Source: Alphaproteobacteria bacterium | GTDB taxonomy: Bacteria > Pseudomonadota > Alphaproteobacteria > JAAXGF01 | DNA: 64,000 bases | Direction: 5' to 3' | Assembly (NCBI GenBank): GCA_963555825.3 | Contig: CAUVXB020000001.1 | Span: 128,001 to 192,000, forward strand | In this document: positions 1 to 64,000 of the stretch, in pieces | Layout: every line of letters begins with the position of its first letter | How positions within the stretch are numbered: position 1 is the stretch's first letter | Translations under genes and position numbers: made by a program | Notes under the pieces: model-generated | Database searches by the model: none | Seen by the model: only the letters and a program-made list of their open reading frames with translations | What the model was told of the DNA's origin: nothing

Positions 1-1422
1 GGCGCGGCGGCGCGGATCTACGTGCCCGACCGACTGAGCGAGGGCTACGGGCCGAATGCGCCGGCGCTCAAGCGCCTCATGGACGAAGGCGCGGCGGTCG
101 TCGTCACCGTCGACTGCGGCATCTCGGCCCACGCGCCGCTCGCCGAGGCCGCCGAGGCCGGACTCGACGTCATCGTCGTCGATCATCACGTCGCGACCCC
201 CGAGCTGCCGGCGGCCGTGGCGGTGGTCGACCCCAACCGGCTCGACGATACTTCGGGCTGCGGCCAGCTCGCCGCGGTCGGCGTCGCCTTCCTGGTCGCC
301 GTCGGCCTCAACCGGGCGCTGCGTTCCGCGGGTTGGTTCGCAGAGCGACCCGAGCCGGACCTGCGCCAGTGGCTCGACCTGGTGGCGCTCGGCACGGTCT
401 GCGACATGGTGCCGCTGACCGGCGTCAATCGGGCGTTGGTGACGCGCGGCCTCGAGGTGATGGCGCGGCGGAGCAACCTTGGCCTCGCGACGCTCGCCGA
501 CGTCGCCGGCGTGAACGAGACGCCGGGCGCCTATCACGCGGGGTTCATCCTCGGGCCGCGTATCAACGCTGGCGGCCGCGTCGGCAAGTCCGACCTCGGC
601 GCGCGACTCTTGACCACCGAGGACGCCGATGTGGCGATCGAGCTGGCGCACCGGCTCGAGGCGCTCAACGCCGAGCGGCGCGCTATCGAGGCCGGTGTCG
701 AGGCCGCCGCGCTCGGCCAGATCGAGGACGCCGGCGGCGCGCCGACGCCGATCGCCTTCGTGGTCGGCGCGGGCTGGCACCCGGGCGTCGTCGGCATCGT
801 CGCGAGCCGCATCGTCAATCGCTACCACTGTCCGGCCTTCGTCATCTCGGTCGCCGACGGCATCGGCAAGGGCTCGGCGCGCTCGATCCCCGGCGTCGAC
901 CTGGGCGCCGCGGTGATCGCCGCCAACCAGGCCGGCCTGCTGGTCAACGGCGGCGGCCATCCGGCGGCCGCCGGCCTGACCGTCGAGGCCGGGCGAATCG
1001 ACGAACTGCGCGATTTCCTCATCGAGCGCTTGGCGGCGCAGATTGCGGCGCAGGATACCGGGCCCAGCCTCGGCCTCGACGGCGCCATCGTGGCCGGTGC
1101 CGCGACCACCGAGCTGGTCGACGTGCTGCAGCGCATCGGCCCGTTCGGCATCGGCAATGCCGAGCCGCGTTTCGCCGTCGCCAACGGCCGCGTCGTCCAC
1201 GCCGCCGTCGTCGGCGAACGTCACGTGCGCTGCACTCTGGCCGACGAGAGCGGCGCGCGGCTTGGCGGCATCGCGTTTCGCAGCGTCGACACGCCGGTCG
1301 GTGCGGCGCTGCTGAGCGCGGCGGGCGCGCCGCTTCACGTCGCCGGTCACCTGCGCGCCGACAACTGGCGCGGCCGCGAGCGCGTCCAACTCATCATCGA
1401 GGATGTCGCCAAGGCCGTGTGA
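1..1422 (+). CDS. recJ: Single-stranded-DNA-specific exonuclease RecJ (5'-partial; frame is open from base 1)
   Basis: YVPDRLSEGYGPN, TVDCG, VDHH, LGTVCDMVPL, GPRINAGGR, GSARS and GGHPAAAG motifs of the DHH/DHHA1 RecJ family. Confidence 0.97.
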   Translation, partial: GAAARIYVPDRLSEGYGPNAPALKRLMDEGAAVVVTVDCGISAHAPLAEAAEAGLDVIVVDHHVATPELPAAVAVVDPNRLDDTSGCGQLAAVGVAFLVAVGLNRALRSAGWFAERPEPDLRQWLDLVALGTVCDMVPLTGVNRALVTRGLEVMARRSNLGLATLADVAGVNETPGAYHAGFILGPRINAGGRVGKSDLGARLLTTEDADVAIELAHRLEALNAERRAIEAGVEAAALGQIEDAGGAPTPIAFVVGAGWHPGVVGIVASRIVNRYHCPAFVISVADGIGKGSARSIPGVDLGAAVIAANQAGLLVNGGGHPAAAGLTVEAGRIDELRDFLIERLAAQIAAQDTGPSLGLDGAIVAGAATTELVDVLQRIGPFGIGNAEPRFAVANGRVVHAAVVGERHVRCTLADESGARLGGIAFRSVDTPVGAALLSAAGAPLHVAGHLRADNWRGRERVQLIIEDVAKAV

Positions 1423-1479
1423 CGGCCCCGGAAGCACTTGATTTCTGCGTTTAGTCATTTTAAGTCTCACGCGGTCTTT

Positions 1480-1515
1480 GCGTCATCCGAACGAATCGTC
1501 TCGTTCGGATGACGC
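1480..1515. terminator. Perfect 15-bp hairpin downstream of recJ (terminator-like or REP-like)
   Basis: GCGTCATCCGAACGA-atcgtc-TCGTTCGGATGACGC; no U-tract follows, so function is uncertain. Confidence 0.4.
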
Positions 1516-1616
1516 CAGCCCGCGACCGCGGGCCGCCGCTTATGCGGCGAGAGCCTGCGTGGCGATTGAACGCAGTTCGCCTTTACGACGTAAAGGTGAA
1601 CGGGAGGTGGTCTATC

Positions 1617-1692
1617 GTCCCCTTCGTCTAGAGGTTTAGGACACCACTCTTTCAAGGTGGAGACACGGGTTCGATTCCCGTAGGGGATACCA
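1617..1692 (+). tRNA. tRNA-Glu (TTC)
   Basis: 76-nt cloverleaf, anticodon arm CCACT-CT TTC AA-GGTGG, T-loop GGTTCGATTCC, encoded CCA end. Confidence 0.97.
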
Positions 1693-1719
1693 CCCACAAT
1701 GGTTGTGGTTTAATTCACT

Positions 1720-1732
1720 TAAGTTCTTGATT
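1720..1732 (-). promoter_or_regulatory. IHF-like site in the att arm next to tRNA-Glu
   Basis: Minus strand AATCAAgaacTTA matches WATCAANNNNTTR. Confidence 0.5.
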
Positions 1733-1793
1733 GTCAATCGGTTACGATCCGAAAATCCTTCCCACAGAGTTGGCCGCAACGTTGGAACGGACC

Positions 1794-1893
1794 ATGACCA
1801 AGAAGACTCCCAATCTTCGCCGCCGAGGCGGGCGCTTTTACTATCGACAGCGGGTCCCAACGGACCTTCGAGGTCGTTTCGTCGCGTCGGAAG
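1794..1893 (+). pseudogene. 5' fragment of a tyrosine integrase (DUF6538-like N-terminus), truncated by IS3
   Basis: MTKKTPNLRRRGGRFYYRQRVPTDLRGRFVASE just downstream of a tRNA 3' end; no continuation after the IS. Confidence 0.7.
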
Positions 1894-1960
1894 TGAGCTG
1901 GTCCCAGAAATTCGGACAGGGAGCTAAGGTGTATTCCACCGGCTAATGGAGGAATACGGG

Positions 1961-2242
1961 ATGACGGCACGACGACGGTTTACGGCGGAGTTCAAGGCCC
2001 GGGTGGCGCTGGAAGCGCTGCGGGGCGACAAGACGATCCAGGAGCTCGCGGCCAAGCACAAGGTGCATCCGAACCAGGTAAGCACATGGAAGCGCCAGGC
2101 GGTGGACGGTCTTGGCGAGGTATTCTCGAACGGTGTGGACCGCGTCCGTCGGGATCATGAATCAGAGATCCACGGCCTCCATGCCAAGATCGGCGAGCTG
2201 ACGGTGGAACGGGATTTTTTGGCCGGCGGGCTCAAGCGATGA
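1961..2242 (+). CDS. IS3 transposase OrfA (HTH)
   Basis: RRRFTAEFKARVALEA...VHPNQVSTWK; ATGA overlap with orfB. Confidence 0.93.
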   Translation: MTARRRFTAEFKARVALEALRGDKTIQELAAKHKVHPNQVSTWKRQAVDGLGEVFSNGVDRVRRDHESEIHGLHAKIGELTVERDFLAGGLKR

Positions 2243-3168
2243 GCCGGGGGGAGCGCAAGGCGATGATCGGGCGCGACGCTGCCGACCTGAGCTTGGGCCG
2301 TCAATGCCGCCTGCTTTCGATCAGCCGGTCCGCGTTCTATTACGCGCCGAAGGGCGAGAGCCCGGAGAACCTGGCCCTGATGCGCCGCATCGACGGGTTG
2401 TTCATGAAGCATCCGTTTTACGGCAGCCGTCAGATGGTCCGCCAGTTGCGGCGCGAGGGGATCGCGGTAGGCCGTCATCGGGTGCGGCGCTTGATGCGGC
2501 TGATGGGCCTCGAGGCGATCTATCAGGCGCCGAGAACCAGCACGCCGCACCCGGCGCACCGAGTGTATCCCTATCTGCTCAAGGGGATGGTGATCGAGCG
2601 GCCCAATCGGGTCTGGTGCGCCGACATCACCTACATCCCCGTCCAGCACGGCTTCCTGTACCTGGTCGCGATCATGGACTGGGCGACCCGCCACGTTCTG
2701 TCCTGGCGGTTGTCGAACACCATGGACGCCTCCTTCTGCATCGAGGCGTTGAACGACGCGCTGGCCAGATACGCCACGCCGGAGATCTTCAACACCGACC
2801 AGAGCAGCCAGTTCACCAGTCTCGACTTCACCGGCGCGCTCAAGGACGCGGGCGTTACAATCTCAATGGACGGTCGGGGCCGCTGCATGGACAACATCTT
2901 CATCGAGCGCCTCTGGCGGTCGCTCAAGTACGAGGCGGTCTACCTGCACGAACTGACGGACGGCTTCAAGGCCGAACGGGTCATCGGCGAGTGGATCAGC
3001 TTCTACAATACAGAGCGGCCCCATTCGTCCCTCGACGGTCAAACGCCGGCGGAAGCCTACGGCGCCGGGCAGCCTGTGGATATGATGGATAAGCCTGACG
3101 GCTTACCCACATCCCCACAGGCTCAACAGCAACAACAGGATGTGATAAACAGGATTTTGGCAGCATGA
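2239..3168 (+). CDS. IS3 transposase OrfB (DDE integrase core)
   Basis: WCADITY, NTDQSSQF (S where the sister copy has G), DNIFIERLWRSLKYE. Confidence 0.93.
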   Translation: MSRGERKAMIGRDAADLSLGRQCRLLSISRSAFYYAPKGESPENLALMRRIDGLFMKHPFYGSRQMVRQLRREGIAVGRHRVRRLMRLMGLEAIYQAPRTSTPHPAHRVYPYLLKGMVIERPNRVWCADITYIPVQHGFLYLVAIMDWATRHVLSWRLSNTMDASFCIEALNDALARYATPEIFNTDQSSQFTSLDFTGALKDAGVTISMDGRGRCMDNIFIERLWRSLKYEAVYLHELTDGFKAERVIGEWISFYNTERPHSSLDGQTPAEAYGAGQPVDMMDKPDGLPTSPQAQQQQQDVINRILAA

Positions 3169-3293
3169 TCAGACAGCGGAATACACCTTAACTGCGCTGC
3201 CAACCTGTCCAACAATGTGGGACCACCTCAGTAACCGGGTTCACGAGGCCCAGACAACTGTATCGCACCCGGTTCCTTGGACACAAGTTTGTC

Positions 3294-4205
3294 TCATGCG
3301 GCGGGCCTGAGTGACATCGCGGTGTGCCACGCCTGACGAGCTTGAGCGGGGCTCAGGTAGCCGTTCTTCTCCACGATCCACTGGGCATTGTACTGTTCGA
3401 CGAACCCGCGGACGGCGTTCCGCAGCTCCGCGATGTTGCGGTAGATGCGGCCATGGATGATCTGTTCCTTGAGCGTGCGATTGAACCTCTCGGCGACGCC
3501 GTTGGTCTGGGGCTGTTCGACGAAGGCGTAGGACGGCTGGATGCCCCAGAACTTGATCTGGTTGGTGAAGTGGTCCGACAGATACTGGGAGCCGTGATCC
3601 ATCCGCAAGGCCAGCCCCCGCGCCGCACCGGCGGAGGTCGAGGCATACAGCCTCGCAAGCCCCATGGAGATCGGCTGAAGGGCGGCGAAGCGGTCGCCTC
3701 GCTTGCACACATGCCAGCCGACGCACTCGGCGTTCCAATGCTCGATGGCGGTGAATATCCAGCCCCAGCCGTCGTCCACCGTGAACACCCGAACGCCGTC
3801 CGTGCCCCACATGAGGTTGGGGGCATGGGTGATGATCTCACCGACATGGGGATTTCCGCCACGGCGGCGGCAGCGATGGGGCGAGAGCAGGTTGTTCTCG
3901 CGCATCACCCGGAGCCCCCGCTTGCGGGAAACACGGATGCCACGACAGACCCGAAGCCGAGCCCAGACCTTGCGGTGTCCCTCGCCCTCCCAGGGGGATG
4001 CCTCCAGGTCGGCCTCGATGGCCACCAGCAGAGCCTCGTCCGAGATCGAGGGCTTCGGTCCCCGGCGCTTTGCTGGTGGGCGCTCAGCGGTGGCCTGCTG
4101 CCGGGATTTCATGGCGTAGAACGAGGAACGGGCAAAACCCCAGGCCGCACAGACCCGCTGGAGGCCGTAGGCCAAACCCGTGCCGGGAGAGGTGGCGGCA
4201 CTCAT
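3294..4205 (-). CDS. DDE transposase OrfB (integrase core)
   Basis: MWGTDG, RMDHGSQY, PQTNGVAERFNRTLKEQ. Confidence 0.93.
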   Translation of the reverse strand: MSAATSPGTGLAYGLQRVCAAWGFARSSFYAMKSRQQATAERPPAKRRGPKPSISDEALLVAIEADLEASPWEGEGHRKVWARLRVCRGIRVSRKRGLRVMRENNLLSPHRCRRRGGNPHVGEIITHAPNLMWGTDGVRVFTVDDGWGWIFTAIEHWNAECVGWHVCKRGDRFAALQPISMGLARLYASTSAGAARGLALRMDHGSQYLSDHFTNQIKFWGIQPSYAFVEQPQTNGVAERFNRTLKEQIIHGRIYRNIAELRNAVRGFVEQYNAQWIVEKNGYLSPAQARQAWHTAMSLRPAA

Positions 4206-4612
4206 CGCCGCGACCTCCGCCGCCCCAAAGGGCCGGACGTCTCCGTCTTGGCCTCCAGCAGTTCCACCTGCATGATCAACTCCCCGATCCGCTTCATGGC
4301 GATGTCCAGTTCCGCCTTCACCGGATCGCCCTTGCGTTCCTTGAGCGAGGCATCGATCCCGGCGATCGCCTTCTCACGCCACTGCTCGAGCCGGAAAATC
4401 TCCACGCCCAACTGCCGCGACAAAAGTTCCACCGGCTCGCCACGCAAAAGCCGCAGGGCAACCTCACGCTTGCGCGTCACCGTCCACCGCTGGCCAAGTC
4501 CCAGCGGGCCTGCCGGCGAAACCTGGCCCGGGGAAAACGTGGACGAGCCAAGCTCGCCCTCGTTTACCACAGGCCCATCAACAGCAACTTTGTTCTCAAA
4601 ATTGTCGGTCAT
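4202..4612 (-). CDS. IS OrfA (HTH)
   Basis: RWTVTRKREVALRLLRGE HTH; AGGAGG RBS; ATGA overlap with orfB. Confidence 0.85.
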   Translation of the reverse strand: MTDNFENKVAVDGPVVNEGELGSSTFSPGQVSPAGPLGLGQRWTVTRKREVALRLLRGEPVELLSRQLGVEIFRLEQWREKAIAGIDASLKERKGDPVKAELDIAMKRIGELIMQVELLEAKTETSGPLGRRRSRR

Positions 4613-4885
4613 GTTCCGGTCCTCCTTGGACACTTCGATTAAGCCAATTCTGTGTCCAAGGAAATCGGGTCCGACTCACGAGGCCCAGACAACGAACAAT
4701 TTGGGGGTAAATTTTCATGTGTGTAAACCTTCGTCTTATCTATTTTGGGTTGCTGACTTTCACGATGGTGATTCCGTCCGGATGGGGTTGGGCACAGGAA
4801 CAATCCGCAGAAACCAGTGAACCGCCTAAGCCGCCCCCAGATGAATTCGTTTGGGAGTCTGAGGATCTTACTCGAGCTGATGTAA

Positions 4886-5816
4886 GAGCCCGGCCGGGAA
4901 TGAATTGTTTGATTTCAAAGCCTTGCGATCCTTCGTGTGAGGAGTTGGATGCTTGCGATCATGAGCCAGGCCTCGGCGCTGGCGATGGTGGCCTCGAAGT
5001 CTTTGGCGAGACGGCGGTTGCGACCGAGCCAGGCAAAGGTGCGCTCCACCACCCAACGCCGGGGCAGGACCTTGAAGCCCGTCACGTCGTCGCTTCGCTT
5101 GACGATCTCCAGCGTCCACTGGCCGATCTTTTCCAGCGCCTTGCCGAGTTTCGGTCCGGCGTAGGCGCCATCGGCGAAGACGTGGCGCAGCCAGGGGAAG
5201 GCCCATCGGATCGAGGCGAGCAGCGGCGGCGCGCCGTCGCGGTCCTGGATATGGGCGGCGTGAACCATGCCGGCGACGAGCCGCCCGCCGGTGTCGGTGA
5301 GGATATGGCGCTTGCGCCCCTTAACCAACTTGCCGGCGTCGAACCCGCGCGGGCCGCCGCTTTCCGTGGTTTTCACCGACTGGCTGTCGATCACACCGGC
5401 GGACGGGCTGGCCTCTCGGCCCTCGGCCTCGCGCGCGCGCATGAGCAGCTCGTGGTTGATCCCGTTCAGCGTCGCCTCGGTGCGCCAAGCGTAGAAGTAC
5501 TCCTGGACCGTGCTCTTCGGCGGAAAGTCCTTCGGCAACATCCGCCACTGGCAACCCGTGCGCGCCATGTACAGGATCGCGTTCACCACCTCGCGCAGGT
5601 CCGTCGTTCGCGGGCGTCCCAGCCGTTTGCATGGCGGCAGCAGCGGGCCGAGCACGCCCCACTCCGCCTCGGTAAGATCGCTTGCATAGCGCAGCCCCTT
5701 GCGCTCATATTTGGGTCGAGTGGTCTCGGTCCACATCTTGTGCCTCCATCGCTGTTCAACCACAACGAAGGAAACACAAGTGACTGATTCCACTCAACTC
5801 TTATTCGGCCGGACTC
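4886..5816 (-). mobile_element. IS5-family element (IS1031-like, 931 bp), copy 1
   Basis: Ends GAGCCCGGCCG / CGGCCGGACTC, TAA duplicated. Confidence 0.95.
4915..5736 (-). CDS. IS5-family transposase
   Basis: YASDLTEAEW, GCQWRMLPKDFPP, IDSQSVKT, ADGAY, RRWVVERTFAW. Confidence 0.95.
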   Translation of the reverse strand: MWTETTRPKYERKGLRYASDLTEAEWGVLGPLLPPCKRLGRPRTTDLREVVNAILYMARTGCQWRMLPKDFPPKSTVQEYFYAWRTEATLNGINHELLMRAREAEGREASPSAGVIDSQSVKTTESGGPRGFDAGKLVKGRKRHILTDTGGRLVAGMVHAAHIQDRDGAPPLLASIRWAFPWLRHVFADGAYAGPKLGKALEKIGQWTLEIVKRSDDVTGFKVLPRRWVVERTFAWLGRNRRLAKDFEATIASAEAWLMIASIQLLTRRIARL

Positions 5817-6489
5817 TAAGAGTCTTAGAATTCGATTCTCTCGGCGACGATGCCTCTCTGTTCAGCATATCAAAACACAAACAAATTTTCAAAGAGATGG
5901 TATTTGCAACTGCAGACAATGAAGATTCCAATTGTTCGAGGCAACTAGTCCAGGCAATTTACCTCCAGGACATCGGGCATTTCTTTGACGCCAACGCCCA
6001 TTTCGACAATTGCACCTTCGATGGAAGCATCGACTACATCGAGAGTTTACTGGGTGAAGCGGACGACTTGGTTAAGAGTGCTCATACGCACCGCGATGGA
6101 GGCCAGTACAGGAGAGGCGGGACAGCCGTGGCAGAGGCGATGACAAGGCTTGGTCAGGTGTTGCACGCAGTTCAGGATTTCTACGCCCACAGCAATTATG
6201 TCGATCTCATGGACGAGTGGGAGACAGCCTATGACGAGCTATAACCGAATCTTGTGTACGGCGTTGAAATGAAGGCGGCGTATCCTGGTGATTGTTGATG
6301 TCACCACTTGAGCTAAGCCAAGGAAGGATACGCCATGAAAGAGAATACCGTTGTTGCTTTTCAAAACCCATCTGATTTTCAGAAAGATCCGTTGACGGAA
6401 GTCCTACAAGCTGGAGCTCGCGATGAGTCGGACCCGATTTCCTTGGACACAGAATTGGCTTAATCGAAGTGTCCAAGGAGGACCGGAAC

Positions 6490-6900
6490 ATGACCGACAA
6501 TTTTGAGAACAAAGTTGCTGTTGATGGGCCTGTGGTAAACGAGGGCGAGCTTGGCTCGTCCACGTTTTCCCCGGGCCAGGTTTCGCCGGCAGGCCCGCTG
6601 GGACTTGGCCAGCGGTGGACGGTGACGCGCAAGCGTGAGGTTGCCCTGCGGCTTTTGCGTGGCGAGCCGGTGGAACTTTTGTCGCGGCAGTTGGGCGTGG
6701 AGATTTTCCGGCTCGAGCAGTGGCGTGAGAAGGCGATCGCCGGGATCGATGCCTCGCTCAAGGAACGCAAGGGCGATCCGGTGAAGGCGGAACTGGACAT
6801 CGCCATGAAGCGGATCGGGGAGTTGATCATGCAGGTGGAACTGCTGGAGGCCAAGACGGAGACGTCCGGCCCTTTGGGGCGGCGGAGGTCGCGGCGATGA
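6490..6900 (+). CDS. IS OrfA (HTH)
   Basis: Identical protein to 4202-4612. Confidence 0.85.
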   Translation: MTDNFENKVAVDGPVVNEGELGSSTFSPGQVSPAGPLGLGQRWTVTRKREVALRLLRGEPVELLSRQLGVEIFRLEQWREKAIAGIDASLKERKGDPVKAELDIAMKRIGELIMQVELLEAKTETSGPLGRRRSRR

Positions 6901-7808
6901 GTGCCGCCACCTCTCCCGGCACGGGTTTGGCCTACGGCCTCCAGCGGGTCTGTGCGGCCTGGGGTTTTGCCCGTTCCTCGTTCTACGCCATGAAATCCCG
7001 GCAGCAGGCCACCGCTGAGCGCCCACCAGCAAAGCGCCGGGGACCGAAGCCCTCGATCTCGGACGAGGCTCTGCTGGTGGCCATCGAGGCCGACCTGGAG
7101 GCATCCCCCTGGGAGGGCGAGGGACACCGCAAGGTCTGGGCTCGGCTTCGGGTCTGTCGTGGCATCCGTGTTTCCCGCAAGCGGGGGCTCCGGGTGATGC
7201 GCGAGAACAACCTGCTCTCGCCCCATCGCTGCCGCCGCCGTGGCGGAAATCCCCATGTCGGTGAGATCATCACCCATGCCCCCAACCTCATGTGGGGCAC
7301 GGACGGCGTTCGGGTGTTCACGGTGGACGACGGCTGGGGCTGGATATTCACCGCCATCGAGCATTGGAACGCCGAGTGCGTCGGCTGGCATGTGTGCAAG
7401 CGAGGCGACCGCTTCGCCGCCCTTCAGCCGATCTCCATGGGGCTTGCGAGGCTGTATGCCTCGACCTCCGCCGGTGCGGCGCGGGGGCTGGCCTTGCGGA
7501 TGGATCACGGCTCCCAGTATCTGTCGGACCACTTCACCAACCAGATCAAGTTCTGGGGCATCCAGCCGTCCTACGCCTTCGTCGAACAGCCCCAGACCAA
7601 CGGCGTCGCCGAGAGGTTCAATCGCACGCTCAAGGAACAGATCATCCATGGCCGCATCTACCGCAACATCGCGGAGCTGCGGAACGCCGTCCGCGGGTTC
7701 GTCGAACAGTACAATGCCCAGTGGATCGTGGAGAAGAACGGCTACCTGAGCCCCGCTCAAGCTCGTCAGGCGTGGCACACCGCGATGTCACTCAGGCCCG
7801 CCGCATGA
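6897..7808 (+). CDS. DDE transposase OrfB
   Basis: Identical protein to 3294-4205. Confidence 0.93.
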   Translation: MSAATSPGTGLAYGLQRVCAAWGFARSSFYAMKSRQQATAERPPAKRRGPKPSISDEALLVAIEADLEASPWEGEGHRKVWARLRVCRGIRVSRKRGLRVMRENNLLSPHRCRRRGGNPHVGEIITHAPNLMWGTDGVRVFTVDDGWGWIFTAIEHWNAECVGWHVCKRGDRFAALQPISMGLARLYASTSAGAARGLALRMDHGSQYLSDHFTNQIKFWGIQPSYAFVEQPQTNGVAERFNRTLKEQIIHGRIYRNIAELRNAVRGFVEQYNAQWIVEKNGYLSPAQARQAWHTAMSLRPAA

Positions 7809-9608
7809 GACAAACTTGTGTCCAAGGAACCGGGTGCGATACAGCTGGAGCTCGCGAGTTGTTGGCCCAAGCCGTTGAGGCCGAGGTCTCCGTGTTTTTG
7901 GGTAGCCATGCGGCGCTTGTTGACGCCGCCGGCCGCCGCCGGGTTGTCCGCAATGGATATCTGCCGGAACGCTTCATCCAGACCGGGATCGGCCCGGTGA
8001 GCGTGCGCCAACCCCGTGTGCGGGACCGGGGGGACGGCGCCATCCGCTTCACGTCGGCGATCCTGCCGCGCTATCTGCGCCGCGCCAAGAGCCTGGAAGA
8101 CCTTTTGCCATGGCTGTATCTGAAGGGCATTTCCACCGGCGACTTCGGGGAAGCCTTGGCGGCGCTCCTGGGGAGCTCCGCGCCGGGGCTTTCGGCCTCC
8201 ACGATCACCCGGCTGAAAGAGGTCTGGGGGGTTGAGGCGGAGCGCTGGCAACGGCGCGACCTCACGGCCAAGCGCTACGTCTATTTCTGGGTGGACGGCA
8301 TCTATTTCAGCGCCCGCATGGAGGAAGAGAAGCAGTGCATCCTGGTGATCGTCGGGGCCACGGACAAGGGACAGAAGGAACTGATCGCCATCGCCGACGG
8401 CTATCGCGAAAGTGAGCAGTCCTGGCTCGAAGTTCTGCTCGATCTCAAGCGGCGCGGCCTTGAAATGGGTCCGCAACTGGCGCTCGGCGACGGCGCGCTC
8501 GGCTTCTGGAAGGCGCTCCGCCAAGTCTACCCAGGCGCCCGCGAGCAACGCTGCTGGGTTCACAAGACGGGCAACGTCTTGAACAAGCTGCCCAAGGGTC
8601 TGCAAAAGAAAGCCAAGGGGCGCCTGCAAGACATCTGGATGGCCGAAACCAGGAAGGATGCCGAGAGCGCCTTCGACTTCTTCCTGGAAGCCTACGGGCC
8701 GAAGTACGACAAGGCCGCGGCCTGCCTGGCCAAGGACCGCGACGTCCTGCTGACGTTCTACGACTTCCCCGCCGAGCACTGGAAGCATGTACGCACGACC
8801 AACCCCATCGAGAGCACGTTCGCCACGGTTCGTCTGCGCACCTACCGGACCAAGGGCTGCCTGTCGCGCAAGACGGCGATGGCCATGGTCTTCAAACTAT
8901 GCCAGTGCGCTCAGAGAAAATGGAGAAAACTCGATGGATCGAACCATCTCGCCGAGATCATTCGCGGCGTCAAATTCGTAGATGGAGAACGCCAGGATCG
9001 CGCCGCCGCATGATCAGCCCATACACAACTTTTGACAATAGCTCGCCTATGACAATATCGACCCCATCCAATTATGGAATGCCAGTGGGCGGACGAAAAT
9101 CCAGGGTCTTATCCGACGAGGGCTGGTCAGTGGTACGGTGGCTTGGCAGCCAACGCAAAATGTATGCCCAGACGGCACGCCGAGCCATGGCGATTTAAAT
9201 AAGGATTCAGATGACGGTAGCCCCGGTATCGGTCGATGGAAAGGGTTGAATAAGCACGGGCTCGCATTCGAATTGGCTATGTGCTCTTCGGAATTATTTC
9301 TGAAAGATGCGTTTAACAGGTGGCCGCTTCTTGTCGAAATTTGCAAGCGGGGCGTCATTTACAGGGTATACTCTGATAGGCGGGTCCCTTAATTATCGGG
9401 TTGGGCGGTAACTGCGCTGCATCCAACGCAACGCAAGATAATCGAGGCTTGGCGGCGTGGCAGGTTCGATGCGCGGGAATCAGTGAATTCGGGGACAGTG
9501 TAGACGTCCAACGCGAGGTTCGTGTGGGTCGCTGGGCGACCACACTTGGACGACGGAGACATATTCAACCCCAGGCGGATAGGCTCCACGATTGGGGTCG
9601 TTGTGTTA

Positions 9609-10783
9609 TACCAGTGAGCGCCTGAATTGACTCTCGGGATATTCATTGATGGCGGATGATGGCGGATTGTGATTCTATGGTCTCCCACCAGATGTGGGGG
9701 ATGTCATGGGATCAGCACTCAAGATACGGGATGATTTGACGCCTTTGGAGCTTCGGCGCTGGGCTCGCGTGGAATCGTACGGTCGAGCGGCGGCGCGGGC
9801 CTATGGGATCGCGAATGCTTTGGAGGAGATGCCCCGGGCTGATGCCGCGCGGCTTGCGGGGATGGATCGCCAAACGCTTCGCGACGCGGTTGTTCGTTAC
9901 AATGCAAAGGGATTGGAGGGGCTTCACGACCGTCCAAAGGGCTACTCGCCGCGGCGGCTGACGGCAGACGAGGAAGCGGCGCTGGCGGCGGTCATCATCG
10001 CCGGGCCGGAGCCTGAGCGCGACGGGGTTTGCGCCTGGACCCGGGCCGATCTGTGCCGCTGGCTGGAGGAGCGCTTCGCCAAGACCTACCACCCCTCGAG
10101 CATGACCCGGGTTCTACGGCGGATGGGATTTTCCCGCCAGAAGGCGCGCCCGAGCCACCCGCGAAGGGACGCCGAAGCGCAGGAGCGCTTCAAAAAAGGG
10201 GGCTTCGCGACATCCTGAAGGCGACCGCCGCGGCGCATCCCGACAAGCGCCTACAGCTGTGGTTTCAGGATGAAGCGCGCGTCGGCAACAAGGGCCGGGT
10301 GTGTCACCGGTGGTGGCGCAGGGGCGAGCGTGCCCCCGGGACGCGTCAAATCGGCTACCAGTGGGCCTACATCTTCTCCGCCGTGCGCCCGGACACCGGC
10401 GACGACGTCACCCTGGTGATGCCGAGCGTCAACGCCAAGGTCATGGACCTGTTTCTCGCACACTTCGCCGATACCCTGGACCAGGATGCGCACGCCGTCA
10501 TGATGTGCGACGGCGCCGGTTGGCACGACGAGCGCGCCCTCACCGTCCCCGACAACGTCACCTTGGCGCTGTTGCCGCCTTACAGTCCCGAACTCAACCC
10601 CGTCGAGCGGGTTTGGCTCTACCTACGCGAACGCTTCCTATCGCTCCGCGTCCTCGACGACACCGAGGCCATCATCGACGCCTGTTGCCAAGCATGGATC
10701 GACCTCATCGCAGAACCGGATCGTATGCGAACCCTCTGCGCCTATCCATGGATCATGAAGGTGATTTCATAGGCTCACTGGTA
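9609..10783 (+). mobile_element. IS630-family element
   Basis: TIR TACCAGTGAGC / GCTCACTGGTA with TTA on both sides. Confidence 0.92.
9706..10772 (+). CDS. IS630 transposase, two ORFs joined by a probable programmed -1 frameshift
   Basis: HTH ORF ending ERFKKGG at slippery AAAAAAG (10192-10198); DDE ORF with WFQDEAR, DGAGWH, PPYSPELNPVE. Confidence 0.9.
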
Positions 10784-11254
10784 TTAGTCGGCTACGTGTG
10801 GACGGCCCTGGATTGGCAAGATTTGTTTTGACCGTGATGCAAGTTGGACGGGTGAGGCTATGTGTTCGGCCTGTATGTGCGATACGACGATCGCTGTCCC
10901 AAATGCGATCTGCGAATTGGATCCCAACTACAAGCACGTGCTCGGGGCACTCTAGCGACCACATCGGCAGCGAGTATGGCTGCGAGGCGATGCTCCATCC
11001 AGGAACCTCCGTGAGCGCCGAGGTTAGCGAAGACCAGGGAAAAAATATGCGCGAGGAATATTGTCGGGGTGTCGGGTAATGGCTGAGGCTGCTCAAATAC
11101 TAATATGATGGCCCGAATTCGTGGTGGTCTCGAAATCCGTACAAATTGAAATTGAATGAAATCAATGTCATTGGAAAATACCGATTTCGGAAGATTTGCC
11201 GATTCAGGCTCAAAATCGATGATTCGGGAGTTTTTTAACAACTTCGGCTATTGG

Positions 11255-11400
11255 CTAACATCCGGCAAGTGACACTGCAAACCCCTTCTTTGCTTGGAAT
11301 GAGAAGTAGCCTAGCCGAGGTTGCGGTATCGGCGTTTCCCGTCCACTCGAAATCGGACGTTGAGAACGAGTTTGCTCAATTTGTCCGGATGCCCAGTTGC
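11255..11400 (-). pseudogene. Possible degraded integrase arm-binding-domain fragment
   Basis: VRFRVDGKRRYRNLG then, in another frame, LGYF...AVSLA; weak likeness to P4-type integrase N-termini; reads away from the tRNA-Leu 3' end. Confidence 0.3.
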
Positions 11401-11489
11401 TGCCAATGATTCGCGAAACATCCTGTGGGATGCGATTTCGATATCTAGCCGGGCGTGTCGAGACAAGGCGACGCACAGAGCCGTGGCAG

Positions 11490-11572
11490 GCGGACGGGTG
11501 CGGACGGCGGCGGACGGCACCGCGAATTTACGTAAGCCTTTGATATTGCTTTCTGACGGACGGCGCGGACGG
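11490..11572. repeat. Five RCGGACGG direct repeats around an IHF-like site
   Basis: GCGGACGG at 11490, 11500, 11510 and 11565; ACGGACGG at 11556; minus-strand TATCAAaggcTTA at 11533-11545. Confidence 0.7.
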
Positions 11573-11718
11573 CAGATTATTTCTAGAGTCCTGAAGGGTG
11601 TGTGGATGTTTAGGGGGGTCGGGGGCCGGATTGCGTTCAGTTGCTTACCCTATGCTTACCTGGCTGGCCAGTGTTATATAGGCGGATTGGCGCAGTGCCG
11701 CTAAATCGTTGAAAAGAT

Positions 11719-11805
11719 TGGTGCCCGCGGAGGGAGTCGAACCCCCAACCCCTTGCGGGGAACGGATTTTAAGTCCGTCGTGTCTACCAGTTCCACCACG
11801 CGGGC
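11719..11805 (-). tRNA. tRNA-Leu (TAA)
   Basis: 87 nt with long variable arm CCCCGCAAGGGG; anticodon arm ACGGA-CT TAA AA-TCCGT; CCA end. Confidence 0.97.
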
Positions 11806-11845
11806 GTGGCCGCCGAGTTTAGCACGTTGCCAATCTGAACGCGTC

Positions 11846-12607
11846 TCAGGTCTTTGCGTCCTCGATGTAGGGGTTGCCGCCGAGCGCGGCTAACGCCGCA
11901 ACCAAATCGCTCGCCGCGGCGTCGAGTTGCGTCCCGTCGGTGCCGCGCAGCACCAGTTTCACGCCGAAGCTGCCCGAGTGGTAATAGGGATAGCTGCCGA
12001 TCGTGACGCCGTCGAAGCGGTCCTGGACTTGCGTTAGCGTCTCGGCGATGGTGCCTTCGCCGAGATCGACGGCGACCGAGCGTTCGCCGAGCGGCGCGCC
12101 GCCGGTCAGCAGATGGGTCATGCCGTCGAACATGGCCTGCATGATCTTGGGCACGCCGGCGAAGACGAAGACGTTCTCGAGGCGGAAGCCGGGCGCGCCG
12201 GAGACCGGGTTCTCGATCAGGCTGGCATGCTCGGGCGTATCGGCCATCGAGAGCCGCGCCTCGTTGACCTCGAGACCGCTGCGCGAATAGGACGCCAGCA
12301 GAATCTCGACGGCTTCGGGGTTGCGGATCAACTTCTGGCCGAACGCCTTTGCGATCGACGCGGCGGTGATGTCGTCGTGGGTCGGGCCGATGCCGCCCGT
12401 GGTGAAGACGTAATCGAAGGCGGCGCGGCACGCGTTGACCGCGTCGACGATGGCGTCCTCGTCGTCGGCCACGACGCGCACCTCGTTCAGCCGGACGCCC
12501 AACTCGTTCAGGCGCCTGCCGAGAAAGGCGAGGTTGGCGTCGCGCGTACGGCCCGAGAGAATCTCGTCGCCGATGATGATCAGCGCGGCGGTGACGGTGC
12601 GTGACAT
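11846..12607 (-). CDS. CinA-like molybdopterin-binding-domain protein
   Basis: IIGDEILSGRTRDAN, TTGGIGPTHDDIT, AGVP. Confidence 0.92.
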   Translation of the reverse strand: MSRTVTAALIIIGDEILSGRTRDANLAFLGRRLNELGVRLNEVRVVADDEDAIVDAVNACRAAFDYVFTTGGIGPTHDDITAASIAKAFGQKLIRNPEAVEILLASYSRSGLEVNEARLSMADTPEHASLIENPVSGAPGFRLENVFVFAGVPKIMQAMFDGMTHLLTGGAPLGERSVAVDLGEGTIAETLTQVQDRFDGVTIGSYPYYHSGSFGVKLVLRGTDGTQLDAAASDLVAALAALGGNPYIEDAKT

Positions 12608-12647
12608 GGTCCCTCGATCACGGTCGGTGGTGGATGATAGCGTAAGT

Positions 12648-12829
12648 TACGGTCACCTTCACTTCGTGAAGATGACCTGCGCTCAATCGCCGCGCATGCC
12701 AATCTTTATCCCACAAGGTCATTCTTTATCCCACAAGGACTGGCCGAACGGTCGGCGGCCCCCCTCTTGTCCCAATAGGATTGGCGCGGGCTGGCAGAAG
12801 CCGACTGAGATCAATCGGCCGGATCATGC
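12648..12829. repeat. Dispersed intergenic element, copy 1
   Basis: Shares GACCTGCGCTCAATCGCCGCGCATGCCAATCTT and TGGCCGAACGGTCGGCGGCCCCC with 50140-51248. Confidence 0.85.
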
Positions 12830-12851
12830 AATAACGCGAGCGCGCTACGGC

Positions 12852-14342
12852 TCAATCGACTTCGTCGACGCGGAACAGGTTGTAGAGCGCGCGCCGCCGC
12901 TCGTCGAGCGCGCGGTTGAACAGCTTGTTGACTGTTGTCTCGGGCCGCGCCTGCCACTCGGCGCTGGCGCGTCCGAGCGCGTCGTCGAGCATCCATTTGT
13001 GGTCGAAGCGTTGGCCGACGAGTGTCGCGACCGCCGCGCGCTGGCCCTCGGTCAGTGAACCCTTGCCGAGTTGGGCGAGCGTGGCGACATCGATCTCCAG
13101 CCGGTCGATCTCGGCGAGGCGGACGAGATCGTCGCGCTGATCGCCCGTTATACCGGTCACCTCGGCGAGCGCGTCGGTGAAGCGCGCGGCCGAGGCGAAG
13201 CGTCGGCCGGTCAGGCCGCCGAGCCTCGCGGTGTCGATCCCCTGCGTCGCGGCGCGCGCCAGCACCGGCGCCGAGATCTCGTACGCGACCGGACGGAAGA
13301 CCTGTTGGTTGAACACGTTCTGCAGGAAGAACAGGGCGACGAAGCACATCACGCCGGCGATCAACGGCGTCGCCGCCCAGCCCGCCGCGATGCCGCCTAG
13401 CAGGCGATAGTTGATGCCACGGCCGCCCTTCATGAGCCCGATGCCGATGACCGCGCCGATCACCGCCTGCGAGCTGGAGACCGGCACCAGCGGGATGGTC
13501 GGCAGCCCGCCGCGCGCCAGCAGGTGCTCGATCCCCTGCGAGGCGAACAGGAACAGCACGATCGAATGCGACACGACGACGACGAAGGCGGCAACCGGCG
13601 AGAGCGGCGCGAGGTCGCGACCGACGGTCAGCATGACGCGCTTCGAATAGGTGAAGACGCCGACGGCGATGGCGATGCCGCCCAACAGGAAAAGCTGATG
13701 CGCCGAGGATATCGCGAACAGGTCGCCGACGCTGAACGCGGTGAACGGCGAGACCGGCACGAAGACGCCCATCACGTTGGCGATGTTGTTGGCGCCCAGA
13801 CTGTACGCGCCAAAGGCGCCGGCCAGGATCAGCCCGGTGCGGGTATAGGCGTCGACGCGCAGTAGATGAAGCTTGGCGACGCGCAGGGCGCCGGTAACGA
13901 CGCGATAGAGGCCGGCGCCGATGACCCCGGCGAGGACCGGGCAGATCACCCAGGTCGCCATCAGGGTGATCAGGGTGCCGGCGTCGGTCAGCGATTCCGA
14001 GAACAGGTTCCAGCCGACGATGGCGCCGACGATGGCCTGCGTCGTCGAGACCGGCAGGCTCGCCTTGGTCATCAGATAGACCGTCAGCGCCGCGGCGAGC
14101 GCGACCATGAAGGCACCCGGCATGATATTGATCGAGCCGAGTTTGCCCAGCGTGTGCGCCGCGCCGCCGCCCGAAATGACGGCGCCGAGGATGACGAAGA
14201 CGCTGCAGATCAACGCCGCGGTGGTGAAGCGCACCATGCGCGTGCCGACCGCGGTGCCGAACACGTTGGCCGCGTCGTTGGCGCCCAGCGACCAACCGAG
14301 GAACAGCCCGCTCGACAGGAAAACGAGGATCGCGACGTCCAT
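12852..14342 (-). CDS. PiT-family inorganic phosphate transporter
   Basis: GANDAANVFGT and GANNIANVMG signatures, PVSTTQ/PVSSSQ, many TM segments. Confidence 0.95.
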   Translation of the reverse strand: MDVAILVFLSSGLFLGWSLGANDAANVFGTAVGTRMVRFTTAALICSVFVILGAVISGGGAAHTLGKLGSINIMPGAFMVALAAALTVYLMTKASLPVSTTQAIVGAIVGWNLFSESLTDAGTLITLMATWVICPVLAGVIGAGLYRVVTGALRVAKLHLLRVDAYTRTGLILAGAFGAYSLGANNIANVMGVFVPVSPFTAFSVGDLFAISSAHQLFLLGGIAIAVGVFTYSKRVMLTVGRDLAPLSPVAAFVVVVSHSIVLFLFASQGIEHLLARGGLPTIPLVPVSSSQAVIGAVIGIGLMKGGRGINYRLLGGIAAGWAATPLIAGVMCFVALFFLQNVFNQQVFRPVAYEISAPVLARAATQGIDTARLGGLTGRRFASAARFTDALAEVTGITGDQRDDLVRLAEIDRLEIDVATLAQLGKGSLTEGQRAAVATLVGQRFDHKWMLDDALGRASAEWQARPETTVNKLFNRALDERRRALYNLFRVDEVD

Positions 14343-14364
14343 GGTGAGAATTCCGGGCTGGCGC

Positions 14365-15015
14365 TCAGGTCGAGCGCTTGATGGCGTAAATCGCCAGCCG
14401 GTCGGCGACGTCCTCGGCGGTGTCGGCGATGTTGTCGATATGCTCGACGAAATTTCGCAGCTGTGCCTTGCGCGCGAGTTCGAGATCGCCGGCGAAGATC
14501 GCCATCTTGAGGCGGGTCGAGATCTTGTCGCCCTCCTTCTCGTAGAACAATACCTTGTGCATATGGTCCGAGACCGACTCGGCGTCGCGGAAAAAGGCGC
14601 GCGCCGCCATGACGAGCTGTTCGACGGCAGCCACCGCGCTGTCCACGAGGTTGTTGTATCCGGCGTGGAATTCGGCCGGGATTTCTGGTTTCTCGATGGC
14701 GAACTGCCACATCGGGCCTTCGCATTTGTTGAGGATCTGGTCCATGTTCTCCAGGAGCCCCAGCACGTCGCCGCGCGATTCGGGAATAAGCGTCTGGGCG
14801 TAAAGCTTGCGCTCGATCTGGCGACGCAGCGTATCGCCCCGGCTCTCGATCTCGTTGACTTGCTTGAGCTTATCCTCGAAGGCGGCGGTATCGCCGTCGA
14901 GGTAGTTGCCGATGCCCAGCTTGAACGTCAGCGCGCCGTCGCCGACCTTGTCGAAGAACTCGTCGATCTGACCCTCGAGCTCGCGCGTCTTGCTGAAGAT
15001 TGCCGTTCGTTTCAT
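14365..15015 (-). CDS. DUF47 (PhoU-like) Pit accessory protein
   Basis: IESRGDTLRRQIE, EKEGD, IADTAEDVADRL; directly upstream of pit. Confidence 0.93.
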   Translation of the reverse strand: MKRTAIFSKTRELEGQIDEFFDKVGDGALTFKLGIGNYLDGDTAAFEDKLKQVNEIESRGDTLRRQIERKLYAQTLIPESRGDVLGLLENMDQILNKCEGPMWQFAIEKPEIPAEFHAGYNNLVDSAVAAVEQLVMAARAFFRDAESVSDHMHKVLFYEKEGDKISTRLKMAIFAGDLELARKAQLRNFVEHIDNIADTAEDVADRLAIYAIKRST

Positions 15016-15036
15016 GACCACTCCTTTCGCGCTATT

Positions 15037-16431
15037 CTACACCGTGGCCTGCGTTTCGGCGAGGCAGGCCTCGAGAATGTCGAGCGCGGCGTCCATCTCG
15101 TCCCGGGTGATGACCAGGGGCGGCGTCAGCGTCAGCACGTTGCCCATCGAGAGCTTGAAGTTGAGCCCGCGCGACAGTGAATTGTAGAGCACCGACTCGG
15201 CGGCGTCGTAGGCCGGCGTCTTGGCCGCGCGGTCGCTGACCAGCTCGATACCGATCAAGAGCCCCTTGCCGCGCACATCGCCGATCAGTGGGTAGCGCGC
15301 GCGCATGTCGGCGAGACGCGCGCGAGCATACGCCCCGACCTCGCTAGCGTTCTCGACCAGGCCCTCGTCCTCGATGATCTCGATCGTGGTCAGCGCCGCG
15401 CGCGCCAGCACGGGGTTCTTCTCGTGGGTGTAGTGGCCGATCGCGTAGTCGTTTGCAACGTCGAGCTCGGGCCGCGCGATAACCGCGGCGACCGGCACGA
15501 CGCCGCCGCCGAGCGACTTGCCGGTGACCAGGATGTCGGGCGCGACGTCGAAATGCTCGCACGAGAACATGCGCCCGGTCTTGCCGAGACCGGTCGGGAT
15601 CTCGTCGAAGATCAGCAGCGCACCGTGATCGTCGCAGGCCTTGCGCACCTCTTGCCAGAAGCCCGGCGGCGGCACGTAGGGCACCGCGCGCATCGGCTCG
15701 GCGACCACCGCCGCGACGTCGCCCTCCTTCTCGAGCACGTAGCGCACGAAGCTCGCGCAGGTCATGCGGCAGGTCTCGAGATCGGGCTGGCCGTCGATGT
15801 CGGCGTAGCCGTATGGGCAGCGGTAGCAGGTATACGGCGCGACATGCTCGGCGCCGGGCAGCAGCGGGCCGATCGGACCGGAGTGAAAGATCGCCTCGCC
15901 GCCGACGCTGGCGCCGCCGAATCCGGCGCCGTGGAACGAGTCCCAGAACGAGACGGTCTTGAAGCGCCCGGTCGCGAAGCGCGCGATCTTGAGCGCGATG
16001 TCGATGGCGTCCGAGCCCGACGGCGCGAACAGCACCTTCTCGAGCGGCGCCGGCGTGATATCGATCAGCTTGCGCGCCAGCGCCAAGGCGGGCTCGGCCG
16101 TGAAGCGGCGCGGCGCGAATGGCAGCGTGTCGAGCTGGTCCTTGATGGCGGCGATCAGGCGCGGGTGGCCATAGCCGATGTGGTGCACGCTGTTGCCGTG
16201 GAAGTCCATGTAACGCCGGCCCGAGGCGTCCTCGATCCAGATACCCTCGGCCTTGACCACGGCGTCGAGGCAGGGCGACGACAGCGACTGGCCGAAGAAC
16301 AGCCGCGCGTCCTCCTCGACCAGGGCGCGCGACGCCGGGTCGAGTTGGGCATTCGCCCAGGCGCGTCGTTCGGGCGAGCGATTGCTCTCGCCCTCGAGGC
16401 GGCCCAGGTTGGTTGCCGTCGATCGCGTCAT
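15037..16431 (-). CDS. Class III PLP enzyme, PbfA-like ((R)-1-hydroxy-2-aminoethylphosphonate ammonia-lyase family)
   Basis: EGESN..P.RRAW, QSLSSPCL, YMDFHGNSVH, LPFAPRRFT, WDSFHG, FDEIPTGLGKTG, GKSLGGG, GHYTHEKNP. Confidence 0.75.
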   Translation of the reverse strand: MTRSTATNLGRLEGESNRSPERRAWANAQLDPASRALVEEDARLFFGQSLSSPCLDAVVKAEGIWIEDASGRRYMDFHGNSVHHIGYGHPRLIAAIKDQLDTLPFAPRRFTAEPALALARKLIDITPAPLEKVLFAPSGSDAIDIALKIARFATGRFKTVSFWDSFHGAGFGGASVGGEAIFHSGPIGPLLPGAEHVAPYTCYRCPYGYADIDGQPDLETCRMTCASFVRYVLEKEGDVAAVVAEPMRAVPYVPPPGFWQEVRKACDDHGALLIFDEIPTGLGKTGRMFSCEHFDVAPDILVTGKSLGGGVVPVAAVIARPELDVANDYAIGHYTHEKNPVLARAALTTIEIIEDEGLVENASEVGAYARARLADMRARYPLIGDVRGKGLLIGIELVSDRAAKTPAYDAAESVLYNSLSRGLNFKLSMGNVLTLTPPLVITRDEMDAALDILEACLAETQATV

Positions 16432-16720
16432 CGCAATTTTACCCCCGCGCCCCGGCTGCCGAACGAGGTTCGCGCCACGGGGCGCCGCTATCGCCTTTGT
16501 GGCGACCCGTCGATGATGTGTTTGGGCGCGCATCGGCACCGTTGGTTGAGGATCGCCGACAATTGCGCCATAAGCAAATTAGAATTATCTGAAATCACTA
16601 TTAAGCGTACTTATGATCCAAAATTTCCATGACTTGCGGGCCACGCTGGCACGACTCGCCGCCCGCTAGTGTTTCGCACCGGGTTGCGCTACACTTTCGG
16701 GATAAATGGGGGATCGCGCC

Positions 16721-19480
16721 ATGAGACGCGTGCTGATTGCCGCCGCGCTGACCCTCAGTATCGCCGGAACCGCGGCGGCTAGTGCTAATTCCGATCTTGC
16801 GGCGTCGAAGGGTCAAGCCGCACCCGACGTCGACGCGCAGGTTCTTTGGCTCGCGCAAGCGGACGGGCCGACGATCAAGGTGCCGGAGCGTATCGACACC
16901 GATCAGGACACGGTTGACTTCATCGGAAAAGTCGACGGTGTTGGCGAAGTGACGCTGACGGCCAACGGCATCCCCATCCCCCTGGCGGCGGATGGCGAAT
17001 TCCGAATCCGGCAACAGGTGCCGGTGGGGCGCAGCCGGCTGCTCCTGGTCGCCGAGGATTCGCGCGGTGGGCGGGTCGAGTAAAAGATATTCGTCCGGCG
17101 CTCCGCCGCCGCGGCCCTGACCGTCGACTTCGGCAGCTATTACGCGCTTGTCATCGGCAATAATGACTATCGGTACCTTACGGACCTGAACACCGCGGTC
17201 GTCGACGCACACGCCGTGGCGGCGTTGCTCGACGAGCACTATGGCTTTTCGGTCGAGACGTTGATCAACGCGACCCGCTACGACGTCCTCTCCGCGCTGA
17301 CGAAAATGCGCGCCACGCTCATGGAAAGCGACAATCTCCTGATTTATTACGCCGGCCACGGCAACCTCGACGTCGACTCGGACGAGGGCTACTGGCTGCC
17401 GGTCGATGCCGAGCCCGACAACCCGGTCAACTGGATCTCGAACACCACGATCACCTCGCAGCTCAGGGCGATCAGCGCGAAGCACGTGCTCGTGGTCGCC
17501 GACTCGTGCTACTCAGGCAAGCTTACGCGGAGCGTCGCGGCGAGCCTGCGGACCGGCGTGGAACGCACCGCATGGCTCGCGCGGATGACGGTGCGCCGCT
17601 CGCGCACGGCGCTCACATCGGGCGGCCTCGAACCGGTACTAGACGCCGGCAGCGACGGCCATTCGGTGTTCGCGCGCGTGTTCCTTGACGTCCTCGCGAC
17701 CAACGACGAGGTGCTCGACGGCCAATCGCTGTTCGATGCCATCAAGCGGCCCGTCGTCCTCAACGCCGACCAGACGCCGGAGTACGCCGACGTACGCAAA
17801 GCGGGGCATGATGGGGGCGATTTCCTGTTCGTGCCCGTCAACCTGGCGCCACTCATTACCGCGCCACCGACCACGATCATGGCGCAGCCGGACGCCGCGC
17901 CGTCGACAATGCCCGTCCCGGATAGCGGGGCGAGCGAGCGCTTGTTCTGGGAGTCGATCAAGGACAGCGATGACCCGGAGATGTTCGAGGCCTACTTGCA
18001 GGAGTTCCCGAACGGTAAGTTTACGTCACTGGCGCGACTGAAGCGGAACAAGCTGGAAAAGGCGGCGAAGGAGGAGACGCAGACCGCGTTGGTAGTGCCG
18101 CCGCCCGAGCCCGAGACCGAGCCCGGCGTCATCGAGATGGACGCCACCTTCGTCGCGCTCAAGACCTCAAACCTGCGCGACGAGCCGACCGCCCGGTCCG
18201 AGCGCGTCGGCCGGCTGAAGCGCGATTCGCCGGTCGCCGTTACCGGCAAGGTGAAGGACGAGAACTGGTACCGTATCGAGTACGAGGGTCGTACGGCGTA
18301 TGTCTACGGCACGCTGATCGCCGAGGTCGATCCCGCCGCCCTCGACGCCTGGGGCGGGGTCGTCGACACCTCGGACGCCGACGAGATCATCGATTTCCTC
18401 GACGAGTATCCCGACAGCATATTCACCGATCGGGCCGAAACGAAGCTCGCCGCCCTGACCACCGAGAGCGGCGGCGCAACCGGATCCGAAACGCAAACGC
18501 CCGTTGTCGCCACCCCCTCCACGGGCGCGAACGCCGCCGAGATGGCGTTTTGGGACTCGATCAAGGACAGCGACGAACCGGCCGACTACCGGGCTTACCT
18601 CCAAGCGTATCCCGGGGGGTGGTTCGCCGAGCTTGCGCGCGTGCGGGCGGAAAGGCCGTCGTCGACCCAGCTCGCTGCGCTGCCGTCGCAGGAGACGGAA
18701 GCGGTCACACGCCCGAAGCGGAGCGGACGGGTCATCAACGTGCAACCGATCCGCGACTTCCGCGGTCTGTCGAAGCCGATCCTTACCGATATCGTGCGCA
18801 ATGCGCTGCGGGCCGTGCCCAATGCGGTCGTGATCAGCGAGCAGCCGGGCGGTGACGACGACGTCGTGGTGTCGGGATCGGTGCTCAAGTTCGACCAGCG
18901 CCAGGAGCCCAATCCCGACTATCAGGCAGGGCAGATAGCCGCGGCGTTTTTCGGCGGATTGGCGGCGGCGGTGACCGCCAACATCCCGCCGTCGCACACT
19001 CTCATCGACGTCGAGGTCTTGATCTCGGCGCAAGACGCCGCGACGGGCGAGACGTTCTCGGAAAGCGGCTACGCCAATGTGAAGGCCGATTCGCGCTATG
19101 TGAACGCCACCCAGGCCGGCTTCGACGCCTTGCAGACGGCGGTCATCCAGGCCGCCAAGCGTGTCGTCATCCGGCTGACCGGCGGGCAGCCGCAGCAGCA
19201 GGTGACGGCCGCCGAGATTCGCGACGACGCCAATCTGAGACGCGAGATCAGACGCTTCTATAACAAGCAGAAGATCTGGAAGACCAAGGGATCGAAGAAC
19301 CGACCCACCGAGATGTCCGAGATCTACAACATCAGCCTGGCCTCAGAGTCCGGAAATCTCATCAAGCTCGATGTTCGGTATCGCTGGCAGCTGCAGGACA
19401 TGCAGGCCGGCAAGAATGCTAACGGCATCGCCACGGTCGAGAGGTCCGGTCCGTCATTCAGGGTGCTGGACTTTCAGTAG
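16721..19480 (+). pseudogene. Secreted caspase-family (peptidase C14) multidomain protein with in-frame TAA at 17081-17083
   Basis: ORFs 16706-17083 and 17216-19480 share a frame; read-through gives YYALVIGNNDY; dyad YYAGHG and DSCYSG; SH3-like domain; repeated FW.SIKDSD motifs. Confidence 0.85.
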
Positions 19481-19502
19481 CCCGCGGCTCTCCGCCGCCC
19501 CA

Positions 19503-19976
19503 CTAATATCCGGTTGTCACCTCGAGCAGGATGTTGTCGGGGTCGCGCAGGTAGACCGAGCCGCCGCCGTCGAAGCGATGCAGGTCGTGGCTGATCGCCT
19601 TCGCTTCGAGCGTCGCGACGAGCGCGTCAAGCTGATCGGCGGTCGCCTTGAGCGCGACGTGGTGCATGCTGCCGATGCCGCGCTTGGTCGGCGCCGGCCC
19701 GTGCTCGGGGAAGTCGAAGAAGGCGAGTTGGTTGCCGCCGCCCATGTCGAGGAAGATATGCGTCGAGGTCGGGTCGTCGTGGTTGGTGATGACGTTGACC
19801 AGGCGCATGCCCATGACCTCGGTGTAGAAGCGGATGGTCGTGTCCATGTCCGTGCAGATCAGCGCCAGATGGTCGACGCCGCCAGTGGCAACGGGTTGCC
19901 CTGTTGATTCCGACAGGTAGCGCGCTTTGAGCGCTTCGCGTCGCGCCAGATATTCGCTCGGCTCGGTCATTGTCAT
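19503..19976 (-). CDS. VOC/glyoxalase family protein
   Basis: GVDHLAL, FYTEVMG, MHHVAL, SVYLRDPDNILLE; GGAG RBS. Confidence 0.92.
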   Translation of the reverse strand: MTMTEPSEYLARREALKARYLSESTGQPVATGGVDHLALICTDMDTTIRFYTEVMGMRLVNVITNHDDPTSTHIFLDMGGGNQLAFFDFPEHGPAPTKRGIGSMHHVALKATADQLDALVATLEAKAISHDLHRFDGGGSVYLRDPDNILLEVTTGY

Positions 19977-20099
19977 GCTCCCTTGCGCCGCTCCGTCGAA
20001 CCACAAGGTGCCCGTTGCGGGCCGTCGGTTCAATAGCCGCGTGGTTGGCGCCGCGCGGTCGTGATATCCTGGACGGCGGAATAGGGTAGGGAGGATACC

Positions 20100-21020
20100 A
20101 TGGGCGAGGGCGTGGCCTTCGTCGACGGCGCCTATATCGACGCCGACGACGCCAAACTGTCGATCTTCGACCTCGGTTTCATCCGTTCCGACGTCGTCTA
20201 CGACGTGGTGTCGACGTGGAAGGGCCTGTTCTTCCGGCTCGACGACCACATCGCGCGCTTTGGGCGGAGCTGCCAGGGTATCCGCATCGAATGCCCGTAT
20301 TCGGGCGACGAGATCAAGCGCATCGTCGCCGAATGCACGCACCGCGCGGGTCTCGAGGACGCCTATGTCAAGATGTTCATAACGCGCGGCCGTTTCGCCT
20401 CGCCATCGAACCGCGACATCCGGACCTGTATCCCGACTTTCATGGCCTACGCGGTCCCCTATGTCTGGATCGCGAGGCCCGAGAAGCAGGACCGCGGCCT
20501 TCATCTGGTCATCGCCGAGCGACAGCGCATCCCCGATGAATCAGTCGACCAGCGCTACAAGAATTTTCACTGGGGCGACTTGACGGGCGGCGTCTTCGAG
20601 GCGCTCGACGCGGGCGCCGACAACGCCGTCTTGTGCACGCCGTCGGGCCTGCTCGCCGAGGGTCCGGGCTTCAACGTCTTCGTCATCAAGGATGGCTCGC
20701 TGGCGACGCCGCGCCGCAACATGCTCGAAGGCATCACGCGCCAGACCGTGTTCGACCTCGCTGCCGAGATCGGCGTGCCGGCCGAGGCCGCCGACCTGCC
20801 GCCCGGGGCGCTCCGCGAGGCCGACGAGGCGTTCATCTGCTCGACCGCGGGCGGCATCATGCCGGTCGGCCGGGTCGACGACCGCGTCTTCCGCGACGGC
20901 GGGCCGGGACCGATCAGCACGCGGCTGCGCGAACTCTACTGGCAGAAGCGCGAGGCCGGCTGGCTCGGCACCCCGATCACCGAGCTTCTGGGCGACGACG
21001 CGGTGGCGCAGACCGCGTGA
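20100..21020 (+). CDS. Fold-type IV aminotransferase, (R)-amine-transaminase-like
   Basis: DLGFIRSDVVYDVVSTW, FFRLDDH, KNFHWGDL, EGPGFN, LEGITR, STAGG. Confidence 0.88.
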   Translation: MGEGVAFVDGAYIDADDAKLSIFDLGFIRSDVVYDVVSTWKGLFFRLDDHIARFGRSCQGIRIECPYSGDEIKRIVAECTHRAGLEDAYVKMFITRGRFASPSNRDIRTCIPTFMAYAVPYVWIARPEKQDRGLHLVIAERQRIPDESVDQRYKNFHWGDLTGGVFEALDAGADNAVLCTPSGLLAEGPGFNVFVIKDGSLATPRRNMLEGITRQTVFDLAAEIGVPAEAADLPPGALREADEAFICSTAGGIMPVGRVDDRVFRDGGPGPISTRLRELYWQKREAGWLGTPITELLGDDAVAQTA

Positions 21021-22159
21021 GGCGGCGGCGCGGCGGCGTCGCCGGTCGCGGAAAATCATCCGATCATGCGATCCAACGCGCATTCGAAGTCGATGTTCCT
21101 GGTCGGTGTCGCGTTAATCGTGACGGTCCCTTTACCGAGCCATGGCGACGACCTCGATCTCGACCACCATGTCCTCGAAGGCGAGGTAGGGCAAGGGTAT
21201 GCCGGTCGAGGCCGGGCCGGGCTCGGTGAAACTTGCTGAGCGGATGCGCAGGTTTTCGTGCAGCGCATCGGCGCCGCAGCCGGCAGTATAGAAGGCGCCG
21301 ACCTTGACGACGTCGTCGAGCTCGGCGCCGAACAGGGCCAGCACCTTGGCGATGTTGTCCATCGAGGTCCTGGTCTGGGCGACCATGTCGCCCGGGTCGA
21401 TGACTGCGGCCTCGGGCGTCAGCGAGACTTGACCGCCGACATAGATCATGTTGCCGCATTTGAGGCCGTGTTTGTAGGGCAGGTGGGTCGGCCAGTCCCA
21501 GTGACCCTCGGGCCAGGCATGCTCGCGCGGCAGGCGTTCGCCGTCCTCGCCCCGCATGGCGATGATCTCCATGCGCGCCATCAGGCCCTCGGGCACGAAC
21601 CCGGGTACCGGCAGGCCGGTTGCCGCTGGGCCGGGCTCGCTGAAGAAGCCCGCCCGCACCTTCGCCGCGTCTTGCCACTCGGCCGCGGTACCACCGGCGG
21701 CGTAGTACATGCGAAAGCGGACCGCGTCGTCGTGGTCGGCGCCCAATTCGGCGAGCACCGCGCCGATGTTACGCAGCAGAAGCTCGCTCTGGCCCAGGAT
21801 GTCGCCTGGCGCGACCACGGCGCCCGAGGCGTCGCGCGCCGACTGGCCAGAGACGAAAATCATCTCGCCGCAGCGCGCGCCGTGGACGAAGGGTGCGGGC
21901 AACGGCGCCAGGCCGTCTGGGTTGGCCGTGGTGCGCGCGAGCCGTTCGCCGCCGGAGCCCCGCATGGCCGTGGCCTCGATCTCGACCAACATGCCCTGGT
22001 AGGCGAGATAGGGCAGCGATACGGCGGTGATCGCAGGCGCCGCGCCGTCCGGCAGCGCCGCACCGACGCTGGCCAGGAAGGCGTCCTCGTCGACGCTGCC
22101 GTCGTTGGCGTAGAAGGCGGTGAGCATGACCACGTCGGCGAGGTCGGCGCCGAAGCCCT

Positions 22160-23281
22160 CTAGTGTCCCGATTCCGAAGTTCGCATGATTTTCGCCTGCT
22201 GTTCAGCGATTTCGATTGTTCGGAGGCAGAAGCGCTGGATGGCGCCGAGGATGTCATCGGCGGATTTGGTCCATTTGAAGGGTTTGGGGTTCTGGTTTGT
22301 CGTGTCGATGTAGTCGAGGATGGTGCGCTCCAACTCCTTGGTGGAGCGATGGACGCCGCGCCTGATCTGCTTGTCGGTCAGCAGCCCGAACCAGCGCTCG
22401 ACCTGGTTCAGCCAGGAGGCGCTGGTGGGTGTGAAATGGGCCTGCCAGCGCGGCCGTTTGGCGAACCAGTCGCGGATCGCCTTGGTCTTGTGGGTCCCGT
22501 AGTTGTCCATGACGATGTGGATGTCGAGATCAGCAGGGACGTTCGCCTCGACGAGGTCGAGGAATTTGCGGAACTCTCGGGCCCGATGGCGCGGGAAACA
22601 TTTGCCGATGATCTCTCCCGTGGCGATGTCGAGGGCCGCGAAGAGAGAGGTCGTGCCGTGGCGCTTGTAGTCGTGGCTGCGCCGCTCCGCCTGCCCGGGG
22701 CGCATCGGCAAGAGGGGCTGGGAACGGTCCAGGGCCTGGATCTGGCTCTTTTCGTCGACACAGAGAACCAGGGCACGATCCGGCGGCGCCAAATACAGAC
22801 CGACGATGTCGCGGACCTTCTCCACGAAGAAGGGATCGCTCGACAGCTTGAAGGTCTCCGAGCGATGCGGCTGCAAGCCGAAGGCCCGCCAGATGCGATG
22901 AATGGTCGAGGGCGCGTGGCCGCTCGCCCGCGCCATCGAGCGAAGGCTCCAATGGGTCGCGTCCGGCGGCGTCTCTTCCAGCGTCAGCCGGACCGCTTCC
23001 GCGATGGCGTCATCGCCGATTTGACGCGGCGCGCCGGGGCGGGGTTCGTCGTACAGACCGTCGAGGCCCTCCGCCGCATAGCGGCGACGCCACTTGCCCA
23101 CGGTGTCCGCGCTCGCCTCGAGACGAACGGCGATCTCCTTGTTCTCCAACCCTTCCGCCGCCGCCAAGACGATCCGAGCCCGCCGCGCAAGCCCCTGCGA
23201 CGTCTTGCGACGACGAGACAGCGCCTCCAATTCGGCGCGCTCGTCATCGCTCAAAGAGATCGTCACCGCCACTCTCGCCAT
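22160..23281 (-). CDS. IS630 transposase
   Basis: [37 protein letters not shown]; stop codon completed by the target site. Confidence 0.95.
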
Positions 23282-23341
23282 CAATCGCGCCTCCTAAAAA
23301 CAAATAGAGACATAATCATATCAATTTATCGATCAGGACAC
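22163..23341 (-). mobile_element. IS630-family element inserted at CTAG (TA duplication)
   Basis: CTA|GTGTCCCGAT ... ATCAGGACAC|TAG. Confidence 0.95.
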
Positions 23342-23634
23342 TAGCACCCGGCCCATGTATGCCATGACCTCGCCCGTCTGGGTCTCGAGATCGCCCGAAT
23401 GGCGAACGTTACCCGCCGAATCGAGATCGACCTGGCCGCCGACGAAGATCATCTCGCCACAACGCAGCCCGTGCTTGTGCGACAGGTGGATCTGCCAATC
23501 CCAGTGCCCCTCGGGCCATGAGTGCGTGCGCGCCAACGTCATGTTTCGTCCTCCCGATGCTCCTGAAACACGAAAATCGTCCCGGATGGGCCGCTCGGTG
23601 TCGTCCGTTCGATCACGCTCTCGCGATAGAAGCC

Positions 23635-23796
23635 CTAGGCCGGCTTCTCCTCGGTGGTGTCGTCGGGTGACGCCACGTCGCGTGATTTACGGGCCCTGGC
23701 GCAGGCGCAGGCGGCGGTCGCGCCGATCGCGATGCCGATGACGATGCCCTTGGCGAGCGCCGCGGCGGCGACGGCGGGAAGCAGCAACAGGCGCAT
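23635..23796 (-). CDS. 53-aa small hydrophobic protein (absent from the ORF track)
   Basis: AGGAGG 8 nt upstream of ATG; GC3-rich codons; MRLLLLPAVAAAALAKGIVIGIAIGATAACACARARKSRDVASPDDTTEEKPA. Confidence 0.7.
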   Translation of the reverse strand: MRLLLLPAVAAAALAKGIVIGIAIGATAACACARARKSRDVASPDDTTEEKPA

Positions 23797-23917
23797 GGGA
23801 TGAACCTCCTGTCGGTGTCTGGGTGTCAGCGCCGACCATCGTGGCCCCTGTAGCGTGGTCGTGGCAAGCTAGGTCTTGTCGCGGTCGACAATGGCCGCAT
23901 TCAGATAGGAGGGCACG

Positions 23918-24211
23918 ATGGCAACCTTCATCGGGTTGGTGAACTACACAGACCAAGGCATCCGTTCGGTCAAGGACGCCATCGAGCGCGCCGGCGCGGC
24001 GCGCCAGACGCTGGCCGATATGGGTGGCGAGTTCCGCGATTATTTCCTCACCATGGGGGCGCATGATTTCGTCATCATCTTCGACGCGCCGAGCGATCGG
24101 GTGGCGGCGACGTTTCTGCTCGGCCTCGGCCAGGCCGGCAACGTGCGGACGACGACGCTCAAGGCGTTCACCGAAGCCGAGTTCCACGACATCGTCGCCG
24201 ATCTGCCCTAA
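23918..24211 (+). CDS. GYD-domain protein
   Basis: YTDQGI..VKD, TMGAHD, GNVRTTTLKAF; GGAGG RBS. Confidence 0.92.
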   Translation: MATFIGLVNYTDQGIRSVKDAIERAGAARQTLADMGGEFRDYFLTMGAHDFVIIFDAPSDRVAATFLLGLGQAGNVRTTTLKAFTEAEFHDIVADLP

Positions 24212-25681
24212 CAGCCCGTTGACGAATTCTTCCCTGGACGAAGTCGGCATGGTCTGATTCTCTGGTGTCCTGGCCTGAAGGGGGGTTCGCTGATGGCGAT
24301 GGGACAGCAGAAGGATCGTCAGGGGGACTTGATGGTGAGCTGGTCGGAGATGCCGCGCTCGCCAGGTCATGTATTTTACGACCGCCTGCAGTTGGTACTG
24401 ATCGAGGGCGGCTTCGACGGCTTCGCCGAGGCGGTCTGCCAGCCCTATTACGCGGCCAGGATGGGGGCGCCTTCGGTGCCACCCGGGCGCTACTTCCGTA
24501 TGCACCTGGTGGGCTACTTCGAGGGTATCGACTCTGAGCGTGGGCTGGAGTGGCGGTGCTCGGATTCCCTGTCGCTACGGGAGTTCCTGCTGTTGGAGAG
24601 GCGGGAACGGGTGCCGGACCATTCCTGGCTGTCACGGACCCGCGCGCGCCTGCCCCATGAAGTCCACACGGCGGTGTTTGACTGGGTCCTGGCGCTGATC
24701 GCCGAGGCGGGTCTGGTGAAGGGCGAGCGCATCGGGGTGGATGCCTCGACCATGGAGGCCAACGCGGCGCTGCGCAACATCGTGCGGAGGGACACGGGCG
24801 AGGGTTACCGGGGGATGCTGGAGCGCTTGGCCCAGGAGAGCGGTATCGAGACACCCACGGCTGAGGACCTGGCGCGTCTGGACCGCAAGCGCAAGGGCAA
24901 GAAGCTCTCGAACCAGGACTGGGTTTCCAGGAGCGACCCCGAGGCCAAGATCGCCAAGATGAAGGACGGCACCACGCACCTGGCCTACAAGCCCGAGCAC
25001 GCGGTGGATCTGGACACCGGCGCGGTGGTGGCGGCGGAGCTGCACCCGGCCGACGAGGGCGATACGACAACGCTTCCCAAGACCCTGGCGGCGGCCGAGG
25101 CAAACCTCGAGGCGGTGGATGTGGCGCCGACGGCCGAAGATCCGGCCGAATGTGTGACCGATAAGGGCTACCACTCACGGTTGGTCTTGAAGGCGCTCGA
25201 CGACGGCCCCTGGAAGAGCCGGATCTCCGAGCCCAAGCAGAAGGGTTTTGCGCGCTGGCACGGAGATGATGCGGCTCGCCGGGCGGTCACCAACAACCGG
25301 ACCCGGCTGTTATCGGGGGTGGCCAGGGAAGCCTTCAAGCTGCGCGCCGAGATCGTCGAGCGCTCCTTTGCCCACAACCTCGATCGCGGCGGTATGCGCC
25401 GGACCTGGCTTCGGGGCCGCGAGAACGTGCACAAGCGATACCTGCTTCACGTCGCCGGCCACAACCTATCGTTGCTGATGCGCCAACTCATCGGCGCCGG
25501 CACCCCGAAGGAGGCCGTGGCGGGCGGAATTGGCGCCTTGTTCGTGCTTGTTACGCCCGCTGGAGCCGTCCTGGTCGTTCAGATCGTCCTCATCGTCTCG
25601 GAGGATGGCGAAACCGCCTTCGCCGCGATATGCTTCGCCGTGGCGTGAAACCCGGTCAATGACGCCTTTTTCAACGGGCTG
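24212..25681 (+). mobile_element. IS1182-family element
   Basis: TIR CAGCCCGTTGA / TCAACGGGCTG; 4-bp TSD CTAA covering the GYD stop codon. Confidence 0.9.
24293..25648 (+). CDS. IS1182-family transposase
   Basis: GAPSVPPG, SERGL, VPDHSWLSR, VDAS.MEANAA, DKGYHS, VERSFAH. Confidence 0.92.
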   Translation: MAMGQQKDRQGDLMVSWSEMPRSPGHVFYDRLQLVLIEGGFDGFAEAVCQPYYAARMGAPSVPPGRYFRMHLVGYFEGIDSERGLEWRCSDSLSLREFLLLERRERVPDHSWLSRTRARLPHEVHTAVFDWVLALIAEAGLVKGERIGVDASTMEANAALRNIVRRDTGEGYRGMLERLAQESGIETPTAEDLARLDRKRKGKKLSNQDWVSRSDPEAKIAKMKDGTTHLAYKPEHAVDLDTGAVVAAELHPADEGDTTTLPKTLAAAEANLEAVDVAPTAEDPAECVTDKGYHSRLVLKALDDGPWKSRISEPKQKGFARWHGDDAARRAVTNNRTRLLSGVAREAFKLRAEIVERSFAHNLDRGGMRRTWLRGRENVHKRYLLHVAGHNLSLLMRQLIGAGTPKEAVAGGIGALFVLVTPAGAVLVVQIVLIVSEDGETAFAAICFAVA

Positions 25682-25760
25682 CTAAGCGGCCCTGGTCGGC
25701 GTCGCGCGGCGGCCTATTTTAGCTTCAAGGCCGTCTTCGGGCCGTCGACGGAGGCAGACT

Positions 25761-26120
25761 ATGCATCGATACGTCCTCGCCGCCGCGCTGGCGCTGTCAG
25801 TCGCGCGCCCGGCCGCGGCCGAGTTCGCCGACGCGATCAAGGCCTACGACCAGGGCGACTACGCGACGACCTTCGCGGTAACGCGGCCGCTCGCCGAACG
25901 TGGCGATGCGGACGCGCAGTACATGCTCGGCTTTCTCTACGAGCGCGGCGAGGGGGTCGCGCGTGATCTGACCCGCGCGTATGCCTGGTACGGCTTGGCG
26001 GCGCGCCAAAGCGACGCCTTCGCGGCGCAAGCGCTGGCGGAACTTGCGCGGCGCATGAGCGCCGCGGAAATCGCCGAGGCCGAAGCGTTCGCGCGCGCTA
26101 TCGCACCCGCCGGCGACTAG
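25761..26120 (+). CDS. Secreted Sel1-like repeat protein
   Basis: Signal peptide; AERGDADAQYMLGFLYERGEGVARD. Confidence 0.9.
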   Translation: MHRYVLAAALALSVARPAAAEFADAIKAYDQGDYATTFAVTRPLAERGDADAQYMLGFLYERGEGVARDLTRAYAWYGLAARQSDAFAAQALAELARRMSAAEIAEAEAFARAIAPAGD

Positions 26121-26675
26121 CCGGTGCCGTCGGCCGAGATCTGGCGGATACCGAAATTGCCCTTCGGCGTGATGATCGAGAGACCGGCGAAGGGATCGCG
26201 CAGCCGGCTGTCGAGCGTCTCGAGCACCAGCACGCCGTCGACCAGCACCGACATCGTGCCGTCGGTCGCGCGCCGCCATTCGAGGTCGTGAATGCGGCCG
26301 TCCTCGAGCCCGACGTCGAGGGTCTGCTTCGCGATGGTCGCCGAGCCGCGCGAGGAGACCCGCAACAACTTGATCTTTGAATTTTTGCCCGCGACGTAGA
26401 CGAGGCGGTAGCCGATCGCGCGGTCGTTGCCCTGATAGGGACCGATCGAGAGTCTTCCCGGTTTGCCCGGCTTGCGCAGCGACGCCAAATGGACCTTGAT
26501 CACGAAGGCGTTGGTGATCGGCACGCGAAGATAGATTTCGGAACTTGTCGCCGACGCGGTTTCGTTGGCTCCGTCGCCGCCCGGTTGCTTGAGGATCTCG
26601 CCGAGGATGGCGCCGAGCAACTGCTTCGCGCTGTCGTCTTTTTTCGTGGTCGCCGCTTTCTTGGGCGGTTTGAAC

Positions 26676-27780
26676 CTTGCCTATCCGGTTTACACCCACA
26701 CCCACTAGGGCTAGAATGGGCGCAAACCGGATATAGGGGAGCGCGCCATGGATGTTCTCGACCGCGCCGATCTCCCATTCCCGCATTCGCTACCCGAGTT
26801 CCAGCGACTTTTCCCCGATGATGCGGCCTGCGCCGCCTACCTGGAGAAAGCCCGCTGGGGAGACGGCTTTGCCTGCCCGCACTGCGGCACGGCGGGAGAG
26901 CCGTTCCACTTTGAAAACCGCCCTGGCGTCCTGCGCTGCCGCAAGTGCCGCCAGAACACCGGGCTGACGGTGGGAACAGTGATGGAGCGTAGCCACACTC
27001 CGCTGAACGTCTGGTTCTGGGCCGCTTATCTGGTCGCCAGTCAGACGCCCGGCATGTCCGCCGTGCAGTTTCAGCGGCAACTTGGTCTTTCGCGCTACGA
27101 GACGGCCTTTCAAATTCTCCACAAGCTCCGCTCGGGCATGGTGCGGCCCAACCAAGACAGGATCGGTGGACAGCCCAAGAACCATGTTGAGGTGGACGAA
27201 ACCTGGGTTGGCGGGCGAACGCGTGGGGAAGGCCGTGGTGTTCACCACAAGGTTCTCGTCTCCTGTGCCATCGAGGTGCGTCATCGAAAGCCGGGCACCA
27301 AGCTCGACAACCGGAAAGACGGACGCTATGCCGGACGCGTTCGGCTCGCCGTCGTGCTCGACCGTAGCGCCGAGTCGCTCTGTGGGTTCGTCGAGAGCAC
27401 CGTCGCGCCGGGATCGCTGATCGTTACTGACGATTGGAGCGGCTATGCTGGCCTCGGTAAGCGCGGCTATGAGCACTTCGCTGTTGCCGAGTGTGGTGAT
27501 CCAGAGGTTGCCGAGCAATACCTGCCGATCATCCATCTGGTTTTCGCCAACCTGAAGACGTGGCTGATCGGTATCCACCACGGCGTTAGCCACCAGCACC
27601 TACAAGCCTACCTCAACGAGTTCACCTTCCGCTTCAACAGGCGGTTCTACCCGTTCAACGCCTTCCGCTCATTGCTCGGCATCGCGGGCGACACCTCTGC
27701 TCCAACCTATGCCGAGCTTTACTCGGGAGAGTGGCGGCACCCTACATGTAGCGGTCATGGGCGTTAACCGGATAGGCAAG
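26676..27780 (+). mobile_element. IS1595-family element
   Basis: TIR CTTGCCTATCCGGTT / AACCGGATAGGCAAG; 8-bp TSD GTTTGAAC. Confidence 0.95.
26748..27767 (+). CDS. IS1595 transposase
   Basis: CPHCG...CRKC zinc ribbon, VEVDETW, TDDW, YLNEFTFRFNRR. Confidence 0.95.
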   Translation: MDVLDRADLPFPHSLPEFQRLFPDDAACAAYLEKARWGDGFACPHCGTAGEPFHFENRPGVLRCRKCRQNTGLTVGTVMERSHTPLNVWFWAAYLVASQTPGMSAVQFQRQLGLSRYETAFQILHKLRSGMVRPNQDRIGGQPKNHVEVDETWVGGRTRGEGRGVHHKVLVSCAIEVRHRKPGTKLDNRKDGRYAGRVRLAVVLDRSAESLCGFVESTVAPGSLIVTDDWSGYAGLGKRGYEHFAVAECGDPEVAEQYLPIIHLVFANLKTWLIGIHHGVSHQHLQAYLNEFTFRFNRRFYPFNAFRSLLGIAGDTSAPTYAELYSGEWRHPTCSGHGR

Positions 27781-28704
27781 GTTTGAACCAGACGTGCAGT
27801 CCAAGATCGGCCTCGACCTGGAAATTACCCGTGGCGACTCGCCACGCCGGGGCCCTGTCGAAGTCGCCGTCCCGGAAATCGTCCGAGAACAGCGCCACGG
27901 GCCACGGCCAGTCGTAGCGCTGGATCAGGTCGCGCAGCTGCGCGATGACAGAGCGGTCGGCCGCGCGTGTGCGCTCGGCTTCGTCGGTGATGCCGCGCAA
28001 TTCGTCGAGCGCGGCGGCGAGTTTGGCCGCGTCGTCGTCGGGCGCCAATTCGGCGGCGCTCGGCGCCGGCGTCGCGCCGGTCTCGGCTTCGGCCATTTCC
28101 TCGGACGGCGTGGTCAGGTCCGTGAGTGTCGCAGCGCGTTGCTCAGCGGTCTCGACCTCCTGCTTGCTCAGCAATTTCGAGACCAGATTGCGCGCCGAGG
28201 CGGCCTCGGAATGACCGTTGGTGTCGGCCACATCGTACCAGGCGTAGGCCTCGACCATGTCCTTCTCGACACCGGCGCCGTAGCGGTACAGCGTACCCAA
28301 GTTGAACTGCGCCTGGGCATTGCCCTGCTTGGCGGCCTTGGCGTACCACAACGCGGCTTCCTTGTAGTCGCGTTTGACGCCTTGGCCATTCTGGTGCATG
28401 ACGCCCATGATGACCTGAGATTCGTCATGACCCGCCTCGGCGATCGGTCCGCAGATGTTCAGTGCCGAGAGGTAATCGCCGTCGTTGTAGGCGCGCTCGC
28501 AACGGAACGCATCGTACGGATCGACCGCGGCCCGAGCGGCCGAGACGACGGCCGTCCCGACGGCGAGAACCGCGCCAAGGGCTAAGTATGTCTGTATGCG
28601 GCGCATGCCATTCTCCCTGGATGTTTCTGGTCAGCGTAGCGTCTGGGTCGTACCGTGTCACGCGCCGCGGCCGCGCCACGGGTCTGGCGGTAGGGGGAGG
28701 GACG

Positions 28705-29502
28705 ATGACTGACGACGGCGGAATCCACGTGCAGCCGCTCGAAAGCACGGTCGCCGTGCTGACCGGGGGCACTTCCGGCATGGGCTTGGAAAGCGCGGCG
28801 CAGCTCGCCGAGGCCGGCGTTCCGGCGATCGTCGTCAACGGCCGCGACGCCGCGCGCGGCGCGGCGGCCGTCGAGGCGGTTCGCGCCCGGGCGCCCGGCG
28901 CCGACGTTCGGTTCATCGCCGCCGACGTGACCGACGCGCGGCAAGCCGCGGCGCTGGTCGAGCAAGCCGTTGCCGAATTCGGCCGCCTCGACCTGCTGGT
29001 CAACGCGGCGGGCGGCGACTTTCCGCCCAAGCTGTTCCACCAGACCGACGCCGGGGAATTTGCGCCGTTGCTCAGCCATATCATGATGGGCGCGCTCTAT
29101 TGCAGCCGCGCGGCGTTGCCGGCGATGACGCGGCAGCGCGGCGGCGCGATCGTCAACATCGCCTCCGACGCGGCCAAGGTGGCGACGCCGGGCGAGGCGG
29201 TGATCGGCGCGGCCATGGCGGGCCTCGCCATGTTCACCCGGACGCTCGCCATCGAGGCCAAGCGCATCGGCGTCCGCGTCAACTGTCTGACGCCGTCGAT
29301 CGTCGGCGGCACCCGGTCGTATGACATGCTGATGGCCGACGCCTTCAGCGCCCGGCTGTTCGACAAGGCCATCAAGGCGGCGCGCCTCGGCGTCGTGACG
29401 CCGGCCGATATCGCACCGATGATCGTCTATCTGGCATCGCCCGCGGCGGCGCGGCTGACCGGCCAGACGATCAGCATCAATGGCGGCATCTCGGCCGGCT
29501 GA
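28705..29502 (+). CDS. SDR-family oxidoreductase
   Basis: TGGTSGMG, LVNAAG, NIASDAAK, VRVNCL. Confidence 0.92.
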   Translation: MTDDGGIHVQPLESTVAVLTGGTSGMGLESAAQLAEAGVPAIVVNGRDAARGAAAVEAVRARAPGADVRFIAADVTDARQAAALVEQAVAEFGRLDLLVNAAGGDFPPKLFHQTDAGEFAPLLSHIMMGALYCSRAALPAMTRQRGGAIVNIASDAAKVATPGEAVIGAAMAGLAMFTRTLAIEAKRIGVRVNCLTPSIVGGTRSYDMLMADAFSARLFDKAIKAARLGVVTPADIAPMIVYLASPAAARLTGQTISINGGISAG

Positions 29503-29505
29503 GCG

Positions 29506-30702
29506 ATGGCCGCGCATCATACAGGCGGCGCGCGCGAGGTCTTCGCGGCGTTCCTCAAGCTGGGGCTGACCTCGTTCGGTGGTCCGGTCGCCCATATCGG
29601 TTACTTTCGTGAGGAATTCGTCGACCGGCGCGGTTGGCTCGACGATCGTGACTACGCCGATATGGTGGCGCTCAGCCAGTTCCTGCCCGGCCCGGCGAGC
29701 AGCCAAGTCGGCATGGCGATCGGCGCGGCGCGCGCCGGGCTGGCCGGTGCATTCGCCGCCTGGCTCGGTTTTACGCTGCCTTCGGCGATCGCCATGGTGC
29801 TGTTCGCGATCGGCGTCACGCGTTTCGCCGGCGGCGCCGACGCCGGCTGGCTCGATGGCCTCAAGGTGGTCGCCGTCGCGGTCGTCGCGCGCGCCGTCTG
29901 GTCCATGGCCCGGAGCCTGTGTCCCGACCGGCCGCGCGCCGCGCTCGCGGTCGGCGCCGCGCTCGTCGTGCTCGCCTGGCCGGGCACGCCGGGCCAGCTC
30001 CTCGCCATCCTCGGCGGCGGCCTGATCGGCTGGGCGTGGCTGCGTGGCGCGCAGGAGGCGGTGCCGTCGACGCTCGGCATCGTGCTCGATCGGCGCGTAT
30101 CCATCACGTTCCTCGTCCTGTTCGTCGTGCTGCTGATCGCCTTGCCGGTCGCGGCGAGCCTGTGGTCGAACCAATCGTTGGCGCTGACCGACAGCTTCTA
30201 CCGCTCGGGCGCGCTGGTGTTCGGCGGCGGCCACGTCATCCTGCCCTTGCTGCAGGCCGAGGTCGTGCCGCCCGGCCTGATCGACCGCGACGGCTTTCTG
30301 GCCGGTTACGGCGCGGCGCAGGCGGTGCCCGGGCCGCTGTTCACATTCTCGGCCTATCTCGGCGCAATGATCGATCCGCGCGCCGGTGGCTGGCCGATGG
30401 CGGCGCTGTGCCTGATCGCCGCCTTCCTGCCCTCGTTCCTGCTCGTCGTCGGTGCGCTACCGTTCTGGGAAGTGTTGCGCCGCCACGCCGCCGTGCAGTC
30501 GGCCATGCGTGGCGTCAACGCCGCGGTCGTCGGACTGTTGCTCGCCGCGCTCTACGATCCGGTGTGGACCGGCGCAATCCACGGGCCGGGCGATTTCGCG
30601 CTCGCCATCGCCGCCTTCGCGCTGCTCGCGCTGGCCAAGTTGCCGCCCTGGCTGGTCGTCATCGGCTGCGGGCTGGCCGGCGCCGTGATCGCGGCGGCTT
30701 GA
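29506..30702 (+). CDS. chrA: Chromate efflux transporter
   Basis: LGLTSFGGPVAH, QFLPGPASSQ, FGGGHV.LPLL, QAVPGP. Confidence 0.93.
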   Translation: MAAHHTGGAREVFAAFLKLGLTSFGGPVAHIGYFREEFVDRRGWLDDRDYADMVALSQFLPGPASSQVGMAIGAARAGLAGAFAAWLGFTLPSAIAMVLFAIGVTRFAGGADAGWLDGLKVVAVAVVARAVWSMARSLCPDRPRAALAVGAALVVLAWPGTPGQLLAILGGGLIGWAWLRGAQEAVPSTLGIVLDRRVSITFLVLFVVLLIALPVAASLWSNQSLALTDSFYRSGALVFGGGHVILPLLQAEVVPPGLIDRDGFLAGYGAAQAVPGPLFTFSAYLGAMIDPRAGGWPMAALCLIAAFLPSFLLVVGALPFWEVLRRHAAVQSAMRGVNAAVVGLLLAALYDPVWTGAIHGPGDFALAIAAFALLALAKLPPWLVVIGCGLAGAVIAAA

Positions 30703-30745
30703 CGCCGGCTGGCCGCGCGGTCCAGGATTCGGGCAACAGAGTTAA

Positions 30746-31025
30746 TACCAAGGAGCAGTGATAAAGGCCCCTAGAGATCGCGTCCGCTTTTCGCCGGTGA
30801 GGTAAGGGAGCCGCGGGCGATGCAGCGCATCGGCTAGGCAACCTGGCGCCCTCCGGCGATAAGCGGCCGCGACCCGAAGGGCGGCTTCCCGAGGCTCTCG
30901 CCCGCTATCAGACTGGCGGACGTCGTTGCACCCGTCTTGCGATGCGCTGCATCGCCGCAACGGGCGCGCCTAGCCGAGAACCACGGGAAGCCGTCTCTAT
31001 GGGCCTTTATCACTGTTCCTTGGTA
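30746..31025. mobile_element. MITE (280 bp), copy 1
   Basis: TIR TACCAAGGAGCAGTGATAAAGGCCC / GGGCCTTTATCACTGTTCCTTGGTA, flanked by TAA on both sides; no real ORF. Confidence 0.9.
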
Positions 31026-31055
31026 TAAGTCACGACGATCGCGGAGGTATGCGCC

Positions 31056-31409
31056 ATGGACGCGCCGGTTCTTTACATGGTCAAGGTCTGGGTCTCGCCC
31101 GACGGCGGCAGTGGCTACCTGCGCTGGCTCGAGCACAAGCACATGGCCGAGGTGATCGCCGAGCCCGGCTTCCTATGGGCCCGCAAGGTTCATCTCGATC
31201 AGGTCGACGACAAGGGCTGGGAAGGCTATCTGCTGATCTACGGACTCGAATCGCGCGATGCGTTAGAGGCCTATCTGAAGAGCGACGCGCGCGAGCGGTT
31301 CTGGCATGAGCTCGAACCGCTCAACGCGGTGCACCGCGCCGAGCGTTTCCATGGATCGGTCGACTTCGCCATCGAAAGCGAATCCGAGGCGCCGCCGATC
31401 CAGCTCTGA
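31056..31409 (+). CDS. Small dimeric alpha-beta barrel protein (DUF4286-like)
   Basis: WLEHKHMAEVIAEPGF pattern; GGAGG RBS. Confidence 0.7.
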   Translation: MDAPVLYMVKVWVSPDGGSGYLRWLEHKHMAEVIAEPGFLWARKVHLDQVDDKGWEGYLLIYGLESRDALEAYLKSDARERFWHELEPLNAVHRAERFHGSVDFAIESESEAPPIQL

Positions 31410-31525
31410 CGCTACACACGGGCGTGAACGGGCCGTTCGAGGGGTTGTTTCACCGTCGGCGAGCGACCATCATGTAGTTCGACCAGTGGGGATGGTCAGA
31501 CGTGAAACCAACGGGCGGTCGCACG

Positions 31526-32416
31526 ATGCCTTCGATTTTTCGCAAATTCATCCCTTTGATGGCGGTATTCGCCGTGGCGGCGATCGGATCGCCGGCCGGC
31601 GCGGCGCCCAAGGCCGAGCTGTGGGAGCGCTGGACGGCGCATGACCCGGCGGCGACCGCGACCATCGACCACGGCAGGTGGGAGCGCTTCGTCAAGACTT
31701 ACGTCACGGCCAGCCCCGACGGCGTCAAGCGGCTGGCGTACTCGCGCGTCAGCGCCGCCGATCGCGCCGCGCTCGACGACTACATCGACAGGCTCGCCGC
31801 GTTCGAAATCAGCCGCTACGGCCGCGACGAGCAGCTCGCGTACTGGATCAACCTATACAACGCGCTCACCATCGCGGTCGTGCTCGACCATTATCCGGTC
31901 AAGAGCATCCTCGACATCGCCATCTCGCCCGGCCTGTTCTCGATCGGGCCGTGGGGCAAGAAGCTGGTCACGGTCGATGGCGAGGCGCTCAGCCTCGACG
32001 ACATCGAGCACCGCATCCTGCGCCCCATCTGGCGCGATCCGCGCATCCACTACGCGGTCAACTGCGCCTCGATCGGCTGCCCCAACCTGGCGACCATGGC
32101 GTTTACCGGCGCCAACGCCGAGGACATGCTGACGCGCACCGCGCGGGACTACGTCAACAACCCGCGCGGCGCCGAGCTGCGCAACGGCCGCCTCGTCGTC
32201 TCGAGCATCTACGAGTGGTACAAGGAGGACTTCGGCGACAGCGACGTGGGCGTCATCCGCCACCTCAGGCAATATGCACAACCCAATCTCGCTGCCGCGC
32301 TGGACGGCGTCACGCGCATCGCCGCCGATGATTACGACTGGGCGCTCAACGAGGCCGAGCGGCCGGCGTCGACGACGACGGCCCCCCCCAGGGGGAGCTT
32401 CGGCGGCGAACGCTAA
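31526..32416 (+). CDS. DUF547 family secreted protein
   Basis: LAYWINLYNA, LSLDDIEH.ILR, RIHYAVNCASIGCP, SSIY.WY.EDF. Confidence 0.95.
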   Translation: MPSIFRKFIPLMAVFAVAAIGSPAGAAPKAELWERWTAHDPAATATIDHGRWERFVKTYVTASPDGVKRLAYSRVSAADRAALDDYIDRLAAFEISRYGRDEQLAYWINLYNALTIAVVLDHYPVKSILDIAISPGLFSIGPWGKKLVTVDGEALSLDDIEHRILRPIWRDPRIHYAVNCASIGCPNLATMAFTGANAEDMLTRTARDYVNNPRGAELRNGRLVVSSIYEWYKEDFGDSDVGVIRHLRQYAQPNLAAALDGVTRIAADDYDWALNEAERPASTTTAPPRGSFGGER

Positions 32417-32473
32417 CCGACAGGGAGGCCCGGCAATCTGACGCTCGCCCCCGCTCCAAGCCAGACCGGGTTC

Positions 32474-33898
32474 GTGGCGAATGCCGTGTGGCTCGGCGCC
32501 GGCGTTGCGTTGCTCGCGGCGCAGCTTGTGCTGCTCGCGCTTTCGCGCCGGTTTGCCTACGAAGCCAGCCTGGTCCACCTGCCGATCCCCTGGCTGGTGG
32601 TGCTCGGGGTCACCGCCGGCGTCGTCTTCCTGGCGCTCCCCTGGGCGGTGCGTCGGGCGCGGGGCGGCAGGCTCCTGCTCGTCTGGATCGTCGCCGTCGG
32701 CGTGCTGATGCGCGTCGCGATGTTGCCGTCGACGCCGGTGCTCGAGGACGATTTCAACCGCTATCTGTGGGATGGCGCGGTCGTGAGCCAAGGCATCAAC
32801 CCCTACGCCCACGCGCCGATCGCGGCGACCGAATCGGAGGATGGCGGGCCGCCGGCGATGGTCGCGCTCGCCGCCGAGTCGGGGCGCATCGCCGAGCGCA
32901 TCAACTACCCGGCGCTGCGCAGCATCTACCCGCCGGTCGCGCAGGCGGCGTTCGCGCTCGCCTATCGGCTCGAGCCCTGGAGCCTCGAGGTGTGGCGCGC
33001 CGTGCTCATGGCCTTCGACCTCGCGACGCTCGGCCTGTTGCTGGCGCTGCTGCGCCGTCTCGGCCGCTCGCCCTTGTGGGTTGTGCTTTACTGGTGGAAC
33101 CCGCTGGTCGTCAAGGAGCTGTTCAACTCGGCGCATATGGACGCGCTGGTGATCCCCTTCGTGCTCGGCGCGCTGTGGCTCGCGACGCGTGGCCGTAACG
33201 TCTGGGCGTCGGGCGCGCTGGCGCTGGCGGCGGGCGTCAAGCTTTGGCCGGTGCTGCTCTTGCCCATCGTGCTGCGGCCGCTGCTCGGGCATGGCGCCAA
33301 ACTCGCCGCCGCGTTGGCCGCGTTCGCCCTCCCGCTCGGCTTGATGGCGGTCCCCGTAATCGTCGCCGGACTCGATGTGACGTCGGGCTTCGTCGCCTAC
33401 GGCGGTTCGTGGCAGGCGAACGACGCCCTGTTCATGGCGCTCGCCTGGCTGGCCGGCGCGCTGCTCGATCTGGTCGGGGCGGGATCGGACGCGGCCGACG
33501 GGCTCAGCCGCATGCTCGTCGGCCTCGCGGTCGTCGGCCTCGCCCTCGCGCTCAACCGGACGGTGGCCGAAGAGCCCGCCGAACTATGCCGCCGGTCGAT
33601 GATCATCGTCGCCGCCCTGTTCCTGCTCGGCCCGACGCCGTTCCCCTGGTACTATGCCTGGCTCGTGCCGCTGCTCGTGCTGGTGCCGGTGACTTCGCTG
33701 CTCGCGCTCACCGCGCTGCTGCCGCTCTATTACCTGAGGTTCTACTTTGATGCGCGCGGACAGGCCGTGATCTTCGATAACGGCGTCGTCTGGCTCGAGT
33801 ACCTGCCCGTCTTGGCGCTGCTCGCGCGCGAGTGGCTGGTCGCCCGCCGAAGCGGGCAGTCGCGGATGCCGTCGGGAGTGGCCATCGATGTGCGGTGA
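32474..33898 (+). CDS. GT-C-fold (GT87-like) membrane glycosyltransferase
   Basis: EDDFNRYLWDG, INPY, IYPP, WNPL..KE...SAHMD, PWY. Confidence 0.85.
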   Translation: MANAVWLGAGVALLAAQLVLLALSRRFAYEASLVHLPIPWLVVLGVTAGVVFLALPWAVRRARGGRLLLVWIVAVGVLMRVAMLPSTPVLEDDFNRYLWDGAVVSQGINPYAHAPIAATESEDGGPPAMVALAAESGRIAERINYPALRSIYPPVAQAAFALAYRLEPWSLEVWRAVLMAFDLATLGLLLALLRRLGRSPLWVVLYWWNPLVVKELFNSAHMDALVIPFVLGALWLATRGRNVWASGALALAAGVKLWPVLLLPIVLRPLLGHGAKLAAALAAFALPLGLMAVPVIVAGLDVTSGFVAYGGSWQANDALFMALAWLAGALLDLVGAGSDAADGLSRMLVGLAVVGLALALNRTVAEEPAELCRRSMIIVAALFLLGPTPFPWYYAWLVPLLVLVPVTSLLALTALLPLYYLRFYFDARGQAVIFDNGVVWLEYLPVLALLAREWLVARRSGQSRMPSGVAIDVR

Positions 33899-34568
33899 CG
33901 TCTCGATCGGCGCCGTCATCCCGGCGCTCGATGAGGAGCGGGCGATCGGCCGCGTGCTCGACGCGCTCCCCGCATGGGTCGACGAGGTGATCGTGGTCGA
34001 CAACGGCTCGAGCGACGCCACGGCCGCGGTCGCGCGCGGCTACGGCGCCGCCTGCCTCGCTGGCATCGCCGCGCTCGACGGCGCCGAGATCGTCGTCTTT
34101 CTCGACGCCGACTTCAGCGATCACGCCGAGGAGATGGCCCGCTTGGTCGACCCGATCGTCGCCGGCGAGGCCGAGCTGGTGATCGGCTCGCGCGTCCTGG
34201 GGCACAGCGAGCCGGGCGCGCTCACGGCACAGCAGCGTATCGGCAACCGTGTCGCTTGCGCGCTGATGCGCGCCTTCTGGGGCGCGCGCTACACCGACCT
34301 CGGGCCGTTCCGCGCCATCCGCTGCGACGCGCTCGCCCGCCTCGCTATGCGCGACCGCGACTTCGGCTGGACCGTCGAGATGCAGATCGAGGCGGCGCGC
34401 CTCGGCCTGCGCGTCCGCGAGGCGCCGACCAGCTACCGCCGCCGCGTCGGCGTCTCGAAGATCTCCGGCACACTGAGCGGTACGCTGCGCGCAGGTCTCA
34501 AGATCGTCTATGTGATCCTGCGCGCCGCGCTCGCGCCGCGGCCAGGAAATGCCCGAGGCCGGCGCCGG
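33888..34568 (+). pseudogene. GT2 glycosyltransferase with an apparent internal in-frame deletion and lost stop
   Basis: IPALDEE, VDNGSSD, FLDADFSD, DLGPFRAI, GWTVEMQ, SKISGT; AVAR|GYGAAC lacks the usual intervening strand; frame runs antisense to 35249. Confidence 0.75.
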
Positions 34569-36020
34569 TCAGGCCGGGTCGCGACGCCGCGACGAGCGCT
34601 TGTCGATGTAATCCTTTATCCAGGACGCGGCATAGACGACGAGGAGCGGCTCGATCATGACCCGGTTGCGGTTGTTTTCGAAACTCACCAACAGGCACGA
34701 GATAACGGCGATGTAGATAAGCGTCATCGATATGTACAGATAGACGACCTCCTTGTCGGTCACGGCGCGCCGCCGCAACCCCTTGATCAGGATGACGACG
34801 CCCGAAGCGGCGACGAGACAGACGATCAGCAGAACGAAAACACCGAGCTTGGCGGTCGGCGCATAGAGCTCGCTTTCCGGCTTCACATCGAACCACGACA
34901 TCACGTGTCCCAGAAACCGTCCGTAGACGGCGACGTTGTACACCGCGTCCAGCGCCGTGATCTTTTCGAGATTAGCGAGAATGAAGTGGTTGTCCGTCGC
35001 TGGCATCGAGAATTCGCCGATCGCGAGCGCGACCTTTCGGGCGCAGTGTCCGGGGTAATGCCACATCGCATAGAGGTCGTCCCGCTTCAGCATCTCGGCC
35101 ACGGTGAGGTAAATTCGATGGTTGTAGTTGCTCTCGCCGTTGGTCTTGTAATAGTCGTCCAGGATGGCCATGCCGAAGGGCGGCGGCGGCTCGATCACCT
35201 CGGCGAACAGATGAGGCGGGGCCATGTCGGGAAGCTTGGCCGCGGGTGACAGGACGCCCGATCCGATGAGCGCCATGCGCTCGTCTTCGGGGACCTCGGC
35301 GACCGTCGTCATCGCGAAGTGCCACCACAGCCAACGGCTTGCCGAGAAATTCGAGAACAGCACTTGGTTCTTCGCGTAGATGCCGACAACCGGGACGAAT
35401 GGCACGATCGCGCCGGCCAGGGTGCGCCGCCAGATTTTTGGCCGCGCGAGCACAAGGGCGGCGATCGCTGCCACCACCCAGACCAGGTGAAACGCACTGC
35501 GCGTCAGCGCGAGGATGCCAATCAGGGAGAAGAAGAGGGCCGCCGTGCCGGCCGTCTCGCGGCTCAGGAAGCTGCGTAGCGCAAGCGCCGATAGTGTCAG
35601 CAGAGCGCCGGCTGGCCAGGTGTAGAAAAGCCAGCACTCGTAGATGATCGCGATCGGGCTGATCATGTATGCGGTGACGACCGCCAGACTTGTCCGCGAC
35701 GACAGGTCGTTGCCATGCATCAGGCGGTACATCGCGATATACATGGCCAGCGACAGGGCGGCGAAGGATGCCCAGAAGAACAGGTGAGCGAGATCGCCCG
35801 CGACTTGCAGCTAAAAGCCCAGGAACAGGTTGAACAGCGGCGGCTGTGCGTGGAAATACAGCAGGCTTGCGAACAGGTCCTCGCGCAACAGGACGGGGTC
35901 GATGTACTGGCGGAAATACCACAGCGGCTGGTAGTCGAACCTGACACCGGCGAACATGTAGCCAATGCGCGAGACAAGGAAAATCACGATCAGATGCAAC
36001 AGGTGACGGTCGGTCTTCAT
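34569..36020 (-). pseudogene. Polytopic membrane protein (GT-C-like) with in-frame TAG at 35811-35813
   Basis: ORFs 35811-36020 and 34569-35744 share a frame; HAQPPLFN and ENNRNR motifs. Confidence 0.75.
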
Positions 36021-36258
36021 TGTCCATCCGAACCTTGTACAAACCGCCGAAGTCGTCGCCGGCCGAATGGGTGCGTCGGTCGGCGAACCACCTTAACCGA
36101 GTTCCCCCGGATGGCGCCCGGCAGTCGTGGACCCGGTCGATCCAAACGCCGGACAGGCCGCTTCAGGCAGCAAGGTCGGAATCGGTCGTCGGCCATTTCG
36201 TCTCGAACCTCCCCATCTGGCTGGTCGAGCCGGCCAAGTCTATTAAAGTCGGCGTGCT

Positions 36259-38249
36259 TCACGGTAGCCGGAACAGAAGGAAGGTTTTGTCTTCGTGCAG
36301 GATTTGCGAGCGCTGGCTCAGATCGAACAGCATCCGGCTGAAGGCGAGAACGATTCTGCCAAAGCGGCGTCGAGAGGCGTTGCGCGAGTCCAACAAGTTC
36401 AGCAGGTACTTGTCCGAGCGGACGACAGCGCCGGAACGCTGCCATAGCACGTAGCGCACGCTATGCCTTCGGAAGTATTCTTCAGCCGCCTCGGTATCCC
36501 CATCGACAGGAAAGTCCTGTGCCGGCGACACCAAGCCGGCGGGCACGACGCTGAATATCGGATTGCGCCGGTAATCCAGATGCAGCTGTAAGGAAATCCA
36601 GGCCAGGAGTGTCTCGCCCTCCGGGACCAAGTGCTGCATTTCGGACACCGCTTCTTTGGCTTCGTCGCTCATAGAGAAACGGCTAAACTTCGAATAAATT
36701 GGCGCCCGGGCTGCCGCAAACGACAGAATTGATCCGTGGTTAGCCGCCTGATCAATACGGTTGACGAGCGGTCCAAAGAATGCCCCCAACAATAGGAAGG
36801 TCGGTAAAGATATCGCCATTAGCGCCATCAGGGGTCTCATGTTTTGCCCTCTCTCCTGGCGTGGAATTTGGGCGGCGCTTCTCCCGCAAAAATGATTGCC
36901 GCCGGCACAAGAGCAATCAAGATTGGGCACATGTAGCGAAGCGCCCTGTCGTAGCCGGACAGATAACGCTCGAAAATCAGTAGGGTTACGAGGTAGAGAA
37001 TGGGCAGCATGGCGCAACTGGATAGGGACCAGAGTATCGACGGGTTTCTTGACCAAGCATGCCGACGAGGACGGTACGCGATCAACGCGCAGCACAGACA
37101 GACGAGTAGAACGGCCACCGTGTAATGGGCAAAGCTGGCGCCGAGCCCCCACGACAGGGGCTTCAGAGAAAACAGGTCCAGCGACAGCAACGAAAATTCA
37201 GATTGATTCCCTTCGGCAGTGGTCGTGACCGAGGGCCCAAGCGCGGCCCAAGCGGCGTACCACCGAGGCGCATGAATTAGCATCCAGGGAAGAATGCCGG
37301 CCATGGCGATCGCCGCAACCGTGACGCACCAGATCAGGGTTGTGCGTATGCGGCGCGTGGCGACCGCGACGGCCAATACAGATAGTGGGAAGTGGAACAG
37401 CGGGACCAGCAAATACGTCGACTTGAGGGCGACCAACGCGGCATACATCAAACCCACGACAATGGCGCTCGACGGTGTCGCGAAGAAAATGCCGGGTCCC
37501 TCGCTCTCCCCGTAGGGAATGAACACGAGGAATAGCAGTAGAGCGACGCCGACGTATAACGCCGAAATGTTGACATACTGCGGGCTGATGAAGAACAGTG
37601 CTGCGACCGCCAGCGGCACGAGCCAACCACGCAGGCGGGCGCGTTCGGCGGCAACCAAAACCATGGTCATCGATAGGACCAATCCGAATAAAGCGTCGAC
37701 GGCGTTGATCTGGCCGATCGACCAGTGCGCCGCAATGAAACCGTGAAGGTAGGCTTGGCCGCCTAGTGTTTCATAGCCAAGAGCGCTGAACGGACCTCCA
37801 TCCAGCGTACCCGTCGCCAGCATGCGCAACGGATGGGTCAGATATTTCTCGAGGTCATCGCGAAAATTGAAGGCTTGCGGCGGTACCTGAGTGATCGCCG
37901 TGAAGACGAACACAGATAAAATCAACGCACCGCCGGGATAGGTGCGTAAGGCGAAATCCATCGAACCATAGCGTTCCCGGAGGCTCTCGAGTGAAACGCG
38001 TCGCGCCGATGGCCACACATCCACGCAAGCCCCGACCAACCCCAGGAGCACAATGAAATCGAGGACGATAGCGCGGGCAATTCCCAGCAGATTGAGGACG
38101 CCGCCGAGGATGACCCAAATGGCCAATCCGAAGCATAGCGTGGCGGGCCACGGCCAGCGCGCCCGAACTATTCTCTCGCCAAGACGCCCCCACCCATAAA
38201 GTGCAAAGGAATAGACGATGAGTAACGCGCTGATTCCTATGACCTTCAT
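36259..38249 (-). pseudogene. Large polytopic membrane protein, frameshifted near 36850-36890
   Basis: Hydrophobic N-terminal ORF ends at 36837; an overlapping frame continues with a TM segment and soluble tail; lower GC than the backbone. Confidence 0.7.
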
Positions 38250-38799
38250 CCCGCTACGCCCCTCGACATCCGAGACTTGACGGCCGTCGCCCCGATACCA
38301 TGGGTGAGCCGACATCTCACCCGAAAATCCGCCGATGACCGACGACCCAAAGCCGGCTTGCCGGGCGCCGTCAACAGTCCGCTGCCGTCTTCGTCGAAGT
38401 CTATAGGATTGTTTGTATCACCGAGTGTGCGTTCGACGAGAGATGTGGCCACCATTTCTCAGTCTGCCGATATTACCCCAAATGATACAGTAGATAAATC
38501 AAATAGTTAATGACTAAATCCTAACCTTATAATTGAATGGAATTATCCGGGGAGATTTAAACCCAATTCTGCGGTGAGGTGGCTCCGGCGGATGTCGTTG
38601 CTCTCGCCGTTGGACGCGAAGCAGTCTCCCACGATGGCCATGCCGAATGTATCGCCGGCCTCGAAGACACGTCGGTCGGCGAGCCACCTTGAGACGTCCA
38701 AGGTGGGACGTTCAGGTTATGCTGGCCCATGCAGAATATTTCTTGTCATGCGGCGATGTCCCGGCCACTTTGGCGACCGCCCCCGTCGGAGAGCCCACC

Positions 38800-39102
38800 A
38801 TGCGCGAATGCCGAACCATGAACGAAGTACGCGAAGAGATCGACCGGCTCGATCGCCAGCTCGTCACGCTGCTCGCCGAGCGCTCCGGCTATGTCGGCCA
38901 AGCGGCGCGTATCAAGACGCAGGAAAATCAGATCCGCGACGTAGCGCGCATCGACGACGTCATCGCCAAGGTCCGGCTGCACAGTGAGACCGCGGGCCTC
39001 GATGCCGACCTCGCCGAACGCATCTGGCGCGGCATGATCGAAAGTTTCATTGCTCACGAGCACGCCCAACACCGGCGCATCCACCGTCGCGAGCCGGGCT
39101 AG
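38800..39102 (+). CDS. AroQ-type chorismate mutase / isochorismate-pyruvate lyase
   Basis: CRTMNEVREEIDRLDRQLV.LL.ER...AARIK. Confidence 0.92.
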   Translation: MRECRTMNEVREEIDRLDRQLVTLLAERSGYVGQAARIKTQENQIRDVARIDDVIAKVRLHSETAGLDADLAERIWRGMIESFIAHEHAQHRRIHRREPG

Positions 39103-40277
39103 CGCGGCAATCCGAACAGCGGCCTTAGGCGCACGCCGATCCAGGTGCCGGCCAGCGCGCAGACGATCCACAGCCAGCCGTGCAGGCTGGTCGAGGCGAC
39201 GCCCGAGAAGAAGGCGCCGATGTTGCAGCCGAAGGCGAGCCGGGCGCCGTAGCCCATCGCCAGACCGCCGATCACCGCCGCCAGGGCGCCGCCGGGCGCG
39301 ATGCGGCGTGTCGGTGCAAACCGACCGGCGAGCCCCGCGGCGGTCAGCGCGCCGAGCACGATGCCGATGTTCATCACCGATGTGACGTCGTCGAACACGC
39401 CGCCGGCCATCGCGCGCGCCGGGAACCCGCCGCTCCAGAAGGCGCTCGCCGCCGGGTCCCAGCCGAGCACGGCGGCGGCCTTGGCGCCCCACAAGGTGAA
39501 GCCCCAGGTGATCGTCCAGGGGTGGCCGGCGATCAGCAGAGTCAGCCAATTGAGCAACGCGAGCAATCCGGCGCCGAGCAATAGCGGCCATGGTCCGCGG
39601 GCGAGGTCGCGCCAACCCAGCCGGCGGCTCCAGAGCGGCCGCTGAGCGACCGCGCCGGCCCAGCGGCGCAGACCAAACCAGAGCGCGCCGAGCACTGCGA
39701 TTTGGAGCGCGAGCGCGAGCGGCCAGCCGAACTCGGCGGCCAGCGAGACGCTTCGCCAGCGCGGCGCGGTGGCCCAGAATTCCAGGTCGAGGCTGCCCCA
39801 CAGCCCGCCGGCGCAAAAGGCGACGAGCGTGATCACCATACGCGTCGAACCGCCGCCGACGGTGTAGAGCGTGCCGGAGCCGCAGCCGCCACCGAGCTGC
39901 ATGCCGAGCCCGAAGATCAGGCTGCCGAAGGCGACCTGGAGGCCGACCGGCGCAACCGCGCCGACCACGCCATGGCCGAACACGCGGCCCTCGGCGAGCA
40001 CCGGCGCAAACAGCAGCATCGCCGCGCCGAGCATGACGAGCTGCGCGATGACGCCGGAGACGTCGCGCCGAACGATCGCATTGCGGTACGCCGCTGTGAA
40101 GCCGAACGCCGCGTGATACAGGCTGACGCCGAGCAATCCGCCGACCAGGAACAGCGCGCCGGGCTTCCAGCCATCGGTGGCCAGCAAAGCCGCGCCGCCA
40201 ACCAGGACGACGGCGCCGAACCCGGCGATCACCGGCTGTGCCGGCGGTTCGGTGATGGTGCTCGACGCGGTGCTCAT
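39099..40277 (-). CDS. YeeE/YedE family sulfur-compound transporter
   Basis: FGLGMQLGGGCGSGTL and MGYGARLAFGCNIGA. Confidence 0.93.
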   Translation of the reverse strand: MSTASSTITEPPAQPVIAGFGAVVLVGGAALLATDGWKPGALFLVGGLLGVSLYHAAFGFTAAYRNAIVRRDVSGVIAQLVMLGAAMLLFAPVLAEGRVFGHGVVGAVAPVGLQVAFGSLIFGLGMQLGGGCGSGTLYTVGGGSTRMVITLVAFCAGGLWGSLDLEFWATAPRWRSVSLAAEFGWPLALALQIAVLGALWFGLRRWAGAVAQRPLWSRRLGWRDLARGPWPLLLGAGLLALLNWLTLLIAGHPWTITWGFTLWGAKAAAVLGWDPAASAFWSGGFPARAMAGGVFDDVTSVMNIGIVLGALTAAGLAGRFAPTRRIAPGGALAAVIGGLAMGYGARLAFGCNIGAFFSGVASTSLHGWLWIVCALAGTWIGVRLRPLFGLPR

Positions 40278-40280
40278 CGA

Positions 40281-40748
40281 CTAACCGTCGAGCATGTCGG
40301 CGCGCAGCATCCAAGCGACGTACCAGCCGCTGGCGGCGCCGTGTTCGAGGCATACCATGGTAGCCGGGCGAAACGCCGCGACGACGACGTCCTCGCTGCC
40401 GACGACGAGCCGCGCGGCGAGGTCCCCCATGAACGGCAAATGGCCGACCAGCACGGTGTTCTCTTGCAATCCGCTGAACTCGTTGGCGACCGGCGCGGTC
40501 GGATCGTTGGGTGCCAGGCCGTCGCGGGCGACGCAGGCGCCGGCGTCGGCCATCACCTCGGCGAGGATCTCGGCGGTCTGGCGCGCCCGCGTCTTGCCCG
40601 AATGCAGGATGCATTCGGCGCGCACGCCGCGCTGGCCGACGAACGCCGCGAGACGTTCGACGTTGGCGCGGCCCGCCGCGCTCAAGGACTGATCGGGGTC
40701 GACCTCCTTGGCGAGCGCCTCGCCGTGGCGGACGAGGTAGAGCTTCAC
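40281..40748 (-). CDS. sixA: Phosphohistidine phosphatase SixA
   Basis: YLVRHGEA, SGKTRARQTA, LVGHLP. Confidence 0.9.
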   Translation of the reverse strand: MKLYLVRHGEALAKEVDPDQSLSAAGRANVERLAAFVGQRGVRAECILHSGKTRARQTAEILAEVMADAGACVARDGLAPNDPTAPVANEFSGLQENTVLVGHLPFMGDLAARLVVGSEDVVVAAFRPATMVCLEHGAASGWYVAWMLRADMLDG

Positions 40749-40882
40749 GGGCGGTCCTTCCTGGCGGTGTCGTCGATAACGCCGAGTCTATACCCGAACC
40801 GGCCATTTCGAAAACCGGCGGCGAGTGGCGGAAATTCAGCTAAATTGACGCGCGGTCGGCAGGTAGACGCTTTGGAGGCATC

Positions 40883-41347
40883 ATGATCGAAGTCAACGGG
40901 ATGGCGCACGTCATACTCACCGTGAGCCAGTTCGACAAAGCCCGCGAATTCTATTCGGCGTTGTTGCCGTCCTTCGGCATGGAGCTGATCCACGACGGCG
41001 CCGACTTCTGCTATCACGTCGGCGGCCGGACGGCGATCGGCATCCGGCCTTGCGACGAGGAATGCGCCGGCGAACGTTTCAACCAGTTGCGCGTCGGCCT
41101 GCACCATATCTGCCTCAGGGCCCGTTCCCGCGAGGACGTCGACCAGGCCGGCGCCAAGGCGGCCGAACTCGGCGCCACGATCGTGCGCGGCCCGCAAGAC
41201 GGTGACTGGGCGCCGGGCTACTACTACGTGCTGTTCGAGGATCCCGACGGCATACGCCTCGAAGTGAATTTCGTTCCCGGGCAGGGCTTGTTGAAGAAAG
41301 GCGCGCGGTTCGATCCCGGGACCGGTTATGCCGCCGAGCCGGCCTGA
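40883..41347 (+). CDS. VOC/glyoxalase family protein
   Basis: AHVILTV, GLHHICL, FEDPDGIRLE. Confidence 0.92.
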   Translation: MIEVNGMAHVILTVSQFDKAREFYSALLPSFGMELIHDGADFCYHVGGRTAIGIRPCDEECAGERFNQLRVGLHHICLRARSREDVDQAGAKAAELGATIVRGPQDGDWAPGYYYVLFEDPDGIRLEVNFVPGQGLLKKGARFDPGTGYAAEPA

Positions 41348-41596
41348 GGCCGCCGGCGCGCATATTCTCTCTGTCGCCGGACTTCGCGAGACGATAGGTA
41401 ATACCAAGGATCAGTGATAAAGACCCGTAGAGATCGCGTCCGCTTTTCGCCGGTGAGGCAAGGGAGCCGCGGGCGATGCAGCGCATCGGCTAGGCAACCT
41501 GACGCCCTCCAGCGATAAGCGGACGTGACCCGAAGGGCGGCGTGCCGAGGCTCCCGGACGTCGTTCCACCCATCTTGCGATGCCCCTCCTATTGCC

Positions 41597-42186
41597 ATGT
41601 GTGGACGGCTCCCTGTTGGCAAGAGATTTTGTGACGTTGATGCAAGCTGGTCGGGTGCTGCCATGTGTCCGGCCTTTTGGTGCGGCGTACATGTGTGGAC
41701 GGCTCCCTGTTGGCAAGAGATTTTGTGACGTTGATGCAAGCTGGTCGGGTGCTGCCATGTGTCCGGCCTTTTGGTGCGGCGTACATGTGTGGACGGCTCC
41801 CTGTTGGCAAGAGATTTTGTGACGTTGATGCAAGCTGGTCGGGTGCTGCCATGTGTCCGGCCTTTTGGTGCGGCGTACATGGCCGCTGGCCCTAATGCGA
41901 TCCGCGGGGTCGGGTCCCATGTGTGGACGGCTCCCTGTTGGCAAGAGATTTTGTGACGTTGATGCAAGCTGGTCGGGTGCTGCCATGTGTCCGGCCTTTT
42001 GGTGCGGCGTACATGGCCGCTGGCCCTAATGCGATCCGCGGGGTCGGGTCCCATGTGTGGACGGCTCCCTGTTGGCAAGAGATTTTGTGACGTTGATGCA
42101 AGCTGGTCGGGTGCTGCCATGTGTCCGGCCTTTTGGTGCGGCGTACATGGCCGCTGGCCCTAATGCGATCCGCGGGGTCGGGTCCC
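41597..42186. repeat. Tandem array of IS1111 right-end copies: 94+94+134+134+134 bp
   Basis: Units start with ATGTGTGGACGGCTCCC at 41597, 41691, 41785, 41919 and 42053. Confidence 0.97.
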
Positions 42187-42265
42187 AGTCATAAGCACGC
42201 GCTCGAGGCGCCGTGGCTATAGCGGGTTTTCCCGATCCTCGGTTCGACCGATTTTGCATTACGTC
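42100..42265 (-). ncRNA. Predicted bridge/seek RNA of the IS1111 element (boundaries approximate)
   Basis: Segments matching the donor junction (TCGCATTA ~ CCGCATCA; ACACATG) and the target (CTATAGCCA ~ CTATTGCCA; TATG) on either side of hairpins. Confidence 0.75.
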
Positions 42266-42308
42266 ACTTACACTCCGCCAAACTCGTGAACGCCTTGTTT
42301 TCGTCGGC

Positions 42309-43331
42309 CTAGGCCGTCGCGGGCCTGCGATAGGTTCCGCCATGTCTCAGAAGCGCCCAGGCAATGCGGGCGTTCTTGTTGGCCAGCGCCACGGCCGCGA
42401 CCTTGGTCGGCTTGTCGGCGATGATGTTGGCAAGCCATGGATCGGTCGTGCCGCGTCGCTTGGCGTGGCGGATGACCGTCATGGCGCCGGCGACCAGCAG
42501 CCAGCGCAGGTATTGATCGCCCTGCTTGGAGATCCGCCCCATGCGCTCCTTGCCACCGGTCGAGTTCTGTCTTGGCACCAGCCCGATCCAAGCGGCCATT
42601 GAGCGGCCCGATTTGAAGATCGACGGATTGGCAATCGAAGATGCCAGCGCGCTCGCCGTGATCGGTCCGATGCCGGGTGTGGTTTCGAGACGCAGGCTCT
42701 CTTCGTTCGTCCGGTGCCAGGCGTGGATACGCCTCTCAGCGCCGACGATCTCCCGCTCCAGCGACAGCAACTGCCGCGCCAGCCCTTCCAGGCAAGTCCG
42801 CGCCAGGGGCGGAATGCGCTCATCCGCCTCATCGCTGATCACCGCGAGCAGCTCCTTGACCTGCGGCAACCCGGTTCGCGCCACCACCCCGAACTCCGCC
42901 ATGTGCGCCCGCGTAGCGTTGACCAGCATGGTTCTCTGGCGGACCAGAAGCTCGCGCGTTCGGTGCAGCATCAGAACGCTCTGCTGCTCGACGCTCTTCA
43001 CCGCGACAAAGCGCATCGTCGGGCGCGTGACGGCCTCGCAAATAGCCTCCGCATCGGCAGCGTCATTCTTGTTCCGCTTCACGTAGGGCTTCACATAGCG
43101 CGGCGGCATCAGCTTGACCTCATGCCCAAGCGCCGCGATCTCCCGCGCCCAGTAATGCGCGGTCGCACATGCCTCCATACCAACCAGGCAGGGCGGCTGT
43201 TTCTCGAAGAAGGCCAGCACCTGACGCCGCCTCAACTGACGGCGGACGACCACGGTTCCCTCGGCGTCAACGCCATGCACCTGAAATACGTTCTTCGCAA
43301 GATCAACACCGATCGTGATAACTTCGTTCAT
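42309..43331 (-). CDS. IS110-family DEDD recombinase
   Basis: GVDLAKN, MEAC, KNDAADAEAI, GLVPRQNSTGGK, ISKQGD.YLR, ALANK.ARIAW. Confidence 0.97.
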   Translation of the reverse strand: MNEVITIGVDLAKNVFQVHGVDAEGTVVVRRQLRRRQVLAFFEKQPPCLVGMEACATAHYWAREIAALGHEVKLMPPRYVKPYVKRNKNDAADAEAICEAVTRPTMRFVAVKSVEQQSVLMLHRTRELLVRQRTMLVNATRAHMAEFGVVARTGLPQVKELLAVISDEADERIPPLARTCLEGLARQLLSLEREIVGAERRIHAWHRTNEESLRLETTPGIGPITASALASSIANPSIFKSGRSMAAWIGLVPRQNSTGGKERMGRISKQGDQYLRWLLVAGAMTVIRHAKRRGTTDPWLANIIADKPTKVAAVALANKNARIAWALLRHGGTYRRPATA

Positions 43332-43551
43332 GGACGGCTCCTATTTCCCTGTGGTTCATCGAAACCACCATTTTGGCACCTAGATGCCTGCGGGTGGGAG
43401 CCGTCCACCGCATCATACATGGGCATCGCCGCGACGGGCGCGCCTAGCCGAGAACCACGGCAAGCCGTCTCTATGGGTCTTTATCACTGATCCTTGGTAT
43501 TAGCCGGCCGCGCGAGCGCGCCCGCGGCAGGCGGCCGACAGGGAGGAACAT

Positions 43552-44721
43552 ATGCCGGCATTCGAAGCGGCGGAGTATCGCGAGCGCCAGGCCAAGACCA
43601 AGGCGCGCATGGCGGCCGAAGGCGTCGATGTGTTGCTGGCCAGCGACCCGGCCAACATGTGTTACCTCTCGGGTTACGACGGCTGGTCATTCTACGTCCA
43701 CCAGCTGCTCGTCGTCGCGCTCGACGCCGACGAGCCGGTGTGGATCGGCCGCGGCATGGACGCGGGCGCCGCCAAGGTGACGACCTATCTCGCGCACGAC
43801 GAGATCCTGGGCTATCCGGACGACTATGTGCAGTCGACCGAGAAGCACCCGATGGACTACGTCGCCGGCGTGCTCGAGGCGCGCGGCTGGGGCGGTCTCC
43901 GTATCGGCGTCGAGATGGACGCCTACTATTTTACTGCCGCCTGTCTCGCCGCGCTCGAACGCAACCTGCCGAATGCCACGTTCGTCGATGCCACGGGGCT
44001 CGCCAACTGGGTGCGCATCGTCAAGTCGCCGGCCGAACTCGAATACATGCGGCGCGCCGCGCGCATCGTCGAGCGCGTCATGGCGACCGCCTTCGACGCC
44101 GTCAGCCCCGGCGTCAGACAGTGCGACGCGGCGGCGGCGATCTATCAGGCCGAGATCAGCGGCACGCCCGAGTTCGGCGGCGACTACACCTCGCTGGTGC
44201 CGATGCTGCCGTCCGGCGTCGGCACCTCGACGCCGCATCTCACCTGGACCGAAGATCCGTTCGTCGAGGGCGAGGCGACGATCCTCGAACTCGCCGGTTG
44301 CCACCGCCGCTACCACTGCCCGATGGCGCGTACCGTGTTCCTCGGCACGCCGCCCACCAAGATGGCCGACACCGCCGCGGTCGTCGTCGAGGGGCTCGAG
44401 GCGGCGCTCGACGCGGTCGAGCCGGGCATGACCGCCGAGGCGGTCGAGGCCGTCTGGCGCGCGACCATCGCGCGCCACGGTATCGTCAAGGATTCGCGCA
44501 TCGGCTACTCGACCGGTCTCAACTATCCGCCCGACTGGGGCGAGCACACGATCAGCCTGCGCCCCGGCGACAAGACGGTGCTCGAGCCGAACATGACGCT
44601 GCACATGATCCCCGGCGTCTGGTTCGACGACTGGGGCATCGAGATCAGCGAGTGCTTCCGCGTCACCGAAACGGGTGCGGAGCCGCTCGCCGACGTGCCG
44701 CGCGAACTGGTCGTCAAATAG
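43552..44721 (+). CDS. doeA: Ectoine hydrolase DoeA/EutD (M24 family)
   Basis: YDGWSFYVHQ, WIGRGMD, YVQST.KHPM, GGDY, STPHLTW, YPPDWGE.TISLR. Confidence 0.88.
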   Translation: MPAFEAAEYRERQAKTKARMAAEGVDVLLASDPANMCYLSGYDGWSFYVHQLLVVALDADEPVWIGRGMDAGAAKVTTYLAHDEILGYPDDYVQSTEKHPMDYVAGVLEARGWGGLRIGVEMDAYYFTAACLAALERNLPNATFVDATGLANWVRIVKSPAELEYMRRAARIVERVMATAFDAVSPGVRQCDAAAAIYQAEISGTPEFGGDYTSLVPMLPSGVGTSTPHLTWTEDPFVEGEATILELAGCHRRYHCPMARTVFLGTPPTKMADTAAVVVEGLEAALDAVEPGMTAEAVEAVWRATIARHGIVKDSRIGYSTGLNYPPDWGEHTISLRPGDKTVLEPNMTLHMIPGVWFDDWGIEISECFRVTETGAEPLADVPRELVVK

Positions 44722-45001
44722 GCTCCGCCGGGTTACTCTAGCTGGCCAGGAAAACCACCCGGAGCCGCCGTCATGTTCACCACACGGCCCGAGATCCGCG
44801 GCACATTCGGTGTCGTGACATCGACCCATTGGCTGGCCACGGCGGCCGGCATGGCGATGCTCGAAAACGGCGGCAACGCGTTCGACGCGGCGGTCGCCAC
44901 CGGCGTCGCGCTCAACGTCGTCGAGCCGCACCAGTGAGGTGGTCCCAGAAAATCGGACAGGGAGCTAAGGTGTATTCCACCGGATAACGGAGGAATACGA
45001 G

Positions 45002-45283
45002 ATGACGAATCGACGCCGGTTTACGGCGGAATTCAAGGCCCGGGTGGCGCTGGAAGCGCTGCGGGGCGACAAGACGATCCAGCAGATCGCGGCCAAGCAC
45101 AAGGTGCATCCGAACCAGGTGAGCGCCTGGAAGCGCCAGGCGGTGGACGGTCTGGGCGAAGTGTTTTCGAACGGCGCCAACCGCGCTTGCCGGGATCATG
45201 AATCCGAGGTCCGCGACCTTCACGCCAAGATCGGCGAGCTGACGGTGGAACGGGATTTTTTAGCCAGAGGGCTCAAGCGATGA
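45002..45283 (+). CDS. IS3 transposase OrfA
   Basis: Homologous to 1961-2242. Confidence 0.93.
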   Translation: MTNRRRFTAEFKARVALEALRGDKTIQQIAAKHKVHPNQVSAWKRQAVDGLGEVFSNGANRACRDHESEVRDLHAKIGELTVERDFLARGLKR

Positions 45284-46209
45284 GCCGGGGGGAGCGCAAG
45301 GCGATGATCACACGCGACGCCCCCGAGCTGAGCTTGAGCCGTCAATGCCGCCTGCTTTCGATCGGCCGGTCCTCGTTCTATTATGCGCCCAGGGGGGAGA
45401 GCCCTTCGAGTCTGGCGCTGATGCGTCGGATCGACGAGTTGTTCATGAAGTACCCGTTCTACGGCAGCCGCCAGATGGTCCGCCAGTTGCGGCGGGACGG
45501 CGTTTGCGTCGGCCGTCACCGGGTTCGCAGGTTGATGCGATTGATAGGCCTGGAGGCGATCTATCAGGCGCCGAGAACCAGCGTGCCGCATCCCATGCAC
45601 CGGATTTATCCTTATCTTCTCAAAGGGATGGCTATCGACCAGCCCAATCGGGTCTGGTGCGCCGACATCACCTATATCCCCGTCCAGCGTGGCTTTCTGT
45701 ACCTGGTAGCGATCATGGACTGGGCGACGCGCCACGTTTTATCCTGGCGGCTGTCGAACACCATGGACGCTGGATTCTGCGCCGAGGCCTTGGGCGACGC
45801 GCTGGCCCGCTACGGCCAGCCGGAGATATTCAATACGGATCAGGGCAGCCAGTTCACCAGCCTCGACTTCACCGGCGTGCTCAAGAACGCGAGCATCCGC
45901 ATCTCCATGGACGGTCGGGGCCGCTGCATGGACAACATCTTCATCGAGCGCCTGTGGCGGTCTCTCAAGTATGAGGCGGTCTACCTACACGAGCTCACCG
46001 ACGGCTTCCACGCCGAACGGGTCATCGGCGAGTGGATCGGCTTCTACAACACCGAGCGGCCCCATTCGTCCCTCGACGGTCAAACGCCGGCCGAGGCCTA
46101 CGGGGCCGGTCAACCTGTGGATATGATGGACAAGGCTCGCGCCTTGCCCACATCCCCACAGGCTCAACAACAGCAACAGGATGTGATAAAAAGGATTTTG
46201 GCAGCATGA
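45280..46209 (+). CDS. IS3 transposase OrfB
   Basis: WCADITY, NTDQGSQF, IERLWRSLKYE. Confidence 0.95.
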   Translation: MSRGERKAMITRDAPELSLSRQCRLLSIGRSSFYYAPRGESPSSLALMRRIDELFMKYPFYGSRQMVRQLRRDGVCVGRHRVRRLMRLIGLEAIYQAPRTSVPHPMHRIYPYLLKGMAIDQPNRVWCADITYIPVQRGFLYLVAIMDWATRHVLSWRLSNTMDAGFCAEALGDALARYGQPEIFNTDQGSQFTSLDFTGVLKNASIRISMDGRGRCMDNIFIERLWRSLKYEAVYLHELTDGFHAERVIGEWIGFYNTERPHSSLDGQTPAEAYGAGQPVDMMDKARALPTSPQAQQQQQDVIKRILAA

Positions 46210-48140
46210 TCAAACAACGGAATACACCTTAACCGTGCTGCCAAACTGTCCAACAAAGTGGGACCACCTCACCAGAACGGCCCGGGTGGCGAGGTGCCGC
46301 TGATCGTCTACAGCGCCGCCAAGGACAAGGTCGAGGTCATCTGCGGTCAGGGTCCGGCTCCGGCGGCGGCGACCATCGACGCCTACCGCGACCTCGGCCT
46401 CGACATGGTGCCCGGCATCGGCCTGTTGTCCGCCGTCGTGCCCGGCTCGTTCGGTGCCTGGATGCTGATGCTGCGCGATTACGGCCGCTTGCCGTTGCGC
46501 GAGGTGCTTGGCCCGGCGATCGGCTATGCCCGCGACGGCCATTACGTGACCCAGCCTATCGCCGACGACATCGCCGCCGTGCGCGCGCTGTTCGAGGAGG
46601 AATGGACGACATCGGCCGATGTCTACCTGCCCGGCGGCGCGCCGCCCAAGCAGGGCGGTCTGATGCGTAATCCGACGATGGCGGCGACTTACGAGCGCCT
46701 GATCGGCGAGGCCGAAGCGGCGGGCGGCGACCGCGAGGCGCAGATCGAGGCGGCGCGGGCCGCCTGGTACGAGGGCTTCGTCGCCGAGGCGATCGACCGC
46801 TTCTGCCGTGAGACCGAGTGGATCGACAGTTCGGGTCGGCGCCACGGCGGTCTCTTGACCGGCGACGACATGGCGCGCTGGCGGCCCACCGTCGAGGACC
46901 CCGTCACTTACGACTACCACGGCTACACCGTGTGCAAGGCGGGACCCTGGAGCCAGGGGCCGGTGGCGCTGCAACAACTCGCGCTCCTCAAGGGCTTCGA
47001 TCTCGCGGGCATGGGGTCCGAGAGCGCGGATTTCGTGCACACCGTGATCGAATGCACCAAGCTCGCGATGGCCGACCGCGAGGCGTTCTACGGCGATCCC
47101 GACTTCGTCGAGGTGCCGTTCGACGTGCTGTTGAGCGACGCCTACAACGACGCGCGCCGCGCCCTGGTCGGCGCCGAGGCGTCGCACGAGATCACGCCCG
47201 GGTCAGTGCCGGGCCACGGCGCGCCGATCAAGTTCCGGCCCAAGGGCTCGACCGAGTTTGCCTACCGCGAGGCGCATGTCGTCGGCGGGCCGGCGCCGTT
47301 GCGCCGGCTCGACCGCGCGATCGCCACGGCGGTCGCATCGGCCAACGACACCTGCCACTTCGACATCATCGACGGCGACGGCAACATGGTGTCGGGCACG
47401 CCGAGCGGCGGCTGGCTGAGCGGCTCGCCGGTCGTGCCAGAACTCGGTTTCTCGATCTCGGCGCGCGGCCAGATGTTCTGGCTCGACGCCGACCATCCGA
47501 CCGGTCTGGCGCCCGGCAAGCGGCCGCGCACGACGCTGACGCCAGGCCTCGCGCTGCGCGACGGCGAGCCCTATATGGCGTTCGGCACGCTGGGCGGCGA
47601 CCAGCAGGACCAGTGGGCGACGCATGCCTTCCTGCGCCACGTCCACTTCGGCCACGACTTGCAGCGCGCGATCGAGGCACCCGAGTTCCACACCAAGCAC
47701 ACGCCGAGCTCGTTCTTTCCGCGCGAGTGCGACCCGGGCCATCTTGCCGTCGAGGCGCGCTTCGCCGAACCGGTGCTGGACGATCTCGCCGACCGCGGCC
47801 ACCGCATCGAGGTCTACGGCGACTACAGCCTGGGCTACGTCACCGCGGCCACGCGGGATGGCACGTTTCTCCGCGCCGGCGCCAGCCCGCGCCACATGCA
47901 GTGCTACGCGGCGGGTCGCTGACGAGGCCTAAAGGAAAACCCTCGGTCGGCTAGGTAATCATGCGGGATGGCGCGGCGCGCCCGTCTGGGTTACGACTGG
48001 ACTCGTTACATGGGTATGGCGAAAGCGACCCGTGCTGTGGGGACCGCGTCGGCGGGAAATTTTTCAGCGAAGCCGTCGGCGCCGGTCAGTTAGTATTACA
48101 ATAGCGTTCATGGGCTCCATTCCGGCCCATCGTCAAGACG

Positions 48141-48187
48141 ACGCCCGTCCCGGTCCGGTTCCCCCCGCCGGGGCGGGCGTTTCTTTT
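48141..48187 (+). terminator. Rho-independent terminator, possibly ending a small RNA
   Basis: 13-bp stem ACGCCCGTCCCGG / CCGGGGCGGGCGT followed by TTCTTTT. Confidence 0.8.
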
Positions 48188-48250
48188 GTCCGCGGTCGAC
48201 GCCGCTGGGCGATAGCGTCGTGGCGCTGGTATGGGTATTCTGGGTTGGCT

Positions 48251-49522
48251 ATGCCGACGATTTGCCGCGATTGCGCAACCATGTTCGAAGCCAGCGATGG
48301 CGTCGCGGCCTGCCGCGACTGCGGCTCTTCGCGCCTCGTCGCGCACCCCGAAGTCGACGCCCTCGCGATCGCCCATCTCGATTGCGACGCCTTCTACGCC
48401 AGCGTCGAGAAGCGCGATGACCCGTCGCTCGCCAAGCGGCCGGTGGTGGTCGGCGGGCGCCACCGCGGCGTCGTCGCGGCGGCGTGCTATGTTGCCCGAA
48501 CCTACGGCGTGCATTCGGCGATGCCGATGTTCAAGGCGCTGCGCGCCTGTCCCGACGCCGTCGTTATCCTGCCCAGAATGGCGCACTATCAGGCGGTCGG
48601 CCGCGAGGTCCGCGCGTTGTTCGACGCGGTCACGCCGCTGGTCGAGCCGATTTCGATCGACGAAGCCTTCCTCGACCTCACCGGCACCGAACGGCTGCAT
48701 GGCCGGACACCGGCGCAGACACTGGCGATGCTGGCCGGGCGCATCGAGCGCGAGATCGGCATCACCGTCTCGGTCGGTCTGAGCTACAACAAGTTCCTCG
48801 CCAAGGTCGCCTCGAACTTCGACAAGCCGCGCGGCTTCGCTGTAATCGGCCGCGCCGAGGCGGTCGACTTCCTGTGCCACCAACCGGTTGCCATCCTGTG
48901 GGGCGTCGGCAAGGCGCTGCAACGCCGCCTGGCGCGCGACGGCATCGCCACCATCGGTGATCTGCAGGGCATCGACGAACGGGTTCTGGTCGCGCGCTAC
49001 GGGCAGATTGGCCACCGTCTGGCGCGTTTCTCGCAGGGCCGGGACGAGCGCGCCGTCGATCCGAGCGGCCCGGCCAAGAGCATCTCGGCCGAGACCACGC
49101 TGAACGCCGATCTCGACAGCGCCGAGGCGCTGCGCAGGGTGCTCTGGCCGCTCTGCGAGAAGGTCGCGACAAGGCTCAAGCGCGCCGGCCTCGCCGGCGG
49201 CGGCGTCGTCCTGAAGCTCAAGTCGGCGCGCTTCCGCCTGCGCACGCGCAGCCACCGACTGGCCGACCCGACCCAGATGGCCGAGACGATTTACGAGGTC
49301 GCCGAGACGCTCTTGGTGCGCGAGACCGACGGCACGCGCTTCCGCCTGATCGGTGTCGGCGTCGAACATCTCGTGCCGGCGGCGCAAGGCGATCCGCCCG
49401 ACCCGTTCGACCCGGCGCGCGACCGCCGCGTCACGGTCGAGCGTACGATGGACGATTTGCGTGAACGCTTCGGCAAGGCGGCGATCGCCAAGGGCCGCGG
49501 CCTCGACCGCGCGCCGAATTGA
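48251..49522 (+). CDS. dinB: DNA polymerase IV with an N-terminal CxxC..CxxC extension
   Basis: HLDCDAFYASVE, ACYVAR.YGV.SAMP, ISIDEAFLD, KFLAK.AS. Confidence 0.95.
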   Translation: MPTICRDCATMFEASDGVAACRDCGSSRLVAHPEVDALAIAHLDCDAFYASVEKRDDPSLAKRPVVVGGRHRGVVAAACYVARTYGVHSAMPMFKALRACPDAVVILPRMAHYQAVGREVRALFDAVTPLVEPISIDEAFLDLTGTERLHGRTPAQTLAMLAGRIEREIGITVSVGLSYNKFLAKVASNFDKPRGFAVIGRAEAVDFLCHQPVAILWGVGKALQRRLARDGIATIGDLQGIDERVLVARYGQIGHRLARFSQGRDERAVDPSGPAKSISAETTLNADLDSAEALRRVLWPLCEKVATRLKRAGLAGGGVVLKLKSARFRLRTRSHRLADPTQMAETIYEVAETLLVRETDGTRFRLIGVGVEHLVPAAQGDPPDPFDPARDRRVTVERTMDDLRERFGKAAIAKGRGLDRAPN

Positions 49523-49553
49523 CACCGAAATGACAATGAGAAAGGCAGACGCC

Positions 49554-50132
49554 ATGTCGCGCATCGACGTCATCCTCGATTTCTGGTTCGGCCGCCCCGA
49601 CGACGCGGGCTACGGCGGGAAGCGCGAAATCTGGTTCGAGAAGAACGACAATTTCGACGCCGAGATCCGCGAGAACTTCATGACCGACTACGAGGCCGCC
49701 AAGGCGGGCCAGTTGGACCCGATGCAGCGCACGGCGCGTGGCGCGCTGGCGCTGGTCATCCTGCTCGACCAGTTCCCGCGCAACATGTTCCGCGGCGAGG
49801 CGCGCGCCTTCGCGACCGACGGTCAGGCCCGAGAAGTGGCCGGCGCGGCGATCGCCTGCGGCTTCGACAAGGCACTGACGCCGGTCGAGCGGCGTTTCTT
49901 CTACCTGCCTTTCGAGCACGGCGAGAACCTGGCCGACCAGGCGCGCTGCGCGTGGTACATGCGCGAGCATCTACCGGCGGACGACGAGCGCGATCAGTCG
50001 ATCGAATACGCGCGCAACCATCGCGTCATCATCGAACGCTTCGGCCGTTTCCCGCACCGCAACGCGGCGCTCGGCCGCACCTCGACAGCCGAGGAGATCG
50101 CCTTTCTCGATGAGCCCAATTCCAGTTTTTAA
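49554..50132 (+). CDS. DUF924 family protein
   Basis: LDFWF, LDQFPRNMFR, FYLPFEH.E, RFGRFPHRN..LGR.ST. Confidence 0.95.
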   Translation: MSRIDVILDFWFGRPDDAGYGGKREIWFEKNDNFDAEIRENFMTDYEAAKAGQLDPMQRTARGALALVILLDQFPRNMFRGEARAFATDGQAREVAGAAIACGFDKALTPVERRFFYLPFEHGENLADQARCAWYMREHLPADDERDQSIEYARNHRVIIERFGRFPHRNAALGRTSTAEEIAFLDEPNSSF

Positions 50133-50158
50133 TTATTTGTACGGTGATCTTTGACTTA

Positions 50159-51089
50159 GAGCCCGGCCGGGAATGAATTGTTTGATTTCAAAGCCTTGCG
50201 ATCCTTCGTGTGAGGAGTTGGATGCTTGCGATCATGAGCCAGGCCTCGGCGCTGGCGATGGTGGCCTCGAAGTCTTTGGCGAGACGGCGGTTGCGACCGA
50301 GCCAGGCAAAGGTGCGCTCCACCACCCAACGCCGGGGCAGGACCTTGAAGCCCGTCACGTCGTCGCTTCGCTTGACGATCTCCAGCGTCCACTGGCCGAT
50401 CTTTTCCAGCGCCTTGCCGAGTTTCGGTCCGGCGTAGGCGCCATCGGCGAAGACGTGGCGCAGCCAGGGGAAGGCCCATCGGATCGAGGCGAGCAGCGGC
50501 GGCGCGCCGTCGCGGTCCTGGATATGGGCGGCGTGAACCATGCCGGCGACGAGCCGCCCGCCGGTGTCGGTGAGGATATGGCGCTTGCGCCCCTTAACCA
50601 ACTTGCCGGCGTCGAACCCGCGCGGGCCGCCGCTTTCCGTGGTTTTCACCGACTGGCTGTCGATCACACCGGCGGACGGGCTGGCCTCTCGGCCCTCGGC
50701 CTCGCGCGCGCGCATGAGCAGCTCGTGGTTGATCCCGTTCAGCGTCGCCTCGGTGCGCCAAGCGTAGAAGTACTCCTGGACCGTGCTCTTCGGCGGAAAG
50801 TCCTTCGGCAACATCCGCCACTGGCAACCCGTGCGCGCCATGTACAGGATCGCGTTCACCACCTCGCGCAGGTCCGTCGTTCGCGGGCGTCCCAGCCGTT
50901 TGCATGGCGGCAGCAGCGGGCCGATCACGCCCCACTCCGCCTCGGTAAGATCGCTTGCATAGCGCAGCCCCTTGCGCTCATATTTGGGTCGAGTGGTCTC
51001 GGTCCACATCTTGTGCCTCCATCGCTGTTCAACCACAACGAAGGAAACACAAGTGACTGATTCCACTCAACTCTTATTCGGCCGGACTC
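50159..51089 (-). mobile_element. IS5-family element (931 bp), copy 2
   Basis: Near-identical to 4886-5816 (one L/I difference in the protein); TTA duplicated. Confidence 0.95.
50188..51009 (-). CDS. IS5-family transposase
   Basis: Same motifs as copy 1. Confidence 0.95.
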   Translation of the reverse strand: MWTETTRPKYERKGLRYASDLTEAEWGVIGPLLPPCKRLGRPRTTDLREVVNAILYMARTGCQWRMLPKDFPPKSTVQEYFYAWRTEATLNGINHELLMRAREAEGREASPSAGVIDSQSVKTTESGGPRGFDAGKLVKGRKRHILTDTGGRLVAGMVHAAHIQDRDGAPPLLASIRWAFPWLRHVFADGAYAGPKLGKALEKIGQWTLEIVKRSDDVTGFKVLPRRWVVERTFAWLGRNRRLAKDFEATIASAEAWLMIASIQLLTRRIARL

Positions 51090-51273
51090 TTAGGTAAAGA
51101 CGACCTGCGCTCAATCGCCGCGCATGCCAATCTTATGGAATAAAGCCGTTCTTATGGGATCAAGGGTGGCCGAACGGTCGGCGGCCCCCTCTTGTCGGAA
51201 TCAAGACTGGCGCGAGCTGGTAGATTTCGACCGACCGGATTATGCGCTACGCCATCTACAAAGGAGACCCATC

Positions 51274-51876
51274 ATGTCCGACCAACACGGCGTTCGTATC
51301 GCGACCATTCTGGGTACGGCGCGGCCCGGCAATTACACCTCGAAGGCGCTCGCGCTGGTGATCGACGAGATCGCCAAGCGCGATGGCATCGCGCTCGACG
51401 TCATCGATCCAGCGGGCATGGACCTCGCCGCGCCGGGCGCCGCCTCGGCCGACGCCGAGGCGCTCGCCGAGATCGTCTCCAAGGCGACCGGCGTGATCTT
51501 CGCGACGCCCGAGTACCACGGCACCTACGCGAGCGTCGCCAAGCTGATCATCGAGAACCTCGGCTTCCCGTCGGTGCTCGCGGGCAAGCCGGTCGCGCTG
51601 GTTGGCGTCGCCGCCGGACAGATCGGTGCGATCAAGGCGCTCGAGCATCTGCGCAGCGTATTGTCGCATGTCGGCGCCATCGTGCTGCCCGGGCCGGTCT
51701 CGGTGGCCGGCGTGCGCGCGGTCTTCGACGAGGACGGCGGCTGCACGGACGAGGCCACCGAACGCCGCCTGCGTCGCGTCGCCGACAACATGATCGACTA
51801 CATCCGGGCCAACATCTGTCCGCGCGTCGCGCTCGAGCAGATGGTCCGCGAGGAGCTCGCCAAGCGCGCCGCCTGA
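51274..51876 (+). CDS. NADPH-dependent FMN reductase family
   Basis: ILGTAR, ATPEYHG, GKPVAL; AAGGAG RBS. Confidence 0.92.
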   Translation: MSDQHGVRIATILGTARPGNYTSKALALVIDEIAKRDGIALDVIDPAGMDLAAPGAASADAEALAEIVSKATGVIFATPEYHGTYASVAKLIIENLGFPSVLAGKPVALVGVAAGQIGAIKALEHLRSVLSHVGAIVLPGPVSVAGVRAVFDEDGGCTDEATERRLRRVADNMIDYIRANICPRVALEQMVREELAKRAA

Positions 51877-51921
51877 CCGCTGGGCGGAAGGACGGGGCAA
51901 GGCGGCATCGAATTTCCAAAC

Positions 51922-52058
51922 AATCAATGTTTTAACGAGGTGTCAGACACCATTATACTTTCATCTCGCCTTATATCAACCAGTTAGAGAGGTGTCAGAC
52001 ACCTTTATTGGGTTACCGTGCGTTGTTTCAACGACTTAGGGAGGTGTCAGACACCATT
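51922..52058. repeat. Three-unit 52-bp periodic array (IHF-like site plus palindrome GGTGTCAGACACC)
   Basis: Palindromes at 51939, 51991 and 52043; IHF-like sites at 51922, 51974 and 52026. Confidence 0.92.
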
Positions 52059-52123
52059 CGGTGCGGGGGCCGGTCATTGCGGGCGCGGGCGCAGACGCGC
52101 GGCGCGGCGCGGTCGGCCGTGCT

Positions 52124-53548
52124 TCACGCCGCCCAGGAAAGGTCGGGGTGCCGGGTCCGCCATTCGGTCGCTTGTGCGTACGCGTGGGCGACGCGCAGGG
52201 CCGCCGCCTCGTCGAACGGCTTGGCGTAGACCATCACGCCGATCGGCAGGCCGTCGGCCGAGAAGCCGCAGGGCACCGAGACGGCGCAGAGGCCCAGAAG
52301 GTTGCCCAACGACGTGTTGCGCAGATAAATGCCGCTGAAATGAGCGAAGCTGTCACGGTCGGCGTCGACCTCGGCGACGGGCCGGGCCGGCAGCGCCGTG
52401 GTCGGAACCAGAAACGCGTCGATCGCTTCGAGGCGCGTGGCGAAGCGGCGCCTGAGGTCGGCCAGCCGGCGGCGCGCCAGGAAATGCTCGACCGCCGGGA
52501 TGTCCCGGCCGTCTTCCATCCACGCCAGCGCGGCATCGAGCGGGCCTTCATGGCCGTCGACGATCGCGCGATTGAAGGCATAGCCCTCGACGGCGTAGTG
52601 CGCCGGTTCGTGGGACAGCGCTTGCGCTTCGGCGACCTCGGGCATCTCGAGACCCGCGACGTCGGCGCCGAGCGACCGACAGACCTCGGCCGCCGCGCGC
52701 ACTGCCGCGCCGACCTCGGCGTCGACGCCGTCGAAGAACACGGTTTCGCCGATCGCGATCGCGAGGCCCCGAATGCCCGACTTCAACGTGCCGAGAACAT
52801 CGTGGGGCGCGATCAGCGCGGTGCTGTCGTCGTCGGCGTCGGGGCCGTGGATCGTCTGGTAGACCAGCGCCGCGTCCTCGACCGAACGGGTCAGCGGGCC
52901 GACCGAATCGAAGGTCCAGGACAGCGGATAGACGCCGGCGCGGCTGACGCGGCCGACCGTCGTCTTGAGGCCGACCGTGCCGCATAGCCCGGCCGGCGCG
53001 CGCACCGAGCCGCCGGTGTCGGTGCCGAGCGCCATCGGTGCCAGGCCGGCGGCGACCGCGACCGCCGACCCGCTCGACGAGCCGCCCGGAATATGCGCGT
53101 CTCGGTGCCACGGATTATGCGGCGTGCCGAGATCGTGATTGATGCCCAGAATGTCGGCGGCGAGCTGAACGGTATGCGTCTTGCCAATCAGGATCATGCC
53201 GGCGGCGGCGAGCCTGCGCACCACCGCGCTGTCGGTCGCCGCGACATTGCCCGCCGTCACGCTCATGCCGGCCGCCGTGACCTCGCCCGCGACGTCGAAC
53301 AGGTCCTTCGCCAGGTAAGGAATGCCATGCAGCGGCCCGAGGTAGTCGCCCGCGGCGATCATCGCGTCGGCGGCGGCGGCCTCGGCCAACGCGCGGTTGC
53401 GCGTGAGACCGACGACGGCATGCAACGCACCGTTCAGGCGTCCGATGCGATCGAGCAGTCGTTCGGTGAGATCGACCGAGCGGAGCGCCCCCGATCGGAT
53501 CGCGGGCGCGAGTTCGGCGATGGTCGCGAAGGATGCATCGGACGCCAT
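52124..53548 (-). CDS. Amidase-signature family enzyme
   Basis: GPLHGIP...KD, GGSSSGSA, GTDTGGSVR.PA. Confidence 0.95.
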   Translation of the reverse strand: MASDASFATIAELAPAIRSGALRSVDLTERLLDRIGRLNGALHAVVGLTRNRALAEAAAADAMIAAGDYLGPLHGIPYLAKDLFDVAGEVTAAGMSVTAGNVAATDSAVVRRLAAAGMILIGKTHTVQLAADILGINHDLGTPHNPWHRDAHIPGGSSSGSAVAVAAGLAPMALGTDTGGSVRAPAGLCGTVGLKTTVGRVSRAGVYPLSWTFDSVGPLTRSVEDAALVYQTIHGPDADDDSTALIAPHDVLGTLKSGIRGLAIAIGETVFFDGVDAEVGAAVRAAAEVCRSLGADVAGLEMPEVAEAQALSHEPAHYAVEGYAFNRAIVDGHEGPLDAALAWMEDGRDIPAVEHFLARRRLADLRRRFATRLEAIDAFLVPTTALPARPVAEVDADRDSFAHFSGIYLRNTSLGNLLGLCAVSVPCGFSADGLPIGVMVYAKPFDEAAALRVAHAYAQATEWRTRHPDLSWAA

Positions 53549-53677
53549 GAGCGGCCTCTTTCCATGGAGAAATTCAAGCGATCAGCATATCCGAAATTGG
53601 CCAGCCCGACCAAGGTGCTAGGCGGTCGATGACGCGCCGGAAGGGCGATTCGGCGGCGATCGCGAATTTCGCCAATA

Positions 53678-53693
53678 ACACAACATATTGCGT
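53678..53693. promoter_or_regulatory. NrdR-box-like operator
   Basis: ACACAACATATTGCGT versus consensus acaCwAtATaTwGtgt. Confidence 0.55.
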
Positions 53694-53723
53694 TGAATAT
53701 GCAGGGATAATACAGCATCGGCA

Positions 53724-53752
53724 TTGCGGGTGGGGGCCGCGCTGCCTATAAT
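53724..53752 (+). promoter_or_regulatory. Sigma70-type promoter of parE (probably leaderless)
   Basis: TTGCGG-N17-TATAAT, ATG 7 nt downstream, no SD. Confidence 0.6.
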
Positions 53753-53759
53753 CCGGGCC

Positions 53760-55745
<1,986 letters not shown>

Positions 55746-55830
55746 CCGCCATCCGCTAGGATGGCGCGGCGATGACTGACGCCCTTGACCGATTCCTGAC
55801 CGCCGACGAACGCGCCGCCGTGCGCGCGGC

Positions 55831-56760
55831 ATGATCGAAGAGGGCATGCCGTCGGACGGCGCGGGCGGCTATGGCCGGGGCATCGCCTATATGCTCGCGT
55901 CGCTGGTCTTGTGGGTCGTCATGAACGCGATCATCAAGCAGGCAGCGGAAACCATCCCGACGATGCAAATACTGTTGTTCCGCAACGCCGTGGCGATCCC
56001 GACGCTGCTGCCCTTCATGATCGCGGCGGGCGGCGTCTCGATCCTGGCGACGCGGCGGCCGGGATGGCATCTGCTGCGTTCGGCGATCGGCGTCACCGGC
56101 ATGACCTGCTTGATCTTCGGGCTCGGCGCGCTGCCGCTGTCCGAGGCCATCACGATCACCTATGCGGCGCCGCTGTTCGTCACGGCGTTGAGCGTGCCAC
56201 TGCTCGGCGAGAAGGTCGGCGTGCGCCGCTGGAGCGCCGTCGCGATCGGCTTCATCGGCGTCCTGGTCATGATGCGGCCGGGCGGCGAGATCAACCCGGG
56301 CGCCGTGGTCCTGCTGTTCGGCACGCTGTGCTTCGCCTTCGTCGTCATCATCACGCGGCATATCTCGAAGACCGAGCACAGCGTCGCCATCGTGTTCTAT
56401 TTCTCGCTCGCGGCGTCGGTCGCCGGCGCCGCCGCCATGCCGTGGTTTTGGGTCACGCCGCAGGGGGTGGGATGGCTCATGCTGGTGGTCGTCGGGGTGC
56501 TCGGCGGCGTCACGCAGGTCCTGCTCGCCATGGCGATCAAGGAAGCGCCGGTGTCGGTCACCATGCCGCTCAACTACCTGGCGCTGGTCATCGCGGCCGG
56601 CCTCGATATCGCGGTCTGGGGCGTCTGGCCAAGCACGACGACGGTGGCCGGCGCGGCGTTGATCGTCGCCACCGGGCTGTTCATCGTCTACCGCGAGACC
56701 GACCCCGCGACGCGGGTGCGCCTCCGCGCCTGGTTCACACTAAGCCGCAACCCCCCGTGA
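55831..56760 (+). CDS. DMT/EamA family transporter
   Basis: About 10 TM segments, PLF...LS..LLGEKVG..RW, GF.GV...MRPG. Confidence 0.93.
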   Translation: MIEEGMPSDGAGGYGRGIAYMLASLVLWVVMNAIIKQAAETIPTMQILLFRNAVAIPTLLPFMIAAGGVSILATRRPGWHLLRSAIGVTGMTCLIFGLGALPLSEAITITYAAPLFVTALSVPLLGEKVGVRRWSAVAIGFIGVLVMMRPGGEINPGAVVLLFGTLCFAFVVIITRHISKTEHSVAIVFYFSLAASVAGAAAMPWFWVTPQGVGWLMLVVVGVLGGVTQVLLAMAIKEAPVSVTMPLNYLALVIAAGLDIAVWGVWPSTTTVAGAALIVATGLFIVYRETDPATRVRLRAWFTLSRNPP

Positions 56761-56851
56761 CGCCAATCCCTATTAAACGTAAGCAGTATACATTTAATGA
56801 TTGCCAAGCGCCGGAAAATGTATACTGCTTACGTTTAATAGGGATTGGCGT
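56760..56851. repeat. Perfect 36-bp inverted repeat with a 20-nt spacer (MITE-like)
   Basis: ACGCCAATCCCTATTAAACGTAAGCAGTATACATTT and its exact reverse complement at 56816-56851. Confidence 0.92.
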
Positions 56852-56852
56852 G

Positions 56853-57185
56853 CTAGTACATGCCGAGTTCGAGGCGCGCCGCTTCGGAGAGCAGCTCGGG
56901 CGTCCAGGGCGGGTCCCAGACCAGCTCGACCGCGACGTCGGTGACGCCGGGCAGCTCTCGTACCTTGTCGGCGACCTCGACCGGCAGGATATCGGCGACC
57001 GGGCAGGCGGGCGCAGTCAGGGTCATGTCGATCGTGACGGCGCCGCCGGCGCCGATGTCGATCTTGTAGATCAGCCCGAGCTCGTAGATATTGACCGGAA
57101 TTTCCGGATCGTAGACGGTGCTTATCGCGGCGATTACCGCCGCTTCCGTCGGGCCCGCCACGGGGCCGGTTTCATCCGTTGTCAT
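56853..57185 (-). CDS. sufT: SUF Fe-S assembly protein (DUF59/SufT)
   Basis: VYDPEIPVNIYELGLIY, MTLTAPACP, LVWDPPW. Confidence 0.92.
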   Translation of the reverse strand: MTTDETGPVAGPTEAAVIAAISTVYDPEIPVNIYELGLIYKIDIGAGGAVTIDMTLTAPACPVADILPVEVADKVRELPGVTDVAVELVWDPPWTPELLSEAARLELGMY

Positions 57186-57193
57186 CGGCGTTC

Positions 57194-57652
57194 CTATTCC
57201 TCGGTCGAGACTTCTTCGGCGCCGCCGTCGAGCGCGGATTGCAGCGTGTGCCAGGCGAGCGTCGCGCATTTGACGCGCACCGGGAACTCGCGCACCCCCG
57301 AGAACACGGTCAGTTTGTCGAGCGTTTCGGGGTCCGCCTCGGAACCGTCGTCGGTGACCAGGCCGTGGAAGCACTGGAAAATGTCGCGCACCTCGGCTTC
57401 GGTCTTGCCCTTGACCATCTCGGTCATCAGCGAAGCCGAGGCGATCGAGATGGCGCAGCCGTTGCCCTCGAAGCCGATGTCCCGGACGACGCCGTCCTCG
57501 AAGCTGAGGTAGAGCGACAACCGGTCGCCGCACAGCGGATTGTGGCCGTCGGCGCGCCGGTTGGTGTCGGGCGGCGGGTGGCCGAAATTGCGCGGCTGGC
57601 GGCCGTGGTCGAGAATGACTTCCTGGTAGAGGTCGCGCAGCTCATCGTCCAT
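57194..57652 (-). CDS. sufU: SUF NifU-family protein SufU
   Basis: LYQEVILDH, NPLCGD, GCAIS.ASAS, RVKCATLAW. Confidence 0.95.
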   Translation of the reverse strand: MDDELRDLYQEVILDHGRQPRNFGHPPPDTNRRADGHNPLCGDRLSLYLSFEDGVVRDIGFEGNGCAISIASASLMTEMVKGKTEAEVRDIFQCFHGLVTDDGSEADPETLDKLTVFSGVREFPVRVKCATLAWHTLQSALDGGAEEVSTEE

Positions 57653-58932
57653 CAGCCGAACAACTCCATCACCTTGGCGATGCCGGCGCAGAGCGCGTCG
57701 GCGTCCTCGGTCGTGTTGTAGAGGCCGAACGAGGCGCGCACCGTCGCCGCCACGCCGAAGCGGTCCATCACCGGCTGGGCGCAGTGGTGGCCGGCGCGCA
57801 CCGCGATGCCCTGGCGGTCGAGGATCGTGCCGACGTCGTGCGGGTGCACGCCCTCGATGCCGAAGGACAGGATTGCCGCCTTGTCGCGCGCCGTGCCGTA
57901 GAGACGCACACTGTTGAATTCGCTCAGCTTTTCGGTGGCGTAGGTGAGCAGCTCGTGCTCGTGGGCGGCGATGCGTTGGATGCCGAGGCCGGTGACATAG
58001 TCGATCGCCGCGCCCAGGCCGATCGCGCCGGCGATGTTCGGCGTGCCGGCCTCGAACTTGTGCGGGATGACGTTGTACTCGGTCTTCTCGAAGGTGACCG
58101 TGCGGATCATCTCGCCGCCGCCCTGGTAGGGCCGCATGTCCTCCAGCAGCGCGGCCTTGCCGTACAGCGCGCCGATACCCGACGGGCCGTAGAGCTTGTG
58201 GCCCGAGAAGACGTAGAAGTCGCAGTCGATGTCCTGCACGTCGATGTCGAGATGCACCACCCCCTGGCAGCCGTCGACCAGTAGCAGCGCGCCGTGGGCG
58301 TGGGCGAGCCGCGCCACCTGCTTGATGTCGACGACGGTGCCGAGCGCGTTCGAGGCGTGCGTCATGGCGACCAGGCGCGTGCGCGGGCCGAGCAGCTTCT
58401 CGAACTCGTCGATCAGGAGGTTGCCGTCGTCATCGATCGGCGCGACGCGCAGCACGACGCCGCGCTCGGCGCGCAGCATCTGCCAGGGCACGATGTTCGA
58501 ATGATGCTCCATGTGCGACAGGATGATCTCGTCGCCGGGGCCGAGATTCGCCCGCCCGTATGCGTCGGCGACAAGGTTGATGGCCTCGGTGCCGCCGCGC
58601 AGGAAGATGATCTCGCGTGATTCGCGGGCGTTGAGGAAGGTCCGCACCTTGTCGCGCGCCGCCTCGAAGCCTTCGGTAGCGCGCTGGCTCAAGGCATAGA
58701 CGCCACGATGGATGTTGGCGTATTCGTGCTCGTAGCAGTGCTTGACCGCCTCGATCACCTGGCTCGGCTTCTGTGCGCTGGCCGCCGAATCGAGGAAGAC
58801 CAGCGGGTGGCCATAGATCTTCTCCGCCAGAATCGGGAAGTCGGCGCGCACCCGCGCGACGTCATACGCCTGGTCCGCGGTATCCCGGTTGCTCTCGATC
58901 GGGTTCAACGCCACGCTTGGGCCCTCACTCAC
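57652..58932 (-). CDS. sufS: Cysteine desulfurase SufS
   Basis: LDSAASAQKP, EHHSN, SGHK, FEAGTP, RAGHHCAQP. Confidence 0.97.
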   Translation of the reverse strand: MSEGPSVALNPIESNRDTADQAYDVARVRADFPILAEKIYGHPLVFLDSAASAQKPSQVIEAVKHCYEHEYANIHRGVYALSQRATEGFEAARDKVRTFLNARESREIIFLRGGTEAINLVADAYGRANLGPGDEIILSHMEHHSNIVPWQMLRAERGVVLRVAPIDDDGNLLIDEFEKLLGPRTRLVAMTHASNALGTVVDIKQVARLAHAHGALLLVDGCQGVVHLDIDVQDIDCDFYVFSGHKLYGPSGIGALYGKAALLEDMRPYQGGGEMIRTVTFEKTEYNVIPHKFEAGTPNIAGAIGLGAAIDYVTGLGIQRIAAHEHELLTYATEKLSEFNSVRLYGTARDKAAILSFGIEGVHPHDVGTILDRQGIAVRAGHHCAQPVMDRFGVAATVRASFGLYNTTEDADALCAGIAKVMELFG

Positions 58933-60253
58933 CGTGGTTGACTTGCGGCAGCCAGCCGGTGACGACGCGCCACAGATGCGCCTTGATGGCGTCGTCGTCG
59001 ACGGTCTCGATGATCTCGCCGACGAACGCTTCGACCAGCAGGTTCTGCGCGCTCTCGGCGTCGATGCCGCGCGAGCGCAGGTAGAACAGCGCGTCGGCGT
59101 CGAGCTCGCCCGCCGTCGCGCCGTGGCTGCACTTGACGTCGTCGGCGAGGATCTCGAGCTCGGGCTTGGTATCGACCCGTGCCGTCTCGGCGAGCAGCAG
59201 GTTCTTGTTGAGCTGATGGGCGTCGGTCTTCTGGGCGTCCGCGCGGACCACGATCTTGCCTTGGAACACGCCGTGCGCCTCGTCGTCGATCACGCCGCGG
59301 TAGTGCTCGTGGCTAGTGCATTCGGGCCTGGCGTGGTCGATCAGCGTCGTCGTGTCCATGTGCTGGCGGCCGCGCGGCAGATAGGCGCCGCCGAGGCGGC
59401 ATTCGCCGTGTTCGCCGTCGAACACCGCGCTGATCTCGTTGCGCGACAGCCGGCCGCCGACCGAGACCGCGAAGCTATCGAATCGCGCGCCGCCGCCGAG
59501 GCGCGCGCGCGTCGCCGCGATATGGATCGTCTCGGCACCCTCGGCCTGCAGCTTGACGTGGCGGATCGCCGCGTCGCGATCGGCGGCGATGTCGGTCACC
59601 GCGTTGGTCCAAAAGGCGCCGCCGCCCGCCGGGGCGTACGACTCGATCAGCGTCGCCGCGCTGGCCGCGCCGGCGATGACCAGGTTGCGCAGATGTGCGG
59701 CTACCGGCGCCGCGCCGCCGGCGCCGAGATAGAGCAGATGGACCGGCTTCTCGAGCATGACGCCCGGCGCCAGCGTGAGCACCGCGCCGTCGGCCATCAG
59801 GGCGGCGTTGAGCGCGGCCGGGCCGAAGGCGTCCGTGACGCCGGCGTCGGCCAGCATGGGCTCGACCAGTTCGGGATCATCCGCGATGACCTCGGCGAGG
59901 CTGACCAGGCGTGCGCCGTCGGGCAGCGCGCCGATGTCGGAAAGGTCGGGCCGCGCGTGGCCGTCGACGAAGACCATCAGGTGGCAATCGAGGCCGTCGG
60001 GCAGGAAGGCAGCGATGTCGCCGACCGCGACGCCGTTGGCGCGCCTGGGCGCGGGCGCGTAGCTGGTGCGCGCGAAGCGCCTGAGGTCGGTGAACTTCCA
60101 CCGCTCGTCGCGGTTGGTCGGGAAGCCGACGTCGGCGAAACGCGCGATCGCGGCTTCGCGCGCGTCGTCGAGCCAGGCGATGCCGTTGCCCGGCAACGCG
60201 GCGCGCTGGGCGGCGAACTGGTCGATGTAGATGGTGACGGGATCGGTCTTCAC
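58925..60253 (-). CDS. sufD: Fe-S assembly protein SufD
   Basis: E.WKFT, FQGKI.V..DAQKT, KPELEI.ADDVKCSHG, FYLRSRG. Confidence 0.96.
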   Translation of the reverse strand: MKTDPVTIYIDQFAAQRAALPGNGIAWLDDAREAAIARFADVGFPTNRDERWKFTDLRRFARTSYAPAPRRANGVAVGDIAAFLPDGLDCHLMVFVDGHARPDLSDIGALPDGARLVSLAEVIADDPELVEPMLADAGVTDAFGPAALNAALMADGAVLTLAPGVMLEKPVHLLYLGAGGAAPVAAHLRNLVIAGAASAATLIESYAPAGGGAFWTNAVTDIAADRDAAIRHVKLQAEGAETIHIAATRARLGGGARFDSFAVSVGGRLSRNEISAVFDGEHGECRLGGAYLPRGRQHMDTTTLIDHARPECTSHEHYRGVIDDEAHGVFQGKIVVRADAQKTDAHQLNKNLLLAETARVDTKPELEILADDVKCSHGATAGELDADALFYLRSRGIDAESAQNLLVEAFVGEIIETVDDDAIKAHLWRVVTGWLPQVNHGE

Positions 60254-60268
60254 GGGGCGCGCTCCGCT

Positions 60269-61018
60269 TCAGGCCGCCGCGCCGGAGAGCTCGCCGTAGC
60301 CCTGGTCCTCGACCTCGAGCGCGAGCTCGGCGCCGCCCGACTTGACGATGCGCCCCCCGTTCAGCACGTGGACGCGGTCGGGCACGGTGTAATTCAACAG
60401 CCGCTGGTAATGGGTGATCAGCACTATGGCGCGCGTCGGCGCGCGCAGCGCGTTGATTCCGTTGGCGACGATGCGCAGGGCATCGACGTCGAGGCCCGAA
60501 TCGGTCTCGTCGAGGATCGCCAGCCGGGGCTCGAGCATGGCCATCTGCAGCACTTCGTTGCGCTTCTTCTCGCCGCCCGAGAAACCGACGTTGAGCGGTC
60601 GCTTGATCAGCGACTCGTCGAATTTGAGCTGGCTGGCCTTCTCGCGCACCAGCTTGAGGAAGTCCATGGCGTCGAGTTCGGGCTCGCCGCGATGGACGCG
60701 GATCGCGTTGAGCGACGACTTCAGGAAGTTCATGCCGGAGACGCCGGGAATCTCGACCGGGTACTGGAAGCCGAGAAAGACGCCCTCGCGCGCCCGCTCG
60801 TCGGGCTCGAGCGCGAGCAGGTCGCGGCCCTGGTAAAGCACCTCGCCGTCGGTCACCTCATAGCCCCCGCGGCCGGCCAGCACATAGGCGAGCGTCGACT
60901 TGCCCGAGCCGTTCGGCCCCATGATGGCGTGCACCTCACCGGCGCCCACCGATAGATCGATGCCTTTGAGGATCGGCTTGCCGTCCACCGCGACATGCAG
61001 GTTCTTGATTTCGAGCAT
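60269..61018 (-). CDS. sufC: Fe-S assembly ATPase SufC
   Basis: GPNGSGKST, FQYPVEIPG, GFSGGEKKRNE, LDETDSGLD. Confidence 0.97.
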   Translation of the reverse strand: MLEIKNLHVAVDGKPILKGIDLSVGAGEVHAIMGPNGSGKSTLAYVLAGRGGYEVTDGEVLYQGRDLLALEPDERAREGVFLGFQYPVEIPGVSGMNFLKSSLNAIRVHRGEPELDAMDFLKLVREKASQLKFDESLIKRPLNVGFSGGEKKRNEVLQMAMLEPRLAILDETDSGLDVDALRIVANGINALRAPTRAIVLITHYQRLLNYTVPDRVHVLNGGRIVKSGGAELALEVEDQGYGELSGAAA

Positions 61019-61057
61019 CACGCCTTCTCTAAATTATCGTCGAAAATGAATGCCGGC

Positions 61058-62512
<1,455 letters not shown>

Positions 62513-62532
62513 GGTCGTCTCCCTACGGCGCC

Positions 62533-62982
62533 CTAATGGTCGTGCGCTTCGCGCGCCAGCGCGAGCGGCGGCAGCGGGAAGGGGCTCACCAGGTCGGCGA
62601 GCGTGATGTCGTCGAGCGCCCGATGGATCGCCTGATTGATCTTGTAGAGATGGCCGCGTGTCGGGCAGAAGGTCTCGAGCACGCAGGGGCCGGTATGCGC
62701 ATCGAGGCATTCGGTGAGCGCGATCGGCCCGTCCAGCGCGGCGATGATCTCGGCCGACGTGATGTCGTGGGGCGACCGCGCCAGCTCGTAGCCGCCGCCC
62801 GCGCCGCGGTGCGAGTCGAGAAGCTCGCTGCGCGACAGCGCCTTGAGAATCTTTGCCGCGGTCGGTTCCGGCACATGCGTCGCGTCCGCAACCGCGTGCG
62901 CCGTGTGCAGCGGTTCGGGGCTCGACGCGATATGCGTCATCAAGATCATGCCGTAATCGGCCAGCCTGCTCAGGCGGATCAT
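62533..62982 (-). CDS. Rrf2-family SUF regulator (IscR-like)
   Basis: [27 protein letters not shown] plus two further Cys; first gene of the suf operon. Confidence 0.93.
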
Positions 62983-63004
62983 CGCTTGGGTCCCGGTCTA
63001 ATGC

Positions 63005-63019
63005 GGACCAATATGGTCC
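63005..63019. promoter_or_regulatory. Palindromic candidate operator for the Rrf2 regulator
   Basis: GGACCA-ATA-TGGTCC about 22 bp upstream of the Rrf2 start. Confidence 0.6.
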
Positions 63020-63139
63020 TGATTGGTCAATTAGTCGCCGAAGGCCCTTGGGTCAAGCGGTTTGACGCAGAAAATCACGGTTTTTCGTCCGAAGCCTGTA
63101 TAAATCGGTAAGCCGAAAACGGACGCGGGAGAAAGGCCG

Positions 63140-63898
63140 ATGGGCGACTTCGACGGCAAGGTGATTCTGGTGACCGGCGGCTCGCGCGGCATCGGCGCGG
63201 CGATCACCCGGCAACTCGCGGGGGGCGGCGGCGAGGTCGCCATCCACTACAGCCATCATTCGCGCCGCGCCGAGGCGCTCGCCGACGAACTCGGGCCGGC
63301 GCGCTGTCACCTGGTGCAGGCCGATTTTTCCGATCCGGCCAGTGCGCTCGACGCGTGGCGCGCGGCGCTCGAATGGCGAGGCCGCATCGACGTGCTGGTC
63401 AACAACGCCGGCATCTATGCGTCGGCCGGCGTCGACGACGACTTCGCGCATTGGGCCGAGACCTGGCGGCGGACGCTCGACATCAATCTGGTGGCGACGG
63501 CGCATCTCTGCCGCGAGGCGATTGTGCACTTCCGCACCCGCGGCGGCGGCACGATCGTCAACATCGCGAGCCGCGCGGCGTTCCGTGGCGACGACATCGA
63601 CAACACCCATTACGCCGCGTCGAAGGGTGGCATGGTCGCGCTGACGCGCACCATCGCGCGCGGCCACGCCGCCGAGGGCATCCTCGCCTATGTCGTCGCG
63701 CCCGGCTTCGTGCGCACCGAGATGGCCGAGCAGGTCTTCAGCGAGGAGGGCGAGGCGCGCGTGCTGGGCGAAATCCCGCTGGGCGAGATTCCCGGTCCCG
63801 AAGACGTTGCCGAGGTCGTCGCGTTCCTCGCCTCGGGCCGCGCGCGCTTCGCCACCGGCACGACGGTCGACGTCAACGGCGCGTCTTACCTGCGCTGA
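63140..63898 (+). CDS. SDR-family oxidoreductase
   Basis: TGGSRGIG, VNNAG, YAASK, VAPG. Confidence 0.95.
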   Translation: MGDFDGKVILVTGGSRGIGAAITRQLAGGGGEVAIHYSHHSRRAEALADELGPARCHLVQADFSDPASALDAWRAALEWRGRIDVLVNNAGIYASAGVDDDFAHWAETWRRTLDINLVATAHLCREAIVHFRTRGGGTIVNIASRAAFRGDDIDNTHYAASKGGMVALTRTIARGHAAEGILAYVVAPGFVRTEMAEQVFSEEGEARVLGEIPLGEIPGPEDVAEVVAFLASGRARFATGTTVDVNGASYLR

Positions 63899-64000
63899 TG
63901 CCAATGGCGACGTCTTGGGATAGCCGACCGCACACCCAGTCACCGGTAGCGACGGACCTAACCATCCGTGAGATAAACTGGTAGATTCGCCGGTCGTACG

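Follow-up and report, generated by a model that had tools for sequence, protein, structure and literature searches.

Insertion sequences (ISs) of the IS1111 type with a 3' seekRNA (ISEc11, ISKpn4, ISPa11 and ISPst6) encode a transposase of 330-350 aa combining DEDD and PF02371 domains with a GL-P----S(t)G motif, and possess subterminal inverted repeats and a long non-coding region 3' of tnp (Siddiquee et al. 2024, PMC11187229). They insert at specific sites, with two short RNA matches to the target of which the top-strand match lies 5' of the bottom-strand match, and as described there they have one right end. For IS621, which belongs to the IS110 type and has a CT core and 5' bridge RNA, cell-free work indicates that a substrate matching one half of the bridge RNA suffices (bioRxiv 10.64898/2026.08.31.748434); the sections covered of that study contain no tandem end reiteration. 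In a preprint survey, non-coding repeat units were found in tandem next to IS110 transposases (n=468), with matches to the left-donor (LD) arm only at their boundaries, and its text reads these units as half-match recombination resolved in place (10.64898/2026.08.14.744561). In Pseudomonas putida, the IS110-family element ISPpu9 resides in extragenic palindromes, and its 3' non-coding module can circularise and can occur alone, giving several usable ends per element (PMC12288879).

The minus strand of the window (the whole 64,000-nucleotide stretch of DNA analysed) carries an element which, judged from its sequence, is an IS1111-type member of the IS110 family (Table 1). The transposase displayed the domains PF01548 (DEDD, RuvC-like, N-terminal; 1.7e-16) and PF02371 (C-terminal; 7.9e-26) and matched NF033542 'IS110 family RNA-guided transposase' with 350.6 bits against a cutoff of 140. 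Its length of 340 aa and the motif ...WIGLVPRQNSTGGK... agree with the range and signature given for the seekRNA elements (PMC11187229). A perfect 13-bp subterminal inverted repeat pair, GTGGACGGCTCCC (43396-43408) and GGGAGCCGTCCAC (42057-42069), lies inward of the TG cores, 5 nt from the left one and 3 nt from the right one. The long non-coding region 3' of tnp spans 257 nt from the stop codon (42309) to the first right end (42052), and the non-coding part upstream of tnp measures about 83 nt. Four other genomic copies match the canonical IS at 100% identity along almost all of its length, and a fifth matches it at 97%. The transposase shares about 60-64% identity with its nearest relatives on plasmids, and among 60 relatives searched, none of the same genus, the best foreign matches were 75% identical (87% over short pieces).

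Table 1. Positions of the element, its reiterated right end and its predicted guide segments in the window.
Feature	Position	Strand	Details
Right arm of ~300-bp MITE-like target repeat	41397..41595	.	
Whole element with four extra right-end units	41596..43415	-	TG core at both bounds: left TG 43415-43414, outermost right TG 41597-41596
Extra unit 4, 94 bp	41596..41689	-	IS 1273-1366; abuts target right flank GCAATAGG
Extra unit 3, 94 bp	41690..41783	-	IS 1273-1366; junction to unit 4 at 41690/41689
Extra unit 2, 134 bp	41784..41917	-	IS 1233-1366
Extra unit 1, 134 bp	41918..42051	-	IS 1233-1366
Canonical single-ended IS	42052..43415	-	1364 bp with both TG cores; 1362 bp inserted
Canonical right end	42052..42078	-	TTGCCA (-35-like), subterminal inverted repeat GGGAGCCGTCCAC, terminal CACACA-TG
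Predicted right-donor guide GCATCA, copy 1/5	42094..42099	-	Reverse complement of core TG + left-end ATGC
Predicted left-donor guide + core + 3 nt (ACACA-TG-GCA), copy 1/5	42115..42124	-	Crossover site X1301, used at locus D
Predicted stem 2 with inner hairpin GCGGC-CATGTAC-GCCGC	42127..42159	-	Loop contains crossover site X1273, start of 94-bp units
Predicted target-binding loop region, single copy	42177..42237	-	Outer stem GATCGG/CCGA(C), inner stem CCC/GGG, central hairpin 42198-42212
Predicted left-target guide plus core, GTGCTTA-TG	42190..42198	-	Also crossover site X1229, used at locus F
Predicted right-target guide CTATAGCCAC	42213..42222	-	Reverse complement of core TG + GCTATAG
Transposase / bridge recombinase, 340 aa, intact	42309..43331	-	DEDD_Tnp_IS110 + Transposase_20; NF033542; GLVPRQNSTG
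Left subterminal inverted repeat GTGGACGGCTCCC	43396..43408	-	
Left arm of ~300-bp MITE-like target repeat	43416..43503	.	

The insertion point of the IS is the loop of the central hairpin GCGATGCCC...GGGCATCGC of a MITE-like repeat. The specific site is a palindromic repeat, a likeness to ISPpu9. Unoccupied copies of the repeat read CCCATGTA-TG-GCAATAGG, and this empty site was present in five other copies, whereas TG flanks the insertion on either side at the occupied site. All six left junctions in this genome start TG-ATGCGG, and TG was likewise the core in 24/24 relatives. The recombination core is therefore the dinucleotide TG and not ATG, as had been proposed from the window sequence. 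Insertion is site-specific, as in the IS1111 group, and the target is not duplicated beyond the short shared core.

The predicted guide RNA loops lie in the non-coding end. Compensatory changes in 9 of 29 pairs are consistent with the target-binding loop structure, and the loops covary with each element's own insertion flanks among 24 relatives. The right-target guide matched the element's own right flank over at least 4 nt in 21 of these (mean 4.83 versus 1.82 +/- 0.33 when permuted, with a maximum of 2.88 in 2000 permutations), and the left-target guide matched at least four of five positions in 17 of them (mean 3.96 versus 3.08 +/- 0.13). As in the IS1111 group, the predicted guides give short matches to both target strands, the top-strand match 5' of the bottom-strand match. 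The right-donor guide was assigned by complementarity, and its assignment is weaker than that of the other guides. Searching 41200-43700 against Rfam (evalue mode) returned no bridge- or seek-RNA family and a single chance-level match. A promoter scan of 41400-43500 gave no sigma-70-like site, and we therefore make no claim about the TTGCCA hexamer beyond its position; on our own reading, TTGCCA, 17 nt and CATGAT could form a candidate hybrid promoter across the predicted circle junction. The abutted junction itself, right end (RE)-TG-left end (LE), was not found in the genome assembly.

The elements described with a seekRNA have one right end (PMC11187229), whereas here the end, with its donor-loop template, occurs five times. 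TRF, run on 39000-44000 of the window, reported two tandem-repeat rows with 100% matches, at 41596-41881 (period 94, 3.0 copies) and 41784-42187 (period 134, 3.0 copies). These form the 3' end of the minus-strand element: one canonical RE is followed, in minus-strand order, by extra units of 134, 134, 94 and 94 bp and then by the flank. Each unit ends in ...GGGAGCCGTCCACACATG. The extra units begin at one of two points, ...CCATG|TACGCC (IS position 1273), which lies in the loop of a covarying hairpin, or ...GACTG|GGACCC (position 1233), at the 3' foot of the predicted target-binding loop. The subterminal inverted repeat, the TTGCCA hexamer and both predicted donor guides are present in all five units, and the target guides occur once in the array-bearing element. 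The tandem array is real. Chance is excluded, because 13 of the 74 TRF rows found genome-wide (period at least 20, identity at least 90%) fall in four loci of this single IS.

Much of the original prediction survived this analysis. TRF bore out five head-to-tail right ends in two unit lengths at 100% identity, the two internal starts are those it had named, and the subterminal repeat and TTGCCA recur in 5/5 units as it had said. Its identification of an IS1111 bridge recombinase agrees with the DEDD and Transposase_20 domains, NF033542, GLVPRQNSTG, the 13-bp subterminal repeats and the covarying loops, and the DNA bears out its order of a single target loop with several donor loops after it. 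It had placed the array correctly with limits one base off (41596-42187), and had listed the lengths 94, 94, 134, 134 and 134 correctly while counting as a unit the innermost 134, which is the canonical end. The complete donor loop that it assigned to the 134-bp unit is there, and the 94-bp unit also holds a full donor guide pair.

The comparison with other genomic copies, which had been suggested as a check, revealed RE reiterations in four of the six full copies, with differing unit sets; two copies had none. The set in the window (locus A) is 134, 134, 94 and 94 bp. Locus D contains units of 872, 66, 66 and 66 bp; locus F two of 296, three of 138, one of 94 and several of 22-26 bp; and locus B units of 134 and 94 bp together with scrambled ones. 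Exact RE 14-mers numbered 32 in six loci, against seven IS bodies, with 15 at locus F. RE-motif tandem repeats were absent from the other IS1111-type families of the genome, which are 72-77% identical. Reiteration therefore tracks one IS family: arrays occur only in the family with 100%-identical copies, not in these relatives.

We counted 19 clean RE|X junctions in seven classes (X = IS 495, 1071, 1229, 1233, 1273, 1301 and 1343). All 19 read CACACA-TG|X, with an internal TG immediately before the crossover and the same terminal RE nucleotide as partner. The right sides of the seven classes are unlike the left end ATGCGG (forward match to LE 0-2 nt). A match of these right sides to the right target or right donor arm was considered and rejected, forward matches being 0-3 nt. 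The IS contains 93 TG sites, and a perfect 5-nt left-target or left-donor arm precedes only X1229 and X1301, both of which are used; they are the DNA predicted to encode the left-target and left-donor guides, respectively. X1071 matches the left-target arm at four of five positions, and X1233, at 42186/42185, lies 4 nt downstream of X1229. The left-donor guide segment (42115-42124) shares a 10-nt identity with the outermost RE|flank junction. Of the TG sites with a score of at least 4/5, 3/7 are used, compared with 4/86 of the other sites (Fisher p=0.008); when the comparison was confined to the non-coding region, the enrichment of arm matches was not significant (3/4 versus 3/12, one-sided Fisher p ~0.12, hand calculation). 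Four of the seven crossover sites have TG alone in common with the guides.

Other rearrangements were also seen. The scrambled units of loci B and F include non-RE junctions (for example IS 1339->1276 in B), F contains a 28-bp duplication between two CATG sites, and the related locus L071 carries a 62-bp non-coding duplication whose end is not at RE. Processes other than RE joining, or assembly noise, also act on these regions.

We favour, with a probability of roughly 0.72, the reading that the element's RNA-guided recombinase generated the array as a by-product, by joining RE, the left donor arm, to TG pseudo-sites. The right end of the integrated IS would present the arm CACACA followed by the TG core, to be recognised by the left-donor guide, and this end could recombine with pseudo-sites that contain TG at more upstream positions of the same IS sequence. 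The partner might lie on a sister chromatid, in another copy or on a small excised circle, or might arise by nested self-insertion trimmed by homologous recombination. Each event would yield an RE-TG-X(right side) junction, inserting one further [X..RE] unit after the old right end and before the flank. Since IS1111-type guide RNA is encoded at the 3' end, a copied unit would include the donor-loop template and the subterminal repeat. Guide templates resemble target and donor half-sites by design and would be among the pseudo-sites used. Unequal exchange between units could later alter their number, and the whole array could move with the element if the outermost end were used. We infer the recombinase as the maker of the junctions and likewise the route taken, and we regard the array as a scar, possibly tolerated. 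Neither the reciprocal deletion product nor a nested IS was found in this genome.

Junctions of this kind could also arise without a recombinase, by replication slippage or template switching in a hairpin-rich region where nascent strands realign at TG, ATG, CATG or ACACATG. All junctions do show 2-7 nt of microhomology, and crossovers fall in predicted hairpin loops. The non-RE duplications (28-bp CATG-CATG in F, 1339->1276 in B and 62 bp in L071) are of the type that slippage would leave, and changes in array length after the first duplication are probably due to slippage or homologous exchange. However, slippage gives no reason why 19 clean junctions of seven classes at four loci should end at the last IS nucleotide and never with flank, nor why the same RE boundary recurs in other elements. 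Four classes have only 2 nt of microhomology, although a 2-nt trace is what slippage would be expected to leave as well, and the related IS families in the genome have hairpins too but lack such arrays. We consider slippage as the source quite improbable. The earlier argument that breakpoints fixed at the core favour a recombinase over random slippage is strengthened by seven internal starts at four loci, always after TG and joined to the same RE nucleotide.

Recombinase-made joins at RE are consistent with related elements in other assemblies. L088 has a CCATG| junction in the homologous hairpin loop, and L121 and L124 have a CTG| junction in the target loop. The latter two are the same IS with the same 193-bp duplication at two different sites, which indicates that the array travels with the transposing element. 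On metagenome contigs the crossover lay at the core of the predicted left-target guide in L133, L141 and L153 and of the left-donor guide in L135 and L150, and 9/23 contained TG|G(G)CCAGCGG. RE reiteration was absent from 76 of 80 related loci. Adjacent RE motifs were found in none of seven cases on the rhizobial plasmids Microvirga pMVF16-2 and Bradyrhizobium pCB82_1, both rich in relatives.

An assembly or polishing artefact, in which mis-assembly over the repeated IS end created units that are absent from cells or present in a different number, had been raised as a real alternative. Loci B and F are suggestive in this respect, their interleaved, indel-ridden units resembling the garbled consensus of a heterogeneous pile-up, and the two-contig assembly does not state its read type. 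When contigs of four sequencing runs were aligned, with support thus coming from assembled contigs only, none among the pieces listed spanned the whole stretch. However, the window's units show 100% identity and clean junctions, and a 56-nt unitig of run X15 (41664-41719) crosses the junction of units 3 and 4 (RE|X1273) with no differences. Word depth in X15 was 549 and 379 for RE-proximal contigs versus 82 for the IS body, several-fold higher even if contig depths are rough. X15 is possibly the source sample of the assembly, in which case it would be independent of the assembler but not of the sample. Junctions of the same kind in unrelated assemblies also argue against an artefact, and the concern, weakened by these and by the X15 unitig, now appears highly improbable. 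The exact unit number, apparently five, rests on the assembly. Runs X1 and X2 left most of the array without cover. Their contigs (X1, 42051-42400+; X2, 42051-42316) are unbroken where the 134- and 94-bp junctions would branch, which hints at a single-ended IS form in those samples; as contigs show presence and not absence, we did not use this as evidence.

The units might instead be functional or semi-autonomous, with extra donor-loop RNAs raising donor-loop-to-donor-loop excision, spare ends titrating the recombinase, or satellites mobilised in trans. Each unit in the window indeed has a complete predicted donor guide pair, a subterminal repeat and an end. Among 16 metagenome contigs that could be tested, eight had a unit behind RE that was only 67-81% identical to the resident non-coding region, an identity low enough to indicate that the unit came from a different element. 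The abstract on ISPpu9 describes circles of separate modules (PMC12288879), and IS621 excision is reported to depend strictly on donor-arm recognition. Unit number is not conserved, however: the arrays differ at every locus, two of the six copies have none, and units of 22-26 bp lack a guide. Recombination between two different ISs would equally explain the heterologous units. Function of this sort strikes us as distinctly unlikely. A more specific proposal, which we hold to be unlikely, is that RE units are semi-autonomous modules (hairpin, donor loop, subterminal repeat and left-donor end; ~66-140 bp) pasted in trans behind any ...CACACA-TG end, other IS families included, with donor-loop RNAs feeding back on excision.

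Taken as a by-product of the recombinase, the array has close precedents. Like the surveyed LD-anchored tandem expansions, which are head-to-tail non-coding units beside a transposase at 95% identity or more with the left-donor arm only at their boundaries, it consists of at least two adjacent same-strand units beside a transposase (here 100% identical), with the left-donor arm and without the right-donor arm at the boundaries (10.64898/2026.08.14.744561). In view of that survey, the array is an unusually rich case of a known kind of event, and the phenomenon is less new than the original prediction had assumed. The survey required units of at least 50 bp and its text gives no crossover anatomy; here units extend down to 22 bp, partner sites are mapped to the base and all share the TG core, two are predicted guide templates, and four loci differ. 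The words 'IS1111' and 'self-target' are absent from its main text. The half-match recombination of IS621 (10.64898/2026.08.31.748434) is the mechanism that we invoke, for an element that differs from IS621 in type and core. The P. putida ssr9 is unlike these units in being a distinct small-RNA gene rather than a reiterated own end, and the abstract mentions no tandem arrays (PMC12288879). We found no base-resolution account of reiterated IS1111-type right ends in the literature searched, supplementary files being outside the search. The general phenomenon is already known from the preprint, and the value of this locus is in detail and material, not in a new principle.

For annotation, the results caution that reiteration of IS1111 ends can occur and that assemblies will probably garble arrays of this type. 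Work is under way to turn bridge- and seek-RNA recombinases into programmable genome editors, and the rules of their off-target activity are an active subject of study. This genome would provide a natural, base-resolved record of an IS1111-type enzyme with only the left-donor arm and TG matched, including joins at the DNA that encodes its own guides (19 clean junctions in seven classes). RE paired with X1229, X1273 or X1301 offers concrete substrates for half-site recombination in the IS1111 branch, which bear on the need for a guide and on the transposition and expression of multi-ended elements. If RE units were semi-autonomous modules, bridge/seek-RNA systems would be without self/non-self discrimination, with the guide template as a hot target and a built-in source of array growth and off-target events.

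Read on the minus strand, the window's array forms the 3′ terminus of an insertion sequence (IS). Tandem Repeats Finder (TRF) reported a 94-bp period (3.0 copies, 100% identity, 41596-41881) overlapping a 134-bp period (3.0 copies, 100%, 41784-42187). We parsed the minus strand greedily by exact matches against a single-ended, 1,366-nt copy whose first two bases (TA) are flank (window coordinate = 43418 minus IS position). The order was IS 1-1366, 1233-1366 twice, 1273-1366 twice, flank. The five right ends (REs) of the original prediction are therefore one end belonging to the IS and four extra units; the two unit lengths, the absence of differences and a shared terminus, at which every unit finishes (GGGAGCCGTCCACACATG), were likewise recovered, with the array coordinates corrected by one base. 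Each right-end unit also carries, antisense to the IS, a terminator-like hairpin followed by TTTTGG. These units supply five of the seven terminator-like hits in 41400-43500 (shuffled sequences, 2.0 ± 1.9).

The transposase matches NF033542 ('IS110 family RNA-guided transposase') and contains GLVPRQNSTG. The element has perfect 13-bp subterminal inverted repeats and 257 nt of non-coding sequence downstream of its transposase ORF. In the available text of Siddiquee et al. (PMC11187229) this motif, subterminal repeats and a long downstream non-coding region define the IS1111 group, in which the window element is placed on sequence grounds. The recombination core had been given as ATG. However, the left end TG-ATGCGGTGGACGG is common to all six genomic copies, whose two preceding bases vary, and five target repeats that lack the IS, like loose contig ends of sequencing runs X1 and X2, show the empty site CCCATGTA-TG-GCAATAGG. 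Because the shared left ends begin with TG and the empty sites carry it, the core is TG. In the window the IS occupies the central-hairpin loop of its target, a ~300-bp MITE-like repeat with ~30-bp terminal inverted repeats (ataccaaggatcagtgataaagaccc). Among 16 other hits listed, eight are a short-loop variant without the insertion site and eight have the long loop; five of the latter keep the identical empty site and three differ by one base.

To describe the guides we built an alignment from the final 200-230 nt of 30 distinct relatives. RNAalifold, run on 16 of them, predicted 29 pairs, nine with compensatory changes. The first domain is a predicted multiloop in which a central hairpin lies between two variable strands, one 5′ (CTATAGCCAC) and one 3′ (GTGCTTA-TG). 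Both flanks were available for 24 relatives, all with TG as left-junction core. In 21 of these, at least 4 nt of the 5′ strand matched the reverse complement of TG and the right flank found at that element (mean 4.83 nt versus 1.82 ± 0.33 when permuted; maximum of 2,000 permutations, 2.88). The 3′ strand repeated the left flank plus TG at four or more of five positions in 17 (mean 3.96 versus 3.08 ± 0.13 for permuted pairings). Judged by these matches the domain is the target-binding loop, its strands in the order given for IS1111 seekRNA in the available text of PMC11187229. The donor guides lie downstream: ACACA-TG-GCA covaries with the right end among aligned relatives (ATACATG with CATACATG, ACATATG with CACATATG), and GCATCA is complementary to the left-end TG-ATGC. 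As predicted, one target loop is combined with several donor loops: the window has a single set of target guides and five copies each of the donor guides, TTGCCA and the subterminal repeat. ACACATGGCA has a sixth occurrence at the outermost end/flank junction.

The genome (6.04 Mb; contigs C1, with the window at C1:128001-192000, and C2) holds six full copies, A-F, five essentially identical and one 97% identical. Unit number was compared among them, as had been proposed: the arrays at A, B, D and F differ, and C and E are single-ended. An exact right-end 14-mer occurs 34 times genome-wide, 32 of them in these loci, and an IS-body 40-mer seven times. Six of the 32 right ends adjoin flanks, 19 are followed by clean internal starts and seven by garbled or atypical ones. 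Loci A, B, D and F account for 13 of the 74 TRF rows genome-wide (period ≥20, identity ≥90%); no such row lies at the genome's other IS1111-type families (72-77% identical).

Mosaic right-end units at B and F consist of 5-20-nt pieces, with two non-coding parts interleaved and many small indels, and some of their junctions do not use the right end. They look like the garbled consensus of a length-heterogeneous array, or else record real template switching. In a perfect 28-bp duplication at F the left-donor-guide template (GGACACATG) is joined to X1273 (TACGCC); either an internal donor-arm look-alike replaced the real right end or slippage occurred between two CATG sites. Copy C lies tail to tail with an ~80% identical IS1111-type element, two bases from its right end, one seemingly inserted at the other's end. 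Elsewhere, short tandem arrays (2-7 copies) of the 20-bp sequence CCTTGTGGGATAAAGAATGG or similar variants lie at no fewer than 14 loci, on both contigs and either strand, and other perfect or near-perfect tandem duplications contain no right-end motif of the window IS.

Coordinates of the array, the genomic copies, the crossover sites (X, numbered by IS position) and neighbouring or comparable features
Feature	Position	Strand	Details
Transposase ORF	43331-42309	-	340 aa; DEDD_Tnp_IS110 + Transposase_20
Target-binding loop (predicted)	42237-42177	-	first domain
MITE-like repeat arms	41397-41595; 43416-43503
Terminator-like hairpins	41649-41674; 41743-41768; 41837-41862; 41971-41996; 42105-42130	+
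Locus A (window)	C1:169596-171417		extra units 134, 134, 94, 94
Locus B	C1:2233729-2235904		distal 134 and 94, scrambled units before them
Locus C	C2:524029-525392		no extra units
Locus D	C2:1402803-1405238		extra units 872, then 66 x3
Locus E	C2:1504945-1506304		no extra units
Locus F	C2:2096596-2099654		296 x2, 138 x3, 94, several 22-26 bp, scrambled units
Mosaic units	C1:2233729-2234568; C2:2098552-2099654		loci B; F
28-bp duplication	C2:2099104-2099163		locus F
Abutment of copy C and related element	C2:525392-525627
20-bp-unit arrays (examples)	C1:918031-918171; C1:1153667-1153806; C2:928738-928858
Duplications without right-end motif	C2:1372476-1373088; C2:1324774-1325328; C1:936380-936626; C1:344963-346224; C2:41125-42888		203 bp x3; 277 x2; 122 x2; 630 x2; 910 x1.9
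X495	IS 495		x1; after cTG; inside tnp
X1071	IS 1071		x2; after cTG; GCGCTTC-TG, 4/5 match to left-target arm
X1229	IS 1229		x4; after ATG; TG of left-target guide template
X1233	IS 1233		x3; after cTG; 4 nt beyond left-target core
X1273	IS 1273		x3; after CATG; stem-2 hairpin loop
X1301	IS 1301		x3; after ACACATG; TG of left-donor guide template
X1343	IS 1343		x3; after tTG; between halves of small palindrome at -35-like hexamer
Joined IS ends, related MAG G001	C97:2324-2635		first 223 nt, then IS 1277-1366 (last 90 nt)

The 19 clean RE/X junctions fall into seven classes, in all of which TG directly precedes the crossover. Only two of the 93 TG sites of the IS, X1229 and X1301, have a perfect 5-nt arm. 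Arm-like sites (at least 4/5) were used in three of seven cases and others in four of 86 (p=0.008). Within the non-coding region, which holds six of the seven crossover sites, the contrast is 3/4 versus 3/12 (p ~0.12, hand calculation), so guide mimicry accounts for some sites, not all.

An assembly artefact had been raised as an alternative. Support from the read runs comes from assembled contigs, and among the pieces listed none spans the array. Run X15 contains a 56-nt unitig identical to 41664-41719, a stretch that includes the 94/94 junction. Word depth in X15 was 549 and 379 for end-proximal contigs and 82 for the IS body (contig depths being rough), which agrees with the assembly, where ends outnumber bodies ~5:1. 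The source sample may itself be X15, in which case the run would be independent of the assembler, not of the culture. We conclude that RE/X junctions exist; unit number in the window is as assembled.

The source is apparently an alphaproteobacterium from the environment: relatives are alphaproteobacterial MAGs, and sponge and marine-sediment metagenomes are among the runs in which the sequence occurs. Of 80 loci whose transposases are 60-84% identical, three (L088, L121, L124) have perfect or near-perfect duplications ending at the right end. L088 carries 98 bp x2.1 (junction CACACATG/GATCAGC), its internal site GGCCATG/GATC lying in a hairpin loop homologous to that of X1273; L063 is its single-ended twin. 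L121 and L124 carry 193 bp x2 (junction CATACATG/GGCCGAC; internal site CTCTG/GGCC, in the target loop). Their ISs are 99.9% identical over 1,616 bp including the duplication and occupy two sites with different flanks, and thus the doubled end moved with the element. L071 has a 62-bp duplication whose boundary is not the right end.

A metagenome pattern scan for pairs of right ends spaced by 94-154 nt, a length window that biases which unit starts are visible, returned 23 contigs, which we sorted by hand. Units started at TG/G(G)CCAGCGG, the foot of stem 2, in nine, at the left-target-guide core in three, a few nucleotides past it in two, at the left-donor-guide core in two and elsewhere in four; three contained flank. 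Sixteen contigs had enough upstream sequence: six duplications were at least 99% and two 92-95% identical, and in eight the unit shared only 67-81% identity with the non-coding region of the resident element, and so derives from a different one. Such foreign units stand behind the right end of an IS1111-type element at L137, L138, L141, L143, L145, L146, L148 and L149. At L141 and L149 the upstream end stands alone as a solo unit, the 260 nt before it holding no recognisable non-coding region. On two rhizobial plasmids adjacent right ends were found in 0 of 7 cases. The joined ends in G001 represent either a miniature derivative that lost its interior or a mis-join of short reads.

Every clean junction reads LD-TG-X, where LD is the left-donor arm formed by the terminal IS bases; a normal right junction, LD-TG-RT (RT, right target), is shaped alike. 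All routes considered here would require enzyme action on the LD arm plus TG, with a partner that is imperfect. Sister chromatids could undergo unequal exchange between the RE/flank junction and X (route 1); a normal circle could insert at X of another copy, after which the long left repeats could recombine homologously and delete the stretch between them (route 2); or an [X..RE] minicircle could reinsert at an existing end (route 3). Each of these would yield exactly the LD-TG-X product. The 22-26-bp units speak against minicircles for those units. Left-end reiteration is absent among the copies, which fits route 1, or route 2 with targeting limited to the 3′ region.

The action required by these routes is the recombination with a half-matched partner reported for IS621 in the available text of a preprint (10.64898/2026.08.31.748434). 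A survey preprint (10.64898/2026.08.14.744561) describes, in its available text, tandem non-coding units with LD-only boundaries beside IS110-family transposases (n=468) and likewise reads them as LD action with an imperfect partner. The accessible part of the CazIS110 preprint notes that 3 of 96 excision colonies carried cargo repeats in tandem, which it calls transient by-products. The corresponding part of the ISPpu10 preprint states that a target stem-loop adds specificity, which may be relevant to the fact that several X sites lie in loops.

As a class, then, the phenomenon is already in the available text of the survey preprint, whose main text uses neither 'IS1111' nor 'self-target'. 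Supplementary files aside, our literature search found no description of IS1111 right-end reiteration at such detail. The present locus and genome contribute an IS1111-type example whose copied unit is the template of the donor guide, junctions resolved to the base with a TG core at every clean crossover, the use of both guide templates as partners, and four differently built arrays in a single genome.
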